From positions 12,513-76,512 of IMG/VR virus record IMGVR_UViG_3300005336_000019: DNA of 64,000 nt, one strand, 5' to 3'. Below, piece after piece: positions 1 through 64,000 of the stretch. A model generated the notes under the pieces. That model did no database searches. It was not told the DNA's origin and saw nothing but the letters and a program-made list of their open reading frames with translations. Origin of the DNA: a virus. Lineage: Duplodnaviria > Caudoviricetes. Numbering within the stretch: the first letter of the stretch is position 1; each line of letters opens with the position of its first letter. The translations under genes were made by a program, and so were the position numbers.

Positions 1-1
1 C

Positions 2-55
2 GAGATCGTCGTCAAGGGTCAGGTCGTGTACCGGATCAGGGGCGTGGACGAGTGA
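2..55 (+). CDS. 3' end of hypothetical protein (truncated by window)
   Basis: Open frame EIVVKGQVVYRIRGVDE* with GTGA overlap to next gene. Confidence 0.65.
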   Translation, partial: EIVVKGQVVYRIRGVDE

Positions 56-366
56 GCGCCTTCGGCAGGAAGCCCGAGGAGGTCGGCAAGCGGCCCGAGC
101 CGGGCGCGCTCGACCTGAAGTGGACGTACCTGGGGCCCTACGGCCACAGCGAGTACACCTTCGACATGTACCAGGCGGACGGGTCCGACAACCTGTACTT
201 CGTCGACCCGCGCCAGGACCCGCAGCCGTGGGAACTGAGGGACGGCTGCGACGACCTGGCCCTGGACAAGCAGCGCATGACCGAGCTGCGGGACACACTC
301 ACGTACCTGCTGGACAACTGGGGCAGGCCGTGGGCCCGAGAGTCCCACCCGGAAGAGGAGAAGTAA
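52..366 (+). CDS. hypothetical protein
   Basis: High-GC3 frame, coupled to neighbours. Confidence 0.8.
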   Translation: MSAFGRKPEEVGKRPEPGALDLKWTYLGPYGHSEYTFDMYQADGSDNLYFVDPRQDPQPWELRDGCDDLALDKQRMTELRDTLTYLLDNWGRPWARESHPEEEK

Positions 367-702
367 GTGGCCGAGCTGATCGACATCCCCAACGTCACCT
401 GCGGGAACGGCCTGCACATGCAGGCGCCAACCCGGGAGCCGGTGTTCCACTTCACGCAGAACGACGGCTTCCACGGGATCATCTACCTGGACGCCGTGAA
501 GGCGTGGGCACGGGCCATGCGGGAGGACGGGGTCCCCCTGCGGGAGATGGCTCACGACCTCTACGTCCTGCTGCCGGGCAGCCGGGAGCTGATCCGCTGC
601 ACGCTGGTCGTGGCGGACGGGGAGGACGGCCCGGAGATGGAGGTCGAGGCCCTGCGGCCGACGGCCCTGGAGTCGAACACCCTGTACACCTGCAAGATCT
701 GA
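367..702 (+). CDS. hypothetical protein
   Basis: High-GC3 frame, RBS GAGGAG. Confidence 0.8.
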   Translation: MAELIDIPNVTCGNGLHMQAPTREPVFHFTQNDGFHGIIYLDAVKAWARAMREDGVPLREMAHDLYVLLPGSRELIRCTLVVADGEDGPEMEVEALRPTALESNTLYTCKI

Positions 703-775
703 GCCGGTCGGCTTCCGGGGAGCACGGGCTTCGGTCCGTGCCCCTCGGTGGATCATCGGAACGGAGGAGAAACAG

Positions 776-1015
776 ATGCGGTATCGCGTGTGGACCTACC
801 AGGACGGCGTCGCTCCGCCGGTCGTCCGGGATGCTTCCGGGCGACCGGCTTTCCCGGGCGGCCCCAACCCTGCGAAGGGGGCGCCGGGCCGGGCTTCCGC
901 GAGGGAGGAGGCTGAAGGACTGTCGGCAGCCGTCGACAGAATCATGCAGCTCATGGAGGGCAACGGCCTGAGCGACGAGGCCGAGAAGGTCATCGTCCGG
1001 GGCAGGGCCACCTAG
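776..1015 (+). CDS. hypothetical protein
   Basis: RBS GGAGGAG, ATG. Confidence 0.75.
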   Translation: MRYRVWTYQDGVAPPVVRDASGRPAFPGGPNPAKGAPGRASAREEAEGLSAAVDRIMQLMEGNGLSDEAEKVIVRGRAT

Positions 1016-1092
1016 GCGCTTCGGGATCACGGCGCCTACCGCACGGCACTTCCGGCACGGGGCCGCTGGGTCCTGGCCGAGGTGGTGAAGTA

Positions 1093-1365
1093 GTGGCCGG
1101 ATGGGTTATGCAGATCGGCGAAGACCCTCTCAACATGGTCGTCGCGATGGACTGCTTCACGGTCATGGTCGGTGTTCAGAGCGCCCTGATGACGGCCGGT
1201 ATGCCGCAGTCGCAGGCTCTCGACGCCGCCGAAGAGGCATGGACGACCGTCGAAGAGGGTCGCAACACCTGGACCACCCAGATGGACAACGGGGTGGCTC
1301 TGAAGGTGTATCGCATGCCGGTATACCGCACGACGGAAACCGGGAACGGAAAGGGGAAGTCATGA
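1093..1365 (+). CDS. hypothetical protein (paralog family A)
   Basis: Coding frame; weak similarity to next two genes. Confidence 0.75.
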   Translation: MAGWVMQIGEDPLNMVVAMDCFTVMVGVQSALMTAGMPQSQALDAAEEAWTTVEEGRNTWTTQMDNGVALKVYRMPVYRTTETGNGKGKS

Positions 1366-1847
1366 GGTACGGAATCACGGTGAACAACGGCCGGGTGCTG
1401 AGCGGGAACACGGAGGAGGTGAAGGGTCTCATCATCGGCGTCCTGCTGGCCGCCGGGTTCAACGAGCCGGTCTCCGTGCAGGAGAAGGCGGACGAAGTGC
1501 TGCGCCGGGCCGACGCCCTGCCCTCCGACGAGGTGCAGTCGGTGAAGCTGGCCAGCATCGGCGAGATGCTGGTCTGGCGGGAGCGCGGGCGCCAGGTCCC
1601 GAACCGGGCGTACTTCGTGAAGGCCGGGGACCTCGGTCCCGCCTTCCGGGCGACAAGCGAGGCGCCGCTGGTGGCCTACCTGATGGGCATCCTGGTCGGC
1701 AGCGAGGGCATCGGCCTGGAGCGGTCGGCCGCGCTCGCCGAGGGCGTGGCGCACTGCCTCTCGGAGGGCGGCAGCTACCCCGACCGGGTCATCACGGAAC
1801 TGAAGGACGGCAGCAGCCTGCTGGCCTGGTGGGAGGACGAGAAGTGA
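1362..1847 (+). CDS. hypothetical protein, two internal repeats (paralog family A)
   Basis: ATG at 1362 overlapping upstream stop, RBS GGAAAGGGGAAG. Confidence 0.8.
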   Translation: MRYGITVNNGRVLSGNTEEVKGLIIGVLLAAGFNEPVSVQEKADEVLRRADALPSDEVQSVKLASIGEMLVWRERGRQVPNRAYFVKAGDLGPAFRATSEAPLVAYLMGILVGSEGIGLERSAALAEGVAHCLSEGGSYPDRVITELKDGSSLLAWWEDEK

Positions 1848-2203
1848 CGCACCACTGGAGCTGGACGGTCCGGGTCAAGCAGGGCGATCCGGGATACCGG
1901 GTGCACAGCACTGAGGCCCTGATGGCGGCCGTCGCGGGCGCCCTCATGGCAGAGGGCACTGATTCCCGGATGGCCGACACGTTCGCCCGGTCGGTCCGGG
2001 AACGGGCGAACGAACAGTCCCAGCAGCGCCGCATGAACCACGCCACGCCGCCGCTGGAGTACCAGCAGATCCTCGGTGCCACGAAGGTGCTGCACATCAC
2101 CTCGGACGACCTCCCGGAGGACCCGGACCGGTACTGCGAGGGCCGCACCGAGTCCGGGAGCCGCTGCCCGAGGCACCTCAACCACCTCGGGGAGTGCAAG
2201 TGA
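1844..2203 (+). CDS. hypothetical protein (paralog family A) with C-terminal Cys/His motif
   Basis: GTGA coupling; C-x9-C-x2-H-x2-H tail. Confidence 0.8.
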   Translation: MTHHWSWTVRVKQGDPGYRVHSTEALMAAVAGALMAEGTDSRMADTFARSVRERANEQSQQRRMNHATPPLEYQQILGATKVLHITSDDLPEDPDRYCEGRTESGSRCPRHLNHLGECK

Positions 2204-2427
2204 GGTGGGGTGACGACGCCGACGAGGTCGGCGGCAAGGACCGGAGCTGGATCAACCTGGCTCCGGGGCTGGCGGTCGAGATCGAGTACAGCTCGACCAG
2301 TTACGAGATGGCGCAGAGCGAGGAAGAGATCGAGGCGAAGCTGACCGGCCAGGTCCGCATCACCCGGGAGAAGATCTTCGCCGCCGACTTCCTGATCGAC
2401 TCGCTGACCGGGGAAGAGAAGGACTGA
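2200..2427 (+). CDS. hypothetical protein
   Basis: GTGA coupling, high GC3. Confidence 0.75.
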   Translation: MRWGDDADEVGGKDRSWINLAPGLAVEIEYSSTSYEMAQSEEEIEAKLTGQVRITREKIFAADFLIDSLTGEEKD

Positions 2428-2451
2428 TCCGGCCGAGGCTGGCCGGATACC

Positions 2452-2502
2452 GAGGGGCCCGCTTGACGGCGGGCCCCTTCGCTGTACGATGGCCTAGGTC
2501 AA
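2452..2502 (+). promoter_or_regulatory. Hairpin with -35 (TTGACG) in loop, -10 TACGAT and palindromic box ATGGCCTAGGTCAA
   Basis: GAGGGGCCCGC-TTGACG-GCGGGCCCCTTC, TACGAT 2485-2490, box 2489-2502. Confidence 0.7.
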
Positions 2503-2516
2503 GGAAAGGGAGAAGC

Positions 2517-2975
2517 GTGAAGGCCATCGAATTCCCGGATGCGCTCCGGGAGTTGAAGATCGAAGGCGCCTCGGTGAAACCGGCCGAGGGCAAGCCAGGT
2601 TCCGGTGTGGAGCACGGCTTCATCGTCACGGGCCAGCATGGCGCCCGCATCGCCTGGCAGGTGGCCACGCAGGAGGACGGCCTGATGGCCGGTACCGGAA
2701 ACCCTGCCGCCTACCCATCGGCCGTGGCCGCCGCTCCCGACAGGCTCGTCTGCGCCGACGTCGAGGCGTCCATCGCCTGCTGGATCGGCCAGAACCTCGG
2801 TGAGCACATCAGCGAGATCGTCCGGTACAGCGAGACCCGGGACCGGGGCATCCGCTACGGCCTGCGGCTCGACCTGTACAGCGGGGGCCGGGTGTTCATC
2901 CAGGCCCTGTGGATTCTGGAGCCCGGAGAGGAACCGAACCGGGACAACAAGTACCGCATGCGCAACGCGGTCTGA
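2517..2975 (+). CDS. hypothetical protein
   Basis: RBS GGAAAGGGAGAAG, GTG. Confidence 0.8.
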   Translation: MKAIEFPDALRELKIEGASVKPAEGKPGSGVEHGFIVTGQHGARIAWQVATQEDGLMAGTGNPAAYPSAVAAAPDRLVCADVEASIACWIGQNLGEHISEIVRYSETRDRGIRYGLRLDLYSGGRVFIQALWILEPGEEPNRDNKYRMRNAV

Positions 2976-2990
2976 AGAAGGAGAAGACGG

Positions 2991-3356
2991 GTGGGCAGGG
3001 ACATCAGGGTGCACAAGGGGATCTACGCCAAGGGGACCCCCAGGGAGCGGCCGTCGGCATGGATCGAGGTGTCGGTTCCGCTCCAGCTTGAAGCTCACGA
3101 GCTGGTCGACGGACTCGGCGAGAACTTCCTGCGCAACGAGACCGACGTCGACTGGAACGAGCGACCGGCCAACCTCCCGGACTCCCTGACTCAGCAGGAG
3201 ATCGTCCGCATCTACAAGGACGAGCTGATGTACTGGGGCACCAACCTGGGCACCTGGTCCGAGAGTCTGAGCACCGACGAGGCGAAGACGGCCCGGGGCT
3301 GGCTCATGGACATCGTCCTGGCCGCCTTTCCGGAAATGCGGGGGTACCAGATATGA
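2991..3356 (+). CDS. hypothetical protein
   Basis: RBS AAGGAG, high GC3. Confidence 0.8.
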   Translation: MGRDIRVHKGIYAKGTPRERPSAWIEVSVPLQLEAHELVDGLGENFLRNETDVDWNERPANLPDSLTQQEIVRIYKDELMYWGTNLGTWSESLSTDEAKTARGWLMDIVLAAFPEMRGYQI

Positions 3357-3703
3357 GCGCCCCGTCCGCAGCGGCCGTCAGCCGCTTCCTGGGGGAGCGC
3401 TTCAACCGGTCCCAGCGTGTCGGTCCCGGGCCGACTGGCGTGACAGCGGGGTTCACGGTACGCCGGGCCCTGGGTGAGGGACTGCGGCCGACGGACTGGG
3501 TGGTCGTCGAGTTCGAGCCCGGCTACCACACGATGGCCCGGTTCAGGTTCGGCGGGAATGCCGAGGGCCTGCTGAAGTACACGCAGAAGGTGCTCACGGA
3601 CTACGAGCGGAACCTGAAGGCCCGGTACGACGTGAGCCGCAACGACGAGGACGGCCCGGACCAGTGGAACTGCCTGATCGTCCGGCACAAGAAGGCATCG
3701 TGA
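3353..3703 (+). CDS. hypothetical protein
   Basis: ATGA coupling. Confidence 0.8.
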   Translation: MSAPSAAAVSRFLGERFNRSQRVGPGPTGVTAGFTVRRALGEGLRPTDWVVVEFEPGYHTMARFRFGGNAEGLLKYTQKVLTDYERNLKARYDVSRNDEDGPDQWNCLIVRHKKAS

Positions 3704-3825
3704 CGGAGCAACGCCGCTGGTGGGAAGAGGGCTGCTACTGCCCGCCCGGGGCCTGCATCTGCGGCACTCCGGCCGATCCGTTCCGGATCGAGCCGGAAGA
3801 GACGACGGAAAGCGAGAAGGACTGA
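3700..3825 (+). CDS. small Cys-rich hypothetical protein (41 aa, not in ORF track)
   Basis: Fills gap with GTGA and TGATG overlaps; CYC-x4-CIC. Confidence 0.55.
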   Translation: MTEQRRWWEEGCYCPPGACICGTPADPFRIEPEETTESEKD

Positions 3826-4130
3826 TGGCACAGACCCACATCGGCCGCCTGGCCACCGAGTTGAAGCAGGCCGCCGCCGCACTGGAGCAGTTCGAGGAGT
3901 TCCGCTCCCCCGTCAACCAGGAGGTCGTCTCGGCCGTCTGGTTCGCCGCTGGGCAGCACGACCAGCACGTGAGGGTCGCGGTCCGCGAGGAGCACGGCAC
4001 CTTCTACCGGGGCCGGATCACCGAGGTCGGCACCAAGGGCGGCTGGGAGGTGCTGGCCGACGACGGCGAGCTGGTTCCCAACGTGACGGCCAGCATGTTC
4101 GTCTCGCTCATGCTGGTGCAGCGCCCGTGA
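3825..4130 (+). CDS. hypothetical protein
   Basis: MAQTHIGRL..., TGATG coupling. Confidence 0.8.
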   Translation: MAQTHIGRLATELKQAAAALEQFEEFRSPVNQEVVSAVWFAAGQHDQHVRVAVREEHGTFYRGRITEVGTKGGWEVLADDGELVPNVTASMFVSLMLVQRP

Positions 4131-4273
4131 ACGAGGAGAGGATGCCCGAGAGAGATCCCACCGACCGCAGCAAGCCGCCGAGGAGGCACGAGATGAGCAG
4201 CAGCGACGACGCCAAGCACACCCGCCCACTGGAGAAGCGCAAGGACGGCTCCAAGCCGCACCCGCAGTCGTGA
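4127..4273 (+). CDS. small hypothetical protein
   Basis: GTGA overlaps at both ends. Confidence 0.5.
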   Translation: MNEERMPERDPTDRSKPPRRHEMSSSDDAKHTRPLEKRKDGSKPHPQS

Positions 4274-4706
4274 ACTCCGCCGACAGGGCGAAGGAGTTCG
4301 ATGCGCTGTGGCGGGAATCCATCGCCCGAGCTGGGCGAAGACCGGACTGGAACGACCTGAGCCTGATCGAGCAGCAGGCGATGTCGTCGGAGTTCCGGAC
4401 CGAGATGGACCGGTACGGGGACGAGGATCCCACCGCCGAGAACCGGACGAGGACCGGGCTGTACGCCTCGCCGACGAGTTCGAGGCATCCTGGCTGACCT
4501 CCTGGCTGAACGCCGGGAGCCGCACGACCACCCTCTCGGGCCGCCTGGCGGGCCGCTGGGGTGACGACTACCGCAACGCACGGGACCGGGAACAAGGAGA
4601 AGATCACGATGGGTGCACGCATCACGACCCCACTCAAGGGAGTCCGGAAGACGTCGGCGTGGCCGTACGCGGAGATGCCGCAGAGCAAGAAGCCCCGTGC
4701 CCGTAA
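4270..4706 (+). pseudogene. hypothetical gene with apparent frameshift near 4435-4445
   Basis: High-GC3 coding signal moves from the 4270 frame to the 4308 frame (EPDEDRAVRLADEFEASWL). Confidence 0.5.
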
Positions 4707-5151
4707 GGGCGGCTGGATCCTGGCGATGTCCATCGAGCCGGAGCTGAGCGGGCTGGTCACGTTCTACCCGGAGGGGACCGACTTCCCGGTCCCGATGGAG
4801 GACCACACCAGCAAGCGCCAGATCCTGCACATCGACAACGGCTCGATCTGGGGCAAGAAGATCACGACCCGCCCCTTCTACCAGGTCGACGACAGCAACC
4901 AGTGCGAGCGGTTCGCCACCACGTTCTGCTCCCTCGGCTACACCACGAACGAGAAGCTGCTGCCGCACCAGGGCGGCGCCTTCTGGGCCTTCAACTGGTC
5001 CTCGCTCACGGTCGCCACGGTGCACATCGCCTCGCAGGTCGCCGACCACTACTTCAACGACCGGTACGACGAGGCGTGGGCCGTCGGCAAGGCGTTCGGC
5101 GACCAGATCCACGCCGCCGAGAACGCCCACTGGGAAGCCCAGGGGAAGTGA
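4609..5151 (+). CDS. hypothetical protein
   Basis: RBS AAGGAGAAG, ATG. Confidence 0.85.
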   Translation: MGARITTPLKGVRKTSAWPYAEMPQSKKPRARKGGWILAMSIEPELSGLVTFYPEGTDFPVPMEDHTSKRQILHIDNGSIWGKKITTRPFYQVDDSNQCERFATTFCSLGYTTNEKLLPHQGGAFWAFNWSSLTVATVHIASQVADHYFNDRYDEAWAVGKAFGDQIHAAENAHWEAQGK

Positions 5152-5155
5152 CCCG

Positions 5156-5533
5156 ATGGTGATGGTCAGCGATCCGGGCACGGTGCAGATCCCGCGCTCG
5201 GGGACGAACGTCGGCCGGGTCGAGGAGTGGTCCGGCCACCCCGGTACCTGGGACGGCTGGGCCGACATCCCGGGGGCTCCGACCGAGGAGCTGGTCTGCA
5301 ACGGCGGCAGCCGGGACTGGTGCCGGTACATGGTCACGAGGCGGTACCTGGACCACCTGCTCGACGAGCTGGGCGGCGCCACCCACTGGGGGCATGACCG
5401 GGACGCGGAGTTCACCGAGAAGTCCCGGATGGTCTCGCACTGCCTGGTCTTCATGAGCGAACTCCTGGCGGCGCACTACCAGGAGATCCGGCGGGACCGC
5501 ATGCGGGTTCGCCGGGAGGTACAGCAGGGCTGA
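5156..5533 (+). CDS. hypothetical protein
   Basis: High GC3. Confidence 0.8.
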   Translation: MVMVSDPGTVQIPRSGTNVGRVEEWSGHPGTWDGWADIPGAPTEELVCNGGSRDWCRYMVTRRYLDHLLDELGGATHWGHDRDAEFTEKSRMVSHCLVFMSELLAAHYQEIRRDRMRVRREVQQG

Positions 5534-5616
5534 TCCGGCTTCGGCTCGGCGGCGCACGGGCTCTGGTCCGTGCGTCTGCCGTACTGCCGCCGGGCAGGGA
5601 ATCGGAAGGGGAAGAG

Positions 5617-5952
5617 ATGCGAGCGTACTTCGAGACCAGCAACGGCGAGACGATCCCGCTGCCGGATCCAATGAGCCCCGAGCAGTCGGCCATCGTGTAC
5701 CTCACGGGTGGAACCGGCATCCGCCGGATCGACGACGAGACGATCGACGAGTTCGTACGTCGGGCCGATCTGTACGACACGTACATCGGCGGGATCAACC
5801 TGCTGGAGATCGGGACCGGCAAGCGTGTTCCGATCACTCGCCAGGTCATCACCGAGGCGATGGCCGGTCACCCGGTGCTCTGGACGAACGCTGGGCTCAT
5901 GACCCCGGAATCGTTCGACCGCATGATCCGCGTCGCCAAGTCGGCGCTGTAG
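5617..5952 (+). CDS. hypothetical protein
   Basis: RBS CGGAAGGGGAAG. Confidence 0.8.
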   Translation: MRAYFETSNGETIPLPDPMSPEQSAIVYLTGGTGIRRIDDETIDEFVRRADLYDTYIGGINLLEIGTGKRVPITRQVITEAMAGHPVLWTNAGLMTPESFDRMIRVAKSAL

Positions 5953-5972
5953 ACCAGGAGAGGGGAAGAGCG

Positions 5973-6398
5973 ATGAGTGAGCCGCTGAACACCGACGGCT
6001 GGGGAGAGGTGAAGGTCCGGACTCCGGGCTCGTTCGCCGACCCCCGGGAGGTGAACGCGGTGATCCGGGAGCTGTTCTGTCACGACAGCATCCTGGAGTA
6101 CCAGCGCAGGATCGCCGAGGCGGCCATGAGGGAAGCCGTGGCGGCCTGGCGCAGGGCGATGGCCAAGAAGGGCCTGAGCGCCGACAGTGACGCCGGTAAG
6201 GCGATCCTGGCGGCCGTGAACGGCGTCCTGGACGGCTTCGACCCGGAGAGCGACGAGTGGGACGGCTTCTTCCCGCCGGTCATGCTCTGCTCCGAGCACG
6301 ACAGCCCCGTGAAGCCGAGGTTCGGCAAGGGGATCGTCTTCTCGGCCTGCCCCGGCGTCCCGTGGTGCCGGGCTCACGAACCGGCGCGTGTCCAGTGA
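5973..6398 (+). CDS. hypothetical protein, C-terminal zinc-ribbon-like motif
   Basis: CSEH...GIVFSACPGVPWC. Confidence 0.8.
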   Translation: MSEPLNTDGWGEVKVRTPGSFADPREVNAVIRELFCHDSILEYQRRIAEAAMREAVAAWRRAMAKKGLSADSDAGKAILAAVNGVLDGFDPESDEWDGFFPPVMLCSEHDSPVKPRFGKGIVFSACPGVPWCRAHEPARVQ

Positions 6399-6721
6399 GC
6401 TACGAATGCCGGGGCTGCGGCGGCACCTGCTGCACGGGGATCGGGAGCGACCCCTGCACCTGCCCGCCGCCGCCCGAGCCGGAAGAGCAGGAGCTGTACC
6501 CCCGGCGGTCGCCGGGGGCGCACGGCAGGCACTGCACCTGGCCGGAGTGTGACGGCTCATGCCTGATCACGGTGACCGTCGAGTGGCGGGCGCTGGAGGC
6601 GTTCTACGAGGCGGCCCGGTGGGGCCGGGCGATGACGCCCAGCACGGCGGGTGAGCGCACCGGGATGGAGCTGGTGGCGCGGATCATCGAACAGGGCAAG
6701 AGGGGTGCGGAACGTGGCTGA
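6395..6721 (+). CDS. Cys-rich hypothetical protein
   Basis: GTGA coupling; CRGCGGTCC, CTC, CTWPEC. Confidence 0.75.
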   Translation: MSYECRGCGGTCCTGIGSDPCTCPPPPEPEEQELYPRRSPGAHGRHCTWPECDGSCLITVTVEWRALEAFYEAARWGRAMTPSTAGERTGMELVARIIEQGKRGAERG

Positions 6722-6818
6722 AGTGATCCGGGCGTTCGCCGGGGTCGTGGCGCTGATCGCCATGAAGAAGACCGAGATCGACCGCCGGAGGGCGGCCGGA
6801 AAGGGGAAGACGGCATGA
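6714..6818 (+). CDS. small hypothetical protein (34 aa)
   Basis: Fills gap, ATGA overlap with next gene. Confidence 0.5.
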   Translation: MAEVIRAFAGVVALIAMKKTEIDRRRAAGKGKTA

Positions 6819-7111
6819 CCACCCAGGACGAGAAGCTGGACATGCGCACGATCCACCTGCTGGCAGCGGCCAAAGAGCTGGCCGACCTGCTCTACAAGTG
6901 GAACGTGATCGACGAGTACGACCTGGTCATCCAGGACGGCCGCAATGGCGGCACCCCGTACCACCACGTGAACGAGGCGCTGGTGGCCGTGCTGAAGAAG
7001 CTCGGCACCGAGAACAAGGACGGCTTCTACGAGGGCGTCACCTCGGGCATGGACCCGCAGGAGGCACTGGACAACGCCATCGCCTACGAACGCCGCTACG
7101 ACGAGATCTGA
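6815..7111 (+). CDS. hypothetical protein
   Basis: High GC3. Confidence 0.8.
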   Translation: MTTQDEKLDMRTIHLLAAAKELADLLYKWNVIDEYDLVIQDGRNGGTPYHHVNEALVAVLKKLGTENKDGFYEGVTSGMDPQEALDNAIAYERRYDEI

Positions 7112-7143
7112 GACCGGAAGACACGGAGAGGGAGAGGAAGAAC

Positions 7144-7974
7144 ATGGGCGAGATCAGCAAGTACGAGGGCGGCGGCTCCGGAGCGGAGCTGAGCAAGCAG
7201 GACGGCCTGCCGGACCAGTCGTTCTCCGGGAAGGGTCAGCACTCCGGCCCGGTCCTGCTGGACATCTCGGGTGACTCGATCCACGGCACCGTGACGGTGG
7301 ACGCCGTCGACTTCGCCTCGGTCCGGGTCTACACCCGGTCCACGGTGCAGTCGGTGATCGACGCCGTCCGCAAGACGAAGATCTACCTGTCCGGCAGCAC
7401 GCTGACCGTGAAGGTGCCGGACTTCCAGGTCCCACCGACCGTGATCCAAGGAGGTGGCAGCCGGATGGTCTTCTCGGGCAACGTCTCCTTCGTGTCGGTC
7501 GGCCGGGGGGCCACGGTGATCGGCGGCTCCGGCTCCGGGGAGGACATGGTCCGGGTCGAGGTCACGCTGCCCCGACAGTCCGGCATCCGGGCCGACCTCG
7601 GCTCCGGCATGCTCGACGTGCACGGCGACCTCGTCGGCATCGACGGCGACCTGTCCTCGGGCTCGATCGCGGTCCACGGTTCGGTCGGCAAGGCCCGTGC
7701 CGAGCTGTCCTCCGGCTCGTTCCAGATCGGCCGGGTGACGGAGGGGATCGAAGCCACGGCGTCGTCCGGCAGCCTGAACGTGGGCGAGTACACCGGCTCC
7801 CACGCCAAGCTGCGGATCTCCTCCGGCAGCATGAACCTGAACGTCGGTCCGGCCGCCAGCGGCAGCATCGACGTCCGGGTCTCCTCCGGTTCGGCCAACA
7901 TCAGCGGAACCCGGGGGCGCACCGACCTGGACATCAGGACGAAGAAGTCCTCCGGCAGCATCAACCTCTACTGA
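7144..7974 (+). CDS. DUF4097-like beta-strand repeat protein
   Basis: Repeated SSGSx(I/L/M)xV units in C-terminal half. Confidence 0.75.
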   Translation: MGEISKYEGGGSGAELSKQDGLPDQSFSGKGQHSGPVLLDISGDSIHGTVTVDAVDFASVRVYTRSTVQSVIDAVRKTKIYLSGSTLTVKVPDFQVPPTVIQGGGSRMVFSGNVSFVSVGRGATVIGGSGSGEDMVRVEVTLPRQSGIRADLGSGMLDVHGDLVGIDGDLSSGSIAVHGSVGKARAELSSGSFQIGRVTEGIEATASSGSLNVGEYTGSHAKLRISSGSMNLNVGPAASGSIDVRVSSGSANISGTRGRTDLDIRTKKSSGSINLY

Positions 7975-7975
7975 C

Positions 7976-8458
7976 ATGCTGGACGCCGACCTCGTCCACG
8001 AGACGGGACACTTCAGCTACGCCGACGCCGAGCACCTGGCTGACCTGTGGAACCGGGCCTACCCGGCGATGCGGCAGATCATCACCCGGTACATCGAGAG
8101 CCAGCGGGAGTACATCGAGCGGAGGGGCTGGGTCATCGACCCGAATCACCCCCACGCCGAAGTGCTCCAGGAGCGCGCCACCCCGGAACGGAAGGCCCGG
8201 TACCGGCTGAAGCTGTCGGAAGAGCTGCGCCGGGACCTCGGCCAGCTCGACCGGGGCACGCACAAGCCGTGCACCCGCAGCCCGGGATGCTTCTCGGTGA
8301 CGGCCGCCTACATGGCGGTGCGGAGCCTGATCAGTCACAGCTCCCTCAACAGTGAGGGGCTGGCCAACATCTACCGCCTGGCCGCCGATCTGGCCGAGGC
8401 GGAGGAGCGGGTCAACGAGGCCCGCAAGAAGTGGCACCAGGAACAGGAGAAGAAGTGA
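7976..8458 (+). CDS. hypothetical protein
   Basis: High GC3. Confidence 0.8.
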   Translation: MLDADLVHETGHFSYADAEHLADLWNRAYPAMRQIITRYIESQREYIERRGWVIDPNHPHAEVLQERATPERKARYRLKLSEELRRDLGQLDRGTHKPCTRSPGCFSVTAAYMAVRSLISHSSLNSEGLANIYRLAADLAEAEERVNEARKKWHQEQEKK

Positions 8459-8697
8459 ACGCAGAAGTCGAGGTCCCCGTCGCCGAGAGCATCGCCGTGG
8501 GTCTGGCGATCGTCTTCTCGGATCTTCCGCAGAGCACCATCACGTGGATGTCCGAGCTGATGGTGCGCACCTGGCACGAGGGGCCGGACCGCTCCGACGA
8601 CCTGCTCTTCAACGCCCTCGACAAGGAGGTCCGGGCGGGCAACGAGGACGCCATCCGCATGGTCCTCGCCGCCGCCCGGCGCGGTCTGAAGGTCTGA
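8455..8697 (+). CDS. hypothetical protein
   Basis: GTGA coupling. Confidence 0.8.
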   Translation: MNAEVEVPVAESIAVGLAIVFSDLPQSTITWMSELMVRTWHEGPDRSDDLLFNALDKEVRAGNEDAIRMVLAAARRGLKV

Positions 8698-8767
8698 CTC
8701 CGAGGCCGAAACCCCTGGAAGGGGGTCGTGGGACGAATGGAAGTCCCGCCTGACGATGGCCGTCAGA
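8693..8767 (+). ncRNA. Hammerhead ribozyme, type II (HHR1)
   Basis: CTGAC-TCCGA-GGCC-GAAA-CCCCT-GGAA-GGGGG-TC^-GTGGGAC-GAATGGAA-GTCCCGC-CTGACGA-T-GGCC-GTCAG; complete core, predicted cleavage after 8727. Confidence 0.9.
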
Positions 8768-8795
8768 AGAATTCGGAACGGGAGGAGAACGCATC

Positions 8796-9017
8796 ATGGA
8801 ACTGCCCAACCGCGCCGAGGTGCGCAGCCAGATCAGCTCGAAGTTCCCGGGCCTGCCCAACGACACCCTGGACTGGGTGGCGGGCATGCTCTCCGACAAG
8901 ATCGAGGCCGACTGGCAGACCGCCGACGCCGAGTTCCACCGCGAGATGGAGCGCGCGATCCGGGCCGGTGAAGAGCACGCGATCCTCGTGGCCCTCGCCG
9001 CGCTCAAGGCCGTCTGA
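8796..9017 (+). CDS. hypothetical protein directly downstream of HHR1
   Basis: RBS GGAGGAG, ATG. Confidence 0.8.
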   Translation: MELPNRAEVRSQISSKFPGLPNDTLDWVAGMLSDKIEADWQTADAEFHREMERAIRAGEEHAILVALAALKAV

Positions 9018-9032
9018 CCTACGGGTCGCATT

Positions 9033-9090
9033 GAAGGGGCTCCGGTTGCGGCCGGGGCCCCTTCTGCGTATCGTCTTTGACCTAGGCCAT
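9033..9090 (+). promoter_or_regulatory. Terminator-like hairpin with -35 (TTGCGG) in loop, -10 TATCGT and box TTGACCTAGGCCAT
   Basis: GAAGGGGCTCCGG-TTGCGG-CCGGGGCCCCTTC; 17-bp spacer to TATCGT 9069-9074; box 9077-9090. Confidence 0.7.
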
Positions 9091-9105
9091 TCGGATGGGA
9101 GAGAC

Positions 9106-9390
9106 GTGAGCGAGGACGAATTCGAAGCCCTGGCCGATGAGTTACGGGCTTCATGGAGCGGCGACCGCGAACGCTGGGACGGTCTTCGCGAGGAGCTGAC
9201 GGACAAGTCCCTGTGCCTGCGCTGGGACGGCGACCACCGCCTTCTCCTGGAGCAGCACACCAGCAGGCAGACGGCGTTGATCGCCACCACGTACGGCCGC
9301 AGGCAGGACGACCGGATCCGGTACGCCGTGATCCTGGAGCGCAGCCTGAGATCGGGCCGCATGGAGACCAAGGGGATGGAGCCCTCATGA
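9106..9390 (+). CDS. hypothetical protein containing an in-frame TTA codon
   Basis: GTG at 9106 after GGGAG; TTA at 9142. Confidence 0.75.
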   Translation: MSEDEFEALADELRASWSGDRERWDGLREELTDKSLCLRWDGDHRLLLEQHTSRQTALIATTYGRRQDDRIRYAVILERSLRSGRMETKGMEPS

Positions 9391-9707
9391 ATCACCCGGA
9401 GACCGCAGAGATCGACATTCCGGCCGTGGACGGCACGCTGCTGCACATCGTGCTGAACAAGGAGGAGGGCACCGGGAGGTTCACCTACTCCAGCATGGTC
9501 GAGGTGCAGCAGCACACCCCGTACGGCCTGCGCCCGCTGGTCACGTACAGCATGGGCGCGGTGCTGCGGGCGCCCCGCAACAAGCCGTTCCGGCTGCACG
9601 ACGGGGACGCCGGACTCGTGATCGAGGGCCACTGGCTGATCACGGTCGGGGACTGGATGGAGATGCTGAGCGAGGCCAGCGTCGACACGTGGAAGGTGGA
9701 CATCTGA
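9387..9707 (+). CDS. hypothetical protein
   Basis: ATGA coupling. Confidence 0.8.
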   Translation: MNHPETAEIDIPAVDGTLLHIVLNKEEGTGRFTYSSMVEVQQHTPYGLRPLVTYSMGAVLRAPRNKPFRLHDGDAGLVIEGHWLITVGDWMEMLSEASVDTWKVDI

Positions 9708-9907
9708 TGGCAAGCCTGTCGATCGAGTTCGACAACGACGAGAGCTACCACACGGGACCGCCGCAGGTTCCCCTCGGCAGCGACTTCGGGTACGCCTCCC
9801 TGAAGGGGTACCGGATCGACGAAGGCGGCTTCGTGGTCATGGAGTTCGACAACCACGCCATCCGCAAGGTGCCGGTCCGGCGCCTGCTGCGCATCACGGA
9901 GCTGTGA
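9707..9907 (+). CDS. hypothetical protein
   Basis: TGATG coupling. Confidence 0.75.
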   Translation: MASLSIEFDNDESYHTGPPQVPLGSDFGYASLKGYRIDEGGFVVMEFDNHAIRKVPVRRLLRITEL

Positions 9908-9908
9908 C

Positions 9909-10370
9909 ATGCCGCTGATCTGGACTCAAGGGAACCTGCTGGAGTCGGCGGCGCAAGGACTGGTCAGCCCGGTCAACTGCGTCGGCGTGCCGGGTGCCGG
10001 GCTGGCCCGGCAATTCAAGGACCGCTGGCCCATGCAGGTCGAGGAGTACGTGACCTTCTGCCGGGAGGGCCGGATGAAGCCCGGCCTGGTGCACGATGCA
10101 CTTCTGCCGGACGGGCGCCGGATCCTGAGCATCGCCACCAAGCGGCACTGGCGGGACAACTCACGGATCGAGGACGTGGATCGGGGGCTGGCCGCTCTGA
10201 AGGAGTACCTGGACGAGACGGGCCTGATCTCGGTCGCTCTCCCGGCGCTCGGCTGCGGGCTGGGCGGCCTGCCGAAGGCTCTCGTAGCCCGGCGGGTGCA
10301 GTTCTGGCTGGCCGACAATTTCTCCGTGGTCTACGTCTACGGGCTCGACGAGCCGGAGGTGTCGGCGTGA
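9909..10370 (+). CDS. Macrodomain protein (DarG/TARG1-like ADP-ribosyl hydrolase)
   Basis: GNLL, VNCVGVPGAGLARQFK, TKRHWR, ALPALGCGLGGL motifs. Confidence 0.9.
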   Translation: MPLIWTQGNLLESAAQGLVSPVNCVGVPGAGLARQFKDRWPMQVEEYVTFCREGRMKPGLVHDALLPDGRRILSIATKRHWRDNSRIEDVDRGLAALKEYLDETGLISVALPALGCGLGGLPKALVARRVQFWLADNFSVVYVYGLDEPEVSA

Positions 10371-10564
10371 GCAAGGAGATCATCCGGGTGACCGTCGTCT
10401 TCGAGTACGAGGTCGACCCGGAGTTGTACCCCGGAGCGAAAACGCCCGGCGAGCGGGCGGAAGTCGACCGGGAGAACTTCGCCAAGAACCCGGACCTGGT
10501 GGTGGAAACGCTCGCCGACAAGGGAGCGAAGTCCGTCACCCTCGGGTCTTTCACGATCAACTGA
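10367..10564 (+). CDS. hypothetical protein
   Basis: GTGA coupling. Confidence 0.75.
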   Translation: MSKEIIRVTVVFEYEVDPELYPGAKTPGERAEVDRENFAKNPDLVVETLADKGAKSVTLGSFTIN

Positions 10565-10584
10565 TCACCGGAACAGGAGAAGAC

Positions 10585-11190
10585 ATGGCGATGACCCGCG
10601 AAGAGGAGACGGCGCTGGCGAAGGAGATGGCCGAGGAGATGGGCCTGAACCTGCCGTACGCCGCCCAGGTGGGCTTCGAGTACGACGTGAAGGCGGCCCG
10701 GCAGAAGGCCGAGGAACTGCGAGACCTGGCCCGCAGGCGGGAGCAGGAGTCGCGCGACTCGTTCGATCGGTGCGACACGGACGGCGCCCTCTCGCAGTGG
10801 GCGAGCGGGATCAACGCCGAGAAGTACCGGCTCCAGGCCGACATCGTCGAGAACGGCGGCATGTGGTACTTCCCGGCCCTCTTCGACCTGGAGGGCAACC
10901 TGGTTCCGGCCCGGGAGGCGTACGGCCAGTACGGATCCTTCTGGTCTCTGCTGGACGCCGACGGGAACCGCACCGGCCAGACCTTCAACGAGTCGAAGGC
11001 CCAGAACGACAAGGTGAAGATCCGCAACGATGCCCGGAAGGGCTACTACGTCGGCTCGGTTCTGGCCCCGGCCAGAGTCGTGACGCGCGGCCAGTCCGTC
11101 ACCTCGGTCGCCTGCCACATCGACCGGAACGACGGCGGCTGGGACCCGGACGTGATGGTGCTCGACAACGGGAAGGGCGAGCAGGAGTGA
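10585..11190 (+). CDS. hypothetical phage protein
   Basis: RBS CAGGAGAAG; SFDRCDTDGALSQWA motif. Confidence 0.85.
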   Translation: MAMTREEETALAKEMAEEMGLNLPYAAQVGFEYDVKAARQKAEELRDLARRREQESRDSFDRCDTDGALSQWASGINAEKYRLQADIVENGGMWYFPALFDLEGNLVPAREAYGQYGSFWSLLDADGNRTGQTFNESKAQNDKVKIRNDARKGYYVGSVLAPARVVTRGQSVTSVACHIDRNDGGWDPDVMVLDNGKGEQE

Positions 11191-11507
11191 AGCTGGTCAG
11201 CAACACGCCCCGCCTGGAACTGCTGCGGATCGAGCTGACGACCGGCCAGTGCCCGCCGCAGTCATGTCTGGAGTGGGACGAGTTCCTGCACCTGTACGCC
11301 CTGCTGCGGCGACTCCCCGGGGCCGTCCCGGCAGTGCGCTCGGAGGTGCTGACGAAGCTGCTGGGCCGGGGCTTCGAGCACCGGTACGCCACGAACCTGA
11401 TGAGCCTGGCAACGGCGGGAACGCAGCCGCTGACCATGCTGGTTCGGCAGGCTGCGTTCCACTCGGAGATCCGGCCCCTTCGCGAAGAGGAGAAGGTGGA
11501 CAAGTGA
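11187..11507 (+). CDS. hypothetical protein
   Basis: GTGA coupling. Confidence 0.75.
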   Translation: MKLVSNTPRLELLRIELTTGQCPPQSCLEWDEFLHLYALLRRLPGAVPAVRSEVLTKLLGRGFEHRYATNLMSLATAGTQPLTMLVRQAAFHSEIRPLREEEKVDK

Positions 11508-11908
11508 TGAGCGACCCTGACGACAACAACCCGGACTTCCGGCCCGGCGGGAATGTCCAGGCCGCCGTAGCGCGCATGCTGCTCTGGCTGGAGCAGTACC
11601 CGGACGACGTGAACGTGGCAGCCCAGATCGGAAGTTCGAACGGCTTCATCACGGACGGCTGGCCGTACCGCATGTACGCCGTCGACCGCCGGGACCTGGC
11701 CGCCGTGCTGCGTCTGGTGCAGAAGCTGCCGGACTTCCAGATCTACACAGAGGACGCCTCCACGGTCTGTGAAGCGTGCGACACGAACATCACCTGGGGT
11801 GACCAGGACCCCCGGCTGTACTCGCTCGTCGAGGCCGCCGGTCAGCACGTGTGTGACCCGGGGAAGAAGGCGGCGGTCGAACGGGACCGGGCCGCTCGGA
11901 AGGTGTGA
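11507..11908 (+). CDS. hypothetical protein with CxxC...HxC motif
   Basis: TGATG coupling. Confidence 0.8.
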   Translation: MSDPDDNNPDFRPGGNVQAAVARMLLWLEQYPDDVNVAAQIGSSNGFITDGWPYRMYAVDRRDLAAVLRLVQKLPDFQIYTEDASTVCEACDTNITWGDQDPRLYSLVEAAGQHVCDPGKKAAVERDRAARKV

Positions 11909-11974
11909 GGCGCTTCGGTGGGGTCCGGCTGCGGCCGGGCCTTCGCCGTGGGATCTCACGGAACTGGAGGAGAA

Positions 11975-12247
11975 ATGCACCACAGCGAGATCGATCACGA
12001 GGCCAAGGTCAAGGAGCCCGTGGCCGACCTGGACGACTGGTACGGCGAGCGGCCGTACCTGCTGGAGGGGTTCGTCCCCGTCGACAGCAGCGACGTCATC
12101 GTGCCGGTCGACAGCGACAGCCCGGAGAGCTTCATCCTGGCCCTCACCGAGGGGCAGGCGGTTCAGGCCCTGCTGTCGCTGGCCGAGCAGATCGGCGACG
12201 TCCGGGCCGTGGAGCTGATCCAGCAGCAGGCCGCAACGCCCAAGTAG
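11975..12247 (+). CDS. hypothetical protein
   Basis: RBS GGAGGAG. Confidence 0.8.
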   Translation: MHHSEIDHEAKVKEPVADLDDWYGERPYLLEGFVPVDSSDVIVPVDSDSPESFILALTEGQAVQALLSLAEQIGDVRAVELIQQQAATPK

Positions 12248-12284
12248 CCAGGGCGAGTTCGATCAGATACAGTGGCCTAGGTCA
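12245..12284 (+). promoter_or_regulatory. Promoter TAGCCA-17-TACAGT abutting box TGGCCTAGGTCA
   Basis: Same -10/box register as at 2485-2501. Confidence 0.65.
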
Positions 12285-12300
12285 GGGAAGGAGGAAAGAC

Positions 12301-12384
12301 ATGGCAGAGAAGCTGCCCCAGCGCGAGCCGGGGAAGGCCCTCAAGGAGGCGCGCGAGCGCGAAGAGGGCCAGGGTCAGCGATGA
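12301..12384 (+). CDS. 27-aa microprotein MAEKLPQREPGKALKEAREREEGQGQR
   Basis: Strong RBS AAGGAGG, own promoter, terminator immediately after. Confidence 0.65.
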   Translation: MAEKLPQREPGKALKEAREREEGQGQR

Positions 12385-12389
12385 CCTTC

Positions 12390-12414
12390 AGGGGGCGCCC
12401 GACGGGCGCCCCCT
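12390..12414 (+). terminator. intrinsic terminator-like hairpin
   Basis: AGGGGGCGCCC-GAC-GGGCGCCCCCT. Confidence 0.7.
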
Positions 12415-12450
12415 CATTGATGCAGTGATCGGAACAGGAGAGAGAGACCC

Positions 12451-12885
12451 ATGGAGTTCCACGAGCGCTTCGCCGAGAAGGCTGCCGACACCGACTACTC
12501 CCGCTACCCCCAGCTCCAGGCGCTGAGCAAGTACGACATCAACGCGACGGCCGAGGCTCTGCGCCTGACCGCGATCCAGCTCGGCACCCACGTGCGCGGG
12601 TGGGGCATGCTGGACGACCTGACGCTCGACGAGCCGACGGTCATCACGGCCCTGCTGGCGCTGAAGCGGCGCTGGGACGACGAGGGGCACCTGGTCTCGG
12701 TCGACTTCGAGGAGTACTGGGACGCCACCGACACCCACAACTTCCCCTCCTCCCTGCTGGAGGAGATGAAGCGCCACCTCGTCCGCCAGTTCCTGGAGGG
12801 CAAGAAGGCCGAGCACGTCGCGGTCAGCAACCCGTACGGGATCTGGCTGTTCGACAAGGCCGTCCTGGAGGGGATCTTCAAGTGA
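12451..12885 (+). CDS. hypothetical protein
   Basis: High GC3, RBS. Confidence 0.85.
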   Translation: MEFHERFAEKAADTDYSRYPQLQALSKYDINATAEALRLTAIQLGTHVRGWGMLDDLTLDEPTVITALLALKRRWDDEGHLVSVDFEEYWDATDTHNFPSSLLEEMKRHLVRQFLEGKKAEHVAVSNPYGIWLFDKAVLEGIFK

Positions 12886-13166
12886 TCGACTCCCTCTCGA
12901 ACCTGCCGACCGGGGTCAACGAGCTGTACCCCAACTGGCAGGCCGCCTTCGCCGAGATCACCGTCCGCCCCCGGGAGGATGCGGGTCGGAAGCCGGAGAT
13001 GCCCCTGCTCTCCCGTGGGCACTGCTTCGCGGACGACCGGGGTGACGTCTGGACGGTCCTTCGCGCTACCGTCGTGACGGAGACCGACGAGTTCAGCGGT
13101 GACGAGCTTCCATACCGCTACGCCTACGTCTACGAGGTCGTGAGCGGCAGGCGTCAGCTCGACTGA
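12882..13166 (+). CDS. hypothetical protein
   Basis: GTGA coupling. Confidence 0.75.
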   Translation: MIDSLSNLPTGVNELYPNWQAAFAEITVRPREDAGRKPEMPLLSRGHCFADDRGDVWTVLRATVVTETDEFSGDELPYRYAYVYEVVSGRRQLD

Positions 13167-13172
13167 GCCACC

Positions 13173-13212
13173 CAAGGGGCGGCCCCGGATCGGGGTCGCC
13201 CCTTGTTGTGTT
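13173..13212 (+). terminator. intrinsic terminator
   Basis: CAAGGGGCGGCCCC-GGATC-GGGGTCGCCCCTTG plus T-rich tail. Confidence 0.75.
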
Positions 13213-13219
13213 TCCAGCG

Positions 13220-13245
13220 TGACCTAGGCCGGTTGATGATAGACT
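13220..13245 (+). promoter_or_regulatory. Box TGACCTAGGCCG and extended -10 TGATAGACT
   Basis: Box 13220-13231; TAGACT 13240-13245. Confidence 0.65.
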
Positions 13246-13267
13246 CCCGTGCACGGAAGGAGAGGAA

Positions 13268-13762
13268 ATGGCAAACGACTTGGTGAGATTCCCGGAGGCC
13301 GGGGATCACTGGGAGGAGATACCGGGGCCCGGCATGTACGTGCTGGCGGTTCTCCCCAGGAAGGCTGAGCCCGACCAGTGCGCCGTGGGCGCCGCCATCC
13401 TCATGCTGCGCCCACAGGGGCGCCTGCTCACCCCGGTCGACCCGCTGTGGCCGACGGAGGAGAGCCGGAACTACGACGCCAGCCTGCTGGAGGAGGCGGC
13501 ACAGCTCTTCGAGGAGAGGGGCGAGCGGGTCAAGGCCGCGACGATACGGGCCCAGTTCCCCACCACGGACCTGTCGGTCGAGGTCGTCCAGGCCACACAC
13601 ATGGGCTCGACAGCGCGCACCCTGCGCAGCACGAAGACCGGCGAGTACTGGCAGGCCCGATGGGAAGACCTCACGCCGTCCGGAATCCTGCACCTGCACC
13701 AGATCCACACCTGCTTCGTACGGCCGCCCGTACTGATCACGTTCCTGGGGGACGAGGACTGA
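13268..13762 (+). CDS. hypothetical protein
   Basis: RBS AAGGAGAGG. Confidence 0.8.
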   Translation: MANDLVRFPEAGDHWEEIPGPGMYVLAVLPRKAEPDQCAVGAAILMLRPQGRLLTPVDPLWPTEESRNYDASLLEEAAQLFEERGERVKAATIRAQFPTTDLSVEVVQATHMGSTARTLRSTKTGEYWQARWEDLTPSGILHLHQIHTCFVRPPVLITFLGDED

Positions 13763-14142
13763 TGAAGCTGTTCGGCAAGAAGAAGCCGGAAGACGAGAAG
13801 CCGCCGACCGGCCAGAGGCCCCGCATCCGGGGGCACGTCGAAGCGTTCTACGTCCAGCGGGCGTCGGAGGCATTCATCGAGGTCATCATGAAGGCTTCCG
13901 ACGCGCAGCGCCCCGGCAGGATCGGAGCCGACCACAGTTCCGACGTGGACCGGGCACAGGTGCTGGAGGCTGCCGTCTCGGTGGCCGCTCTGCACTGCAA
14001 CGAAGATCTGCTTTCCCGGCTGTACTCCTTCCGGGACGCCGTGCTCGAACTCACCATGGGCGGCGGCTCGGAAGCCGAAGTACGCGCCACCCGAGAGCAC
14101 TTCACGAAGGGGTGCCGGGAAGCGCTCGGCACCGACCAGTAG
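13762..14142 (+). CDS. hypothetical protein
   Basis: TGATG coupling. Confidence 0.8.
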   Translation: MKLFGKKKPEDEKPPTGQRPRIRGHVEAFYVQRASEAFIEVIMKASDAQRPGRIGADHSSDVDRAQVLEAAVSVAALHCNEDLLSRLYSFRDAVLELTMGGGSEAEVRATREHFTKGCREALGTDQ

Positions 14143-14163
14143 AACCGGAGAGGGAGAAGAGCA

Positions 14164-14679
14164 GTGCGACTCATGCACCAGCACGACCTGGGCGGACCGG
14201 GCCGGGTGATCGTCATGGCAGGTGACCTCCCCGTCACCATCACGGTCGACGAACGGGCCGAGTACCGCTCGGTGGACGTCCTGGCCGATCGCGGCCTGGC
14301 CGCCTGGGCAGGACCCATCGGCCCGGGAGGCGTCTCGTTCGGGGTCGAGGTCGGCAGGCCCACCCTGATCAACACCCTGCGCGACAAGCTGGGTCTGCGT
14401 ATGGGTACCTCAGTGTCCGGCGGCGGCTCGGTCTCCTCGTCCGGGCGCGGCTCGATCGCGGCCGGGGGGAGCATCGTCAACTGTGCCACCGGCCGGGGTG
14501 CGAAGGTCACCGTGAGCGGAGCGGAGCAGAAGCAGCCGGAGGTCGGCGTACATCTGACTGTTCCCAGGCTGTGCATCTTCGAGATCCGGTCCCACGGCGG
14601 CATCCGCGTTCTGCACGACGGTATCGAGCTGTCCTTCCAGGCGGCCGAGGAGCGCGGGCTTCTGGCGGCGGCCCGATGA
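14164..14679 (+). CDS. hypothetical protein, Gly/Ser-rich (possibly truncated DUF4097-like)
   Basis: RBS GGGAGAAG; VHLTVP motif like the 7144 gene. Confidence 0.75.
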   Translation: MRLMHQHDLGGPGRVIVMAGDLPVTITVDERAEYRSVDVLADRGLAAWAGPIGPGGVSFGVEVGRPTLINTLRDKLGLRMGTSVSGGGSVSSSGRGSIAAGGSIVNCATGRGAKVTVSGAEQKQPEVGVHLTVPRLCIFEIRSHGGIRVLHDGIELSFQAAEERGLLAAAR

Positions 14680-14894
14680 TCTCGGCGGTCGGCGACTTCC
14701 TCGTGGAGCGGTTCCCCGGAGCGGGCCCGAACCGCCGGGTGGCACGCATCGTCAGCAGCCAGCCGGAGGAGGGGCGCCTTCGGGTGTCCCGGACCGTCCA
14801 GGCGGGAGGCCGTCGCTACACGGTGGCCTTCCACTTCCCTCCCGGCATCCGGCAGGGCCGGGCCATCGCCTGGCCGAGGGAGGCGGAGCGCTGA
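14676..14894 (+). CDS. hypothetical protein
   Basis: ATGA coupling. Confidence 0.7.
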   Translation: MISAVGDFLVERFPGAGPNRRVARIVSSQPEEGRLRVSRTVQAGGRRYTVAFHFPPGIRQGRAIAWPREAER

Positions 14895-15319
14895 TGAGCC
14901 TGCGCCAGGAAGCCGAAGCACTGTTCTTCGGAGTCGGAGTCCAGGAGCTGTACGGCCACTGGTCCTGGGCCGACCGGGGCTCGATGTTCATTCGGTTCGG
15001 CGAGTGGGAGCCGGGCCAGGCGCCCGACACCTGGGCCTACCGGGTTCACGCACCTCACCCGCTTGACAGTGATCGCCGGATCGACAAGGTGATCACGTAC
15101 TCGGTGCTGTACACAGCAGCCGAGCTGATCGCCTACGAGAACGCCGACACCGAGAAGCCGTTCCACCCGCCGAGCGAAGAAACCGGTCGAGCCTGTTCCA
15201 TGTGGGTCTTCAGCGACGAACTCGGCACGTTCGACCCTCACACTCTGGACCAGGTTCTCCAGGTTGCCGTGTTCGGCGGCGTGAAGTACCCCCACTTCGA
15301 GCCCCGCAACCGGGGCTGA
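14894..15319 (+). CDS. hypothetical protein
   Basis: TGATG coupling. Confidence 0.8.
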   Translation: MSLRQEAEALFFGVGVQELYGHWSWADRGSMFIRFGEWEPGQAPDTWAYRVHAPHPLDSDRRIDKVITYSVLYTAAELIAYENADTEKPFHPPSEETGRACSMWVFSDELGTFDPHTLDQVLQVAVFGGVKYPHFEPRNRG

Positions 15320-15337
15320 CGGAAAGCGAGAAGAGAC

Positions 15338-15667
15338 GTGAAGCACGAGTTCGCCATCGACTACGCCGGGCTCACTCCGCAGCAGAAGCTCGTGATTCTG
15401 GAGGAGATGGGATTCAAGGAGATTCCGCCCTCCGAGCACGGCACGAACTGTCTGTCCCGGCAGGGCAGCGGCATCATCTGCGACTGTCTCCAGGGCGTGA
15501 CGACCTGGGGCGCTCCGCAGGACGTGAAGAAGTACCTGGGCGAGACGCACGAGGAACGCGCCGAGTTTGCGGCCCGGCGCCAGCTCTACCTGAACGAGGG
15601 CGAGGGTGAGAGCCCCGGATCCTGGATCTATCACCTGGAGAAGAACGCCCCCCGCTACTGGCACTGA
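15338..15667 (+). CDS. hypothetical protein
   Basis: RBS, high GC3. Confidence 0.8.
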   Translation: MKHEFAIDYAGLTPQQKLVILEEMGFKEIPPSEHGTNCLSRQGSGIICDCLQGVTTWGAPQDVKKYLGETHEERAEFAARRQLYLNEGEGESPGSWIYHLEKNAPRYWH

Positions 15668-15682
15668 GGAACGGAGAAGAGC

Positions 15683-15985
15683 ATGGCGAAGATCGATGTG
15701 AACGAGGTCCAGGGCCTCTTCCGGGTCGGTCTGGCCACGGACCAGAAGGGCAACGAGGTCTACGTGCTGGAGATCCTGGGGATCCCGGTTCTGTACGCCG
15801 ACGCCCACGAGTTCGAGGCGGGCCACCAGGACGCCGAGGACTGGCAGGAGACCTTCGAGACGCGACTGGCCCGGATGCTGGCCAAGGTGCTGACGGAGGG
15901 CTACGACCACGACTTCGTGAAGTGGCGCACCGAATCGCCGACCGGCCGTGACGTGTACCGCCTCGGCCCCTTCGGGGAGTCGTGA
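15683..15985 (+). CDS. hypothetical protein (paralog family B)
   Basis: VLEILGIPV motif. Confidence 0.8.
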   Translation: MAKIDVNEVQGLFRVGLATDQKGNEVYVLEILGIPVLYADAHEFEAGHQDAEDWQETFETRLARMLAKVLTEGYDHDFVKWRTESPTGRDVYRLGPFGES

Positions 15986-16257
15986 TGGACGCCATCCGGA
16001 TCGGGAAGACCGAGGAGAACGGCCAGCCCCTGATCGTCGTCGAGCTGTTCGGTGTTCCGCTGGCCAGTTCGGTGCACAAGGTCGCCGAGTACGACGAGGA
16101 CCCCGAAGGGTTCACGAAGTGGTGGCGGGAGTACTTCGCCCGTCAGATCGTCAGCATGCTGGCGGAGGAACTGCACCAGGAGCGCCGGGTCACCGGCTGG
16201 CTGATGGCCACGAGGCTGTCACCGAGGCCGCCCGGCCTGCCGGTGGAGGAGGCGTGA
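15982..16257 (+). CDS. hypothetical protein (paralog family B)
   Basis: VVELFGVPL motif. Confidence 0.8.
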   Translation: MMDAIRIGKTEENGQPLIVVELFGVPLASSVHKVAEYDEDPEGFTKWWREYFARQIVSMLAEELHQERRVTGWLMATRLSPRPPGLPVEEA

Positions 16258-16538
16258 ACCCCGAACTGTTCAAGGCGGGAAGCGTCGAGCTGCCGAACGG
16301 CGGGTGCATCACCGTCGTGGAATTCATGGGGCATCCGATCGCCGAGGGCCCGGCCGAGGCCCTGGATGGCGAGGGTGCGGCCGAGAGGGTTCAGGAGGCT
16401 TTCTGTGCTGCTCTCGTCGCCGCCCTGTCCATGGTGATGGGGAGCGAGCAGTTCGGCCGGTACGCGCCCAGGGAGTGGACGTACTGGCACCCGATGGCCC
16501 CGCCCCTGGCGAGGCTTCCGAAGGGAGAAGAGGGATGA
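16254..16538 (+). CDS. hypothetical protein (paralog family B)
   Basis: VVEFMGHPI motif. Confidence 0.8.
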   Translation: MNPELFKAGSVELPNGGCITVVEFMGHPIAEGPAEALDGEGAAERVQEAFCAALVAALSMVMGSEQFGRYAPREWTYWHPMAPPLARLPKGEEG

Positions 16539-16783
16539 AGGGAATGGACGGGCAGCTCATGCGAGCCGTGGCCCGGCTCCACGACGACGAGCTGGAAACC
16601 CGGCGCCGCTGGGCCCAGCACATCCGGGAGGAGTTCGGGAAGTACCACGACCACTCCGGCGGCGGCGAGTGCGGCGCCTGCGGGGCGATCCAGGCGGCGA
16701 ACTGGATGGACCCGGACTATGTCAAGGATGGCCCGCTGGCGGAGCCGTTCGGGACCTGGCGGGACCGTCACCCCAGCATGTGA
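16535..16783 (+). CDS. hypothetical protein (HxH...CxxC)
   Basis: ATGA coupling. Confidence 0.75.
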   Translation: MKGMDGQLMRAVARLHDDELETRRRWAQHIREEFGKYHDHSGGGECGACGAIQAANWMDPDYVKDGPLAEPFGTWRDRHPSM

Positions 16784-16784
16784 T

Positions 16785-16854
16785 CTGACCAGAGGCCGAA
16801 ACCGGGCAGCCAGCCCGGTCGTGCAGTGAGACTGCACCTGACGATGGCCGTCAG
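16785..16854 (+). ncRNA. Hammerhead ribozyme, type II (HHR2)
   Basis: CTGAC-CAGA-GGCC-GAAA-CCGGGC-AGCCA-GCCCGG-TC^-GTGCAG-TGAGA-CTGCAC-CTGACGA-T-GGCC-GTCAG; predicted cleavage after 16820. Confidence 0.9.
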
Positions 16855-16870
16855 TGAGAGAGGAAGGGTG

Positions 16871-17065
16871 ATGGCGAAGCGACAGAAGACGGTGGACTCG
16901 GTCTACGACTGGGCCGCCCGTCATGATGTACCGGCACCCGACGCCTTCGCGGTGAGCCACGTCGGGCTCGACGGTCACGACAGGCTTCTCAGGCTGGCCG
17001 CTGCGCGCTGGCGCCGCCTGGTGGCGACGAAGAAGACGGGCTTCCCGCTCATCGACGGGGACTGA
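16871..17065 (+). CDS. hypothetical protein directly downstream of HHR2
   Basis: RBS GAGGAAGG. Confidence 0.7.
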   Translation: MAKRQKTVDSVYDWAARHDVPAPDAFAVSHVGLDGHDRLLRLAAARWRRLVATKKTGFPLIDGD

Positions 17066-17125
17066 AGCAGCTCGGAAGGTGTCCGGAAGCCGGGCGAACT
17101 GATTCGGAAGGGACGAGGAAGAGGC

Positions 17126-17602
17126 ATGGAACTCACGGAACCGAAGCGTGGCGACAAGGTCGTCTACCAGGGACAGCTCCGCACGATCGAGGGGTTCGAC
17201 GAGGATCACGGCACCCACCTGGGGATGGGCGCCTGGATCTCGATCAACGAGTACGAGAAGAACGGTGATGGTGTGTGGGTTCGCGCCGATTCGCCCCGTA
17301 CCTACCTGATCGGCGAGCCCTACGAGAACTACCGCTCCTCGCGCACGGGTGTCGCCGTGATCCGGCCCGCCGTCTACCAGAGGGGCAGCACGGAGAAGGT
17401 CATCACCACCTCCCCCTGCTGCACCCTGAACGTCCGGCACCTCAACTACGCGGACGTCAACTCCGACCTGGCCAAGAGGACCGGCGGCTGGAGCGAGACG
17501 TGCACGCAGTGCGGCTGGCACTACGCGGTCTCCCTCGTCTCCCAGACCAACGACCCCCGCCTCGGCCTGTACGGCGTGCGCTGGGAGTCCAAGGGGTTCT
17601 GA
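17126..17602 (+). CDS. hypothetical protein, zinc-ribbon-like
   Basis: SPCC...CTQC. Confidence 0.8.
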   Translation: MELTEPKRGDKVVYQGQLRTIEGFDEDHGTHLGMGAWISINEYEKNGDGVWVRADSPRTYLIGEPYENYRSSRTGVAVIRPAVYQRGSTEKVITTSPCCTLNVRHLNYADVNSDLAKRTGGWSETCTQCGWHYAVSLVSQTNDPRLGLYGVRWESKGF

Positions 17603-17617
17603 AAGGGTCGAATCAAC

Positions 17618-18151
17618 ATGAATCAGGCACAACAGCAGGAAGCGGAGATCTTCGACGTTGACGGCACCCTGTGCGACGTCAGCAGCGTGCGCCACTACGT
17701 CACTCCTCCGAACCGCGACTTCCACTCCTTCCACATGGCTTCCGCCTTCTGCCCGCCACACCCCGAGGTAGTCGAGCGGGTGCACGAGGCCAAGGCGAAA
17801 GGCCGGGCCGTCCTCGTAGTGACCGCCCGCATGGCCCGGTACCGGACCCTCACCCGGAAGTGGCTGGAGAGCTGCCAGATCCCGTTCGACAGCATCTGGA
17901 CGCGGGCGAACGACGACTTCCGCAAGGACGCGATCGTGAAGCGGGAGATCCTGGCGAAGATCCGGGCCAACGGGTTCGTCGTGATGAAGGCGCACGACGA
18001 CAACCCGGCCGTGGTCGAGGTCTGGGAGGACGAGGGGATCGAGACCAAGATCGTGCCCGGCTGGGACGATCAGTTCACTGGCCTCCTGCTGCCGCAGGAC
18101 GGCTTGACCGTGGTCAGGGAGTCTGACCGCATCGGAAAGGGAGAGAAGTGA
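17618..18151 (+). CDS. HAD-family phosphatase, like the polynucleotide kinase 3'-phosphatase domain
   Basis: IFDVDGTL, VVTAR, R..D...K, HDDNP motifs. Confidence 0.9.
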   Translation: MNQAQQQEAEIFDVDGTLCDVSSVRHYVTPPNRDFHSFHMASAFCPPHPEVVERVHEAKAKGRAVLVVTARMARYRTLTRKWLESCQIPFDSIWTRANDDFRKDAIVKREILAKIRANGFVVMKAHDDNPAVVEVWEDEGIETKIVPGWDDQFTGLLLPQDGLTVVRESDRIGKGEK

Positions 18152-18414
18152 CCATCAAGATCAAGCCGCTGGGCAAGCGGCCCGACTACTTCGACGGCGA
18201 GTTCGAGGCGACCGAGATCCGCCACGAGCCCTACGACTGGGACGTCTGGCCGACCGGCCCCGTCTTCCCAGAGGGGCACATCTTCCAGGACAAGGACGGC
18301 AACGCCTACGAGATCGTCGTCCCCCGTACCGTCCAGGAGTCCAGGCCCGCCCACTCCGTCCGGTACGTCCACGTCTACCTGTGCCGCCCGGCCGACCCGA
18401 AGGACGCCGTCTGA
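18148..18414 (+). CDS. hypothetical protein
   Basis: GTGA coupling. Confidence 0.75.
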   Translation: MTIKIKPLGKRPDYFDGEFEATEIRHEPYDWDVWPTGPVFPEGHIFQDKDGNAYEIVVPRTVQESRPAHSVRYVHVYLCRPADPKDAV

Positions 18415-18905
18415 TGCTCTCCGTCACCGACGTGCTGACCCTCATGGCCGAGGGCAAGCCGCTCCCGCAGCAGGAGTTCCCCGACATCACCCAGGAGCAG
18501 ATCGACGACCTCCAGGAGTTCGAACCCGCCCTGCTGAACCGGCTGATCGAGTCGGAGCAGGGCGGCGAGGAGTCCGTCGATACCGTCCTGGCCGAACTCC
18601 AGCAGAAGGTGGACCAGCACGGCTGGTACCCGGTGGTCGCCACTCTCTGCTGGCAGTTCGCGCACCGGTACCACGAGGACATGGTGCCGGTGAACCTCCA
18701 GCTCTCCGACGGCACGGTGGGACTGCTGAAGATGCTCCCCATCGCCAGCCGGGCAGAGGAGAAGGACGAGGGTGCCTGGACGATTCCGTTCGCCATGCTG
18801 GCCAGCCTGGGCGAGGAGGAGGCTCTGGCGTTCACCGTCGGCGCCGCCATGTGCGCGGCCGTCGGATTCATCCAGTCCACCCTGGAAGAGGAGGCCCGAG
18901 GGTGA
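18414..18905 (+). CDS. hypothetical protein
   Basis: TGATG coupling. Confidence 0.8.
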   Translation: MLSVTDVLTLMAEGKPLPQQEFPDITQEQIDDLQEFEPALLNRLIESEQGGEESVDTVLAELQQKVDQHGWYPVVATLCWQFAHRYHEDMVPVNLQLSDGTVGLLKMLPIASRAEEKDEGAWTIPFAMLASLGEEEALAFTVGAAMCAAVGFIQSTLEEEARG

Positions 18906-19327
18906 GCACCGACGACATCTACCTCTGCCCGACCTGCGGAAAGCCGTTCGACAAGAGCGACCGGCTCTTCGATTTCGCCATCGCGGCGCACGAGAAGGAC
19001 CACACGCCGCAGCGGAACAACCCGGCGAACATGATCCGCTGGAACGAGGACGGCCTGATGTGGTGCTGCGTCCTGTGCGGTGCACCGATGCACATCGGCG
19101 AGTACACAGCCCGCCAGATGATCATCGGTCACTGCCGGGTGGTGCACGACTCCGTGACCGCAGGCTCTTCTTCCGCCCCCGTTACGGCCGGGGGCGGCCG
19201 GAGTTCCAGCGGCTCGCGCGGGTTCGGCGAGGCGGTCGGCGACATCGTCGAGGACTGCGCCGAGGGAATCGGCAAGGTCTTCAAGGCCATCGGGGAAGCT
19301 GTCGGCGACGCCTTCTCCGGCAACTAG
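18902..19327 (+). CDS. C2H2-like zinc-finger protein
   Basis: CPTC...HEKDH and CVLC...HCRVVH. Confidence 0.75.
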   Translation: MSTDDIYLCPTCGKPFDKSDRLFDFAIAAHEKDHTPQRNNPANMIRWNEDGLMWCCVLCGAPMHIGEYTARQMIIGHCRVVHDSVTAGSSSAPVTAGGGRSSSGSRGFGEAVGDIVEDCAEGIGKVFKAIGEAVGDAFSGN

Positions 19328-19427
19328 CCGGAGAACATCCGGATGGCGGCCGTCTCGACCATCGTCTTGACGGCCGCCACCTCGATCGTGTTCTATGTAG
19401 TCACACACCCGGAAAGGTGAGAGAAAA

Positions 19428-20540
19428 GTGGCGCGAGAAGAGAACCTTTCGACCATCGAGAGGATGCTGGGATTCGAGTTCGTCTCGGACCCCCGCAAGG
19501 CGCGGTTCCCGATCCCGGAGACGCCGCAGGAGTACCTGAAGAAGAACCCCGAGCGGCCCTACCCGCACCCGTCCATGAAGATCACCCCCGAGATGGCGCG
19601 CGACGTCCTCAAGTACCGGGTGATCCGCGTCGAGCGGATGCCGCGCGAGCTGCGTCACCCCGAGGTCACGGCCAACCGCCGCTTCCTCATCACGACGCTC
19701 AACGGCACCAAGAAGAACAAGGGCCTCGTCTCCATCGTTGCCGACGGCGGCTGGGACGACCGGATCTCCACCTCCGTGGTCTTCACGGAGGACGGCTTCC
19801 TGCTCGACGGCCAGCACCGGTTCGCCGCCTGCGCCCTGTCGGGCAAGACGATCGAGGTCCCGGTCACCACGAACGGCCAGTGGGGCACCTTCTCCGTGCT
19901 CGACACGGGCCGTGGCCGCAACGCCGGTCAGCTCCTCGGTGACATCCCCTACCCGGACCAGTCGGCCGCCGCCGCCAAGCTCATCCTCCCGGTCATCCGG
20001 GGCACCGAGCGCACCGAGTGGACCGTCGCCGACGCCAGCAACCAGGAGATCTACGAGCTGGTCCACGGCTGGCCCTTCTTCCACGAGACGTGGGAGGGCT
20101 CCGGCTCCTGGATGAAGCACGTGCTCCAGGCGGCGGCCAGCCGGATCCCGCCGAGCGCCCTGGCGGCCTCCGTCATGATGGCGCTGGCGGCCGGTGCGAA
20201 CGCCTCGCACGTCCAGGAGTTCCTGAACGGCCTGAAGCCGGGCTACCGCGACGGCTTCCCCCGGATCGGGCCCAAGGGCGAGGACCCGCGTCACCTGCTG
20301 CGCCGCCAGTACATGAACAAGGGCAACCGGAAGCCCACCGACAAGGACCGCCGCGACCAGGTCAGTCACGTCCGCAAGGCGATGGACGTCTGGCTGGAGT
20401 GGAGGGCCCACGAGGAGGGTGACCCGAAGGCGAAGGTCGTCGAGCTGCTGAAGCTCCAGGCCGCCGCCGAGAACGCCGACCTGCCCGAGGTCTGGCACGC
20501 CGACGCCGTTCGTCAGTTCCACAGCGAGAGGGTTTCCTGA
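19428..20540 (+). CDS. ParB/Srx-like DGQHR-motif protein
   Basis: ITPEMA, NRR, GFLLDGQHRFAA, FSVLDTGRGR. Confidence 0.8.
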   Translation: MAREENLSTIERMLGFEFVSDPRKARFPIPETPQEYLKKNPERPYPHPSMKITPEMARDVLKYRVIRVERMPRELRHPEVTANRRFLITTLNGTKKNKGLVSIVADGGWDDRISTSVVFTEDGFLLDGQHRFAACALSGKTIEVPVTTNGQWGTFSVLDTGRGRNAGQLLGDIPYPDQSAAAAKLILPVIRGTERTEWTVADASNQEIYELVHGWPFFHETWEGSGSWMKHVLQAAASRIPPSALAASVMMALAAGANASHVQEFLNGLKPGYRDGFPRIGPKGEDPRHLLRRQYMNKGNRKPTDKDRRDQVSHVRKAMDVWLEWRAHEEGDPKAKVVELLKLQAAAENADLPEVWHADAVRQFHSERVS

Positions 20541-20542
20541 AC

Positions 20543-20953
20543 ATGGCCGAGATCTGGCTGCGTCCCGAGTTCCAGGGGCGCGAGAAGGAGCTGGAGACCC
20601 GGGTCGACTTCGAGCGGCGTACGGGCATCTCCGCCCAGTCCCTGTCCTCCAAGTTCTCCAACTACGCCGACCGGCTGCCGAAGCTGGTCAAGCGCAACGG
20701 CAAGCTGAAGTACTTCGTCGCCGTCGAACTCGACGAGTTCGTGGGCTGGATCGAGGCTCACGCGGGCACCCGCTCCGAGGCTGACGTCCGCCGTGCCGAA
20801 CTGGCCCGGGTCCAGAACGCGATCGAGGACACGATGGAGCGGGTCGCCGACCGGCAGCGCGACCTCGACAAGGCGAAGCGCGACCTGGCCAAGTACCAGC
20901 GCCAGGCGAAGACCCTGAAGTCCGACATCGAGTTCCTGGACCAGGTCGAGTAA
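20543..20953 (+). CDS. putative HTH DNA-binding protein with C-terminal coiled coil
   Basis: DFERRTGISAQSLS; heptad-rich C-terminus. Confidence 0.65.
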   Translation: MAEIWLRPEFQGREKELETRVDFERRTGISAQSLSSKFSNYADRLPKLVKRNGKLKYFVAVELDEFVGWIEAHAGTRSEADVRRAELARVQNAIEDTMERVADRQRDLDKAKRDLAKYQRQAKTLKSDIEFLDQVE

Positions 20954-20996
20954 CACCGCAGAATCCGGCCGCTTTTCGGTGGCTGGCGAGCAGCGA

Positions 20997-21022
20997 GAGA
21001 GGGCCCTCCGGGGCCCTCTTTT
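20997..21022 (+). terminator. intrinsic terminator
   Basis: GAGAGGGCCC-TCCG-GGGCCCTCTTTT. Confidence 0.75.
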
Positions 21023-21057
21023 CGTGGTACCGTATTGCTCAAGGGAAGGAGAATACC

Positions 21058-21258
21058 GTGGAGTTCACGGTCGAGGTATTCGACTACGGACGGTATGGCT
21101 GCACGGTGAAGGAGCCCCGCACGGGGCTCTCTGGTGAGGGTGACACCAAGGAAGAAGCGATGGACGATCTCCGGAGGAAACTCTGGAGCCACATCGAGTA
21201 CGACTTCGTCCCGCCCGAAGAGGGTCCGACCCGCAGCATCGAGAAGATCACCATCTGA
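21058..21258 (+). CDS. HicB-like antitoxin N-terminal domain protein (orphan)
   Basis: YGCTV...GLSGEGDTKEEAMDDLR. Confidence 0.65.
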   Translation: MEFTVEVFDYGRYGCTVKEPRTGLSGEGDTKEEAMDDLRRKLWSHIEYDFVPPEEGPTRSIEKITI

Positions 21259-21269
21259 AGGAGACCGTC

Positions 21270-21557
21270 GTGTACACCCTGGTCAGGCACAACCTCTGGA
21301 CGATCGAGTGCTTCCCCCGCTTCCGGCGGGGGCTGGAGCCGCTGCTCATCAGTCCGATGACAGCACGGCGTGTGCGCGAGGAGGGCGGGGTCCTCTTCTC
21401 CACTCCGGAGGAGGCATGGGACGCGGCTGAGGGGTTCATGTACCCGGCCGGGGACACGACGGTTCCGGCCAATCCGGTCGGATCTTTCAAGGACATCTTC
21501 TTCCTGCGCCAGCCGCTTTTCGTTCCGGAATTTTCCGGCGATCTCATCGCGGCATAG
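21270..21557 (+). CDS. hypothetical protein
   Basis: RBS AAGGAG. Confidence 0.7.
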   Translation: MYTLVRHNLWTIECFPRFRRGLEPLLISPMTARRVREEGGVLFSTPEEAWDAAEGFMYPAGDTTVPANPVGSFKDIFFLRQPLFVPEFSGDLIAA

Positions 21558-21625
21558 GCTGGGTGCAGGTGCAGGTCAACGCGGGTAACATCCTGCACTG
21601 TTTCCGGCAGTGAGGGAGTTGAGCA

Positions 21626-22096
21626 ATGGCACGCGTTCACGGTGTGTATCTGAGGAAGCCTCCGAAGGGTCCATCGTCCTACACCTCGAAGGAAGCGGCA
21701 CTGGCCGCTTCGCCCACCCTGGTCGTGCCGGATGCGGCCTTCCCGAAGAACAAGGTCGAGTCGGTCAGGAACGCGGCCTTCCGGGTGAACTCGGGAGGCC
21801 GTGGCGACTGGTCGCCGGGGCAGTTCTTCGCGATCTGGGACTACGCACAGGATGTCGTCCTGCGCGTACGCCGGGACGAGGACGGTGACGGCCCGGTCGA
21901 GGTCATCGGCTTCGTCAAGGAGGGCGAGGTCATCGGGAGCACCGGGGAATCCGTCGGCTCCCTGGAGGCGGTCCTGAAGGAAGAGGACGTCGAGACCGGC
22001 GGGTGGGTGCTGCTGATCGGCATCCACCCGAACGTGCCCGAGGGCTGGGAAGAAGTGGTGAGCGCTCCGGGCAGCCGGAAGCGCAAGAAGAGCTGA
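21626..22096 (+). CDS. hypothetical protein
   Basis: RBS GAGGGAG. Confidence 0.8.
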   Translation: MARVHGVYLRKPPKGPSSYTSKEAALAASPTLVVPDAAFPKNKVESVRNAAFRVNSGGRGDWSPGQFFAIWDYAQDVVLRVRRDEDGDGPVEVIGFVKEGEVIGSTGESVGSLEAVLKEEDVETGGWVLLIGIHPNVPEGWEEVVSAPGSRKRKKS

Positions 22097-22138
22097 AGGG
22101 CGGGGCCTCGCACGGCCCCGCCACGGAAGGGAGACAGG

Positions 22139-22303
22139 GTGGAAACGCGCGTCGTGATCAGGGACAACCTGACCGAGAAGACGATCGAGCTGATCGCGGA
22201 TCTCAGCCCCGAGGATGTCGGGCTGATCAACGGAATCGGCGAGCGGGTGGCGCAGGGAACCGGCTGGGATGTGACGGTCCTGGCGGTTGAGGCGGAGAAG
22301 TGA
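22139..22303 (+). CDS. small hypothetical protein (54 aa)
   Basis: RBS CGGAAGGGAG, GTGA overlap. Confidence 0.65.
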   Translation: METRVVIRDNLTEKTIELIADLSPEDVGLINGIGERVAQGTGWDVTVLAVEAEK

Positions 22304-22809
22304 GCCTCGATCCTCACGAGCTGGGATGGCACGAGTTCTGGCTGAGGATCGGGGTGATCTTCTTCATTCTGCTGCTCCTGCTGCTGGCCGTTCTGGTCGT
22401 GGGCCGGATCCTGCTGACCGCCTATGACCTGGCCCACTGGGTGAAGAGGAAGATCCACGGGGAGGAAGAAGAGATGTCGCCTGTGCGCATGCACCGAGCC
22501 CTGCTGAGCCTGATCCCGGTCTCGCGCCGGAACCAGGCGGAGAAGCTGCTGAGGGGGCTCCTGGCGGCCGACGAGAGCGGTCGTGAGGTGTTCGTTGCGG
22601 AGTACGACGGCCAGCCCGCCAGCGTCCACGTGAGCGCCGAGGCGGCGATGTCCGCCTGCGCCCGGCACCTGTCGGCCGAGCCCGGTCCGGATGTCCCGTG
22701 GGACTGGTTCGAGGACGAGTACGGCTGGGTGATGCGGCGGATCGATCTCGACACCGACAAGCCGCTCAGCCTGCTGGGCGGCAAGGTGACCCGGACTGAG
22801 GTCGAGTGA
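22300..22809 (+). CDS. membrane-anchored hypothetical protein
   Basis: N-terminal hydrophobic helix. Confidence 0.75.
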   Translation: MSLDPHELGWHEFWLRIGVIFFILLLLLLAVLVVGRILLTAYDLAHWVKRKIHGEEEEMSPVRMHRALLSLIPVSRRNQAEKLLRGLLAADESGREVFVAEYDGQPASVHVSAEAAMSACARHLSAEPGPDVPWDWFEDEYGWVMRRIDLDTDKPLSLLGGKVTRTEVE

Positions 22810-22891
22810 GGGAAGTTCTGAGCTAGGCATGAGGTTCAACTTCGCCTCATCGCAGTAGAGTTGAAGAACGCCAACGGGAAGAGAGAAGAAC

Positions 22892-23226
22892 GTGAACGGC
22901 ATGAAGAAGATCGCCACGGTCACCGGCTCGGCAGCCCTTGCCCTGGCCCTGCTGACGGGCTGCGGCTCCAACGACAAGCGCGACGTCGAGGGCGTGAAGT
23001 CGATGGACCCCGACTACATCGAGGTCTACAACAACACCGACGGCCGCCCGAACGTGGTCCTGCTCTGCATCCGGGGCGTCGGCTTCGCGTCGGCTTCGCC
23101 TCGACCACGCGCGACTACACGTCCCTCATGCCCATCGAGAAGTGGGACGACTTCTGCAAGACGAAGATGAAGGAGCGTTCGGTCCAGGACGACCAGCGCG
23201 GCGAGAACGGCAACGGCCCGAGCTGA
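22892..23226 (+). pseudogene. Lipoprotein gene frameshifted by an 11-bp tandem duplication
   Basis: Lipobox LLTG-C; GTCGGCTTCGC x2 at 23078-23099; removing one copy gives GVGFASTTRDYTSLM... to 23226. Confidence 0.8.
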
Positions 23227-23242
23227 CCGGCCAGCAGGCACT

Positions 23243-23276
23243 GAGAAGGGGCGTCCCGCAAGGGGCGCCCCTTCTC
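23243..23276. terminator. bidirectional terminator between convergent genes
   Basis: GAGAAGGGGCGTCCC-GCAA-GGGGCGCCCCTTCTC. Confidence 0.75.
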
Positions 23277-23292
23277 TGCGTTCCGGCTCCGC

Positions 23293-23583
23293 TCAGACGC
23301 CGTGCACCGACAGGCCGGGAACCCAGAACCGGGTGTCCCCCGTCTCGGTGTGCTGGAGCTGCACACGATCGGCCAGCATCAGCAGGTCGTCCGCGTGCCG
23401 GTACTGCACGGCCAGCGCCACCAGGAAGGCGCTGTACTCCCGGACGTCGGCCTCCAGGTAGAGGCAGTCCGCCCCGTTGTCGGGGTGCGGCCCCCGCTTC
23501 AGCCCGCGCCACGTCAGGTTGGCGAAGGTCAGGGCGCGGCCGACTGCATCCCGGCTGAGGCTTATCCGCGTATCCGAGTCCAC
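23293..23583 (-). CDS. hypothetical protein
   Basis: RBS GAGGGGG, high GC3 on minus. Confidence 0.75.
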   Translation of the reverse strand: MDSDTRISLSRDAVGRALTFANLTWRGLKRGPHPDNGADCLYLEADVREYSAFLVALAVQYRHADDLLMLADRVQLQHTETGDTRFWVPGLSVHGV

Positions 23584-23663
23584 TTTTTACCCCCTCGTTT
23601 CTCCTCTTTTCCTGCCTGTATTCTACCCCTATCCCCTGGTCAGAGCGATAGAAGAGGTTCAAG

Positions 23664-23909
23664 TTGCAACCGCTGAACGTGGTGGAGCAGGAGTTCGAAG
23701 GGGCTGCGATGATGGTGGCAGTCCCCCAGACCGGCACCTTTCTTCAGGATCCCCACGTGCCCATGCCGTCGCCCCTGCGCGCCCTCCTGTATGCCACCAT
23801 CGCCACCCTCCTCGCCGTCTCCCTGTACGTATGCGTCGAGGCGGCCGTCATGATCTACGACTTCTACCAGATCATCCAGTGGTTGGGGGCGCTTGCGGAG
23901 CATCCCTGA
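23664..23909 (+). CDS. small membrane protein
   Basis: Hydrophobic segment; start uncertain. Confidence 0.6.
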   Translation: MQPLNVVEQEFEGAAMMVAVPQTGTFLQDPHVPMPSPLRALLYATIATLLAVSLYVCVEAAVMIYDFYQIIQWLGALAEHP

Positions 23910-23943
23910 GACACTGCCCGTACGAATCGAAGGGGAGGTCGAG

Positions 23944-24120
23944 ATGACCACGCAAGCCAGCTCCAGCGGGTGCAGCAGCACCACGACCGGGATCCGTGGA
24001 TCCCTCACCGGCCGCGTCGCCCGCGAACCGGTGCGGAACTACTGGCCGGATCACGACATGACCCCGAGGACCGACTTCATCAGCGAGCGGAACCGCACCG
24101 CTTTGATGTGGCGACTCTGA
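23944..24120 (+). CDS. small hypothetical protein
   Basis: RBS GGAGG. Confidence 0.55.
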   Translation: MTTQASSSGCSSTTTGIRGSLTGRVAREPVRNYWPDHDMTPRTDFISERNRTALMWRL

Positions 24121-24174
24121 CACCCTTTTCCCGGTAGGATTTCCCCAGGAAAACGGAGAAGAGGGGACCGGGAA

Positions 24175-24693
24175 ATGTCGAAGTGGCCTCAGCCTCACGA
24201 GGGCGTCACCGGAATCAAGCGGACCCGGGACGATCTGCTCGCCCTCGACGAGGCCGCCATGCAGCGGCGGGTGGTGATCCTTCAGATCGCCACCGAGCTG
24301 TGGAGAGCGGCGCTGAACGGCGCCCACACCGAGAGCGGCCGGGAGCTGTACGAGCGGATGGCAAATCCCCGGATGGGTGATCTCGTGGTCGAGACCGTCG
24401 GCATGCGAACGCCGCTCGGCCGGGACTCCGACGGCGATGCACGGGCAGTCACCTGCTTCGGCATTCTGCTGGGCCAGCGCACCGAGTGGTCATGCACCGA
24501 TGAAAAGTGGCGCGAGTACCAGGCGGAGGCGGAGGCGGAGGGCTACACCCTGGCCGACGCCGACCGGATCACTGACGAGGGCGCCTACGTGCAGTACGGC
24601 CCGGAACCGCAGGACATCTGCCGCTGGGCGAACTGCTCCCTCATCGCGCTACCGACCGGCATGCTCTACCACACGGCCGACCAGAACCCCTGA
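24175..24693 (+). CDS. hypothetical protein
   Basis: High GC3. Confidence 0.8.
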   Translation: MSKWPQPHEGVTGIKRTRDDLLALDEAAMQRRVVILQIATELWRAALNGAHTESGRELYERMANPRMGDLVVETVGMRTPLGRDSDGDARAVTCFGILLGQRTEWSCTDEKWREYQAEAEAEGYTLADADRITDEGAYVQYGPEPQDICRWANCSLIALPTGMLYHTADQNP

Positions 24694-24801
24694 GTTCTTC
24701 CCGGCTGTTCGGACTCTTCCGGATCTCTTGCCCGGCGGACCGGGCGGGCGCAATGATGGATCTGCTCACGAGGCGCCTGCGGTGACCCGGACGGCCCTCC
24801 A

Positions 24802-24851
24802 GAACCCCGCTGCCCGGCCTTGCCCGGCCGACTTCACCGGCAGCGGGGTTC
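24802..24851. terminator. long hairpin between convergent genes
   Basis: GAACCCCGCTGCC...GGCAGCGGGGTTC. Confidence 0.6.
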
Positions 24852-24858
24852 GCCCATC

Positions 24859-25623
24859 TCAGCTCACGTCCATGTTCGGGTACTTCTTCTTCACGGCCGC
24901 CTTCACTTTGGCCTCTTCGCCTTCCTTGCCGAACTGCTTCACGCGGGCGAGCGCGGCACGGGCCCGAGCGGGCGTGTCGATGGGGTACCGGCGGCCCGGC
25001 AGGGCGAAGTCGGAGGAGTCCAGGGCGTTGCGCTTCTTGGCGTCGAGAGGGGCTTCCTGAAGGTCGCTCTCCCCCATGTAGCTGTACTCGTCCTCGTCGG
25101 GGTCGCCGTATTCGTAGTCGTCGACCGGCTGCACCTCCATCGGGTCGCCGTACTGGTCCTCGATCGCCTGCTGAAGATCGTCGAGGGTGTCGCCGTCCAC
25201 GAACTGGCTCAGCACGGCGAGCGCCATGCGCGCGTCCTCCTCGCAGGGGAAGGCGCTCATGTTCTCGCGCACGAACTCGGCGGCTGCCTCCTTCTGCTCC
25301 TCCTCGTCGCCCTCGCCCTTCTTCTGGAGCCACGGGGGCAGCGCTTCGAGCAGGCCGGACTTCTCCAGGGTGGCGCGCGGCCGGATCTGCGGGCTCGTCG
25401 CCTCCTGTGCCGTCTCCCAGGGCCGCTGCGACTCGTCCATGCCGCGCTTGCGGTTGGCCGTGCCGCCGGGGTAGTCGGCCTCCTGCTGGGTCCGGAAGCC
25501 GATGCCGTTCCGGGTGAACCTCTTGTCCTTCACCGCCGTGCGCAGACCCATCGGCATGTCCGAACTGGCCGCCTCGCTCAGGCCGGTCGTCTTCAGGCTG
25601 TGACTGTCGTATCCGTTGGCCAC
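24859..25623 (-). CDS. Acidic protein with C-terminal DUF6582-like domain
   Basis: LDAKKRNALDSSDFALPGRRYPIDTPARARAALAR. Confidence 0.75.
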   Translation of the reverse strand: MANGYDSHSLKTTGLSEAASSDMPMGLRTAVKDKRFTRNGIGFRTQQEADYPGGTANRKRGMDESQRPWETAQEATSPQIRPRATLEKSGLLEALPPWLQKKGEGDEEEQKEAAAEFVRENMSAFPCEEDARMALAVLSQFVDGDTLDDLQQAIEDQYGDPMEVQPVDDYEYGDPDEDEYSYMGESDLQEAPLDAKKRNALDSSDFALPGRRYPIDTPARARAALARVKQFGKEGEEAKVKAAVKKKYPNMDVS

Positions 25624-25738
25624 TGCTCCACCTCATTTCCGGGCGTGCCCGTATCAGCAAGAGCGTATCCGTGGGAACGGCGAACGGCCCGCCTCCAGGG
25701 TCTGGGGAGACGGGCCGTTCTGTCCTGCGCGGTGTAGG

Positions 25739-26455
25739 TCAGGCGTTCTGCGCGGCGTTCCCGGCAGCGACGGCGGCGTTGATGAACGCCTCCACGTTGC
25801 CGTGCTCGACGTTCACGCGGGCCTTGCGCTTGCGCAGCTCCCACGTGGTGGTCGGGCGGCCGGAGCCGTCGAGGACCCGGTCGAGGACGCAGACGATCAC
25901 GCAGTTCTCGCGGCCGACCAGCGAGGGACGGATGCAGAACTGCTTGTTGTTGGCCGTGGGCTCGCCGTCGTAGACGGTGAACAGGACGTTGCTCGCGCCC
26001 TGGAAGCCCTGGTCCTTCATCGCCTTGTTCTTCTTCTTGAACGCGGCGACCTGGACCACGATGCGGTGGAACTCGGCGGGGATCTGGTCGAGGTGCAGGA
26101 TCACGGCCTCGTCGTCGCCGTCCTGGGCCTCGGCCCCGGTGATGGCGTCACCCGTGTGCCGCACCGAGCCGTCGCCGGGCTGGCCGTGCAGGGGGTTCTT
26201 GTAGTTCTCGTCCCAGCCGACGCAGAGGGTGACCGGGTCGTTGTCCTGGAAGAGGACGGCGGCGGCGTCGAGGTCCGCGCCCGCCTTCTTCGAGGCTCGG
26301 CCGAAGATGCCTCCACGGCCCTTGGTGCTGGCGTCCCACGCGGCGCCGACCGAGATGGTTCCGGTGACCTGGGCGACGTCGTCCATGCCCAGTACGGGCA
26401 GTCCCGCCGGGGCGAGCTGCGCGTCCGACAGGGTTTCCTTGGTCATGTCCGCCAT
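25739..26455 (-). CDS. TerD/TerZ-family protein
   Basis: VGAAWD, ADLDAAAV, HTGDAITG, DDEAVILHLDQIP. Confidence 0.9.
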   Translation of the reverse strand: MADMTKETLSDAQLAPAGLPVLGMDDVAQVTGTISVGAAWDASTKGRGGIFGRASKKAGADLDAAAVLFQDNDPVTLCVGWDENYKNPLHGQPGDGSVRHTGDAITGAEAQDGDDEAVILHLDQIPAEFHRIVVQVAAFKKKNKAMKDQGFQGASNVLFTVYDGEPTANNKQFCIRPSLVGRENCVIVCVLDRVLDGSGRPTTTWELRKRKARVNVEHGNVEAFINAAVAAGNAAQNA

Positions 26456-26610
26456 TACTTGGTCCTCCCGACCCGGAAACCGTTCAGGGTGCCGTCGTTG
26501 TCGGGCCCCTTGCCCCGGTCACCCGCCGGGATACCGCTGCTGCCGTTGCCGGACCCGCTGGATCCGGAACCGCCGGAGCTGCCACTTCCGTTCTGGAATT
26601 CGAGCGTCAC
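26455..26610 (-). CDS. 51-aa Gly/Ser-rich peptide (not in ORF track)
   Basis: RBS GAGGAAAGGGAAG, GTG; TAATG overlap with terD. Confidence 0.7.
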   Translation of the reverse strand: MTLEFQNGSGSSGGSGSSGSGNGSSGIPAGDRGKGPDNDGTLNGFRVGRTK

Positions 26611-26651
26611 GCTCTTCCCTTTCCTCGGCTTATTCTGCCGTTTTTCCGTTG

Positions 26652-26692
26652 CTGCCTAGGCCAGTCTATCCACATCAACATGTTTGCCGCAA
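26652..26692 (-). promoter_or_regulatory. Promoter TTGCGG-18-TAGACT abutting box TGGCCTAGGCAG
   Basis: Same -10/box register as 2485 and 12268, on minus strand. Confidence 0.7.
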
Positions 26693-26837
26693 GCTCGTCT
26701 TGGCGATCTGCATCACAGAGAGTTCTATGGTTTCACGTCATTCGGTGAACGATGAACCGAGAGTGACACGTGCAGGTCAACGGCGATATGATGCCTATCA
26801 TGATCCCCGTGCTCCGGGGACAAGGAAGGGAGAGAAC

Positions 26838-27596
26838 GTGAACGAGAAGCAGCCCTGGACGGGTATCGCCCCGTCGCCGACGGTTCTCGGTCAGCTCGAC
26901 TACGAAGAGATGGCGGTCCTGGCCCTGCTCTCCTGGTCGACCGCCGCCAACAGGCCCGTGACGTCGCTCGACGTAGCCAACCTCGAAGACCGCGACGGCA
27001 AGAAGCTGGGCCAGGCCGAGGCGAGGGACATCGTGCGCCAGCTCGGTGACCTGAAGATCGTGTCGGTGTACGGCATGGGCAACGAGCGCCCCATGTCGGT
27101 GCGGCTCGGCGGCTTCGTGCCCCGGGTGCCCCGCAAGTTCGACGACCGGCGTCCGGCACCTCAGCGCTCCATCCCGGCGCCGCGCAGTGCGCCCGCCGCA
27201 TCCCGGCGTCCCGAGACCCGCAGCAAGCCACCGCAGGGCAAGCGGGGCGGCACTCCTCCGTGGGTACTGAAGGAACGCCGGGTGGAGACCGGCCTGGCCG
27301 TCAGCCCCCGCACTCCGGACTACGTCCTGCCGGAGGCGACGCGGCTGCGTGAGGAGCAGATCCGGATCGAGAGCGGCGACTTCTCCGGCACGCTCGTCGA
27401 GCAGGCTCAGGCCCGGCTCGCCGTGCTGGAGGGCAGGATCCGCCTGTACGAGAAGTGGCTGCGTGACGAGCCCCGCCACCCGGGGCTGCCCGAGGCGCTG
27501 GCCAAGAAGCGCAAGGCGGTGCCGGAGATGAAGTTCCAGATCGAGCGGGCCGCCGTGAAGCAGGCCGAGCTGGCGGCGGAGGCGAGTGGTGACTGA
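26838..27596 (+). CDS. hypothetical protein, possible N-terminal winged-helix
   Basis: RBS AAGGGAG, GTG; ARDIVRQLGDLKIV. Confidence 0.75.
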   Translation: MNEKQPWTGIAPSPTVLGQLDYEEMAVLALLSWSTAANRPVTSLDVANLEDRDGKKLGQAEARDIVRQLGDLKIVSVYGMGNERPMSVRLGGFVPRVPRKFDDRRPAPQRSIPAPRSAPAASRRPETRSKPPQGKRGGTPPWVLKERRVETGLAVSPRTPDYVLPEATRLREEQIRIESGDFSGTLVEQAQARLAVLEGRIRLYEKWLRDEPRHPGLPEALAKKRKAVPEMKFQIERAAVKQAELAAEASGD

Positions 27597-28038
27597 CTAT
27601 CAGGAGCAGGCCCGGCGTGAGCGGGAGGCGAGCCGGGCCCGGCGACGGCACTTCCAGCAGATGGACGAGCGGATGCGTCTCGACGGTGAGCGCGCCACCC
27701 GCCTGCTGCTGGACGAGTTCTTCCCGGCGGGGGCGCCCGAGGGCCTGCTGGAACGCATCTGCACCAGCCGGAACCGCCTGGTCAAGGAGATCGTCTCGCT
27801 GGAGAAGGTCGTCAGGGAGATGCACGACGGCATCAACCGGATCAAGAACGAGGCTGATCAGCGCTGGGTGGACGGGTTCAACGAGTGCGCCCAGCAGGTG
27901 CGTGCACATGCCGAGGAGCTGGGCGTGAGCGAGCCCGTCGTCAACAGCCTGCTCCGCAACCAGGTCAGGATGCAGGAAGCCGAGCAGGCCGAGAAGAACC
28001 AGGCCGCCACCCAGCAGGTGGAGTGGTCGCGGACCTGA
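27586..28038 (+). CDS. coiled-coil hypothetical protein
   Basis: High GC3. Confidence 0.8.
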   Translation: MVTDYQEQARREREASRARRRHFQQMDERMRLDGERATRLLLDEFFPAGAPEGLLERICTSRNRLVKEIVSLEKVVREMHDGINRIKNEADQRWVDGFNECAQQVRAHAEELGVSEPVVNSLLRNQVRMQEAEQAEKNQAATQQVEWSRT

Positions 28039-28196
28039 CACCCTTGCCGGGTGGCGAAGTTCCGGCCCCCGTCCTGGGCCGAGCCCGAACCGGGTGAGGA
28101 CACGATCGAGATCGAGTACACCGATGGCTCAACGACGAAGGAGCTGCACCTTCCGCTTGCGTGGCGGATCAGGTGCAGCTCCTTCCGGCGTCTGCG

Positions 28197-28463
28197 TCAG
28201 GCCGTGGCCTCGGCGGTGTCCTCCTGCTTCTTGCCGACGAAGAAGTAGCCGTTCTTGCGCGGCGTCCCCTTGCCGGTGTTGCGGTCCTTGTGCAGGTACT
28301 TCACGCCGACGTTGCGGTGGTTCTTCCCGCTCGGGTGGCTGACGATGTTGGCCTTCAGGTAGCCCGGCACGTACGAGGTGACCAGGATCTGACGCCCGCC
28401 GTCACGCGGATCGGCCGACTCGTAGATGTTGCCCTTCTCGACCCGGTAATTCTCGTCGCTCAC
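28197..28463 (-). CDS. hypothetical protein
   Basis: GTGA coupling; VSDENYRVEKG... Confidence 0.75.
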   Translation of the reverse strand: MSDENYRVEKGNIYESADPRDGGRQILVTSYVPGYLKANIVSHPSGKNHRNVGVKYLHKDRNTGKGTPRKNGYFFVGKKQEDTAEATA

Positions 28464-29248
28464 GAACTCTCCCCTTCCGAAGGGATGGCGGAGACCGCTC
28501 TGATCTCCAGCCGCTGACCGCAGAGGGCCAGGATCTTCTCCGCCCACCCGATGGTGAGCGTCGCCTGCCCCGTGAGCATCTGGCTCACGTGCTTGGTGCT
28601 CAGTCCGAGGTGCCGGGCCACGTCGGCGTCGTTCAGGTGGGACGCCTCGACGGCCGCCTTCACCTGGGCCCGCATGCTGTCCCGGGCGCCGGGCTGACCG
28701 CGCCCGGCGAGGACGTCCGACAGTTCCGCCCGGCGCTCTTCCCACCACCACGACTGCGGCGGCCCGAAGGGTGCCGTGAGGGTGTTCCAGTACTCCAGCA
28801 GGGCGTAGATCTGCTCGATGAACTCTTCGGCCCTCTGGGCGTTCTCGAAGCGCTGCATGTACCGGACGTGGGGAAGGATCTCGACCCCGGCCAGGGCGCC
28901 GATCTCCTTCAGACTCTCGTAGGGCACATACGTGCCCTTCTCGCTGATCCGCCAGTCGCGGATCGCCCGAGCGTACCGTTCGGCCACGGACTCCGCCGCC
29001 TGGGCTCGCCGGTTCAGCTTCTGGATCGTCTGCCGGGCCTCGGCCAGCTCTGCCGCCGCCCGCACCGGGTCCCCGGTGTGCAGCAGGGCGCCGATCTTCT
29101 CGTACAGCGCGCTGCGCACCGAGCTGTCCGTGGTGGCCTCGTGCACCAGCCGGTTGACCTCGCTCATGAGGGCGGCGAGTGCCGGGTCGCAGCGGTGGCA
29201 CCAGCCGTGGTCCGCGCAGTGCCGGGTCGTCTGGCAGGGGTCAGTCAT
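28460..29248 (-). CDS. XRE/HigA-like HTH protein (C-terminal HTH)
   Basis: LNDADVARHLGLSTKHVSQMLTG. Confidence 0.8.
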   Translation of the reverse strand: MTDPCQTTRHCADHGWCHRCDPALAALMSEVNRLVHEATTDSSVRSALYEKIGALLHTGDPVRAAAELAEARQTIQKLNRRAQAAESVAERYARAIRDWRISEKGTYVPYESLKEIGALAGVEILPHVRYMQRFENAQRAEEFIEQIYALLEYWNTLTAPFGPPQSWWWEERRAELSDVLAGRGQPGARDSMRAQVKAAVEASHLNDADVARHLGLSTKHVSQMLTGQATLTIGWAEKILALCGQRLEIRAVSAIPSEGESS

Positions 29249-29561
29249 CGCCCTCCCCTTCCGCGACCATCTCGTACAGGTGCCAGACCAGACCGGCCGG
29301 GTCCCGGTCTGTGGTACCGCGCCACTTCGCCTTCTCCGGGAGCGGCTGACCGGTCCCGAACACTTGGAAGGTGCGCTGAAGCAGCGTGCCGTTCGGCGCT
29401 GGGGTGATGTCCTCGGCCCAGAACTCCACGACCGGCATCTTGCCGGGCACCCACTCCTGGGTGGCCACCTTCTTCACGACGCCGTGGACCACGTGCCGGT
29501 GCTCCTGGTCGTCGACCGGAACCTCGTACCGGAACATCCGCCGCACGCTCTTCTCCTTCAT
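29241..29561 (-). CDS. DUF7352-like phage protein
   Basis: RMFRYEVP...FWAE...FQVFGTGQP...LVWHLYE. Confidence 0.65.
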   Translation of the reverse strand: MKEKSVRRMFRYEVPVDDQEHRHVVHGVVKKVATQEWVPGKMPVVEFWAEDITPAPNGTLLQRTFQVFGTGQPLPEKAKWRGTTDRDPAGLVWHLYEMVAEGEGDD

Positions 29562-30382
29562 CGCTTGATCCCCATCTCTTTGCGCAGCCTGTCGGCCGTC
29601 TCCTGCGCCGTCCTGGCGGCCCGGTCCAACTCCCTGACGGCAGACTCTGCCCGATCCTTCGCCCTGTCCAGGCGGAGGCGCCCCTGGACGAGGGCCTGAA
29701 GGGCTTCAGCAGCCCCCTCCGGCTCCAGCTTGTCCTCCCAGGAGTACTCGGCCAGGCCGACCCCCAGAGCGGCCTCCAGGCGGTCCATGAGTTCGAGGCG
29801 CCGCCGGTCCTTCTCGTTGAAGGTGCCCCGCTGGCGCTGCGCCTGCCGCTCCTGGTCGTGGAACTTCTGCCGCAGCTCCCGCTCCTGCCTCTGGAGCGCG
29901 TTCGTCCGGGTGGTCTCGGTGTTCTTCAGCAGGGTGATGAGCAGGCCCGGCGTGATCTGCGCCTCCCGCTCCTCCGGCTTCACGAGCACTTTGAACCGGC
30001 GCCCCCGCGTGCCGGGCATCATCAGGCCCCAGCCCTTGGGCAGCTCGTCGTCCTGCACGATCCCCTCGTGCGGCACGACCAGCCAGAAGATGTTGCAGTA
30101 TGGCCACCACGCCTCGGCCTTCTTCGGCTCTTTCAGCTCCCGGAGCCAGTCGGCGCGGCTCACCTTCAGCTCGCAGACCTCGACGATCCCGGCGCCGCGC
30201 GAAGCCCACAGTCCGATGTGCACGGCGTCGGCCCGGCGCCCGGAGTGGCCGGGCGCGGTGACCTCGGTCAGGTACACGGCTCCGGCCCCGGCAAGGTCGA
30301 GCTGATCTTTGTCGCTGATGAAGTGCTGGCGGAGCTTGTCGTCCAGCTCGGCCGTGGTCATGCCGTTCGGCGTGGCCATCAC
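29558..30382 (-). CDS. MmcB-like PD-(D/E)xK nuclease
   Basis: RRADAV...ELKVSRADWLRELK.P.K...ELPKGWGL. Confidence 0.8.
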   Translation of the reverse strand: MMATPNGMTTAELDDKLRQHFISDKDQLDLAGAGAVYLTEVTAPGHSGRRADAVHIGLWASRGAGIVEVCELKVSRADWLRELKEPKKAEAWWPYCNIFWLVVPHEGIVQDDELPKGWGLMMPGTRGRRFKVLVKPEEREAQITPGLLITLLKNTETTRTNALQRQERELRQKFHDQERQAQRQRGTFNEKDRRRLELMDRLEAALGVGLAEYSWEDKLEPEGAAEALQALVQGRLRLDRAKDRAESAVRELDRAARTAQETADRLRKEMGIKR

Positions 30383-30400
30383 GCTTCCCCTCTCCCGGCG

Positions 30401-31117
30401 CTAGGCGCCTATCTCGTCCCTGTCCTTGGGCAGCATGCCCTTCGGCTTCGCCTTCGGGTCGCCGATCGTGTCGTCGTCCCAGGCGGCCGGGGGCGGCCAC
30501 TCCTGCTCGATCGCCCAGTTCCTGGCCTGCGTCACCCCACCTGGCGTCACCCCGAGGCTCAGCGGATCCACGTTCCACAGCCGGTTGTAAGCGGCGTGGA
30601 TCGCCTGATCCATGGAGGCGCGGATGCGCACCCTGTTGCCGTTGCGGATGCTGTCGATGGTGAAGACGCTGGCGTTCATCTCGCGCGCCATGACCTTCAG
30701 CGAGAAGCCTCGCCTGCTCAGAGCCCTGATTCTGCGCTGCGCCGTCAGGGCCGGAACGATGCCGTCACACCCGACGAACTCCTTGCGGGGAACGGGCACT
30801 CCGAGGATGGCGGCGGCCGTGTCGCGGTGAATCCGGGCCACCCGGCCGGAGATCACCTGACCGACGATCGAGCGGGAGACTCCGGCCAGCCGGGCGATGT
30901 CCGTCACGAACATGCCCGCTTCGGTCAGCAGCTTCCCGTGGGCTCGCGCCTCGTCGGCCGGAACCCGTGCACTCTCGCCTCGCTCCTGCCCGATCCGGCT
31001 GAGCTTCTGGGACCGGTAGTACGCCTCCTTGCACTCGGTCCTCTCGCAGCCGTACCGGCCGCAGGAAGCCATGCCGTGTCTGACGTTCGACTTCTTGGGC
31101 CGTTCCACGTCCTTCAC
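30401..31117 (-). CDS. HTH DNA-binding protein with N-terminal Cys motif
   Basis: HG..C.RYGC...C; DIARLAGVSRSIV; second HTH-like segment. Confidence 0.8.
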   Translation of the reverse strand: MKDVERPKKSNVRHGMASCGRYGCERTECKEAYYRSQKLSRIGQERGESARVPADEARAHGKLLTEAGMFVTDIARLAGVSRSIVGQVISGRVARIHRDTAAAILGVPVPRKEFVGCDGIVPALTAQRRIRALSRRGFSLKVMAREMNASVFTIDSIRNGNRVRIRASMDQAIHAAYNRLWNVDPLSLGVTPGGVTQARNWAIEQEWPPPAAWDDDTIGDPKAKPKGMLPKDRDEIGA

Positions 31118-31127
31118 CCTTTCCGGT

Positions 31128-31652
31128 TCAGCGGTAGTACGACTGCCGCAACTCCTCGTAGTGCGCCTCCTCCGCCTCCTGCTGCTCGCGGTCGAAGTCG
31201 GCCTCCGTGCAGCCCTCTTCCCCGCAGGGCCACGGATGGATCTTCTGCCCGTCGGGATAGCACCCCCGGCACCACGGCTGGTGATCGATGCAGAGATGCC
31301 CGAGGTCACCGCTGCGCTCGCAGAATTCCTTCGGCAGGTGACAGGTGTGCTCGGCGTTCTCCGACTCGATCAGCTTCGTTCCGTGAGGGCAGTAGACGCC
31401 CCACTCGACCTTCCGCACCGTGACCATGGGGGCAGGATGAATCTTGCCGTCGGGCGTCTTCACCTGAACGCGGTCGTCGCCCTTGTTCAGCAGCGAGCCG
31501 GTCACCTGACGCCCCTTGGAGGTCACGGTGACCATGCCTCCGATCCTCGGCCACGCGCACCCCGGATCGCCGCACTTCTCGACGGGCCCCTCGTGCCGGT
31601 CGAGCTGATCGCCGGACCCGCGCACGTAGTGCGCGGTGCCCATGCCGTCCAT
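31128..31652 (-). CDS. Cys-rich hypothetical protein
   Basis: TGATG coupling. Confidence 0.75.
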   Translation of the reverse strand: MDGMGTAHYVRGSGDQLDRHEGPVEKCGDPGCAWPRIGGMVTVTSKGRQVTGSLLNKGDDRVQVKTPDGKIHPAPMVTVRKVEWGVYCPHGTKLIESENAEHTCHLPKEFCERSGDLGHLCIDHQPWCRGCYPDGQKIHPWPCGEEGCTEADFDREQQEAEEAHYEELRQSYYR

Positions 31653-32065
31653 CAGACGAGTCCCTTCCTGCGCCGGATGTCGTAGATCCACGCCGCCACG
31701 ACGGCGGCCGTCTGGATCAGCTCGGTCTCCAGCTTCTCCAGGTCTCCGGCAGCGGCTTCGGCCAGCGCCTCGTAGACCTCCTCCAGGAGTATGAAGTCCC
31801 AGGCCACGTGCTTGTGATCACCCTCGGGCGGGCACTTGCTGCACCGGCCTACGGTCCGGCTGGGGGTCTCACGTTCGTCGTTGACCCCCTTCATGATCTG
31901 GGCCTTGTACTCGTAGTGGTGGTGCGTCACGAACGCGATGTCGCGAGGGTCGATGTCCGGGTGGATCTGGTCGCCCCACTTCTTGAGCTGGCGGGCGCGC
32001 TCGTCGTCCACCTTCTCGGCGAAGTCCTTCATGCCGGGCACCGAGAACAGCGTCGGGTAGCTCAT
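31652..32065 (-). CDS. MazG-like NTP pyrophosphohydrolase-fold protein
   Basis: ERARQ..KWG.Q; ILLEEVYEAL; ELIQTAAV. Confidence 0.75.
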   Translation of the reverse strand: MSYPTLFSVPGMKDFAEKVDDERARQLKKWGDQIHPDIDPRDIAFVTHHHYEYKAQIMKGVNDERETPSRTVGRCSKCPPEGDHKHVAWDFILLEEVYEALAEAAAGDLEKLETELIQTAAVVAAWIYDIRRRKGLV

Positions 32066-32532
32066 GTCCGATCCTCCTCACTCACGGAGCCGCCGGGCAG
32101 CAGCTCCCCCAGTCGGTCGGCGGGGCCCGGCTTGCCCTTGCCCCACTCGGCCATCCCCTTCATCGACATGGCCAGGAAGTCGGCGTCGTTGGCCGACAGG
32201 CGGATCTCCACCTTCCGGCCGACCGCATCCTTCGTTCCGTCCGTGATGCGCACCTCGAAGCAGAGCGCCGTGTCGGGTTCCCGCTCCCGGTACCAGGCGA
32301 GTTCGCGAGGGAAGACGGCGCTGATCACCTGACCCAGCCACGTGGCCGACCGGCGCTCGCGGCGCATGGACTCCATGCGGAGCTTCGCGTACGCGAGGTG
32401 CACGATGTGATCGATCTCCTGAGCCGGGTTCGTGTGGCTCCAGTCCGTCCCGGTCCACTCGTCGAGCACCTTGCGCACGTCAGCCAGTGCACCCAGCGCC
32501 AGGTCAGCGCGTGTCGGTTCACCCTTCCTCAT
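32062..32532 (-). CDS. hypothetical protein
   Basis: High GC3. Confidence 0.75.
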   Translation of the reverse strand: MRKGEPTRADLALGALADVRKVLDEWTGTDWSHTNPAQEIDHIVHLAYAKLRMESMRRERRSATWLGQVISAVFPRELAWYREREPDTALCFEVRITDGTKDAVGRKVEIRLSANDADFLAMSMKGMAEWGKGKPGPADRLGELLPGGSVSEEDRT

Positions 32533-32689
32533 CGCCGGGCTCCTTCGACAGGCTCGTCTTCACCGGCCCCTGCTCCGGCTTCATGCCGAGCTGGGTCAGT
32601 CTTCTGTACAGCTCGGCCGAGCCGACGAGCAGGCCCGACAGGATCGCCGCGCCCGCCATACCGACACCGAGGATCCGCCCCGCGTCCAT
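32519..32689 (-). CDS. small membrane protein (56 aa, not in ORF track)
   Basis: MDAGRILGVGMAGAAILSGLLVG..., TGATG coupling. Confidence 0.6.
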   Translation of the reverse strand: MDAGRILGVGMAGAAILSGLLVGSAELYRRLTQLGMKPEQGPVKTSLSKEPGDEEG

Positions 32690-32979
32690 CACTCCTCCCG
32701 CCGGGTGACGACCATGACGCCCCGGGCATCGAAACGCACGACGTTCCGGCCGCCCGCCCGCATGGCCTCCATCAGGTCGTCCCGCTGCCTCTTCTCGTCG
32801 AGGCGCGAGCGCAGCGCGTGCATGGCGTCGTCGGCCACGGCGAACTCCATGACCGCCCCGGTCTCCAGCCGGACCCCGGGCAGCGTGCGCCCGAGGAAGC
32901 AGCTCTTGTTCTGGCAGCGGGCGATCGTCGGGTACATCAGCCCGTGCAGCAGGCGGACCATGCTGACACGTTCGCTCAC
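32689..32979 (-). CDS. hypothetical protein
   Basis: GTGA coupling. Confidence 0.75.
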   Translation of the reverse strand: MSERVSMVRLLHGLMYPTIARCQNKSCFLGRTLPGVRLETGAVMEFAVADDAMHALRSRLDEKRQRDDLMEAMRAGGRNVVRFDARGVMVVTRREE

Positions 32980-33176
32980 GGTGTCACCTCGATCTCGTTC
33001 AGCAGCCGGTGGTCGTGGATCTGGTCGTACAGCTCACGCAGGCGCTCGGCCGCCAGGTCGTCGGTCTTCTTCAGGGCGTTCTTCACCCAGACCCGGAGCT
33101 GGTCCCAGCAGGAGGTGCACAGGTACTGCCTGCGCCTGCGTTCCGCCCCGCAGCAGGGGCACGGCGTGGGGTTCAC
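32976..33176 (-). CDS. small zinc-finger-like protein
   Basis: CPCC...YLCTSCW. Confidence 0.7.
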   Translation of the reverse strand: MNPTPCPCCGAERRRRQYLCTSCWDQLRVWVKNALKKTDDLAAERLRELYDQIHDHRLLNEIEVTP

Positions 33177-33700
33177 TGCTTCTCCCCCATGGCCACGGCC
33201 CTGTAGGCGCGCTCGGCCAGGATCTGGAGGTGGTCCAGGATGTCCTGCGGGGCACCTTCCTCCTCGGCCTGGCGGATCACATACGCCACGGCGGCCGGGT
33301 CCTCCCGGTTCTCCCGCACCCGGCGCACGAAGCGGTGCTGCCAGTAGGCGCTCTCCTGCTTCATGCGCCACTCGCGCAGCGCGCGGAGCTGAATGCGAGC
33401 CCGCGTCCGGCAGTTCATGTCCGGGCAGCCGCCGTCGTGCGCGAAGTTGTGCAGGATGTCGATCCCGCTGATGATCTGCGGGGCCTTCTGGCCGTCGGGT
33501 GCCGGGAGGATGTTCACCTCGGTCGACTCGCCGATGCGCCAGCCCTGGCCCCAGTCGAGCAGCACGGTGCGCACCGGGTACGGGATGTAGTCGATCTCGT
33601 CGTGGATCTTCACGAGGAAACCGGCCGCGCTCTCACCATCCGGGTCGATCAGCTCCACGTACTTGCCGAGGTACTGGTCGAGATCGTTGATGTCGGTCAC
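33173..33700 (-). CDS. hypothetical protein
   Basis: GTGA coupling. Confidence 0.8.
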   Translation of the reverse strand: MTDINDLDQYLGKYVELIDPDGESAAGFLVKIHDEIDYIPYPVRTVLLDWGQGWRIGESTEVNILPAPDGQKAPQIISGIDILHNFAHDGGCPDMNCRTRARIQLRALREWRMKQESAYWQHRFVRRVRENREDPAAVAYVIRQAEEEGAPQDILDHLQILAERAYRAVAMGEKQ

Positions 33701-33960
33701 GTGTCCCTCCGGTTCATGATCGCGAGACGCGCCTGGGAGGCCCAGTTCCTGCGGCCCGGCACGATCTCCCGGTGCATCCGATCGGAGAAGGCTTCGCCGA
33801 GACTCGCGCCTTCCGGCCGGTTGTCCAGCAGCTCGATCGCCACGGTGACCAGCTCCAGCGCTTCCTCGTCGCTGAGCCCGGGGTAGATCTTCCGGACCTC
33901 GTCCGTGATCGTCCCGAGCAGCTTAATCACGGGCCACCCGTCGTCGGGTCCGGTGTTCAC
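33697..33960 (-). CDS. hypothetical protein
   Basis: GTGA coupling. Confidence 0.75.
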   Translation of the reverse strand: MNTGPDDGWPVIKLLGTITDEVRKIYPGLSDEEALELVTVAIELLDNRPEGASLGEAFSDRMHREIVPGRRNWASQARLAIMNRRDT

Positions 33961-34400
33961 AGCCGGTCCGCCGTCAGGCCGACGACCGTCTCACCGGCCG
34001 CCACGACGTCCAGCTTCTGGATCACCGTCAGGTGGCCGTTGCGGATCTCCTGGCGGGTACCGGGCGAGCACGGGTGGACGAGGGCGGCACCGGTCGTGCC
34101 GACGTAGACGATCCGGTCGGCGGCGTACGCGAGATCGGTGAGGCGGCCGTCGAAGGCGCTGCGGTCCAGCCGCCCCTCGACCTCGGCCATGGAGGCGAAG
34201 ACGACGATGGGGCGCCCTTCGCGGGCGACCTCCGCCTTCAGTGCGTCCACATCCACGTCGCCGCTGAAGTGCCGCATGTCGAAGGCGATGCCCGCCTTCG
34301 AGACGATCTCGCGGATCCGGCTGTAGTCCGGCCCGGCCATCAGGACCAGAGCCGGTTGGCTGGCATCGCCGAGCAGGTGGTACGGGGCAACCTGTCCCAT
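33957..34400 (-). CDS. hypothetical protein
   Basis: RBS GGAGAGGGAAG. Confidence 0.8.
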   Translation of the reverse strand: MGQVAPYHLLGDASQPALVLMAGPDYSRIREIVSKAGIAFDMRHFSGDVDVDALKAEVAREGRPIVVFASMAEVEGRLDRSAFDGRLTDLAYAADRIVYVGTTGAALVHPCSPGTRQEIRNGHLTVIQKLDVVAAGETVVGLTADRL

Positions 34401-34449
34401 GTTCTTCCCTCTCCGAAGTTCCTTGCCAGTAAGGCAAGTTGGTCCTTCG

Positions 34450-34471
34450 ATTCTAACATGGCCCAGGCCAT
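34450..34471 (-). promoter_or_regulatory. Box ATGGCCTGGGCCAT directly upstream of extended -10 TGTTAGAAT
   Basis: Plus-strand ATTCTAACATGGCCCAGGCCAT. Confidence 0.65.
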
Positions 34472-34515
34472 TGAGGATACGAGAACGGGCCCCTCCGTCA
34501 GGAGAGGCCCGTCAC

Positions 34516-35028
34516 TCAGCCGATCCGGCCGCCCGGCCAGACGAACGTTTTGATCTCGGTGTTCTTCAAGATCTTCAAGCACCCTGCGCAGGGCTGCTCG
34601 GTGATGTACATCGTGGCACCGACCAGGCGGCTGCGATCCGAGACATCCAGCAGGGCGTTCATCTCGGCGTGCACCGCGATGCACGTGCCGGGCCCGGTGT
34701 CGTACGAACTCCCGGGGGCCACCGACCAGGTGCAGGGCCACATCTCGCCGCAGGCGCACTGGCCGGTGAAAACCCGGCACTTGCAGTCCGGCGGGTGTGG
34801 CGGCCCAGGGCACCGCGAGATCTCGTAGTGCCTGCCGCGCGGGCACTCACCGGCCAGGCAGCTCTCGCCACCGCGCGGGCCGCCGTTGTAGCCGCAGCCG
34901 ATGACCCGATGAGCCTCATCCAGCAGAACGGCCCCGACCTGTCGCCTGGTGCAGTCACCCCGGAGGGAGACGGCCTCGGCGATGCCGAGGGCCCAGGCGT
35001 CCCAGTCGGGGCGCTCCGCCGTTCTCAC
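34516..35028 (-). CDS. dCMP deaminase with Cys-rich insertion
   Basis: [25 protein letters not shown]. Confidence 0.92.
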
Positions 35029-35231
35029 GAAGTGACCGTGACGCCCTGCGCCTCGATCCCCTTCTTGCCCTGCTGGGTCTCGAAGACCACCCGCTGACCC
35101 TCCTCCAGGCTGCGGTAGCCCTGGGCGTTGATCTGCGAGTAGTGCACGAAGACGTCGGGGCCACCGCCGTCCTGGGCGATGAAGCCGAAGCCCTTTTCGG
35201 CGTTGAACCACTTCACGGTGCCAGCAGGCAT
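35025..35231 (-). CDS. cspA: Cold-shock protein
   Basis: [29 protein letters not shown]. Confidence 0.97.
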
Positions 35232-35299
35232 GTTTCTCTCCGGTCTCTCTGCTGTCTTGCCGGAGGAAATCTACCCTGTTTTCTCGGCCCGTGGTGGGG

Positions 35300-35542
35300 T
35301 CACTTCTCGTCGGGAAGCTGGTCCACGTAGGCGGCCTTCGAGCGCCAGCGCGTCGGGCATGCCGTGCACCGGATCTCGGAGTAGTCGCTGGGGGTGCGGT
35401 GGTAGCCGTTGAAGGCGGAGTAGTTCGCCTTCCTGACCGTCACCACCCAGTGGCCGAAGTGCTGCTTTCGGTTCCGGCATGCCGTTCCGGACCGGCCACG
35501 GTCGCTGACATGGCCGTGGCTGTCCCAGCCGGATCCGGTCAC
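35300..35542 (-). CDS. hypothetical protein
   Basis: NYSAFNG...SDYS..RC..C..RWR. Confidence 0.8.
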   Translation of the reverse strand: MTGSGWDSHGHVSDRGRSGTACRNRKQHFGHWVVTVRKANYSAFNGYHRTPSDYSEIRCTACPTRWRSKAAYVDQLPDEK

Positions 35543-35970
35543 TTCATCTCCCCCGTCTCGTCGGTGGGCTTCATCTCCTGGGCGGCGCGCAGCGCACGGG
35601 CGGCGTCCTTCAGGAACTGCTCGACGTCACCGTTGCCCTCCAGGAACTCGATGTCGCCGAGGTCGCACAGCTCCTGGATGTTGCGCTGGGCCGACTTGAT
35701 CCGGCGCAGCGCCTCGTCCAGGTTGCCGTGCAGGCTGCGCGCGGCCTGACGCATGAGCCGGTTCGTCCCGGCGATCTCGGTGGCCTCGTTGAAGATGTAC
35801 TCGGCCTCGCTGTCGCCGCCTTCGGGCGCCTCGCCGAAGTCCAGGTCGGGCCCGAACGCGTAGCCGGTACCGCCCTTGCGGATGGCTTCACGCACCTCGC
35901 CCCAACGGGCGGTGTCGAGCGATCCGAGGATGGTGGCGACGTCGTACTCGCTCTCGATCTTCGTCGTCAC
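35539..35970 (-). CDS. hypothetical protein
   Basis: GTGA coupling. Confidence 0.8.
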   Translation of the reverse strand: MTTKIESEYDVATILGSLDTARWGEVREAIRKGGTGYAFGPDLDFGEAPEGGDSEAEYIFNEATEIAGTNRLMRQAARSLHGNLDEALRRIKSAQRNIQELCDLGDIEFLEGNGDVEQFLKDAARALRAAQEMKPTDETGEMK

Positions 35971-36179
35971 TGGCCACCGCCGTGGCCGAAGTTGCGCAGG
36001 GTGTGGCCGTTGCCGCCGTTCGCGTACGGGTCCGGGGTGACAGCCCGCTTCATGGTGCCGGTGGTCTCGTCGCGCACCATCGGCGCCGGGGCCGGGTGCG
36101 TCTCGCCGCCCTTGCCGCTGGTCGGCTGCTTCCAGGTCGAGCTGTCCACGGGCGCCTGCCCGCCGTCGTACGTGCCCAT
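35967..36179 (-). CDS. hypothetical low-complexity protein
   Basis: RBS GAGGAG, ATG. Confidence 0.7.
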   Translation of the reverse strand: MGTYDGGQAPVDSSTWKQPTSGKGGETHPAPAPMVRDETTGTMKRAVTPDPYANGGNGHTLRNFGHGGGQ

Positions 36180-36279
36180 CGCTTCTCTCCTCGTCCGATG
36201 ACGGAACCCCCGATCGCCAGACCGGGGGTTCCGTGGGTTGCGATTCTTCAACTGTACCGAACTGTAGCTGAGTTGACTA

Positions 36280-36504
36280 CTACCCGAAGTGCATGACCGC
36301 GCGAATCGCCTTCACGTCGAACTCGGGGCCGCGATCCAGTTCCTTCACGAAGATCCGCACTTCTTCGGCCGTCGCCTTCGGGTACCGGCCGATCGCCTCT
36401 CGGATCAGTGCGGCCGTCGCCTCGTCCGGCATGTCCTCGGGACCCGGCGGCTGCCGCTTGATCGGCCGGTGCTTGCGCCTTCCGTCGTAGTACTCGCCGT
36501 ACAT
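36280..36504 (-). CDS. hypothetical protein
   Basis: RBS GGAGG. Confidence 0.75.
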   Translation of the reverse strand: MYGEYYDGRRKHRPIKRQPPGPEDMPDEATAALIREAIGRYPKATAEEVRIFVKELDRGPEFDVKAIRAVMHFG

Positions 36505-36513
36505 GACCCCTCC

Positions 36514-36804
36514 CTACCGGGTGAAGACCTCAAGGAGGAAGCTGCGGTCCTTGTCGTCGATCATGGCCTGAGCGAAGTCCTCCATGTAGATCGGCGGATG
36601 GTTGGACAGGAAAAGCTCGCTGAAGGTGATCTTCTGGAACGGGTCGGTATGGCGGGGGATGATCCGGTAGACCTGATCGGTGCCGACCCGGCGCACGTAG
36701 ATGCGGCCGTTGCCGTACCCCTCCCGGTCCAACGTCATGACGATGTCGCGGAACTCGGTCGCGCCCTCGACCCGCGTCAGGTTCTTCTCCTGCCAGGTCA
36801 TCAC
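36514..36804 (-). CDS. hypothetical protein
   Basis: Coupled, high GC3. Confidence 0.8.
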   Translation of the reverse strand: MMTWQEKNLTRVEGATEFRDIVMTLDREGYGNGRIYVRRVGTDQVYRIIPRHTDPFQKITFSELFLSNHPPIYMEDFAQAMIDDKDRSFLLEVFTR

Positions 36805-37328
36805 TTCTCACCCTTCTCCAGCTCGGCCTGAACCTGGTCGGCGAGACCCTTGGTGCCCTTGTAGACATGCAGGCGGTTGACGTAGTTCCGCATGTACTCG
36901 CCCGCGTCGTACGCCTCCTTGACCGCTCGGGCCAGCTCCTGCTCCTCGCTGGGCGTCAGGCGGCGCAGCACCTCGTCGCTGCTGTAGCCCGTGGTGCTGA
37001 CGGTGAGCTGACCGTTGCCGCCACCCGACACGCTGTCCCAGGCGATCATCAGGTTTCCGGTCCCGCTGTGGATGCCGGTGACGACGCCGTGCTTCACCTT
37101 GAGGTAGCCGTTGTTCTTGCTCTCGACCACCGTGATGGGGATGTTGACGGCCTTCTTCTTCACGCGCATCACGCGGTCGATATCGGCGACCAGCTTGGCC
37201 CTGGTGGGCTGCTTCAGGTCGCGGCCGTCCACCTCGGTCAGCCAGTCACCGTCGTCGTTCACGCGCAGCTTGAACCAGGCCCCAGCGTGCTTGATGACCC
37301 CTGCCTTGTACTCCGCCACGCCGCTCAC
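36801..37328 (-). CDS. hypothetical protein
   Basis: GTGA coupling. Confidence 0.8.
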   Translation of the reverse strand: MSGVAEYKAGVIKHAGAWFKLRVNDDGDWLTEVDGRDLKQPTRAKLVADIDRVMRVKKKAVNIPITVVESKNNGYLKVKHGVVTGIHSGTGNLMIAWDSVSGGGNGQLTVSTTGYSSDEVLRRLTPSEEQELARAVKEAYDAGEYMRNYVNRLHVYKGTKGLADQVQAELEKGEK

Positions 37329-37642
37329 CGACCGAACTGCGAGTCGAAAGGCGTGTCGTCCCACGGCTCCGGGTCGTCCGACGTGTCGCGCGTAGCCGTG
37401 TAGACCCACGTCCAGTAGACGTACCCCTTCTGCACGGGCACCTGCTTGGCGCTCTCGACCCAGTACGTCTGCCCCTCCAGCGTGGTGAATCCGTCACCCT
37501 TGTGCAGGAAGGGGAGGCTGGGCACCGTCTGGCCGGGCGCCGAAGGGGTGATCATGATCCGGTATTGCTGGGGCCAGCCGGATGACATGCCGGTCCGCTT
37601 CGGCAGCTCAATCACTGTGATCTCGTCGATCTCGTGGTCCAC
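37325..37642 (-). CDS. hypothetical protein
   Basis: RBS GAGGAAAAGGA. Confidence 0.8.
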   Translation of the reverse strand: MDHEIDEITVIELPKRTGMSSGWPQQYRIMITPSAPGQTVPSLPFLHKGDGFTTLEGQTYWVESAKQVPVQKGYVYWTWVYTATRDTSDDPEPWDDTPFDSQFGR

Positions 37643-37786
37643 TTTTCCTTTTCCTCTCCGATACGAGAATGCGGGGGTCGCCTACTACGACCGCAGGGGA
37701 TCTTTCACCAGGAGAGCTGCCACGCAGATCACTGGAGTTGGCCTCACCCTGCCCAAGCGGAGTAAGGATTTCCGCAGGCACCGCCG

Positions 37787-37859
37787 TGCTCCTGGCAGGA
37801 ATTGAACCTGCGACATCCGGATCCGGAATCCGGCGCTCTATCCCCTGAGCTACAGGAGC
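37787..37859 (-). tRNA. tRNA-Arg(CCG)
   Basis: Cloverleaf; CCGGA-TTCCGGA-TCCGG; GGTTCAA T-loop; no encoded CCA. Confidence 0.95.
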
Positions 37860-37868
37860 TTTCCTCTC

Positions 37869-38264
37869 TCACCAGATGTCGTACAGCATCCGGCGAGGAA
37901 CCTTCTCGGCCTTCTCGTACAGCCGACGTTCGAGTTCGCCCTTCGTGCGGCGCCCGGCTTCCAGCTTGCTCTTCACGTAGCGCCGGTTGGCGCGCTCGTG
38001 CTTACCAGCCCAGTAGGTCCGGCTGGAACTGGGGGTCCAGGCCCCGGTGTAGGTCCACCAGCGAGCGGTACGCCTCACCTTCCGGGGCTGCGGCCTGCGG
38101 CCCTGCCTCTCGGCGTCACGGAGTTCCGCAGCGCTGTAGCGCAGGTCGTAGACCTCGTGCTCGCGCACCGGAGTGATCGGCCGCTTGCGCCAGTACATCC
38201 TGTAGCCGTCAGGCCAGTCGCGCTGGTCGAACTTTCCGGGCGTGTGATGCGTCGTCTTGCCCAT
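37869..38264 (-). CDS. very basic (Arg/Trp-rich) hypothetical protein inside tRNA array
   Basis: RBS AGGAGG, ATG; MGKTTHH...HERANRR...LYDIW. Confidence 0.8.
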   Translation of the reverse strand: MGKTTHHTPGKFDQRDWPDGYRMYWRKRPITPVREHEVYDLRYSAAELRDAERQGRRPQPRKVRRTARWWTYTGAWTPSSSRTYWAGKHERANRRYVKSKLEAGRRTKGELERRLYEKAEKVPRRMLYDIW

Positions 38265-38365
38265 CGGAATTCATCCTCCTAGGGCCGCGAATTTCGCGGA
38301 CCTAGGTGAATCCGGTGACGATGTCCATCACCCCTCCAAGCTGTTCAGGCACGGTTGTTCCCAAG

Positions 38366-38463
38366 TGCGCGAGGCAGGGATCGAACCTGCACTGGACGTC
38401 TCCACAGGGCCTTTCCGAGTGCCCTGTTCGCCGGGCTCTGACTCGGAGTTCCCTTACACGCGC
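38366..38463 (-). ncRNA. tRNA-like RNA with non-canonical D region and 10-nt anticodon-position loop (possible pseudoknot)
   Basis: Acceptor GCGCGTG/CTCGCGC-A, T arm GCAGG-TTCGATC-CCTGC, variable arm, ACAGGGC-ACTCGGAAAG-GCCCTGT; TCCGAGT in D region complementary to ACTCGGA. Confidence 0.75.
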
Positions 38464-38554
38464 GACCGCACTGCGCAATGCGGTCCTTTACCACCGACTG
38501 TAATTCCGACCGGGTTTTTCAGACCACGGAAGGATATGGTGTCGTCGGCACACG

Positions 38555-38627
38555 CTCTCCTGACTGGACTTGAACCAGTAACATCCGGATTAACAATCCG
38601 GCGCTCTGCCGGTTGAGCTACAGGAGA
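38555..38627 (-). tRNA. tRNA-Asn(GTT)
   Basis: CCGGA-TTGTTAA-TCCGG; cloverleaf. Confidence 0.95.
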
Positions 38628-38762
38628 TCGAATCTGAAATTGTAGTGGGCCTCATCCCTAGCACCACGCGGCGCACCGACCTTGTTCTGCTGCGCTTCTC
38701 AACTGTTCCGGTTGTCGGGCGGATGGCAACCGGACCGCACTCCTATCTCCGCCACGTGCACG

Positions 38763-38834
38763 CTCCCCCGTCTGGACTTGAACCAAAACTTCCGATTCCA
38801 GAGACCGGCGGTCTGCCAATTAACCTACGGGGGA
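38763..38834 (-). tRNA. tRNA-Gln(CTG)
   Basis: CCGGT-CTCTGGA-ATCGG; U1-A72. Confidence 0.92.
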
Positions 38835-38853
38835 TCGCTCTTGAATTGTTGGC

Positions 38854-38945
38854 AACCGGACGGCAATGCTTCCACGCATGGACTATCTTCGCATGTATGT
38901 CCCACCCGCCACAGTGGGGCTGCGTTGATAGCTTACCGTCCGGCC
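38854..38945 (-). ncRNA. putative structured RNA (multi-branch) between tRNA-Phe and tRNA-Gln
   Basis: 13-bp closing stem GGCCGGACGGTAA/TTGCCGTCCGGTT plus four internal helices. Confidence 0.55.
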
Positions 38946-38947
38946 AG

Positions 38948-39023
38948 TGGCCCCGGCCCGATTTGAACGGGCGACCTCTCGCTTTTCAGGCGAGCGCTCT
39001 TTCGCGAACTGAGCTACAGGGCC
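38948..39023 (-). tRNA. tRNA-Phe(GAA)
   Basis: CTCGC-CTGAAAA-GCGAG. Confidence 0.93.
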
Positions 39024-39174
39024 TTGCACCCCTTGATGTATAGCTGGGCAGGGGCCGCCCTCCACTCGCCTCCCGGAGAAGGTTGGCTCATGGACTCGCT
39101 TTGCCTCACTCTCTGCCCGGTGGATAGTGGCCTTGTGAGCCACGAACTCCACCGGAATCTGCCTCCGAAGCCAG

Positions 39175-39248
39175 CGGTCCCGACGGGATTTGAACCCGCG
39201 ACCTCTCGGATGACAACCGAGTGCTCTGCCGAACTGAGCCACGAGACC
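39175..39248 (-). tRNA. tRNA-Asp(GTC)
   Basis: CTCGG-TTGTCAT-CCGAG; G73. Confidence 0.95.
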
Positions 39249-39273
39249 ATTGCTTCTTACCGCTGTTGAGTTG

Positions 39274-39320
39274 AAAAGGGAGCCCCGCTTTCCCGGCCTC
39301 CGCCTTACGGCGGGGCTCCC
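39274..39320 (-). terminator. intrinsic terminator within tRNA array
   Basis: GGGAGCCCCGC...GCGGGGCTCCC-TTTT on minus. Confidence 0.65.
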
Positions 39321-39343
39321 GATAGACCCGTCAGGGGGTCTCG

Positions 39344-39417
39344 TGGAGATGGAGGGATTCGAACCCCCGTCCTTCCGATCCGTAGTCGGCTGCCCCATCC
39401 AACTGGGCCACACCTCC
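39344..39417 (-). tRNA. tRNA-Arg(ACG)
   Basis: GCCGA-CTACGGA-TCGGA; GGTTCGAATCC. Confidence 0.93.
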
Positions 39418-39507
39418 ATCAGCCTTTCACCCTTCGCGCCAAGCGTGACCAAGGCAGGATCCAGGCCGACCGCATCCAAGCCCCAGGAAGCCGTGAGGAT
39501 GCGGCAG

Positions 39508-39580
39508 TACGCCCTACTGGACTTGAACCAGTGACACGAGGATTAAGAATCCCCTGCTCTGCCAACTGAGCTAAGGGCGC
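39508..39580 (-). tRNA. tRNA-Lys(CTT)
   Basis: GGGGA-TTCTTAA-TCCTC. Confidence 0.95.
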
Positions 39581-39587
39581 GCGTTCT

Positions 39588-39710
39588 TCAGTTCTGTCTG
39601 TCGTCCTTGGGGCCCCAGTAGTGGCCCGTGTAGACGTGGACGGGGTATCCGTCCTTCTGCACCTTCTTCAGGTGCCCTTCGTACGTCCGAGCCTTGCACT
39701 TACAGCTCAC
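39588..39710 (-). CDS. 40-aa basic peptide within tRNA array
   Basis: RBS AGAAGG, GTG; MSCKCKARTYEGHLKKVQKDGYP... Confidence 0.55.
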   Translation of the reverse strand: MSCKCKARTYEGHLKKVQKDGYPVHVYTGHYWGPKDDRQN

Positions 39711-39829
39711 GATCGCACCTTCTTTCTTGTCCCGATTCCAACAGGAACCCCTGGTTTCCCGGGACAGCGTTCCACCAGGGGTCTGCCTAGCGTCCGGCCG
39801 GTTCTGTCCTCCCGATCCTTCTGCTGGCA

Positions 39830-39860
39830 TACGGCTTACGGATTATGAGTCCGCGCCGCA
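39830..39860 (-). ncRNA. free-standing CAU anticodon stem-loop
   Basis: TGCGGC-GCGGA-CTCATAA-TCCGT-AA-GCCGTA; no D or T arm. Confidence 0.55.
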
Positions 39861-39866
39861 CCTTCG

Positions 39867-39940
39867 TATCCCTGACTGGACTTGAACCAGTGGCCTTTCC
39901 CTTATGAGGGGAGTGCTCTGACCGACTGAGCTACAGGGAT
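39867..39940 (-). tRNA. tRNA with CAT anticodon (Met or Ile2)
   Basis: CTCCC-CTCATAA-GGGAA; A1-U72 paired, so not a typical initiator. Confidence 0.9.
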
Positions 39941-39945
39941 CTGCG

Positions 39946-40018
39946 AGCCCCCGACCGGAATTGAACCGATGGCATCCGACTTACGAAGACGGCGCTCTAC
40001 CGACTGAGCTACGGAGGC
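39946..40018 (-). tRNA. tRNA-Thr(CGT)
   Basis: CCGTC-TTCGTAA-GTCGG (one U-U mismatch). Confidence 0.92.
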
Positions 40019-40020
40019 AT

Positions 40021-40095
40021 GAACTCCGGGTCCTAGGAGGGACGCAGACTTGCATGGGATAGCGAGCTGAGAAACAACGCTAGGCCCCGGAGTTC
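40021..40095 (-). ncRNA. long-stem RNA A
   Basis: GAACTCCGGG-G-CCTAG...CTAGG-A-CCCGGAGTTC. Confidence 0.55.
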
Positions 40096-40218
40096 TGTCG
40101 GGAGAATCCTGCCCGATCTTTAATCGACCACCCGCTGGATCGATGGACAGGTTCCTCCCTTTGCGAGACACCAACCTCGCGATTCCCAGGCTGTAGACCT
40201 GGCGGCAGCGGGAACTGC

Positions 40219-40284
40219 GGACTCCGGGCGGAGTGGACGACGTCGTAAGGGAAAGAGGTACTTCCGATACGCCGCCCGGAGTCC
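40219..40284 (-). ncRNA. long-stem RNA B (related to A)
   Basis: GGACTCCGGGCGG...CCGCCCGGAGTCC. Confidence 0.55.
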
Positions 40285-40286
40285 AG

Positions 40287-40361
40287 TCGGAATGGCGGGA
40301 TTTGAACCCGCGACCTCTCGCTCCCGAAGCGAGTGCTCTACGCAAGCTGAGCCACATTCCG
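40287..40361 (-). tRNA. tRNA-Pro(CGG)
   Basis: CTCGC-TTCGGGA-GCGAG; C1-G72. Confidence 0.95.
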
Positions 40362-40410
40362 ATTGAAGGTTCCCCAGGGTGACGGGGGGGTTGTAACCCC
40401 GGGGAACCAG

Positions 40411-40485
40411 CAGGGATAGCAGGATTTGAACCTACGACACGCCGCTTTGGAGACGGCTGCTCTGGCCGAACTGAGCTATATCCCT
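40411..40485 (-). tRNA. tRNA-Trp(CCA)
   Basis: GCCGT-CTCCAAA-GCGGC; G73. Confidence 0.95.
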
Positions 40486-40525
40486 TTGCCCGCCGGGAAG
40501 GTTTCCCCTCCCGGCTACAAGTACT

Positions 40526-40531
40526 ACTCTA
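40526..40531 (-). promoter_or_regulatory. -10 element TAGAGT heading the tRNA/ncRNA array
   Basis: Same TAGA(G/C)T hexamer precedes several other operons. Confidence 0.5.
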
Positions 40532-40574
40532 CCGCAGAACTTCGCTATCTCATAGCGGTTTTCGGTGACGAGCC

Positions 40575-41201
40575 TCACGCACGACGGAGGAAAGAGAAGC
40601 CCGTTCCACTGCTCGTGCACGTCTGAAGCGCCACCGAAGCGCCGAGACCGGCCGACGGGAAGGTGCCACCCTGGCTGCCCCGCTTCGCCCAGCCGTGGCC
40701 GTACACCCGGTACGTGCCCGCCAGGGCGCCCGAGCCGATGACCACCTTCCGGCCCACGGGCAGGTCATCCATCCAGGACCAGCCCATGTAGTTGTGCCCC
40801 GCCAGCGTCCTCACCCCTGCCGGGTAGTACAGCGTCAGCTTGCCCTGGTCGATGCAGCGCTGGGCCGACGCAACGGCCGACCCGCAGAAGACGTACCCGC
40901 CGATCCGGGTGACCGGCTCGGCGGGCTTCCTCTTCACCGTCTTGGTCGGCTTCGACTTGGGCTTCACCACGGGCTTCGGCTTGACCGTGGGAGCCTTCGT
41001 GCGGACCGGCGGAGTGAGGGTCGGCCGGGGCTCGGGTTTCGGTCCCTCGATCCGGCCGAGCGGTGGCAGCTCGATGCGCACGGAGGCGACCGCTCGCGCC
41101 GTGGCCGGTCGCTCCTCCGTTCCGGCCGCCGTGGCGGCCGTGCAGGTCGAGGCCACCAGGACCCCGGCAGCACTGAGCGCCAGCAGTCGTCTCCGTCTCA
41201 C
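40575..41201 (-). CDS. Secreted Pro/Lys-linker protein with C-terminal sortase-like domain
   Basis: Signal peptide; LAGHN and VALQTC motifs. Confidence 0.65.
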   Translation of the reverse strand: MRRRRLLALSAAGVLVASTCTAATAAGTEERPATARAVASVRIELPPLGRIEGPKPEPRPTLTPPVRTKAPTVKPKPVVKPKSKPTKTVKRKPAEPVTRIGGYVFCGSAVASAQRCIDQGKLTLYYPAGVRTLAGHNYMGWSWMDDLPVGRKVVIGSGALAGTYRVYGHGWAKRGSQGGTFPSAGLGASVALQTCTSSGTGFSFLRRA

Positions 41202-41220
41202 GTCGTTCCGCCTTTCCGGA

Positions 41221-41685
41221 TCACCGCACGTCGGTGATCTCGATGTCGTAGGGCAGCGCCTTCACTGCCTCTTCGATGTCCCATTCGACCGGATTCGCGT
41301 CAGCGTCGTGACCGATCTTGACCTTGAGCACCACCAGCAGCTCCCGGTGCCGGGGCTTCGGCTTCGGTTCGGGGTTGCCCCAGCCGCGCTCCTGGAGGGC
41401 CACCAGCAAGGGCAGCTCCTTGATCCAGCCGATGGGGTTGCTGCGCGCCGCCTCCAGCCGGGCCAGCTCGCCCTCGTAGGCGTCGGTCGCGGCGTCCCCG
41501 CTCGGGCCCGGCCCCAGCAGGTACGAGGAGATCAGAAGGTCGAGGTGGGCCAGCGCCCGGTCGGCCATGGTCAGGTACCGGTAGGTGTTCTGGGCGTGCT
41601 TGATGTCCATGTCGGCAACCCGGTGGATCCGGCCCGGACCGTCCACCCAGTACTCGTCCTGGAACAGCAGCTCTCTGCGGTCCAT
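41221..41685 (-). CDS. hypothetical phage protein
   Basis: W...G......M...HA.N motif. Confidence 0.8.
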   Translation of the reverse strand: MDRRELLFQDEYWVDGPGRIHRVADMDIKHAQNTYRYLTMADRALAHLDLLISSYLLGPGPSGDAATDAYEGELARLEAARSNPIGWIKELPLLVALQERGWGNPEPKPKPRHRELLVVLKVKIGHDADANPVEWDIEEAVKALPYDIEITDVR

Positions 41686-42104
41686 CAGTCTCCCCTCCTT
41701 CCCAGCAGTTTGCCCAGCAGGTTCCAGCTCCGGCCGCCGGACTCCATCTCGCCCGGCTGCGGGCCGCTTCCTGGGGTGTCGTCACTGATCTGCCAGCCCG
41801 GCATCCCGCTGAAGCGGGGGCCCATGGCCTCGTCGTGCATCCGGGGCGGGCTCGTCACGAGAACCGTGTACAGCCGCCTCGGGGCCAGCTTGCCCAGGTG
41901 CAGCCAGTAGACGGGGAACCCCTTGACGTGCTCGATCCGCAGCAGGCGGTCGTCGGCGAGCGGCTGCATGCCGACACCTGTGAGGTACAGGCCCATCTCG
42001 ATGGTCTGGCCGGTGTGCACCAGCTTGATCGACGAGCCGCCGGTCGTGATGATGCAGGGCTCGCCGACGTTGAGGCTCTTCAGGTCGAGGCGACCGGTGT
42101 TCAC
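41685..42104 (-). CDS. hypothetical protein
   Basis: GTGA coupling. Confidence 0.75.
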   Translation of the reverse strand: MNTGRLDLKSLNVGEPCIITTGGSSIKLVHTGQTIEMGLYLTGVGMQPLADDRLLRIEHVKGFPVYWLHLGKLAPRRLYTVLVTSPPRMHDEAMGPRFSGMPGWQISDDTPGSGPQPGEMESGGRSWNLLGKLLGRRGD

Positions 42105-42493
42105 CCGCACTGGATCCACCTCCAGGAATCAGAGGGAAGCGGCCAGTACCAGCGGAAGCTGTTGCCGTCCGAGTCGGCTCGTTCCACCCTGACACCGCCG
42201 AGCGGATCCAGCTCCAGCCAGTACTCCCGCCAGGGCGTCAGGGCGGCGACGTCCAGCCAGCCGTCCCGGTCGATGGGCGACATGTGCTCGTCGTACCCGC
42301 GCGTGATGCAGTGGATGGTCACCCACGGACCGGGCGTACCGATGCCGATCCCCGCCTGGTCCGGGTGGCCGAGTTCGCTGACGATGACCATGTCGCCGCC
42401 GACTCCAAGGTGCCGACGGCCGCCGATCAGCGGCTTGCGGTTGATCCGGTCGGCCATGGTGCGCAGGTCCAGGCGGGTGCCGTCGATCCTCAT
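42101..42493 (-). CDS. hypothetical protein
   Basis: ATGA coupling. Confidence 0.75.
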   Translation of the reverse strand: MRIDGTRLDLRTMADRINRKPLIGGRRHLGVGGDMVIVSELGHPDQAGIGIGTPGPWVTIHCITRGYDEHMSPIDRDGWLDVAALTPWREYWLELDPLGGVRVERADSDGNSFRWYWPLPSDSWRWIQCG

Positions 42494-42711
42494 ACGCCCA
42501 CCGGCCGGATGTCCTCGATCGCGTCGTCGATGGCCTCGATGACGCTCTTCAGCGCATCGGCCGCGCTGGCGTAGGCGCCGTCGCGCAGCTCGACGGGCAG
42601 GCGCTTGACGTCCGCCAGCAGCCTGCTGCGCAGAACCTCGAACCGCTCCTTCGGGGACTCTGCCTCCTCCAGCAGATCCTCGTAGTACTTCTCGCGTCCC
42701 TTGCGTGCCAC
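42490..42711 (-). CDS. hypothetical protein
   Basis: RBS CGGAAGGAG. Confidence 0.8.
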   Translation of the reverse strand: MARKGREKYYEDLLEEAESPKERFEVLRSRLLADVKRLPVELRDGAYASAADALKSVIEAIDDAIEDIRPVGV

Positions 42712-42766
42712 GTCGTCTCCTTCCGAAAGCCCCGGTTCTCAACCGGGGCTCCGTTTCCTTCTGTTG

Positions 42767-42790
42767 AGATTACCAGATGGCCTGGGCCAT
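42767..42790 (-). promoter_or_regulatory. Box ATGGCCCAGGCCAT upstream of extended -10 TGGTAATCT
   Basis: Plus-strand AGATTACCAGATGGCCTGGGCCAT. Confidence 0.65.
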
Positions 42791-42791
42791 G

Positions 42792-44318
42792 TCAGCTTCC
42801 CTGGACCGCCCTGGGCCGGTACGTCACACCCTGCTTCTTCGGGTGCATCGGGGTGACGTTCGTCTTCTCCTGCTCGATCTCTTCCATCATGACGATCTCT
42901 TCGAGGACGTCCCCGGTGAACACGTCGCCGACCGGTTCGCAGTACTCGCGCTCCAGCGAGACGTACTCCTCGTTCATCCGTTCCGCCGTCCGGCCGACCT
43001 CGGCAAGGATTTGATCCAGCGGCCTCTTCTCATCCTGGGCCGCCGACTCGGTGGCCCGGCTGACAAGCGCCAGCATCCGACGCATGGTGCGCTCCCGCAG
43101 GATGCGCGCTGCGACGAGCGGCTTGGTCGTGTCGTCGAAGGCGACCGCTTCCAGTTCGAGGGCGTAGGGCAGCACCTTCTCGAAGGTGCTTACCCCCATC
43201 TCCTCAACCTCGGCCGCCACCATGTCCGGCGTGATCACGTTCTCCTGCCGGGCCAGCCGGGCAGCCGCCTTGATGATCACGTTCATGCGGCTGTCGGTCT
43301 GGATGTCGACCTCGGCGATCCCGTAGGAGTGGCCGTACCGCAGAATCGATCCGACCAGGCTGCGCTCGACGGACTCCTGACTGAAGCCGCTGAACACCAC
43401 TGGCTTCTCGCGGTGCTCCTCCTCGACCAGGATCACCATCTCGGGCCGCTTCTTGATCGGCGTGAAGGGCACGATCTCGAACTCGTCGAGACCGAATCCG
43501 TGATCACGGTGATCGGAGAAGTCGGCGCCGTCGGCCATGAGCGGCGAGCACACCACCTTGACCTTGGTCACCACATTGCTCAGGTGCTTGTGCACCTCCT
43601 CGGCGAACTCCAGGCCGGTGCGGTCGCAGTCGGCCACGATGATCACCTCGGAGGCGCCCTTGAAGTAGCGGCCGTACTCCAGCCGCCACTTCGACTTGCC
43701 CGCACCCGAGACGATGGTCGTCACCGCTTCATCGGGGAAGTCCCGCCTCATCCGGTCGGCGTCCTTCTCGCCCTCCATGAGCCAGATCCGGCGCCCGGCC
43801 TTCGCCGCCTCGATCACCTTCGCCAGGTTGTAGAGCACCCGGCGCACCGAGGAGGGCAGACCCCACTTCTTACCGAACTTCTTGCTGGCGTCCGGCACCC
43901 ACTGGGCGAACGGCTGCGGGCAGCCGTCACCCTTGCGCGAGCACCGCGCGACCGCGTAGAGGAAGTTCCCGTTCTCGTCCGAATACCGGTACTCGGCCGA
44001 CTTGTGGCCGCCGCAGCCGTTCTTCTGGCAGGGCATCCACAGGTCGGCCGCGAGCTGACGGTCCTCGTCCCCCATCTGGCCGCCGTTGTCGAACAGGTCG
44101 GGCCAGTTGAGGTCGAGCGCGATGCGGATGTCGTCGGTGGCGCACCGGGCGTGACAGTTGAGCACCGCGCCCTTCTCGCCCTGGGTGATGCTGAGGGAAG
44201 CGTTCCGGTCCTCGTGTGCCGGGCACTGGGCGGTGTAGTACCCACCGTGCTGCTTGACCCGACTTCCGCTCCTGTCCAGCGCCGCGAGTACGTTCCTGAG
44301 TCCTGACCCTCGTGCCAT
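42792..44318 (-). CDS. DNA primase (CHC2 zinc finger + TOPRIM) fused to DnaB-N-terminal-like domain
   Basis: CPAHED...CHARC; MEGEKDA; VADCDRTG; C-terminal SVERSLVGSIL...RRML. Confidence 0.88.
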   Translation of the reverse strand: MARGSGLRNVLAALDRSGSRVKQHGGYYTAQCPAHEDRNASLSITQGEKGAVLNCHARCATDDIRIALDLNWPDLFDNGGQMGDEDRQLAADLWMPCQKNGCGGHKSAEYRYSDENGNFLYAVARCSRKGDGCPQPFAQWVPDASKKFGKKWGLPSSVRRVLYNLAKVIEAAKAGRRIWLMEGEKDADRMRRDFPDEAVTTIVSGAGKSKWRLEYGRYFKGASEVIIVADCDRTGLEFAEEVHKHLSNVVTKVKVVCSPLMADGADFSDHRDHGFGLDEFEIVPFTPIKKRPEMVILVEEEHREKPVVFSGFSQESVERSLVGSILRYGHSYGIAEVDIQTDSRMNVIIKAAARLARQENVITPDMVAAEVEEMGVSTFEKVLPYALELEAVAFDDTTKPLVAARILRERTMRRMLALVSRATESAAQDEKRPLDQILAEVGRTAERMNEEYVSLEREYCEPVGDVFTGDVLEEIVMMEEIEQEKTNVTPMHPKKQGVTYRPRAVQGS

Positions 44319-44381
44319 TCGCACAACCTCTCTCACCGGGCGCCGCGTACGCCCCACCGGTAGCGGGGCGTGCGACGACCA

Positions 44382-44918
44382 TCATGCCGGGCGATAGACC
44401 GGACCGCTCGGGTCGAACACGACAGGAACCTCGAAGCCCTCGGCGTCGTAGACGATCGTGTCGCCGCCGACGCGGATCACTTCGCTGGACAGCCGCTTCG
44501 CCGTCTCGCTTTCGAGGTCGGCGAGGGTCAGGATCGGGGCCGTCGTCTCATCGCTGAGGCGGCCGAGTTCGGAGGGGCTGAGTCCAGGAGCGTACACCAG
44601 CTCAGCCTTGTTAACGTGCTCCCGGCCGGTGCCGGAGGCGTACATGACGAGTCGCAGATGGCGCATCTCCTTGGCCGCCATGCGCCCGTCCCCGCCGCCC
44701 AGGATCTGGCCGACCGATGACCACACCTCGTCGTCGGACCGAAGCCCCGGCAGCAGCACGAGCACCTTCATTCCGCAGATCGCCGCGTTCAGCAGCATCT
44801 GCGCGCAGAGGACGTCCGGCCTGCCTCCCGAGTCGTTCGACACAAGCGACGTGACCGCGCCCTCCTTCAGTCCCCATCCGGGCCGCGCCAGAGCGATGGG
44901 CCCCACAGACACAACCAT
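44382..44918 (-). CDS. degenerate RecA/DnaB-C-like fold protein
   Basis: GLKEGAVTSLV...CAQMLLNAAICGMKVLVL, no GKT. Confidence 0.55.
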   Translation of the reverse strand: MVVSVGPIALARPGWGLKEGAVTSLVSNDSGGRPDVLCAQMLLNAAICGMKVLVLLPGLRSDDEVWSSVGQILGGGDGRMAAKEMRHLRLVMYASGTGREHVNKAELVYAPGLSPSELGRLSDETTAPILTLADLESETAKRLSSEVIRVGGDTIVYDAEGFEVPVVFDPSGPVYRPA

Positions 44919-44967
44919 CTCTTCACCCTTTCCGAGGGGTGAACCAACATCAACTTGGTTCACCCAC

Positions 44968-44991
44968 AGCCTACTACATGGCCTGGGCCAC
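44968..44991 (-). promoter_or_regulatory. Box GTGGCCCAGGCCAT upstream of -10 TAGGCT
   Basis: Plus-strand AGCCTACTACATGGCCTGGGCCAC. Confidence 0.6.
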
Positions 44992-44997
44992 TTCTAC

Positions 44998-45025
44998 TGG
45001 CAAGCCCCTCGAAAGGGGCTTGCCA
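44998..45025 (-). terminator. hairpin
   Basis: TGGCAAGCCCCT-CGAA-AGGGGCTTGCCA (UUCG loop on minus). Confidence 0.65.
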
Positions 45026-45125
45026 CCCGTCACCCATGGCTGCCATACTCTACATGCCGCCCCACGAGGGGCAGGAAGTGGGGCCAGGCCATCCGGTGGA
45101 CACCGGACGCCTGGCCTTCGCGCTT

Positions 45126-45572
45126 CTACCGGAGCTTCGCCCGGAACCGGGCGCCCCCGATGATCTCCTCGTCGGTCGCCTCGACAACCTTCTTCGTCAG
45201 CTCGCGGATCGGGCCGAAGCCGTTGTACGAGAAGTTCTTCGGCACGTTCATCGCCTGTTGCTTGCCCATCTCCAGCAGGCCGACGACGCTCAGCAGCCAG
45301 CCGTCGCAGACGGCGTACTTCGCAGCCTCGATGGTCCAGATGTCGAACCATTCCCGGATCGCGTCACGCCGTCCCCGCAGGTGGGCCGTCTTCAGCCACT
45401 TCCGGTACTTCTCGGCCTTCCCGTCGGCCTCCAGGTACTTTTCGTTGATCCACTTGCGTTCGGAGATCACGAGGCTGACGTCCCGGGGCTCCATCACGAA
45501 GAGGTCGCCGGGCGGAGCCAGCCGTCCGAGCGGACCGAGATCGTCGCAGACCAGGAACTCTCCCGTGATCAC
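45126..45572 (-). CDS. hypothetical protein coupled to dnaB
   Basis: GTGA overlap. Confidence 0.8.
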   Translation of the reverse strand: MITGEFLVCDDLGPLGRLAPPGDLFVMEPRDVSLVISERKWINEKYLEADGKAEKYRKWLKTAHLRGRRDAIREWFDIWTIEAAKYAVCDGWLLSVVGLLEMGKQQAMNVPKNFSYNGFGPIRELTKKVVEATDEEIIGGARFRAKLR

Positions 45573-46930
45573 GACGAGATCCCGGCGAGCATGTCGGACG
45601 GGTTGAGGAACCGGCTGTGGGCGCCGTCGAACAGCATCACCCGCTCGGCCGTCTTGCCCCCTCGGTTCTTCGCGAGGATCAGGTCGGCCTCCTTGCCGCG
45701 CGCCGTGTCGGGATCGATCTTGAACGGCAGGTGGACCAGGATGACCACGTTCGCGTCCTGCTCGATCTGGCCGGACTGGCGCAGGTCGGTCAGCTTCGGC
45801 TTGCCGTCGTCGCGACCGGCCGACTCACGGTTGAGCTGAGCCAGCGCGATGATGATGACCCGGAGCGTACGGGCCAGCCTGCGCAGCCCTTCCGAGACGA
45901 TCGCCACGTCCACCGTCGGGTTGCCGGTCGGCTTGTCCGGCTTCACGAGCTGGAGGTAGTCGATCACGAAGACCTTCGCACCCTTCTCCCGGGCCGACTT
46001 GCGGACCTTCAGCGCGATCTCTCCGAGCGTCTGGCCCGGGTCGTCGTCGACCGTCATCGGGTAGTCGGCCTGGCTGGCGTCGTACTCGATCAGTCGCTCG
46101 ATCGCCTCGGCGTCCACCCGGCCGTCACGGATGTCCTCGAAGGGGATGCCGGTCTCGGCCGACGCGTTGCGCTGGCCCAGCTCCTCCTTCGGCATCTCCA
46201 ACGAGAAGATCTCCGTGGCCATCCCCTGGTGCGCCACGTTCCGCGCGACCTGGGCGCCGACGGTGGTCTTGCCGTGGCCGGGCCGCCCGGCGATCACGAT
46301 GAACTGGCCCAGCCGCATGCCGCCGGTCAGTTCGTCGATGTCGTGCAGCCCCATCGGGATGCCCTTCTCCATGGTCCGCCCGTGGAGGATGTGCCCCAGG
46401 GCAGCCTCGGAGACCTGCGATGCGGAGAAGGTGGTCTCCACCTTCGTGGAGGTGTCGATGACCTCCGACACCACCACCGAGACCTCCCCGGCGATCTCGC
46501 CGTAGGACCCGCCGCCCGCCTGGACCCGGCCGGAGGACTCCACCAGCACCTTGTGCAGCATGCGCCGCCGGTACAGGTCGAGCAGGCTCCGCGCCCCGCC
46601 GTGCGAGGCCGCGAGGTTCCCGGCCTTCGACGGCAGGCTGTGCACGTGGTCGAACAGCTCGGCGGTCAGCTCCCCCTCCTGCCGCAGGGCGCCGACGACC
46701 GCCACCGGGTCGGTGTGGCCGCCGTCGATGAAGCAGGACAGGAACGCCTCGTACACCTTGCGGTTCAGCGGGTCGTGGAACACTTCCGGCCCGGCGTCCC
46801 GCAGGATGTCGGTGACTTCGTCACGACAGTCGAGCGGGTGGCCGTCGGAGACGAGCAGTTCCCCCAGAACGGCCGTCTCCGCGTGCGGGTCGACCATGGT
46901 TCCGCCCGCAATGGCGCGTACTTCACCCAC
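45569..46930 (-). CDS. dnaB: Replicative DNA helicase
   Basis: AGRPGHGKTT, FSLEM, VIDYLQL, AQLNR, DLRQSGQIEQDA, KNRGG. Confidence 0.97.
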   Translation of the reverse strand: MGEVRAIAGGTMVDPHAETAVLGELLVSDGHPLDCRDEVTDILRDAGPEVFHDPLNRKVYEAFLSCFIDGGHTDPVAVVGALRQEGELTAELFDHVHSLPSKAGNLAASHGGARSLLDLYRRRMLHKVLVESSGRVQAGGGSYGEIAGEVSVVVSEVIDTSTKVETTFSASQVSEAALGHILHGRTMEKGIPMGLHDIDELTGGMRLGQFIVIAGRPGHGKTTVGAQVARNVAHQGMATEIFSLEMPKEELGQRNASAETGIPFEDIRDGRVDAEAIERLIEYDASQADYPMTVDDDPGQTLGEIALKVRKSAREKGAKVFVIDYLQLVKPDKPTGNPTVDVAIVSEGLRRLARTLRVIIIALAQLNRESAGRDDGKPKLTDLRQSGQIEQDANVVILVHLPFKIDPDTARGKEADLILAKNRGGKTAERVMLFDGAHSRFLNPSDMLAGISS

Positions 46931-46953
46931 GTTTGTTCTCCTTATCCGTTTCT

Positions 46954-47898
46954 TCAGCTCTTCAGCAGGTTGGCCCGGTCACGCTGGGCCTGGTACTCAC
47001 GCAGCCTCGCGTCGATCTTCTCCTGCTCCTCGGGGCTGATGTCCAGGCCGGGCCGCTGGTGGAACTGCTTCGGCGGCACGTACCGGTTGAGCTGGTCGTC
47101 TTCCTTCGGTGCCTCGGGCATCACGGTGCGCGTCTTCGGCGGCTTGCCAAGGTCCCCCGCCTTGCTGATCAGCAGTCGCTCCGGGGCATTGACCCGGGGG
47201 TTCAGCTCGGCCGCCATCCGCAGCGCCAGTTCGCGCGGGTTCCATCCGGCCTCCAACGCCGGGCGCACCGCAGCGGCAACACGCTCGCAGGCGGCCGACA
47301 TCAGGCGCAGCCGGGGCTCGGTGTTCCGTGCGGTGATCTCTTCCAGCTCGACGACGAACTCCGCCTCGGCGCCGGTCGGCCCGGAATCCTCCAGGGCCGA
47401 CATGTCGAACTCGGGCTCCGGCTCCTCGGCCTCTTCGTCCATGAGGACGATCGCCTGCGCCTGCGCTTCCTGCTGGCGGGCGCCCTTACGGGGCCTGCGG
47501 TTCAGCGGCACCGTCACGAAGACCACGCTGCGGCTCTTCTTTTTGCTGATCGCGGCGGCCTCGGCCATCACGCTCTTGGGTCCGGCGTACTCCTCCGGCG
47601 GCACCACGACGAACTCGAAGTCGGCACCCTCGCCGGACTGCGGGTTGTTGAGCCTGCGCAGGATTCCCTTCTTAGCCAGGGCCTGCATCGCCTTGTGCGC
47701 AGTGCTCACCGACACGAGGCCGTTGGAGATCTCGTTGACCCAGGCGGCGGTCGCGCGGAAGCCGGTCTCGGGCACACCTCCGTGGGTGTGCTTCAGGTTG
47801 CCCTTGATGATCGAGTAGATCCGGTACTCGGTGGACGTCACGTCCGGGTGCAGCAGCACCCAGTCGTCGACCACGGTGAAGTGCCTTGAATCCGACAT
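46954..47898 (-). CDS. Putative replication initiator (N-terminal HTH)
   Basis: FTVVDDWVL...TEYRIY...STAHKAMQALAKKGIL; upstream of dnaB. Confidence 0.7.
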   Translation of the reverse strand: MSDSRHFTVVDDWVLLHPDVTSTEYRIYSIIKGNLKHTHGGVPETGFRATAAWVNEISNGLVSVSTAHKAMQALAKKGILRRLNNPQSGEGADFEFVVVPPEEYAGPKSVMAEAAAISKKKSRSVVFVTVPLNRRPRKGARQQEAQAQAIVLMDEEAEEPEPEFDMSALEDSGPTGAEAEFVVELEEITARNTEPRLRLMSAACERVAAAVRPALEAGWNPRELALRMAAELNPRVNAPERLLISKAGDLGKPPKTRTVMPEAPKEDDQLNRYVPPKQFHQRPGLDISPEEQEKIDARLREYQAQRDRANLLKS

Positions 47899-47969
47899 GG
47901 CTTCCGCTGTAACCTTTCAGTCAGTTTGCTTGATCGAGGCCCCAGTTCACGCTGGGGCCTTCTCCTTTC

Positions 47970-48365
47970 TCAGGAGAAGGCTGCCACCAGCTTGCCGTTC
48001 GGGCGCCGGTAAGCGTCCAGCTCGTCGCGGATGTCGGGCGGGTACGCCTCCATCTGAAGCCGGACCTTGCCGCTGCGGTACACGGCGACCTTCGTGATCG
48101 CCTCGATGTCCAGCAGGAACTGCATTGGCTTCTTCCACTCGCCGTCCTCGCCGAACAGGGCGTCGGCCCAGTCCTTCGAGATGGTGACGCGCATCCTGTC
48201 GGAGTCCTCCATCGTCGCGGCGGAGGCGATCCGCGCGTACAGGCCCAGGGCCTCGAACTCCTCGCTGAGCTTCGCCACCACCCAGATGGGGAACGGCGCC
48301 GTCTGGGCGTACTGCCCGAACTCGTTCATCAGGGTCGCGTCGATGACGCTGGCCTCGTGTCCCAT
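47970..48365 (-). CDS. hypothetical protein, possible winged-helix
   Basis: RBS AAGGAG; PIWV...ALGLYARI. Confidence 0.75.
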   Translation of the reverse strand: MGHEASVIDATLMNEFGQYAQTAPFPIWVVAKLSEEFEALGLYARIASAATMEDSDRMRVTISKDWADALFGEDGEWKKPMQFLLDIEAITKVAVYRSGKVRLQMEAYPPDIRDELDAYRRPNGKLVAAFS

Positions 48366-48391
48366 GCCGGTCACTCCTTTCCGTAGTTGCG

Positions 48392-49060
48392 ACTCTAGCA
48401 GAATGATCTCGGCAGTGCAGCTAGAAGTCGCCCCCTTGTCCACCAGAAGGTACTCCCTCTATCCGCGTATGAGAAGGGTGCGACAGGGAGAGCGGGGTCA
48501 CATTGATGACATGTTCACGCTAGTAGAGATGTCCAAATTTGCCATGAAATACCCTTGACCTCTCGTTGCCAAAGTAGGCCATATGGTTGACCATATGAGG
48601 TCAACGTCCCTGGCAGAAAATGACAGAGTCGGTAGCCCACCTGACCTGGGGAAACGTCGATTTTCCACCCCCTATAGAAGTATCTAGAAGTCCTCCTCTT
48701 CAGGCTTGGCTCCAGCCATGCCAGGCACATGCCGGAGTGGGTTCCCCACCCACCGGCCCGCACCTGACCTGTCTTCCGCCAAGCCTTCATCGTCGTCCTC
48801 AGCGCGTCGGCGCTCCGCGCCGCCGGAGGAGGGATGGACTCGCTGCGCTCGAAAGACCTCTGGGCTTCTGTTGTCTGCCGGGTGCGGGGTGCTGGCGGGG
48901 CTCGCGCTGCGGGTGAGGCAGGAAGGTGGCTGGGCGCCCGGCTGCGGGCCGGTGGCGGGTGCGGCGCCCCTCGGGTGGTCGGCGAGCGCAGTCGGCCGCC
49001 TGCGAGCCGCAGGGGCCTGAAGGCGTACGTGAGAAGTAGGGTGGCCGGGTTTCCCCGACT
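48392..49060. promoter_or_regulatory. Divergent non-coding region, candidate replication origin and promoters
   Basis: Relatively AT-rich 48.5-48.7 kb, nested inverted repeats, CCTGACCTG x2, -10 TAGAGT on minus at 48392-48397. Confidence 0.5.
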
Positions 49061-49065
49061 GGAGG

Positions 49066-49347
49066 TTGATCATGGCAATACCGACCGGCGCCTACGCCGT
49101 CACGTACCGGCTGTGGCTGTTCAACGACACGGACCCCGAGAACCCGGTGGACACCGGCATCGAGCAGACCTTCCCGCTCACGAACGGCTTCGGCTCGACG
49201 GTGACGGAGAACGAGGACGCGGCAGCCGAGGCGGCGATGGGCGCCTGGAAGGCGTCGATGGAGGCGGCATATCCCGGTGTGACGGTGAACGCGAACCGGC
49301 AGTACCTGGTGCGCACCGAGACTGACGCGTGGCCCTGGTCCTCCTGA
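49066..49347 (+). CDS. hypothetical protein
   Basis: RBS GGAGG. Confidence 0.8.
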   Translation: MIMAIPTGAYAVTYRLWLFNDTDPENPVDTGIEQTFPLTNGFGSTVTENEDAAAEAAMGAWKASMEAAYPGVTVNANRQYLVRTETDAWPWSS

Positions 49348-49393
49348 TTCGGCCCAGGCCATCAAGATCCGCTGATATCCTCTCCGTTGGGGA

Positions 49394-49795
49394 ATGGGCC
49401 CCGACGGAGAGGATGAGATCATGGGAGCGATGGACGCGGCGGACCGCAAGGTGAACGCGGTGAAGGATCTGCTGTACACGGAGGGGGTCCGCAGCAATGA
49501 GCATGTCCACCTGGACGTATACCCGTCGGCCGACCGCCTGACGGTGACGACCTCGGTTCACCGGCACCACTACGACTGCGAGGGATGCCGCAGCAGGACG
49601 CTCGGCGCGAAGATCATGGAGGGTCTGAAGCGCGGCCTCCCCCCGACGTGCCCGCAGTGCCGGATCCACAACGAGTCGATGGAGTTCGAGCAGCGGGCGC
49701 TCCTCAAGCGGATCGCAGCCGTGCTCAGCCGGGAGTTCACGGTCACCGACGAGTACGCGGGCTCGGTGGTCGCGTCGGTGGGCATCGCCGTCTGA
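49394..49795 (+). CDS. hypothetical zinc-ribbon protein
   Basis: CEGC...CPQC. Confidence 0.75.
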   Translation: MGPDGEDEIMGAMDAADRKVNAVKDLLYTEGVRSNEHVHLDVYPSADRLTVTTSVHRHHYDCEGCRSRTLGAKIMEGLKRGLPPTCPQCRIHNESMEFEQRALLKRIAAVLSREFTVTDEYAGSVVASVGIAV

Positions 49796-49874
49796 ACTTC
49801 TTGAAATGGCAGCCAAGTTCAGAATAGGCTCCTCATAGGAGGTGGGCGCGGCCCACCAGTGGGAGGGAGAGACC

Positions 49875-50195
49875 ATGGTCATCCTGGTGTCGCCGGACTC
49901 GCGCGGCCGGATCAACCTGAACCGGGTGGTTCAGGACCGGCAGTACGCGGTGACGGTCGACGGGGACGGCGTGATCACGCTGACGCCCTCGGTCGTGATC
50001 AGTGAGCGCGAACTGCTGGACCTGACCGCTGTTCGGCCGGTGCTGTCTCCGGAGGAGGCGTTCGGCCAGCGCGGCGCGGTCGAGGCGGCGCAGGCCGTGC
50101 AGGACAACCGCGCGTCCCGCAGTGCGGGGGACTGGGGGCGCCGGATTTCCACCCCGGCTGACCTGAGTGCGCTGATCTGGGGGGACGCGGCATGA
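49875..50195 (+). CDS. AbrB/MazE-like antitoxin
   Basis: PDSRGRINL...DGVITLTP; overlaps toxin. Confidence 0.7.
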   Translation: MVILVSPDSRGRINLNRVVQDRQYAVTVDGDGVITLTPSVVISERELLDLTAVRPVLSPEEAFGQRGAVEAAQAVQDNRASRSAGDWGRRISTPADLSALIWGDAA

Positions 50196-50497
50196 GGTTC
50201 ACGCTGGAGATCACCCCGGCCGCCGAGAAGGGGATCAAGAAGATCCGCAAGTCCGGCGACCGGGGCAAGTTGAAACAGGTCCAGTCCGCGCTGGAGAAGC
50301 TGGCCGACAATCCGGCCCATCCCGGTCTGAACACGCACCGGATGAAGCCCGAGCCCCGCTTCGGAAACCGCGACGACCTGTGGATCTCGTACATCCGCAT
50401 CGGCCCCGGCGGCGAGCGCATCCTGTGGGCGTACGGCGAACAGGGTGAAGAGGTCAAGGTCATCGAGGTCGAGTACATCGGCCGCCACATCGACTGA
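50192..50497 (+). CDS. RelE/ParE-like toxin
   Basis: FTLEITPAA...LADNPAHPGLNTH...RILW...IGRH. Confidence 0.75.
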   Translation: MRFTLEITPAAEKGIKKIRKSGDRGKLKQVQSALEKLADNPAHPGLNTHRMKPEPRFGNRDDLWISYIRIGPGGERILWAYGEQGEEVKVIEVEYIGRHID

Positions 50498-50509
50498 CTG
50501 CCCAGATCC

Positions 50510-50530
50510 TCAACTCCCTTGTGGTAGAGT
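50510..50530 (+). promoter_or_regulatory. Promoter TCAAC-N5-TGTGG-TAGAGT
   Basis: Repeated at 52518 and 53526. Confidence 0.6.
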
Positions 50531-50639
50531 AGTTTTCAGGAGAAAGGGAGGAGCCCCGGGGGCGCCCGCGCTCCGGCCAAGAACAACGGCACCCCGGGGC
50601 TTTCGGCCCATCTCACATCGGAATCGGACGGAGAAGAGC

Positions 50640-51395
50640 TTGACCACGCTCAGCATCGACAACATGCCCGAGGTCGTCCACGAGCCGTACGCCTTCCTGC
50701 TCGACAAGACGGGCGTCGAGCCCATCGTCGAGCGCAACGGCTACGGCAAGATCCTGCTCACCCACCTGGGCGAGCGGACGAAGATGACCATCAAGTTCCG
50801 CCTCGACGGCCGGAAGTGGCGCTGGGAGAAGTCCCACCTCTTCATCGACGGCAAGGCCAAGCCCCTGGCCAGCGGATGGGACATGTACGTCTCCATCTAC
50901 AAGGACCCGGACAACGGCCGCAAGGACTTCGTCCCGGCGGGCGCCAAGAAGGCCAAGCTGCCCGAGATGCGCACCGTGGAGAACGAGGAGCACCTGCCCT
51001 CGACGGTGGCCGAGTGCCTGCGCAGCATGCGCGGCGCCAGCACCAAGACGACCACGGTCGTCACGGCCTCGATCTCGCTCGACGGCAAGCAGTACATCCT
51101 GAGCGTCACCGACACCGACGAGGACGGCGACGAGAGCACGGTCGCCCTCACCTTCGGGTTCGTCGGCGGCGGCTCCGGGTCGATGGACTGGACGATCACG
51201 GGTGGGCTGGCGGTCAACCGCCGGGGCTACGACGTGACCAACCACCTTCACTGCGACCTGAACACGTTCCTCATGGACCTGCTCGGCGCCCAGTCGCGGG
51301 CCGCTCAGGTGCCGTTCGTCCCGGGCGGATCCGCCCAGCAGGCGGCGACCACGAACTCGGTCAACGTCCGCAAGTCCACCGTCTTCCGGATCTGA
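50640..51395 (+). CDS. hypothetical protein
   Basis: RBS GGAGAAG, TTG start. Confidence 0.85.
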   Translation: MTTLSIDNMPEVVHEPYAFLLDKTGVEPIVERNGYGKILLTHLGERTKMTIKFRLDGRKWRWEKSHLFIDGKAKPLASGWDMYVSIYKDPDNGRKDFVPAGAKKAKLPEMRTVENEEHLPSTVAECLRSMRGASTKTTTVVTASISLDGKQYILSVTDTDEDGDESTVALTFGFVGGGSGSMDWTITGGLAVNRRGYDVTNHLHCDLNTFLMDLLGAQSRAAQVPFVPGGSAQQAATTNSVNVRKSTVFRI

Positions 51396-51403
51396 GGAGA
51401 GCC

Positions 51404-51613
51404 GTGCGACGCATCGACGAGCCGGACCGTGGCGACCTGGCCCGCGCCTACCTGGGCAGGGCCAGGGAGCACGCCGACTTCCTGAACGAGCTGGCCGAGA
51501 AGAACCCGGACAAGCTCGACAACAAGGACCGCCAGATGCTGGCGGTCATGAACGCCCTGGTTGCCACCGCGATGGTCCAGGTGCCCGACGAGCCCGGCAT
51601 GCGGCTCGCCTGA
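51404..51613 (+). CDS. hypothetical protein
   Basis: RBS GAGGAG. Confidence 0.75.
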   Translation: MRRIDEPDRGDLARAYLGRAREHADFLNELAEKNPDKLDNKDRQMLAVMNALVATAMVQVPDEPGMRLA

Positions 51614-51627
51614 CGGAGGAGAAGAAC

Positions 51628-52080
51628 GTGAAGCGAGACGAGAGCGCTCCGCGCCCGAAGGTGGGCATCAGCCTGCTGGTGGTACGGCAGTTCGAGGGCA
51701 GGCTGCACATCCTGCTCGGTCAGCGCCGTGGCTCCCACGGTGAGGGCCAGTGGGGCACGCCGGGCGGTCACCAGGAGTTCGGTGAGACCTACGAGGAGAC
51801 CGGCCTGAGCGAGCTGGAGGAGGAGTGCGGCGACGAGATCAACGTCACCCGCCCCCGGTTCCTCTGCGTCACGAACCTGCGCGAGTACACGGACCAGGGC
51901 AAGCACTACGCCGACATCGGCATGGTGTCGCACTGGGTCTCCGGCGACCCGAAGCTGATGGAGCCGGAGAAGTGCCTCGGCTGGACCTGGCACCCGATCG
52001 ACAACCTGCCGACGCCGCTCTTCGCGCCGGTCGAGAACCTGGTCATCGCGTACCACACCGGCCAGCCGTACTTCGGCTGA
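51628..52080 (+). CDS. Nudix hydrolase (MTH2/NUDT15-like)
   Basis: PGGHQEFGETYEETGLSELEEECG; EPEKC..W.W. Confidence 0.92.
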   Translation: MKRDESAPRPKVGISLLVVRQFEGRLHILLGQRRGSHGEGQWGTPGGHQEFGETYEETGLSELEEECGDEINVTRPRFLCVTNLREYTDQGKHYADIGMVSHWVSGDPKLMEPEKCLGWTWHPIDNLPTPLFAPVENLVIAYHTGQPYFG

Positions 52081-52409
52081 TGGGGGACATTCTCGCCCGG
52101 GTCCGTGCCGCACGGACCCGGGCCTGGGCCGAGGGTATCGAGCTGGACCGGGTCTGGCGGATTGCCCAGGTCGTTCCGAGCGAGGCCGGGAAGCTGAAGG
52201 ACCAGGAAGCCGTCATGGAGTACGCGATGGACGAGCTTCGTGACGCGCTCACCCTGGACGGGGTGGCGCCGCGCCCCAGTCGCAGGGAGGCCAGCATCGA
52301 CCTCATGAAGTGGGGGGTCGACGAGGGCCTGATCTCCACCGTCCAGTACGACGCGTGGATGGCTGACCCGGATGCTCCGCAGGGTGGAGACTCTTACCCG
52401 TCCGAGTGA
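52080..52409 (+). CDS. hypothetical protein (paralog family C, distant)
   Basis: LMKWGVDEGLI...YDAWMAD. Confidence 0.75.
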   Translation: MGDILARVRAARTRAWAEGIELDRVWRIAQVVPSEAGKLKDQEAVMEYAMDELRDALTLDGVAPRPSRREASIDLMKWGVDEGLISTVQYDAWMADPDAPQGGDSYPSE

Positions 52410-52413
52410 ACCG

Positions 52414-52454
52414 AGCACGACGCCCCGTCTGAACCGGCGGGGCGTCGTGCTTTT
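52414..52454 (+). terminator. intrinsic terminator
   Basis: AGCACGACGCCCCG...CGGGGCGTCGTGCT-TTT. Confidence 0.8.
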
Positions 52455-52505
52455 CCCGGTCAGGTATACAGATTCGCCGGATTGTCTGCAAGACGCAGAG
52501 GTTTT

Positions 52506-52538
52506 TGGCCCAGGCCGTCAACTCCCCTGTGATAACTT
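52506..52538 (+). promoter_or_regulatory. Box TGGCCCAGGCCG followed by TCAAC-N5-TGTGA-TAACTT promoter
   Basis: Direct reading. Confidence 0.6.
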
Positions 52539-52578
52539 GCATTTGAGATGCAAGAGATACCCTCGGAAAGGGGAAATC

Positions 52579-52617
52579 ATGCACAGTGATGTGCAGAAGG
52601 TGAGGGCCAAGGTCTGA
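52579..52617 (+). CDS. 12-aa leader ORF coupled to next gene
   Basis: RBS CGGAAAGGGGAA, ATG, TGATG overlap. Confidence 0.45.
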   Translation: MHSDVQKVRAKV

Positions 52618-52988
52618 TGGCAACGTTCGAGCAGGGTCTGGACAAGGCGTTCGAGATCGCATGGCGGCACAGTCAGAGGTCCGAGGCGATCCGCGAAGAG
52701 GTGGGCAGCGACCCGGAGAGCGTCATCGACCAGCTCCGCGTGGCCTCCTCCCACGAGGCGTTCATCGGAGCCCTCGACGTTCTGGGTTCCCTCCTGCTGC
52801 TGGCCGGGAAGATCCCGGTCTTCGCGCCCTCGACCGAGGACGAGGGTCAGACCCAGGGCTGGATCGACGGATCCGCCGCGACCGCGAACAGCCTCATGGG
52901 CTGGGCCCGGCGCAACGGCAAGGTCACCGAAGCCGAGTACGCCGGATGGTGCGCCATCAGTGGTGTCCCGGCCTCGGCTTTCCTGTAG
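52617..52988 (+). CDS. hypothetical protein (paralog family C)
   Basis: TFEQGLDKAFEIAW; VLGSLL..AGK. Confidence 0.8.
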   Translation: MATFEQGLDKAFEIAWRHSQRSEAIREEVGSDPESVIDQLRVASSHEAFIGALDVLGSLLLLAGKIPVFAPSTEDEGQTQGWIDGSAATANSLMGWARRNGKVTEAEYAGWCAISGVPASAFL

Positions 52989-53013
52989 GAATCGAGAGAG
53001 GGGAGAAGGAGAC

Positions 53014-53412
53014 ATGCAGGTGAACACGTTCATCGAGGCCGTCGACCTGGCGTTCGAGGAGGTCTGGGTACTCCAGCAGGAGAGGGATGCCTTCGAGAAC
53101 AGCGTCGGCAAGGGTGAGCTGGACGGCGAGTCGCCCGAGATGGTCAACATCTTCCGCCGGGGCGTCATCGAGCGGTACAGCGGAGCGAGCACGGTCCTCG
53201 GCTCGCTGCTGCACGCCAGCGGGAAGGTGGGGCGACGCAGCTTTCCCGCCGCGTTCCGCCCGCTCCAGCCGGACCCCTTGCAGGTCCAGATCCGCCTCGT
53301 TCAGTGGGCCCTGGACAACGGCAAGATCCAGCAGGGCGAGCACGACCAGTTCATGGCGGACGAGGGTGTCACGCAGGCGCTGAAGACCATCGGCCAGGAC
53401 TTCCTGGACTGA
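53014..53412 (+). CDS. hypothetical protein (paralog family C)
   Basis: TFIEAVDLAFEEVW; VLGSLL..SGK. Confidence 0.8.
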   Translation: MQVNTFIEAVDLAFEEVWVLQQERDAFENSVGKGELDGESPEMVNIFRRGVIERYSGASTVLGSLLHASGKVGRRSFPAAFRPLQPDPLQVQIRLVQWALDNGKIQQGEHDQFMADEGVTQALKTIGQDFLD

Positions 53413-53525
53413 GCGCGGTCATACTCGGCACCCAAGGCGACCCCCGGCAGATGCGATGCAGCCGGGGGTCGCCCATGCCCGTACCTGATCGGCATATGCC
53501 AGAGTGAAGCTCAGGCCATAGGCCG

Positions 53526-53546
53526 TCAACATCGTTGTGGTAGACT
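53526..53546 (+). promoter_or_regulatory. Promoter TCAAC-N5-TGTGG-TAGACT
   Basis: Matches 50510 and 52518. Confidence 0.6.
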
Positions 53547-53569
53547 CGTGTTCACGGAAGGGAGAAAAA

Positions 53570-53794
53570 GTGGACAAGCTGAGTGACGGGCAGCAGGTGA
53601 AGGCTGCGGCCCTTGAGGCGGCCTCACGCGTGGTGGCCGAGAACCTGAAGTTCTTCGCCCGGGTGAACAGCTACGCGACCAGCGACAACGAGGCCGAGTG
53701 GAACTCGACCCTGGCGGCGCGGGCGACCGTCAACATGGCCCGGCAGTTCGAGGCGTACCTGAACGAGCCGCAGGACTCGGCGGTGACGCGATGA
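53570..53794 (+). CDS. hypothetical protein
   Basis: RBS CGGAAGGGAG. Confidence 0.8.
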
Positions 53795-54147
53795 AGTTCG
53801 TGCACGCCCGCAGCGAGTCGATCGTGCGCCGGTACGTGAACCTCATCGACGGCCCGGAGATTCCGCACCCCGACAGTTCGGTGCGCGGCAAGAAGATCCT
53901 GCTCACGAAGGCGGAGATCCACTACGTTCTGGTCTCCGGCACCTGGCAGGTCGCCGGGCGTACCTCGCCCTCCGTCTACGCCGAGGGGTGGATCCTGAAG
54001 GCGGACGGAACGCGGTCCCAGCGTCAGTGGAAGGGGCAGATCATGACGGCCCCGGCCCGCACCGAGAACGGCTGGCTGAAGAAGCTCATCGACGGCGCCC
54101 GGCCGACCGGTTCGCCCGAGCTGCCGTTCGACGTGGCGGAGGTGTAG
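53791..54147 (+). CDS. hypothetical protein
   Basis: ATGA coupling. Confidence 0.8.
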
Positions 54148-54150
54148 ACC

Positions 54151-54522
54151 GTGGCCTTCCAGTTCAGCATGGCGCAGCGCGCCAAGGGGATCCTGGTGAG
54201 CGCCGGGCACAACACCGACGACAGCGTGACCAGGGAGATCGCGTTCGGCACCACCGAGCGCGACATCGCCTGGCGCACCCGCCAGGAGACCGGCCGCAGG
54301 GCCGGAAGTCTGGTGGTCTCCAACTCGTTCCGTGAGGACATCTTCTCCACGGAGGCCGTGACCCACGACGAGGCCCTGGTCCGGTATCAGGGCTCGCCCA
54401 AGCGCGAGGCCGACAAGCTCCGGCTGTACTGCCTCGCCCTGGAGAACTGCTCCTTCCGGGTCACCGAGGAGGACGACCCGGAGCGCGAGGGGCGCCGGAT
54501 TCTGAGGGTGGTGCGAGGCTGA
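54151..54522 (+). CDS. hypothetical protein
   Basis: High GC3. Confidence 0.8.
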   Translation: MAFQFSMAQRAKGILVSAGHNTDDSVTREIAFGTTERDIAWRTRQETGRRAGSLVVSNSFREDIFSTEAVTHDEALVRYQGSPKREADKLRLYCLALENCSFRVTEEDDPEREGRRILRVVRG

Positions 54523-54707
54523 TGGACATCCTGACCTGGATCAACACCATCATCCTTGGCGCCATCCTCGTGCTCGGCTGGTTCAAGCTGGCCAACGGCG
54601 ACGAGTCGGAGGGCTGCTGCGCGGTGATCCTGCTGTGCCTGTTCCTCGGCTTCAGCGCCCTCGGCGGCATGGTCTGGTTTGTGGGCTCCCTGATCGGATG
54701 GTGGTGA
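54522..54707 (+). CDS. small two-TM membrane protein
   Basis: Two hydrophobic helices. Confidence 0.75.
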   Translation: MDILTWINTIILGAILVLGWFKLANGDESEGCCAVILLCLFLGFSALGGMVWFVGSLIGWW

Positions 54708-55225
54708 CGGTGTACGAGAAGCCCGAACCGGTGGCGTACATCGTCCTCGGCTCCTACGTTCACCCGGAATGCGCTCGCGGCGTGACCCTGCGGCAGCAGC
54801 CGGTTTACGCGGACGAGCTTCCGGCGATCGTGTTCTGCCGTGGCTGCGAGGACCAGATCCTTCCGGCGCCCTGCGTGTTCTGCGAGATCATTGCGAAGCG
54901 CGAGCCGGTCGAGTGGATCCTGGAGCCCGACACCTGGCACGATGCAGTCGCCTTCGTCCCGCTCAACCCGGTGACGGAAGGGCACTGCCTCATTGTCCCG
55001 AAGCGGCACGTCAAGGACTTCGCGGCCGACCCCGAGACGTTCGCCGACACGGCCCGCCGCGCGGCCGAACTGATGCGGTGGACCGACCGGCCGATGAATG
55101 TGATCACCTCGAAGGGCAAGGAAGCCACGCAGAGCGTCTTCCATCTGCACCTTCACCTGGTTCCGCGACAGGAGAACGACGGCCTGGCGCTTCCGTGGTA
55201 CAGCGGAAAGAAGGCGAAGCGGTGA
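54704..55225 (+). CDS. HIT-family hydrolase with N-terminal Cys/His extension
   Basis: CVFCEI, GHCLIVPKRH, QSVFHLHLHLVPR. Confidence 0.92.
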   Translation: MTVYEKPEPVAYIVLGSYVHPECARGVTLRQQPVYADELPAIVFCRGCEDQILPAPCVFCEIIAKREPVEWILEPDTWHDAVAFVPLNPVTEGHCLIVPKRHVKDFAADPETFADTARRAAELMRWTDRPMNVITSKGKEATQSVFHLHLHLVPRQENDGLALPWYSGKKAKR

Positions 55226-55545
55226 AGCACAGGCAGGACGAGGTCGCCTACCGGATCCGCGCCGAGCTGGTCTGCTGCCACGTGTACGACGAGATCCAGA
55301 AGGAGGCGGCACGCCTGGACGCACAAGGCGTGCCCGGCCCCCATCAGGCCGCCATCGGCCGCGCCGTGATCCGGGGCGACTGGCACGACCTGTGCTACTG
55401 GGCCGAGGCCGCCGCGCAGATCGCCGAAGGCCGGTGCCCCGGCTACGAGACCGACCCGAACATCTGCCGCTGCGGCTGTGAGGGATGCAAGCACAACTGC
55501 TCGGCCCACACAGGCTGGGTCCCACCGGAGGAGTCCGATGAGTGA
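55222..55545 (+). CDS. Cys-rich hypothetical protein
   Basis: RAELVCC, HDLCYW, CRCGCEGCKHNCSAH. Confidence 0.8.
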   Translation: MKHRQDEVAYRIRAELVCCHVYDEIQKEAARLDAQGVPGPHQAAIGRAVIRGDWHDLCYWAEAAAQIAEGRCPGYETDPNICRCGCEGCKHNCSAHTGWVPPEESDE

Positions 55546-55915
55546 AGCCGCTGGTACCGGCCGGTTCCCGATGCCGAACGTCGGCTGGATCACGGCGCAG
55601 CTCCCCGAGGAGCTGTACCCGCTGTTCGGGTTCCGTGGCGAGTCCGTCCCCGAGACGGCCCGCGACGTCGTCGAGTACCTGTACTCGATCAAGTACCCGG
55701 ACGACACCGAGTACCGGATGCCGATCCTCGCGCACTACGTGCCCGACGAGGACCCGGCGGTCGCGTTCGTCATCGACGACGAGATCGAACTGGACGGCAT
55801 CCAGCTCACCGTGAAGGAGCACGTGGCCCGCGAAGTGAAGCCCGGTGGCGAAGACCCCGGATACTCGTTCCACCAGGTCACGGTGGTACTTCCCGAGGGG
55901 AGCAAGGATGGCTGA
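55538..55915 (+). CDS. hypothetical protein
   Basis: High GC3. Confidence 0.8.
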   Translation: MSEAAGTGRFPMPNVGWITAQLPEELYPLFGFRGESVPETARDVVEYLYSIKYPDDTEYRMPILAHYVPDEDPAVAFVIDDEIELDGIQLTVKEHVAREVKPGGEDPGYSFHQVTVVLPEGSKDG

Positions 55916-56444
55916 CCTCAGCCGTTACGAGGTGATCGCGGGCAGTGTCATCGTCTGCAACGACTGCCGCAACGGCGAACACCGCGAGGTGGTGCACGCC
56001 TTCAAGGGAGGCTCGTTCTCGGTCGAGGAGATGCACACCGAGATCACGATGCACGAGTGGGACCGGCATGAGCCGGAGTTCGCGGACAACGCGGGCGGCA
56101 ACGGTCTCGCGGCGAAGCGCGCCTCCGAGGCCCTGGCCGAGCACGTGGACAAGGTCGAGGACGATCTCCGCACGGACCGCTACTACGCCTGCTACCCGCC
56201 TGCGACGGCCTACCGCGACGGCATGGTCAACGGAATGGGCGGGGCGACCGGCGACATGGCCTCCCTGCTGGGGCCCGATGCGGTGCGTGCCATCGTCGGC
56301 GCTCTTGCCGAGGTCGCGGCGATGGACAAGAACTACGCCGAGCTGATCTCGGACCACAATCGCAAGACGTGCGAGGACCACACGTGCTCGATCTTCGGGC
56401 ACCTGGTGGATCTCGCCCGAGCTGTCGACGCGCAGCTCACCTGA
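55908..56444 (+). CDS. hypothetical protein
   Basis: High GC3. Confidence 0.8.
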   Translation: MADLSRYEVIAGSVIVCNDCRNGEHREVVHAFKGGSFSVEEMHTEITMHEWDRHEPEFADNAGGNGLAAKRASEALAEHVDKVEDDLRTDRYYACYPPATAYRDGMVNGMGGATGDMASLLGPDAVRAIVGALAEVAAMDKNYAELISDHNRKTCEDHTCSIFGHLVDLARAVDAQLT

Positions 56445-56489
56445 AGGACCGGGCCGCTCCCCCACAGTGCGGCCGGAAAGGAGAGGGTC

Positions 56490-57104
56490 ATGAGGTTCGC
56501 CAGAGATCTGGAGGACATCGCAAAGGAGGGACCCCAGTGGCAGGACCGGCCCGAGCGTGAGCGCATCGGCCCGGAGCGCTGGGGCAAGAGCCACTGGTCG
56601 CTGCTCGGGTACGTGGACGAGCGCGTGGTCAACTGGCACGGGCTTCTGGACTGGGACAAGGTCCAGGTCTCCCGGAAGCACTGGCCGATGCTGTACGCGG
56701 CCCGCAAGACGGCCCAGATCGGCTTCGGGCCGTTCAAGGACGGCGCCGAGTACGGGCTACGGCTGAAGCCTCCGGCTCACGGCGACCACGGAGTGATCCT
56801 CGCTGACCACTGTGAGGTCGACGCCCTAATGGACCTGGTCGACGCGGGCCTGGTGACGGTGGACATGCCGAAGGTCAGCCAGACCGGTCAGTCCTACCTG
56901 CGTCCCGACGGCCACGCGCTCAGCGACCCGAGTCCGCGTGACCTGCTCACCGGTCATGTCGAGTGGCTGCTGATGCCGTGGGCGAAGTTCGGCCTGACCG
57001 AGCGGGGCTGGCAGGTGGCTGCCGCTCTGCGGCGCCACAAGGGGGCGGGCGGCGTGTTCGCCCGGTTCGAGATGCCAAAGCTGACGGAAGGTGCAGACGC
57101 GTGA
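56490..57104 (+). CDS. hypothetical phage protein
   Basis: WGKSHWSLLGYV; LTERGW...ALRRHK. Confidence 0.85.
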   Translation: MRFARDLEDIAKEGPQWQDRPERERIGPERWGKSHWSLLGYVDERVVNWHGLLDWDKVQVSRKHWPMLYAARKTAQIGFGPFKDGAEYGLRLKPPAHGDHGVILADHCEVDALMDLVDAGLVTVDMPKVSQTGQSYLRPDGHALSDPSPRDLLTGHVEWLLMPWAKFGLTERGWQVAAALRRHKGAGGVFARFEMPKLTEGADA

Positions 57105-57337
57105 AGATCCCACCGCTCGTAGAGCTGGTGCATCAGGCGATCCTGGGGTTCGTCTCGGCCGCCGTGGTGAGCGGAGTCTGGTGGCTGGTCACCGGATCCT
57201 TCCCGGACGGCATAGAGCTGTGGGCCGGTTCGTTCACCGTGATGTGGGCCGGTTCGGTCTTCCTGCGAATGCAGAAGGCGCGCGAGGTGCGCGCTCTGCG
57301 TGAGATGTACGACCGCCCGGCCAGCGACGAGAAGTGA
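57101..57337 (+). CDS. small two-TM membrane protein
   Basis: GTGA coupling; hydrophobic. Confidence 0.75.
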   Translation: MKIPPLVELVHQAILGFVSAAVVSGVWWLVTGSFPDGIELWAGSFTVMWAGSVFLRMQKAREVRALREMYDRPASDEK

Positions 57338-57386
57338 CCAGGGGCCGCCCGCCGGGCGGCCCCTTCCGGAAAGAGAGAAGTCCAAC

Positions 57387-57842
57387 GTGAGGATGAACGT
57401 GCAGAGCACGAATAACACGCACGCGATGAATGCGCTGCGGGTGTACGACGACGGCCGCAGCGCGGCGATCGTCCTGATGGCCTCCGACGACACAGACATC
57501 GAGGACGCCCTGGGGCGGGTCTTCGAGATCCACGAGGCGCCCCGGGCGGACCTGGAGAAGGGTGCTCCGTGGGGCGCCGACGACGTCGGCGACTGCGAGG
57601 TCCGCTCCGGCGGCGTGATGCTGACCGTGGAGGGAACCGGCGGCAGCTTCATGGGCATGCGCTTCGAGGCCGCGTGGAGCACGACGTCACCGGGATGGCG
57701 CCGGGCAGCCCGTGACAACGGCTGCGTCTGGCTGGCCCTGCCGGGCCGCCCTGTGTACGACCAGATCGCCAGGGCCGTGGCATCGGGGTCCATGGTCCAG
57801 CTCCCGGCCATGCAGGTGCTGAAGCTGGAGGTGGTCCGGTGA
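57387..57842 (+). CDS. hypothetical protein
   Basis: RBS CGGAAAGAGAGAAG. Confidence 0.8.
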   Translation: MRMNVQSTNNTHAMNALRVYDDGRSAAIVLMASDDTDIEDALGRVFEIHEAPRADLEKGAPWGADDVGDCEVRSGGVMLTVEGTGGSFMGMRFEAAWSTTSPGWRRAARDNGCVWLALPGRPVYDQIARAVASGSMVQLPAMQVLKLEVVR

Positions 57843-58033
57843 GCCGCATCGACGAGCCGGTGGTGACCACCCTGGTCTGCGACTGCCGCATCAAGCTGCG
57901 AGTGAAGCCCATGCGGCCCACCTCCAAGTACGGCTGCCGGTCGAACCAGGGCCACTCCTACAACCAGCCCTGGGCCAGCTACGAGGACAACGGACGGTTC
58001 TTCGAGAACCCGCTCATTCCCGCTTCGGTGTGA
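57839..58033 (+). CDS. small hypothetical protein
   Basis: GTGA coupling; CDC...C...H. Confidence 0.7.
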   Translation: MSRIDEPVVTTLVCDCRIKLRVKPMRPTSKYGCRSNQGHSYNQPWASYEDNGRFFENPLIPASV

Positions 58034-58041
58034 CGCTCGTT

Positions 58042-58125
58042 ACGGCCGCAGTGACCAATCCTGGACACTGCGGCCGTCGGGTTTCTGCGAGGATTTCACC
58101 AGTGGCCGACAATGGAGAGCGGCCA
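58042..58125 (+). ncRNA. putative H-type pseudoknot plus hairpin in intergenic leader
   Basis: 12-bp stem, loop AATCCT complementary to AGGATT 58090-58095. Confidence 0.45.
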
Positions 58126-58145
58126 TCCGGAAGGAGAAGAAAGAC

Positions 58146-58415
58146 ATGAGCGTTCCCGTGACGGCGATCGTCAAAGCCGAGTTCAGTGACCCGGAGGAAG
58201 GCACCACGGCCACGGTCGACCGGCTGGTGATGGCCGCCTCGTACTGGAAGATCAGCGACCTCGCCCTGCGTTCGCTGATCCACCTCACGGCTCTCGCCTG
58301 CGCTTCACAGAAGGTCGTCGCCATGACGATCCCGACGGCCGCCCTCGACGAGCTGGTCCGGCGCGGCCTGGTCCGCTGCCACGCCGACCGCCCCGACACG
58401 GTGGTGCTGGTCTGA
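58146..58415 (+). CDS. hypothetical protein
   Basis: RBS CGGAAGGAGAAG. Confidence 0.75.
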   Translation: MSVPVTAIVKAEFSDPEEGTTATVDRLVMAASYWKISDLALRSLIHLTALACASQKVVAMTIPTAALDELVRRGLVRCHADRPDTVVLV

Positions 58416-58672
58416 TGGCCCTGGAGCGCATCAGCAAGATCGTCAGGACTCTGGAGAACGAGGTGGTCTACGCGGTCGGCGACCCGGAGGCAGGCACCGG
58501 TTTCCGGATGATCTGCTCGGGATGCCCCGGCAAGGACGTCGAGTACAACAGCGCCGCCGCCGCCATCCTCGGCGTCTCGTACCATGCCGAACTGGACCCG
58601 GACGAGCGCTTCGTGCCCACTACCGGGAACCCGCGCCCGGCGCCCCGTGGATCGCAGGAGGACAAGCTGTGA
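58415..58672 (+). CDS. hypothetical protein
   Basis: TGATG coupling. Confidence 0.75.
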   Translation: MALERISKIVRTLENEVVYAVGDPEAGTGFRMICSGCPGKDVEYNSAAAAILGVSYHAELDPDERFVPTTGNPRPAPRGSQEDKL

Positions 58673-59418
58673 CGGACGACACCGACTTCACCGGATGTCA
58701 CCGGGAGTGCCGCATCAAGGGCAGGCACTCCCGGGTGTGGGGTGGCTGCGAGTTCGGCATCAAGCCGGAGCCCACCGTGAGCATGTCGAAGGTGTTCACC
58801 GACACCGACGGCTACCCCTCGATCGGGTACGACTCGTACACCGTCGACCAGCTCACCGACCTGATCGAGCCCGCCCTGAAGGACATCACCGTCCACCTCG
58901 GACCGAACTCGTCGGCCGCCGTCCGGCGCGGTGAGCCGTTCCGTCTCTCCGGTGGCGAGATGTGGGCCATCGCCCGCCAGGCGGCGCACGCGATCGTGCA
59001 CCGCAACAACCCGGACCGGCCGCCTCTTCAGACTCCGTTCGCCACGCGCGTCATGGAGATCTTCTCCCTGTCGCACGCCGACAGCTACGGCGACCTGTTC
59101 TGGCGGGTCGACGACGGCGAGCTGACGCTGTACGCCAACGTCTCGGACGTCTTCGTATGGGGCGGCAGCGACGTCGAAGAGATCACCCGCGATACGCTGC
59201 CCGAGCTGGAACAGGCGTACGCCGACCTGAAGGCCGTCGGCGGGGAGTCCTTCACCGCCGAGCTGTACGCGGCCCGGCGCCGGAAGATGCGCCCGCAGGG
59301 TGCCGCCTATCCCGGCGAGGCCGACGAGGCTGGCCCGGCCGTGGCAGCCCTGTACAACGCCTGTGGGCCCGAGCGGGCCATCGACATGGGCAACCCGCAG
59401 GAACCACCGGTCTACTGA
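58669..59418 (+). CDS. hypothetical phage protein
   Basis: NVSDVFVWGGSD.E.I; R.MRPQGA.Y. Confidence 0.85.
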   Translation: MTDDTDFTGCHRECRIKGRHSRVWGGCEFGIKPEPTVSMSKVFTDTDGYPSIGYDSYTVDQLTDLIEPALKDITVHLGPNSSAAVRRGEPFRLSGGEMWAIARQAAHAIVHRNNPDRPPLQTPFATRVMEIFSLSHADSYGDLFWRVDDGELTLYANVSDVFVWGGSDVEEITRDTLPELEQAYADLKAVGGESFTAELYAARRRKMRPQGAAYPGEADEAGPAVAALYNACGPERAIDMGNPQEPPVY

Positions 59419-59472
59419 CCGGCACGGCCGCCCGGCTCAGGCCGGGCGGCTCGACCTCGCGAAGGAGAAGAG

Positions 59473-60210
59473 ATGGGCATCCGCCTGCACAAGAAACTCG
59501 GCTGGGCGCTGACCGGCCTGGAGCGTGACGAGCGCGGACGGCTGACCGATCCGCGCGTCAGCCTCGACGGCGCCAGCCGTTACGTGGAGGACTTCGCCCC
59601 GCTGTACCTGGAGTACCTGGAGGCGCTGCGCGACGCGGAGAGGCGCGGCGGCGACGACATGGAGCAGTCCGACGCCTGGTTCGACGTGATGATGTCGATC
59701 GAGATGGTGAAGGCGGCCCGCGAGAAGGACGGTGTGCTCGACTGGCCTGTGACCTGCCGCTCGGATGCTGGGCTCCGCGATCTACTGCTCATCCAGCCGG
59801 TCGGCTACAGCGGCTGGAGCCGGTACGGCGACCACATCGATCAACAGGAAGAGGCGATGCTGCACCCGGGCATCGAGCCGCGCGTGGTGCCCATGCCGTA
59901 CGGCATCTACCCCTTCGAGGGCCTGTACATGGATAGCCGCGACGGCCGGAAGCTGGACTCCACGGCCAAACGGCTCGTCGACCGGTTACTGAAGGCGGCC
60001 GAGAAGGACGACGACAAGCGTGAGGACCGCCTGAAGGCGGCCGACCACCTGGCCAAGTCGATGGGGTTCGACAACGCCGGGCACGCCCAGGAGCACGTCG
60101 CCCCCGTCGTGCCGCCCGACGTCAGGTACGTCATCTCCTGGCTGAACCTGTTCAACGGGCCCGACGTATGGCTCCAGCTCCGTCCCGTGCTCTACGTGTA
60201 CTGGAGCTGA
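59473..60210 (+). CDS. hypothetical phage protein with in-frame TTA codon
   Basis: MGIRLHKKLGW...LRPVLYVYWS; TTA at 59986. Confidence 0.85.
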   Translation: MGIRLHKKLGWALTGLERDERGRLTDPRVSLDGASRYVEDFAPLYLEYLEALRDAERRGGDDMEQSDAWFDVMMSIEMVKAAREKDGVLDWPVTCRSDAGLRDLLLIQPVGYSGWSRYGDHIDQQEEAMLHPGIEPRVVPMPYGIYPFEGLYMDSRDGRKLDSTAKRLVDRLLKAAEKDDDKREDRLKAADHLAKSMGFDNAGHAQEHVAPVVPPDVRYVISWLNLFNGPDVWLQLRPVLYVYWS

Positions 60211-61059
60211 TCAGAATGCGGTGACCCGCTTCACCGGCCCCGGGTTCCGGTCCAGGTCGACCGGCCGGAACCGGGCGCCGGGCAGAGTGCAACGCGCCTT
60301 GAGTTCTTCGCCGGACATTTCAAGGATGGCGTCGGCCTGCTCCTCGGCCGGGCCGGTGAGTGCCATGTCGCCGTAGCTCAGGCCCTCGAAGCCCGCGTGG
60401 TACGCCCGGGGCGTGAACGGGAAGGCGACGTGCAGACCCTGCTGGGCCATGTCGTTGGCCATCACGCCGTCGTACAGCGGGCCCGTGCGCAGCATGTTCT
60501 CCTCGCCGAACTCGGCCGTCACGGCGGCGCCCATCTCGGGGAAGTAGTTCGGCCGGAGCCTCTTGAGGATCTTCCCGATCCTCTCCGGCCGGTAGCTGGA
60601 TCCCCACACCTGGAAGGCGCCCGAGAGGTAGACGGCATCCGGCCGGTTCGGCACCCGCACGTCGTCGGCGAGGAAGATGTTCTCGCAGGCGCTCACCGAG
60701 TAGGCGCCCGGCGCCAGCTTGTGGGTGTCCCGGTGGAAGCCGAAGTACCCCGTGCCGATCAGGATGTCCTCTTCCAGGACGTGCACCAGGTCGTCGGGGC
60801 CCACCCAGTCCAGCGCCTCGCCCATCGCGGTGAAGACGTTGTAGCTGCCGCTCGGGTAGTCGATCTCGCGCACCTTCAGGGCCGCCCGGCCCGGGTGCGC
60901 GTACTCGAACTCCTTGGCCACGGCCAAGGTCTCCTCGTCGTGGCCGCAGTCCACGGAGAGCATGACGCGCACCCCTCCGTCCATGGCGCGGGCCAGCCGC
61001 CGCAGACATGCCGCAGCGAATCCGGCCCGGCGCCACAGGGGAACGATCACATAGTCCAC
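60211..61059 (-). CDS. Putative GT-A fold glycosyltransferase
   Basis: VIVPLWRR, LSVD, HVLEEDI (xED motif), YHAG. Confidence 0.7.
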   Translation of the reverse strand: MDYVIVPLWRRAGFAAACLRRLARAMDGGVRVMLSVDCGHDEETLAVAKEFEYAHPGRAALKVREIDYPSGSYNVFTAMGEALDWVGPDDLVHVLEEDILIGTGYFGFHRDTHKLAPGAYSVSACENIFLADDVRVPNRPDAVYLSGAFQVWGSSYRPERIGKILKRLRPNYFPEMGAAVTAEFGEENMLRTGPLYDGVMANDMAQQGLHVAFPFTPRAYHAGFEGLSYGDMALTGPAEEQADAILEMSGEELKARCTLPGARFRPVDLDRNPGPVKRVTAF

Positions 61060-62009
61060 TACTGGGTCGCCTTCCAGAAGGGCAGCCAGTTCTCGGCGTA
61101 CCACTCGACGGTGCGCCGGATGCCCTCCTTCAGGGAGACGAAGTCCCGGGCGTCGATCCCCAGGGGCTCCAGCGTGCTTGTGTCGGATCGTACGACAGCA
61201 CCCGGAACCTCGCCCGGCCTCATCGGCAGATGCGTGATCTCGACCGGCTCCCGTCCGCTCGATTCGGCTGCGAACCGGGCCACCAGGCGGGCCACGTCGT
61301 TGACGGTGCAGGACTCCACCGGCCCGACCTCGGCGGGCTTGTCCAGCGGGCCGTGGGCCATCGTGTGCTCCATGGCCGTGACGAAGGCGGAGGCCACGTC
61401 ACCCACGTAGACACAGTCGGAGACCTGTTCTCCGTCGCCGTAGACCTCGATCGCCGTGCCGGTCAGGGCCCGGCAGGTGAAGGCGGGCAGGATCTTGCGG
61501 ACCTTCGAGGGCCCGTACGGCGCCGCGACGGACTGCCCCGGGCCGTACGCGTTGACCGGCCGGACCACCGAGACGAGGCCGTCCCGGTAGGCGTTGTACA
61601 TGCGGCCGTAGTCCTCGACGCAGGTCTTCGAGATCGTATAGCTGCCGGTCGCGTGATCCCGCATCCAGGCGTTGCCGACGCCCGCGTACACCACCGGAAG
61701 GTGGTACTGCACAGCCGCCTCGAAGACGTTGAGACCGCCCAGGATGTTCGTCGCGGCCGACGGGCGGGGATTCTGGATCGTCTCCTGGGTTCCGAGCACG
61801 GCTGCCAGGTGAATGATCCCGTCCACGTGAGCGGCCAGTTCCGTGACCGCCGTGGGGCTCTCGATGTCGCCGAGGAAGAAGGACTCCCCGTCGGCCATCG
61901 GAGTGCGCGGGTAACGGTCGAACACGGCCACCTCGTGGCCGCGCCGCAGCAGTTCCCGGCGCACCCACCCCCCGATGAAGCCCTGCCCGCCAGTCAGTCC
62001 GATCTTCAT
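61059..62009 (-). CDS. NAD-dependent nucleotide-sugar epimerase/dehydratase
   Basis: TGGQGFIG, HLAA, YTISK, RPVNAYGPG, GDGEQ..D.VYV.D. Confidence 0.95.
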   Translation of the reverse strand: MKIGLTGGQGFIGGWVRRELLRRGHEVAVFDRYPRTPMADGESFFLGDIESPTAVTELAAHVDGIIHLAAVLGTQETIQNPRPSAATNILGGLNVFEAAVQYHLPVVYAGVGNAWMRDHATGSYTISKTCVEDYGRMYNAYRDGLVSVVRPVNAYGPGQSVAAPYGPSKVRKILPAFTCRALTGTAIEVYGDGEQVSDCVYVGDVASAFVTAMEHTMAHGPLDKPAEVGPVESCTVNDVARLVARFAAESSGREPVEITHLPMRPGEVPGAVVRSDTSTLEPLGIDARDFVSLKEGIRRTVEWYAENWLPFWKATQ

Positions 62010-62176
62010 GCACGCCTCCCTGGCCACCGTTGATCGGCAGTCTGCCACAAGGCCACACGCCTGGAGCGCAAAAGCGCAGGTCAGATCGCATTGTCAGTGG
62101 CAGCTAGTAGAGTGGGAACCACGCAAGAACAAGCCACGAGAACGAGAACAAAACGCACAGGATCAAGGAGAAGAAC

Positions 62177-63283
62177 GTGACCACCGACGTCCTCAAGAAG
62201 CACAAGGTCAACCACGTCGCCCTGGTGATCGACAAGTCCGGCTCGATGCAGAAGCACGAGTCGACCGTCATCCGGGTCGTGGACGAGTTCGTGAAGGGCC
62301 TCAAGGAGGAGTCCGACGCGCTCGGCCACGAGACCCGCATCTCGCTCTACGCCTTCGACCACGAGGTGAAGTGCCTCGTCTGGGACATGGACGTGAAGGC
62401 GCTGCCGTCCATGAAGGGCGTCTACCACGTCGACCGGGGGGCCACCTCGCTGATCGAGGCGTCCGTGCTCTCTCTCGAAGACCTCAAGACGGAGGTCTCC
62501 GAGAAGTACGGCGAGCACTCCTTCCTCCAGGTCGTGTGGACCGACGGCGAGGAGAACGCCTCCGGCTGCTCCGAGAGCGGCCACATGCACACCTCCCCGT
62601 ACGGCGGCGTGCAGGACCGCCAGCAGCTCGACCGCTGGCTGCGCCGGATCCAGACCGTCATGGGCGGCCTCGCCGACCACTGGACGTCCGCGATCCTCGT
62701 GCCCAGCTCGCTGGCCAAGCGCACCGCCCAGTCCTACGGCTTCCCGGCGGGCAACATCGCCACCTGGGACGCCGACTCCACGAAGGGCGTCGAGGAGGCC
62801 ATCGGCACCGTCAAGGCGGCGGCCACGAGCTTCCTGCGGGGGCGCGAGGCGGGCGTTCGCGGCACGAAGAGCCTCTTCGCGGTCGGCCAGGACATCGACA
62901 TCAACACGGTGAAGGCCGTGCTGAAGCCGCTCAGCCGGGGCTCCTACGAGATCTACGACGTGGAGACGGCCGAGGACGGCATGGAGATCCGCGACTTCGT
63001 CGAGAAGCACACGGAGAAGCCCTACCGCCCGCGCTCCGCGTACTACGAGCTGGGGGTTCGCGTCTCGGTCCAGTCCAACAAGGACGTCCTGGTCTACGAC
63101 AAGAAGACCCGGAAGGTCTACGGCGGCGAGGACGCCCGCGAGCTGCTGTTCGGCCCCGACGGACGCACGAACGGCACCCTCTCGGTGAAGGCCGGGTTCA
63201 ACCCGGACCTGAAGGTCTTCGTGATGTCGGGCAGCTACAACCGCAAGCTCAAGAAGAACACGAAGCTCCTCGTCAAGCTGTGA
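62177..63283 (+). CDS. vWA domain protein
   Basis: MIDAS: VIDKSGSM, GATSL, WTDGEEN. Confidence 0.9.
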   Translation: MTTDVLKKHKVNHVALVIDKSGSMQKHESTVIRVVDEFVKGLKEESDALGHETRISLYAFDHEVKCLVWDMDVKALPSMKGVYHVDRGATSLIEASVLSLEDLKTEVSEKYGEHSFLQVVWTDGEENASGCSESGHMHTSPYGGVQDRQQLDRWLRRIQTVMGGLADHWTSAILVPSSLAKRTAQSYGFPAGNIATWDADSTKGVEEAIGTVKAAATSFLRGREAGVRGTKSLFAVGQDIDINTVKAVLKPLSRGSYEIYDVETAEDGMEIRDFVEKHTEKPYRPRSAYYELGVRVSVQSNKDVLVYDKKTRKVYGGEDARELLFGPDGRTNGTLSVKAGFNPDLKVFVMSGSYNRKLKKNTKLLVKL

Positions 63284-63367
63284 GCCCGGCCGGTACAGTT
63301 CCGGCATGACTCCTGACGCGCCTTTCCCACTTCAGCCCCACGGCGGGGCTGGTGGGGAAGGAACGCG

Positions 63368-63526
63368 ATGGCGCACAGTCCGCATCGCCAGTGGAAGGGG
63401 TGCCGTCTCTGTGCACCTCACAAGGACAAGCGCAACGGACGCCCGGTCCGCGACCCGTGGCGCGAGGTCCGCAAGACGGGCCTGAAGCGCCGCTACGGCC
63501 GCCGCTGGACGCCCGAAGAGGGCTGA
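63368..63526 (+). CDS. 52-aa basic protein with CxxCxPHK motif (not in ORF track)
   Basis: MAHSPHRQWKGCRLCAPHKDKRNG...; RBS inside strong hairpin. Confidence 0.65.
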   Translation: MAHSPHRQWKGCRLCAPHKDKRNGRPVRDPWREVRKTGLKRRYGRRWTPEEG

Positions 63527-63529
63527 CCG

Positions 63530-63562
63530 ACACCCCGCTCATCCGGAAGATGGGCGGGGTGT
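63530..63562 (+). terminator. terminator-like hairpin
   Basis: ACACCCCGCTCATC-CGGAA-GATGGGCGGGGTGT. Confidence 0.7.
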
Positions 63563-63630
63563 TCTGCATTCCGTGATCCCATCCGGCCTGACCTCCGTCT
63601 ACGCTGCTCTCAGCATCCGAGGAGGCCCGA

Positions 63631-64000
63631 ATGGCTCTGCCCACCCAGCGCACGGTCACCGGAACGTACGTGAACCCCGTGACGGGCAAGCCGTACGACG
63701 GCACAAACGGGCGCAACCAGTACGTGGTCTTCGAGCCGTATCCGTCCGTGTGGACCGACCAGGATGGAAATCAGATTCTCCTGGGGACCGGCCGGGTGAA
63801 TCTTTCCGAGAATGGCAGCTTCCAGAAAGACCTCGTGTGCACCGACGATCCCGGTGTTCTCCCGAGTGGCCGTCTGTGGAAAATCCACCAGCATGTCGGA
63901 GATTTCAGCACCACCGGATACATCGCCGTCCCCGAGGGAGACGGCCCTCTGGATATCAGCGACCTCCTCTCGATCGAGGAGGGCGGAGTCGTCTTCGTCC
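63631..64000 (+). CDS. Probable minor tail / tail-fibre N-terminal domain (runs off window)
   Basis: RBS GAGGAGG; RTVTGTYVNP...VVFEP...L.CTDDP...W...LDISDL pattern typical of actinophage tail adaptors. Confidence 0.6.
   Translation, partial: MALPTQRTVTGTYVNPVTGKPYDGTNGRNQYVVFEPYPSVWTDQDGNQILLGTGRVNLSENGSFQKDLVCTDDPGVLPSGRLWKIHQHVGDFSTTGYIAVPEGDGPLDISDLLSIEEGGVVFV

Follow-up and report, generated by a model that had tools for sequence, protein, structure and literature searches.

Genomic Context

What is the tRNA-like RNA gene that this phage carries among its tRNAs, and is its unusual shape a product of decay or of selection? The window, by which we mean the whole stretch of 64,000 nucleotides analyzed here, comes from a 76.5-kb viral contig with an estimated completeness of around 40%. 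Its tRNA region is 82–85% identical to those of the Streptomyces phages Kela, JustBecause, Satis, Quantum, Kradal, and EhyElimayoE (approximately 185 kb). The gene, called the type 1 element below, is present in a single copy and is situated in the tRNA array of this cluster-BM-like Streptomyces phage. ARAGORN finds 11 canonical tRNAs on the minus strand between 37786 and 40485, where Rfam gives 11 matches at gathering thresholds. The type 1 element lies between tRNA-Asn and a 131-aa open reading frame (ORF), and the array is co-oriented. The canonical tRNAs of the relatives, as called by ARAGORN and Rfam in the fetched tRNA loci, decode Trp, Pro, Thr, Met, Lys, Arg, Asp, Phe, Gln, Asn, and Ile, with no tRNA for Leu among them.

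The initial annotation of this locus listed an acceptor stem with six of seven pairs, A73, a T arm, a GGA-GACG-UCC hairpin, a GGG...CCC hairpin carrying UCCGAGU, and an ACUCGGA stretch followed by GGCGAA. All of these are present on the minus strand (Table 1). The acceptor strands read GCGCGUG and CUCGCGC, with a U6-U67 mismatch and a G3:C70 pair.

Table 1. Positions of the type 1 element, its parts, and its neighbors in the window.
Feature	Position	Strand	Remarks
tRNA-Asn(GUU)	38554–38627	−	Canonical; directly upstream of spacer and type 1 element; ARAGORN, Rfam
Spacer	38464–38553	−	Conserved and structured, approximately 90 nt, upstream of type 1 element; RNAalifold
Spacer hairpin	38539–38553	−	Loop GCCGACG
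Spacer variable hairpin	~38504–38531	−	
Spacer invariant motif	38486–38500	−	CAGUCGGUGGUAAAG
Spacer 7-bp hairpin	38464–38485	−	Directly abuts acceptor base 1; ends at base −1; no single-stranded leader
Type 1 element	38366–38463	−	tRNA-like RNA gene, 98 nt; four helices around one junction
Acceptor stem, 5' strand	38457–38463	−	GCGCGUG; pairs with 38367–38373
Long central arm	38406–38454	−	Approximately 49 nt, in place of D and anticodon arms; helices below
Basal helix of long arm	38451–38454 with 38406–38409	−	AGGG:CCCU
Middle helix of long arm	38441–38447 with 38414–38420	−	UCCGAGU:ACUCGGA
Apical helix of long arm	38433–38436 with 38421–38424	−	GCCC:GGGC; 4-nt bulge CAGA; 8-nt loop GGCGAACA
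Small hairpin	38393–38404	−	4 bp, loop GACG, at tRNA-Leu variable-arm position; GGA-GACG-UCC plus a fourth U:A pair
T arm	38374–38390	−	5 bp, GCAGG:CCUGC; loop UUCGAUC
Acceptor stem, 3' strand, and A73	38366–38373	−	3' strand 38367–38373; unpaired discriminator A73 at 38366; CCA not encoded
Upstream ORF	38302–38328	−	8 codons, MDIVTGFT-UAG; not part of type 1 RNA
13-bp hairpin	38278–38306	−	Upstream-ORF stop codon in 5' arm; 3' arm overlaps Shine-Dalgarno site of next gene
131-aa ORF (P0001)	37869–38264	−	Basic, Trp-rich; always 3' of type 1 element, followed by tRNA-Arg
tRNA-Arg	37786–37859	−	3' of 131-aa ORF

Homologs

Homologs were drawn from a DNA pattern scan, from searches with the downstream protein, and from GenBank phages. 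Of the 10 viral stretches obtained with the pattern scan, 3 are true homologs and 7 are unrelated. The protein searches gave 7 viral loci and 9 metagenome loci. A hairpin-pattern search returned five stretches, all from known contigs, and hence no new viral contigs. The collection contains 13 distinct type 1 variants with lengths of 95–98 nt; the adjacent 3' segment (approximately 35–60 nt) diverges freely. As all variants belong to a single phage cluster, independent events are limited in number. The covariance model R1, built from the variants, scores the window copy at 110.2 bits and the true tRNAs of the window at no more than 28 bits. Each of five complete or near-complete relatives has exactly one strong copy (75–110 bits).

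A Conserved and Compensated Core

The core common to all 13 variants consists of the acceptor stem (7 bp), the basal helix of the central arm (4 bp), the small hairpin (4 bp), and the T arm (5 bp). Over 260 cells, 95.0% of these 20 core pairs are formed. Compensatory changes are found in 10 of the 20 pairs, and 35 cells are changed on both sides. On four of five measures the observed value was reached by 0 of 500 shuffles, and on the fifth (further pair types) by 434 of 500. Helices slid out of register as controls are 31.6–53.8% paired.

In the acceptor stem, 94.5% of cells are paired and three of the seven pairs are changed on both sides. It occurs in seven versions: four are paired throughout (one of them with a G:U), two contain a single wobble, and that of the window group contains the U-U. 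This U6-U67 mismatch is fixed in the window subgroup (4 variants), and a C2-A71 mismatch is observed in L030. A73 is invariant (13/13). The small hairpin is 96.2% paired, with three of four pairs changed on both sides, and its loop is GACG in 12 variants and GACA in L025. The T arm is paired in 100% of cells, with three of five pairs changed on both sides; the T loop reads UUC-R-A in 12 of 13 variants and starts with UGC in L014.

Folded as a single sequence, the type 1 element gives a z value of −2.63, and 2 of 200 shuffles fold as well. The element is more than a chance fold, and for this the compensatory changes in the 13 homologs are more decisive than the single-sequence z. The compensated core pairs also bear out the earlier argument that the RNA did not arise by random decay.

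One Long Arm in Place of Two

The initial annotation had proposed that the D and anticodon arms were remodeled separately and that their loops pair with each other through UCCGAGU and ACUCGGA. We compared this cloverleaf-like drawing, with a D hairpin and a 7-bp anticodon stem, with a model in which the same region forms a single long arm. In nine window-like variants, the long-arm model is paired in 96.1% of 129 cells, and 2 of its 15 pairs are compensatory. Pair 12:56 is G:C in four variants, C:G in three, and A:U in two, and pair 21:46 shows one A:U to G:C change. The cloverleaf model is 79.3% paired in the same variants, and none of its 10 pairs is compensatory. Its pairs 12:30, 41:56, and 43:54 are broken in three to five of the nine variants (12:30 in five). 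The long arm is more stable in 9/9 variants, by 5.1–25.8 kcal mol−1. Covariation and energy therefore favor the single long arm over two remodeled arms.

A cloverleaf-like mimic whose D-position and anticodon-position loops pair, either as a tertiary contact or by switching in a bistable RNA, is highly improbable on this evidence. It can be drawn for the window, L011, L022, and L026 (23–24 pairs, −30 to −34 kcal mol−1), with a D loop of 15 nt, a linker of 6 nt, and the 10-nt loop ACUCGGAAAG, and its GGG...CCC hairpin is equivalent to the ancestral D stem by homology with tRNA-Leu (see below). The Kela group, however, cannot form it (−16 to −18 kcal mol−1).

The pairing of UCCGAGU with ACUCGGA is real and conserved, but it is an ordinary helix within one long arm and not a contact between loops. 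Its own covariation, which the initial annotation had suggested as a check, is modest: one pair is compensatory and one shows a G:U, L011 contains an A-C mismatch, and L026 has lost two end pairs. Shuffling of the long arm gave mixed results across five measures (0, 97, 1, 493, and 2 of 500 reached the observed value), and slid controls are 16–49% paired. Unconstrained RNAfold gives the acceptor stem, long arm, small hairpin, and T arm in 9 of the 13 variants; the exceptions are the window, L011, Kela, and L030. The type 1 element is real and less exotic than the first reading suggested.

Three allele classes of the arm have unrelated sequences: the window-like class (n=9), the class of Satis, L027, and L030, and that of L014. 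The Satis class forms an equivalent long irregular hairpin, with pairing in 95.2% of its 42 cells and compensation in 2 of its 14 pairs; 46 of 500 shuffles reached the observed value, a weak test with three sequences only. The L014 allele, unrelated in sequence, is again a long irregular hairpin. A 7-nt anticodon loop is absent from all three classes, in agreement with the earlier reading that this tRNA-like RNA is unable to decode. Between two relatives, L018 and L019, the flanks are 89–98% identical and the type 1 element is 56% identical; together with the three arm classes, this contrast suggests allele replacement at the type 1 spot. The D region is refolded, and candidates for imitation of the D-loop/T-loop tertiary core on which LeuRS relies are a 4-bp helix at positions 10–13 and a GG that directly precedes its 3' strand in 12 of 13 variants.

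Relation to tRNA and tmRNA Families

Neither ARAGORN nor the Rfam tRNA model calls the type 1 element, be it that of the window or those at 13 related loci. In the window, the element is unmatched by the Rfam tRNA model (RF00005) at the gathering threshold and also at E≤10. Its sole Rfam match at E≤10 is tRNA-Sec, whose 14.0 bits fall far short of the gathering score (47). In L027, the same model (RF01852) gives 18.1 bits. We rejected assignment to tRNA-Sec on these scores and on the lack of a UCA loop.

Kinship with tmRNA was likewise rejected, for the type 1 element as for the type 2 element described below. The type 1 element has no RF00023 match at E≤10, and ordinary tRNAs, as a control, score 19–31 bits on the tmRNA model. 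Pair 3:70 is G:C in 10 of 13 variants, A:U in two, and U:A in one, and G3:U70 does not occur. Among the host-genus tmRNA ends that were read, the T loop is the only stretch shared with the type 1 element. The initial annotation had also judged the RNA not to be tmRNA-like, from its lack of G3:U70. Matches to further curated RNA families, such as Y RNA-like or T-box, are absent; only three Rfam matches are found in 38100–38700 at E≤10.

The element has the 7-bp acceptor stem with unpaired discriminator and the 5-bp T arm with 7-nt loop of a canonical tRNA. It lacks the D arm, the 5-bp anticodon stem with a 7-nt loop (U33 and anticodon), and detection at family thresholds; the base at the U33-like position varies among the variants. 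With a class II tRNA-Leu it shares A73 and the stem-loop of the variable arm that precedes the T arm, and a Leu anticodon in a 7-nt loop is missing. The type 1 element is outside the tRNA, tRNA-Sec, and tmRNA families as these are defined. A protein-coding role was rejected because the homologs, with lengths of 95, 96, 97, and 98 nt, differ by 1, 2, or 3 nt, which are mostly not whole codons. A tRNA with an intron or an expanded anticodon loop was rejected by eye, as three separate insertions relative to tRNA-Leu would be needed and the loop letters vary.

The type 1 stretch is without annotation in all six GenBank relatives. The available text on Satis and JustBecause states that their tRNAs were annotated with tRNAscan-SE and ARAGORN (PMC6687918). 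Since phage tRNA arrays are annotated by tRNA finders only, RNAs like type 1 are invisible in these six genomes.

Descent from tRNA-Leu

R1 was run against 61 genomes of the host genus, with 68 candidates scored per genome. Two matches were obtained at E≤1e−4, and both are tRNA-Leu(UAG) (45.2 and 43.7 bits); the lack of matches in the other genomes means little because only 68 candidates were scored in each. In a looser re-search of those two genomes, the next best matches were tRNA-Arg(ACG) with 29.7 bits, tRNA-Ser(GCU) with 28.2 bits, and tRNA-Gly with approximately 26 bits. The likeness to tRNA-Leu noted at the outset thus held in both host-genus genomes with a match (2 of 61).

In the alignment with tRNA-Leu(UAG), the variable arm, the GU linker, the T arm, the acceptor stem, and A73 are colinear. 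The type 1 element has three insertions relative to tRNA-Leu, one each in the D loop, the D/anticodon linker, and the anticodon loop. By this homology, the GGG...CCC hairpin is the counterpart of the ancestral D stem. The class II tRNA-Leu(UAG) of Streptomyces shares with the type 1 element an acceptor stem of 7 bp, A73, the T arm, and similar letters in the D region, and its variable arm likewise has 4 bp and a loop of 4 nt, with GU after it. The type 1 element differs in being around 13 nt longer and in lacking a D arm of normal size, a 5-bp anticodon stem, and a 7-nt loop with a Leu anticodon; this region is refolded as the long arm. Judged from the aligned sequences, tRNA-Leu(UAG) is the closest relative of the type 1 element by descent.

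Degenerate copies occur in phage tRNA arrays, and such an origin would also fit a decaying tRNA-Leu pseudogene that hitch-hikes without function in the array. The element is derived from a tRNA-Leu-like gene, it has lost the anticodon loop, and the window subgroup contains an acceptor mismatch. We consider this explanation very unlikely, given the paired and doubly changed core cells and the full compensation of most acceptor versions. The long arm is moreover maintained in three sequence-unrelated alleles, and the length stays within a range of 95–98 nt while the adjacent 3' segment diverges freely. The type 1 element is, with high confidence, a selected, structured, and non-decoding derivative of tRNA-Leu.

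The Upstream Spacer

The spacer between tRNA-Asn and the type 1 element is more conserved than the element itself. RNAalifold predicts 24 pairs in it, 12 of which are changed on both sides. The spacer accompanies the type 1 element in 13/13 variants, and both are absent together in the L021 lineage. The invariant motif CAGUCGGUGGUAAAG has a single occurrence in the window, with no further copies there. Pairing of the first bases of the spacer with the 3' strand of the acceptor stem is possible in Kela and was rejected, as no covariation was seen by eye in L014, L022, and L027.

This linkage raises the possibility of a larger RNA of approximately 190 nt, uncleaved at base 1, in which the type 1 element would be the 3' domain and the UGGU-containing spacer would work together with the tRNA-like domain, for example in docking. 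The joint gain and loss of the two parts, the covarying helices of the spacer, and the hairpin that abuts the acceptor stem without a leader are consistent with it. The invariant UGGU could pair with the A73-CCA end, a pairing that must be proposed from complementarity since neither side varies. No covariation links the spacer with the type 1 element, however, and no Rfam family, T-box included, matches the region 38100–38700 as such a composite at E≤10. In L018 and L019, the type 1 element and its 3' flank have diverged while the spacers are 97–98% identical, thus suggesting separable modules. On balance we regard the composite RNA as unlikely.

The Downstream ORF and Its Leader

The upstream ORF (....TGFT-UAG) is kept in 14 of 14 phage variants. 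The family of the 131-aa ORF is also found at 16 chromosomal loci of Streptomyces, of which 13 have a related upstream ORF and hairpin. A tRNA or tRNA-like element is present at none of these 16 loci, where R1 gives a single 19-bit match. The upstream ORF and hairpin therefore belong to the ORF and not to the tRNA-like RNA. The 131-aa protein has no Pfam or PHROG match (best E-values 0.21 and 0.11), and none was obtained for nine distant relatives. A profile search gave 13 representatives, and the ESM Atlas contains the protein in unnamed clusters only. The AlphaFold model has a mean pLDDT of 48.3 and for this reason was not used for a fold search.

At all phage loci found, a non-decoding tRNA-like element of type 1 or type 2 stands before the ORF, and tRNA-Arg lies 12–15 nt beyond the ORF. 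Type 2 is a different non-decoding tRNA-like element, which stands before the ORF in the lineage of L021, L023, and L029, where the spacer and type 1 are missing. In L026, L027, and L030, type 1 and type 2 occur in tandem. In the window, a search with a crude pattern of the type 2 loop gave no site with zero or one mismatch.

The main rival explanation is that the type 1 element is a processing landmark ("tRNA punctuation"). It would then serve mainly as a cut site for RNase P and the 3' tRNA-processing enzymes, and the excised piece would be functionless. Cleavage would give the spacer RNA a hairpin-protected 3' end and the mRNA of the upstream ORF and ORF its 5' end. The placement of the ORF between a non-decoding tRNA-like element and tRNA-Arg points in this direction, as do the last spacer hairpin, which ends exactly at base −1, and the gain and loss of spacer and type 1 together. 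A consensus scan of 37700–40700 found no sigma-70-like promoter, a weak test for Streptomyces phages, and three terminator-like sites (2.3 expected), none of them between the type 1 element and the ORF. The tRNA-Asn approximately 90 nt upstream could punctuate the transcript equally well, however, and the chromosomal homologs of the ORF do without a tRNA-like element. Cleavage signals also leave unexplained the conserved Leu-type variable arm with its near-invariant GACG loop and the maintained long arm. We rank cleavage as the purpose of the type 1 element second among the explanations and hold it to be possible, though doubtful. If the element is only such a landmark, tRNA-like punctuation beside a leader-peptide-controlled gene would be documented in a bacteriophage.

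Sequencing-run contigs over 38185–38475 are uninformative on transcription either way: three runs with RNA on record (X1, X4, and X6) have none, and a run whose kind is not recorded (X7) has one of 335 nt.

Proposed Mode of Action

The explanation we prefer is that the type 1 element is a tRNA-Leu-derived RNA under purifying selection, which is matured and acts as a mimic; for this reading as a whole we estimate a probability of roughly 0.5. The RNA would be co-transcribed with the tRNA array. The host tRNA-maturation enzymes would then excise it, with RNase P cutting at base 1, followed by 3' trimming and addition of CCA. For these enzymes the acceptor and T-arm half suffices, and this half is intact in the type 1 element. 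The hairpin that abuts base 1 without a leader could hinder RNase P, which would fit a longer unprocessed RNA.

The tRNA-Leu-like upper body of the mature RNA may engage a protein whose recognition of tRNA-Leu is independent of the anticodon. The anticodon plays no part in recognition by LeuRS. Candidate targets are LeuRS, which could charge the RNA, or a tRNA-directed defense or sensor protein of the host, with the type 1 element being barred from decoding. E. coli LeuRS has been reported to need elements of the D loop and T loop; as these are remodeled here, charging is doubtful. The FemAB, PolyA_pol/CCA-adding, and Leu_Phe_trans families are absent from all five complete or near-complete relatives searched, so that an obvious nearby-encoded partner enzyme is lacking. 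The acceptor mismatches of the window subgroup and of L030, the modest covariation of the 7-bp helix, and the restriction of the variants to a single phage cluster also speak against the preferred reading. We put forward the mimic or decoy mechanism specifically as a tentative proposal. Phage tRNAs are increasingly viewed as counter-measures to host defenses that target tRNAs. If the type 1 element is a selected mimic of tRNA-Leu, this idea would extend from replacement tRNAs to mimics, and the element would provide a concrete, small, and genetically tractable test object in Streptomyces phages.

A broader version of the proposal appears rather unlikely to us. In it, the type 1 element would belong to a repertoire of phage class II tRNA derivatives without an anticodon, together with type 2 and odd elements in relatives. 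These would be matured, CCA-tailed, and perhaps leucylated, which would still be possible because LeuRS ignores the anticodon. They would jam or bait a host factor that handles tRNA-Leu, for example a defense nuclease, a charging sensor, or a toxin that modifies tRNAs, and the arm would be rapidly exchanged. Three unrelated arm alleles within conserved flanks (89–98% in the one pair compared) are as expected in an arms race of this kind.

Comparison with Known Systems

A literature search (supplements aside) found no description of the type 1 element. Its likely mode of action places it nearest to tRNA-like decoys of phages and to the stable RNAs of phage tRNA clusters. The stable RNAs "species 1 and 2" of phage T4 are small, have no known function, are encoded and processed together with the phage tRNAs, and have tRNA-like ends. 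To our knowledge, they have no relation to tRNA-Leu. They come from another phage and host lineage than the type 1 element. MascRNA and the vtRNAs of gammaherpesviruses resemble tRNAs but are not aminoacylated; by recruiting RNase P or RNase Z, they set the ends of adjacent RNAs. Unlike the type 1 element, they are eukaryotic.

According to the available text of Hudson et al. (2014, PMC4131195), mycobacteriophage DS6A encodes a tmRNA that consists of the tRNA-like domain only, and the strong inhibition of tmRNA by a similar molecule may come from titration of SmpB. As described in that text, the DS6A molecule is likewise a tRNA-like RNA of an actinobacteriophage without an anticodon arm and offers a precedent for a phage tRNA mimic as a decoy. 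Measured against the same description, the type 1 element differs in having G3:C70 rather than G3:U70, in having no Rfam tmRNA match at E≤10, and in carrying a Leu-type variable arm.

Protein family and its possible leader peptide

The 131-aa phage ORF downstream of type 1 (the non-decoding tRNA-Leu-like RNA) is a member of a family of small, basic, uncharacterised proteins that is also encoded in Streptomyces chromosomes (L037-L052, genome contigs). The family has an N-terminal motif, M-S/A-R-T-A-H-H, and a middle motif, LRYS..EL..A..GRRPxP. It has no match among Pfam or PHROG families.

A short upstream ORF precedes the 131-aa ORF (see table). It is present in all of the phage variants (14/14), and 13 of the 16 Streptomyces chromosomal homologues carry a related ORF that ends in GFR-UAG at a distance of 41-47 nt upstream of the main start. 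In the window, a 13-bp hairpin holds the UAG stop in its 5' arm; its 3' arm and the Shine-Dalgarno site of the 131-aa ORF overlap. The upstream ORF and hairpin look like a leader-peptide device for translational control.

Features in the window and in related loci
Feature	Location	Strand	Description
Upstream ORF and hairpin	window 38278-38328	minus	8 codons, MDIVTGFT-UAG, conserved
Spacer, tRNA-Asn/type 1	window 38464-38553	minus	90 nt, covarying hairpins
GCCTAGGTCAAGG-like motif, example near-copies	window 2492-2504; 9075-9087; 12275-12287	+; -; +	
Type 2, second unannotated tRNA-like element	L021 2773-2890; L027 1094-1219; also L026, L030, L023, L029		~118-126 nt
Further unannotated tRNA-like element	L033 22655-22739 = Kela MT310898.1 122654-122738		85 nt, between tRNA-Arg and tRNA-Asp
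Second small tRNA locus	L069 (Kela 88200-89000), L070-L073		outside the window; in all five relatives searched whole

Additional tRNA-like elements in relatives

In related loci, the type 2 element combines a D arm of class II type with a T arm and A73. The anticodon position is occupied by a hairpin capped by GAAA or a 5-nt loop, and the extra arm is long and covarying, with the loop GCCUAGGACAA. The L021 copy scores 39 bits with the Rfam tRNA model, and the tmRNA model scores type 2 no higher than tRNA level. One crude loop-motif pattern found no type 2 element in the window.

The further element in the Streptomyces phage Kela has a Leu-type variable arm with a GAAA loop and a G:U-rich acceptor stem. 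It scores 27 bits with R1, the covariance model built from type 1 variants, and has no counterpart in the window.

The second tRNA locus carries tRNA-Ile(GAU). An 85-nt class-II-like element is present there in four of the five relatives; in the phage Satis a 69-nt match is found at that place instead. ARAGORN assigned this element the anticodon CUA in Kela and G003, returned an undetermined anticodon in G002, and made no call in G001. Adjoining it is another element, approximately 118 nt long, whose D arm is of class II. From its predicted anticodon, the 85-nt element with CUA is a possible amber-reading tRNA, in phages whose upstream ORFs end in UAG.

The closest complete relative (L017) has no tRNA-Asn called by ARAGORN. 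At approximately 2560-2720 of this locus, an open frame with a C-x-x-C-H motif replaces the sequence 5' of the tRNA-Asn anticodon loop. One possibility is an insertion in tRNA-Asn; another is an intron there that carries a homing-endonuclease-like gene.

Spacer and repeated motif

The 90-nt spacer is more conserved than the type 1 element itself and contains an invariant CAGUCGGUGGUAAAG motif. A long-range GCCGAC:GUCGGU pairing is possible within it. By eye, the middle hairpin has a 7-nt anticodon-loop-like loop in several variants.

A GCCTAGGTCAAGG-like motif is over-represented in the window, with 24 matches at ≤3 mismatches against 11.6 expected and a shuffle maximum of 20. The phage may use it as a repeated regulatory motif.

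Follow-up and report, generated by a model that had tools for sequence, protein, structure and literature searches.

A conserved four-hairpin RNA in the tRNA operon of large Streptomyces phages carries a look-alike of the host tRNA-Ile2(CAU) anticodon arm

What is an anticodon arm doing a few bases past the end of a complete tRNA gene, with no tRNA around it? This question is raised by a locus in the tRNA array of a virus of the Caudoviricetes, of which a stretch of 64,000 nucleotides (positions 12,513 to 76,512 of the IMG/VR record IMGVR_UViG_3300005336_000019; hereafter the window) was analysed. The original prediction, made from the letters of the DNA, had described a canonical arm with a 5-bp stem and a 7-nt loop located 6 nt past a CAT tRNA, stacked on an extra 6-bp helix, devoid of D, T and acceptor arms, and different in its stem from the phage CAT tRNA. 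The locus agrees with this description in every detail of position and folding. The 3' end of the tRNA(CAT), as placed by the Rfam tRNA model, lies at 39867 and is followed by the six bases CGAAGG and then by hairpin 1 (Table 1), in which an outer helix of six pairs, or seven counting a terminal G-U, with an AA bulge on its 3' side, supports an arm with the stem GCGGA/UCCGU, whose top pair is G-U, and the loop CUCAUAA. The anticodon stem of the phage tRNA(CAT), in contrast, is CUCCC/GGGAA. ARAGORN called no tRNA at hairpin 1, the Rfam tRNA model (RF00005) gave no match at the element up to E=10, whether run on the region or on an isolated 156-nt stretch, and the set of acceptor, D, anticodon and T arms that makes up a cloverleaf is not present in it. 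Folded on its own, the 33-nt hairpin 1 reaches -14.9 kcal/mol (z -3.01, with 2 of 200 shuffles as stable), and within a context of 56 nt the z-score is -1.37, with 20 of 200 shuffles as stable. The folding energy is thus a weak sign by itself, and it is the sequence that singles the site out: with up to three mismatches allowed, the 17-mer of the arm has one match in the window compared to 0.09 expected.

Table 1 Features of the element and of its immediate neighbours, in window coordinates and ordered along the minus strand.
Feature	Position	Strand	Basis or remark
Phage tRNA(CAT), directly upstream of the element	39867-39940	(-)	closest to T4 tRNA-Ile(CAU)
Whole conserved non-coding element, 138 nt, four adjoining hairpins	39729-39866	(-)	11 homologues aligned
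Hairpin 1: outer helix, AA bulge and anticodon-arm look-alike	39829-39861	(-)	folding and pairing in 11 sequences
17-mer GCGGA-CUCAUAA-UCCGU	39838-39854 (loop 39843-39849)	(-)	same sequence as the anticodon arm of Streptomyces tRNA-Ile2(CAU)
Hairpin 2, variable, compensatory changes in the stem	39785-39828	(-)	GGACAG in apical loop (39804-39809)
Hairpin 3, nearly invariant, 10-bp stem, symmetric purine-rich internal loop	39746-39783	(-)	apical loop CUGUCC (39762-39767)
Hairpin 4, CCUG / 7 nt / CGGG	39731-39745	(-)	loop variable among relatives
40-aa micro-ORF, GTG start, strong RBS, outside the RNA element	39588-39710	(-)	corresponds to Kela gene 196

A likeness of the arm to actinobacterial tRNA-Ile2(CAU), together with the suggestion to compare the 17-mer with host tRNAs, formed part of the original prediction, and both turned out to be well founded, with 17 of 17 bases identical. 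In a scan that covered a single genome for each prokaryote species and returned at least 120 loci, the 17-mer lies inside a tRNA(cat) called by ARAGORN at 116 of the 120 loci listed, and three of the other four loci end at contig ends. Position 3 of those 116 listed tRNAs is G in 101 and A in three cases (G3/A3 in 104/116); a passage of Silva et al. (2006, PMC1635315) gives G3/A3 or C70/T70 as the feature that sets tRNA-Ile(CAT) apart from both Met tRNAs. In five Streptomyces genomes, the 25 CAT tRNAs typed by ARAGORN comprise three main kinds, next to three further CAT-pattern matches that were left untyped: the initiator, which begins with CGCGGGG and has the GGG/CCC stem; the elongator Met tRNA, which begins with AGCGGTG and has C3-G70 and the arm AGCGG/TCGCT; and a third kind, which begins with GGGGCGG, has G3-C70 and carries exactly the arm of the phage 17-mer. 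According to the G3-C70 rule, the third kind is of the tRNA-Ile(CAT) type. The 15-nt core of the 17-mer was present in all 101 Streptomyces genomes sampled, mostly in one copy each.

The likeness extends beyond the arm. When the whole element was compared by BLAST to 61 Streptomyces genomes, one recurrent match was obtained, namely to the tRNA-Ile2 gene, over element positions 13-36 and with 22 of 24 bases identical; hairpins 2-4 gave only scattered and inconsistent short matches in these genomes (best E 0.007-0.013). In our own numbering, the match corresponds to tRNA positions 27 to about 50, so that GCCGU, the 3' strand of the outer helix, represents the end of the former variable loop plus the start of the T-stem. 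The 5' strand of this helix is new sequence, which now pairs with the former variable-loop and T-stem bases. Judged by this identity, hairpin 1 is by descent a piece of a tRNA-Ile2(CAU) gene that has been kept as a structure, and its 5' flank has evolved to pair with it, with the result that a complete anticodon stem-loop now sits atop a coaxial helix.

The arm had been called free-standing, and in this respect the description has to be corrected, since hairpin 1 is the first of four adjoining hairpins of a conserved, structured non-coding RNA of 138 nt, located on the tRNA strand within the tRNA operon of Streptomyces phages of about 185 kb. A BLAST search of phages yielded six related records, Kela, JustBecause, Quantum, Satis, Kradal and EhyElimayoE, all of them Streptomyces phages of 184-187 kb, which we take to be actinophage cluster BK. 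The recorded host is S. lividans for Satis, Quantum and JustBecause, and S. scabiei for Kela. Motif scans of viral and metagenome contigs brought the collection, after removal of duplicates, to 11 distinct full-length sequences and one partial sequence. A looser motif for hairpin 3 gave four extra loci; these are chance matches without tRNAs or the remaining element and look protein-coding by their sequence. The 11 sequences are of the same length and adopt the same architecture when folded singly, and the RNAalifold consensus agrees with it. A covariance model built for the element (R1) found the element once, and only once, in each of five genomes (E <=2e-31), all other matches having E >=0.08, and one strong match per genome in these five genomes means no paralogues with other anticodons. 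Searches of 3.3 kb and of 156 nt with an E limit of 10 assigned the element to no Rfam family. A scan of the array for other free anticodon-like hairpins with a 5-bp stem and a 7-nt loop returned only hairpin 4 and one hairpin overlapping the 5' end of tRNA-Thr. Hairpin 4 may be a vestigial T-arm: its loop, TTGGAAT, agrees in five of seven positions with the host TTCGAGT in three sequences, but it varies in the others.

Hairpin 1 is retained in all 11 distinct sequences. The arm of the window, and with it the tRNA-Ile2 arm as a sequence module, is found in eight of them (GCGGA/UCCGU), and the others deviate: the stem is ACGGA/UCCGU in L137, UCGGC/GCCGA in the Satis group, and UCGGU/ACCGA with the loop CUCAGAA in L011. 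The outer helix occurs as GCGGC/GCCGU, GCAGC/GCUGU and GCACG/CGUGU. Pair counts were taken from an alignment fitted to the covariance model and are therefore biased toward the structure; subject to this bias, all cells of the 12 pairs of hairpin 1 are paired, five pairs having changed on both sides and seven being invariant, and for the whole structure 97.9% of the cells are paired compared to 91.0% in shuffles (0/500 reach it), pairing falls to 31-45% when partners are slid by 1-3 columns, and 11 pairs have changed on both sides where 3.9 are expected from shuffles (again 0/500). Several of the pairs are G-U, which would read A-C on the opposite strand, so the structure belongs to the minus-strand, tRNA-sense RNA. 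As the counterpart of its reading, the original prediction had named an unconserved remnant of a decaying tRNA duplicate in the relatives; they show the opposite, 11 distinct homologues keeping the arm with compensatory stem changes and pairing being preserved through double changes.

Constraint is unevenly spread over the element. The 7-nt loop of hairpin 1 is unchanged in 10 of 11 sequences and the bulge is variable in all four of its columns, but the constraint on the loop (one of seven columns variable vs 14 of 28) is not significant (p=0.098). Hairpin 2 is variable in 33 of 45 columns and keeps its pairing, with double changes in six pairs. Constraint is highest in hairpin 3, with four of 39 columns variable vs 57 of 102 elsewhere (p=3e-7). 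Its apical loop is complementary to that of hairpin 2, as read from the sequence, which suggests a kissing contact between the two loops; covariation support is lacking for this contact because hairpin 3 never varies. The element is covered by contigs from three RNA libraries of two studies, one contig of 156 nt being identical over 39752-39901, which is a weak hint of transcription, as such assemblies may include DNA and tell neither ends nor strand nor level.

The array around the element (37786-40485) comprises the 11 tRNA genes of the window, each encoded by the minus strand: Trp, Pro-CGG, Thr-CGU, CAT, Lys-CUU, Arg-ACG, Asp, Phe, Gln-CUG, Asn and Arg-CCG. They read G/C-ending codons that are common, not rare, in the phage's own GC-rich genes, and replacement of tRNAs fits this set better than codon compensation. 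The window has 66.8% G+C, and ATA accounts for 9 of the 15,245 codons in its likely genes. The tRNA(CAT) next to the element is identical to T4 tRNA-Ile in 58 of 75 positions, to the host elongator Met tRNA in 54 of 74 and to host tRNA-Ile2 in 44 of 74, and its anticodon arm equals that of T4 tRNA-Ile throughout; by sequence, it may be of the Ile2 type rather than a Met tRNA. The pair of tRNA-Thr(CGU) and tRNA(CAT) at 39867-40018 (-) shows 72.7% identity over about 142 nt to the tRNA-Thr/tRNA-Ile(CAU) pair of T4 and matches 416 phage records, including phages of Escherichia, Salmonella and Vibrio, cyanophages and others. The position of the arm beside this tRNA had suggested a tie between the two, which the relatives do not uphold. 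A tRNA(CAT) lies upstream of the element in the window, L004, L006, L007, L008, L137 and the Satis group, and tRNA-Thr is directly upstream in Kela, L005, L135 and L011; in JustBecause, no tRNA-Met is annotated under the match. The complete genome of Kela has no CAT tRNA among 12 tRNA matches above the cut-off and still keeps the element.

Some further features of the array and its surroundings were recorded. Long stable hairpins occur in its spacers at 39249-39342, 38835-38946 and 40019-40285 (-). A very basic ORF of 131 aa without family match lies at 37869-38264 (-) between tRNA-Asn and tRNA-Arg(CCG), and Satis gene 204 has the same length and likewise follows tRNA-Asn. The seven ORFs neighbouring the element were compared to Pfam and PHROGs, and only a peptidase, upstream of the array, was recognised. 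Outside the window, relatives carry a second mini-cluster (W01:88443-88938, W02:88423-88736, G106:139428-139942 and G107:4969-5482) with a tRNA-Ile(GAU) and an odd 85-nt tRNA-like gene, which ARAGORN gives as 'Pyl(cta)' or as undetermined; in this second mini-cluster, Satis, G106 and G107, not Kela, have a 118-nt match to the tRNA model. Satis gene 176, also outside the window and about 11 kb from the tRNA array, is annotated as a RelE-like toxin.

How might such an element act? The original prediction had suggested a decoy for anticodon nucleases (VapC/PrrC-like) or for TilS or synthetases. Our preferred reading, which we hold tentatively and rate somewhat below an even chance, is that it is an excised stable small RNA whose hairpin 1 competes for a host protein that reads CAU anticodon arms. 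We infer that the element would be transcribed together with the tRNAs, cut out by tRNA-processing enzymes and persist as a stable small RNA, and that hairpin 1 would then present its look-alike in competition with the CAU tRNAs of the host, to the benefit of the phage. Hairpin 3, perhaps kissing hairpin 2, may provide the fold or bind a second partner. The first candidate for the partner would be the host's short, two-domain TilS, the enzyme that converts C34 of tRNA-Ile2 into lysidine, and the second an anticodon-loop nuclease. One Streptomyces TilS has 342 aa and consists of the PP-loop and TilS substrate-binding domains only, without the third, acceptor-binding domain. In a section of PMC11947777, such short TilS are classified as type II and presumed to discriminate by the anticodon stem alone, and the way in which they tell tRNA-Ile2 from tRNA-Met is described as an open question. 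As to the nuclease, part of the text of PMC2241913 states that S. coelicolor cuts many tRNAs in the anticodon loop, with 5' halves of CAT tRNA making up 20% of the clones. No TilS of their own was found in any of five phage genomes.

Several of these observations would favour a competition for the arm: by sequence, the 17/17 identity with a G3-C70 tRNA whose core occurs in 101 of 101 Streptomyces genomes, its extension to 22 of 24 nt of the host gene, and a loop unchanged in 10 of 11 sequences next to a variable bulge; the short type of the host TilS and the retention of the element in Kela without a CAT tRNA; the conservation in 11 sequences, the paired hairpin 1, the G-U pairs in tRNA sense and the single copy per genome; and the anticodon-loop cleavage in the host, the missing phage TilS and the contigs from RNA libraries. 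Since ATA is nearly unused by the phage, any gain from touching the decoding of AUA must lie on the host side. The strongest version of this reading, which we consider rather unlikely, is that of a bait RNA, in which the excised 138 nt would confront the two-domain TilS, or else an anticodon-loop nuclease, with a perfect copy of the one part of tRNA-Ile2 that it reads. With TilS as the partner, host tRNA-Ile2 would stay unmodified, AUA codons would stall and the tRNA would be misread as Met, amounting to a codon-specific shut-off of AT-richer, horizontally acquired host genes such as those of defence islands, from which the AUA-poor phage would be spared. A nuclease, on the other hand, would be soaked up by the bait. 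With either partner, this would be the first RNA decoy described in a phage that consists of an anticodon arm only.

The competition for the arm is weakened by observations that at the same time make a structured spacer of the tRNA operon its main rival. Such a spacer would act in cis, either as a site for processing or by stabilising the tRNA precursors next to it, and the identity of the arm would merely be inherited; we regard this as a real possibility, if on the whole a doubtful one. The stem of the Satis group, whose phages have S. lividans and S. griseofuscus as hosts, occurs in none of the 101 Streptomyces genomes, so that its arm would be no faithful mimic if the partner reads the stem sequence; together with the CAG loop of L011, it shows drift away from the host sequence while pairing is kept. 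The conservation of the loop is not significant, and constraint is stronger in hairpin 3 than anywhere else, including the arm. Hairpins are also found in other spacers of the array: five of seven other segments fold better than shuffles, four of them at z -3.37, -2.68, -2.35 and -2.06, compared to -1.85 for the element as a whole, and several spacers are 70-80% conserved to Satis, much like the element with its 76.6%. Finally, no promoter or terminator was found between the element and the tRNAs; a simple scan of the element region gave no promoter, and a search of 39729-39866 for an intrinsic terminator (a GC-rich hairpin plus a T-run), which misses actinobacterial terminators lacking the T-run, gave none. 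What speaks against a mere spacer is hairpin 3, which is near-invariant including its loops, as a processing hairpin has no need to be. In addition, the 5-bp/7-nt geometry is kept in all 11 sequences, as is the loop apart from its variant in L011, and the place of the element is constant, with tRNA(CAT) or tRNA-Thr upstream and an ORF or tRNA-Lys downstream.

The ORF downstream leads to another, improbable explanation, according to which the element is the 5' leader of the micro-ORF and controls its translation or stability, for instance by pairing of the CAU loop with the GUGAG or AUGAG of the start. The micro-ORF (SCKCKARTYEGHLKKVQ...HVYTGHYWGPKDD) sits between the element and tRNA-Lys, follows the element in nine of the 11 distinct sequences (intact in seven, cut by the contig end in L004 and frame-broken in L135) with matching spacing in the rows displayed, and has no match in Pfam or PHROGs; as read from the sequence, the CUCAU of the loop is complementary to both start contexts. 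Yet the four phages of the Satis group keep the element without this ORF, with tRNA-Lys only about 10 nt downstream, and L011 has a different ORF in its place. Moreover, hairpin 1 is about 120 nt away from the RBS, every CAU loop is able to pair with every start codon, and covariation between the two is lacking. An operator-type mimic of a synthetase gene was rejected on similar grounds, the next RBS being about 120 nt away and the downstream ORF being absent from the Satis group; no synthetase gene occurs in 49 kb of Satis annotation, and the ORFs neighbouring the element have no family match.

A neutral, decaying pseudogene or duplicate of tRNA-Ile2 without present function agrees with the tRNA ancestry indicated by the 22/24 identity to the host gene, and with the modest divergence of relatives that all belong to one phage group. 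We nevertheless hold it for very improbable, given the excess of double changes over shuffles that keep the pairing, the same length and architecture in 11 sequences, the evolution of a new complementary 5' strand and the invariance of hairpin 3. Least probable of all is a site at the DNA level, be it an attP-like core for integration into tRNA-Ile2, which the occurrence of the 17-mer at att-like junctions of other viral contigs could recall, or a longer ORF of 80 codons from an ATG at 39830, whose frame is open in seven of 10 sequences, since the G-U pairs argue for RNA, no integrase or recombinase was found above the cut-off in five genomes, the identity to the host gene extends over no more than 24 nt, and the long frame lacks an RBS, is interrupted in L005, L135 and Quantum and starts with an ATG buried in the stem.

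For the integrase search, the five genomes included two IMG/VR records with an estimated completeness of 99-100% and two GenBank records titled complete genomes; the tyrosine integrase family PF00589 was found in none of the five, and the serine recombinase family PF00239 gave nothing above the cut-off. The identity to the host gene does not reach the 3' end of the tRNA, so that integration would break an apparently single-copy host tRNA. In the viral contigs L202, L237, L241, L284 and L294, the 17-mer ends the 5' half of a tRNA and is followed by unrelated DNA; these junctions look like att-type junctions produced by integration at the tRNA-Ile2 anticodon arm.

Returning to the preferred reading of an RNA that competes for an arm-reading protein, the element can be compared to several known systems. 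Genuine bacterial and phage tRNA-Ile2(CAU) genes share the 17-mer arm with it; in other viral contigs, the 17-mer is part of complete tRNA(cat) genes that often have tRNA-Arg(tct) and tRNA-Leu(taa) as neighbours. The element, by contrast, has a new pairing strand and three unrelated hairpins where such genes have their acceptor, D and T arms. Anticodon-arm mimics in messenger and viral RNAs are represented by the thrS operator of E. coli and by the tRNA-like element of HIV-1 that binds LysRS, both of which bind the enzyme that normally reads the imitated arm. As in the phage element, the hairpin is not part of a tRNA and reproduces the anticodon stem-loop of a single tRNA species. Unlike these two, the element is phage-encoded and part of a tRNA operon, overlaps neither an RBS nor a synthetase gene, has three more conserved hairpins attached and copies tRNA-Ile2(CAU), and its binding to a protein is only putative.

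By position, a parallel is found in T4, whose rnaC and rnaD (species 1 and 2; 139 and 119 nt) are annotated as stable RNAs and lie within the phage tRNA cluster, like the element. They are released by tRNA processing, and their function is, to our knowledge, still unknown. The predicted fold of rnaC contains a T-arm-like hairpin (GGGUUCGAAUCCCGG) closed by paired ends and resembles the upper half of a tRNA, whereas the phage element imitates the lower half, the anticodon arm. We rejected membership in this type: the location in a tRNA cluster is shared, but the R1 model gave no significant match when run on the T4 cluster, its best match (E 0.2) lying over tRNAs, homology is not apparent and the 3' end has no T-arm plus acceptor. 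The element may thus be said to resemble the thrS and HIV-1 mimics by its proposed function and rnaC/rnaD by its position, and is a member of neither group. In phage PhiTE, a non-coding RNA reportedly mimics the ToxI antitoxin and neutralises a host protein, which is said to be proven by genetics; as in the role proposed here, a phage non-coding RNA copies a host RNA, although RNA and target are different ones.

The same arena, in which phage tRNA clusters answer enzymes that act on the anticodon loop, is treated in PMC10264068, where the cases presented are complete decoding tRNAs with altered loops; neither 'decoy' nor 'sponge' appears as a word in that paper. The phage element has the arm alone, with an unaltered loop identical to that of the host, and would for this reason act as a bait and not as a replacement. 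Among the top-ranked papers on phage anticodon stem-loop mimics or decoys, anticodon nucleases and TilS, supplements aside, no element of this kind was described. If TilS or an anticodon nuclease were bound, the element would be a simple natural inhibitor RNA, and in the case of TilS it would offer a handle on how the short enzyme separates tRNA-Ile2 from tRNA-Met. It would also mean a codon-specific manipulation of the host in Streptomyces, where control by rare codons (bldA/UUA) is already a theme. Even as a mere processing module, the element would be a case of a tRNA fragment turned into a new RNA gene by exaptation. The tRNA clusters of phages have come to be seen as weapons in a contest over the tRNA pool of the host, and every case known to us involves either complete decoding tRNAs or RNA mimics of the upper half of a tRNA, acceptor plus T arm. 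The phage element is the complementary case, in which the decoding arm alone, identical to that of the host, has been grafted on a new scaffold that is maintained by selection.
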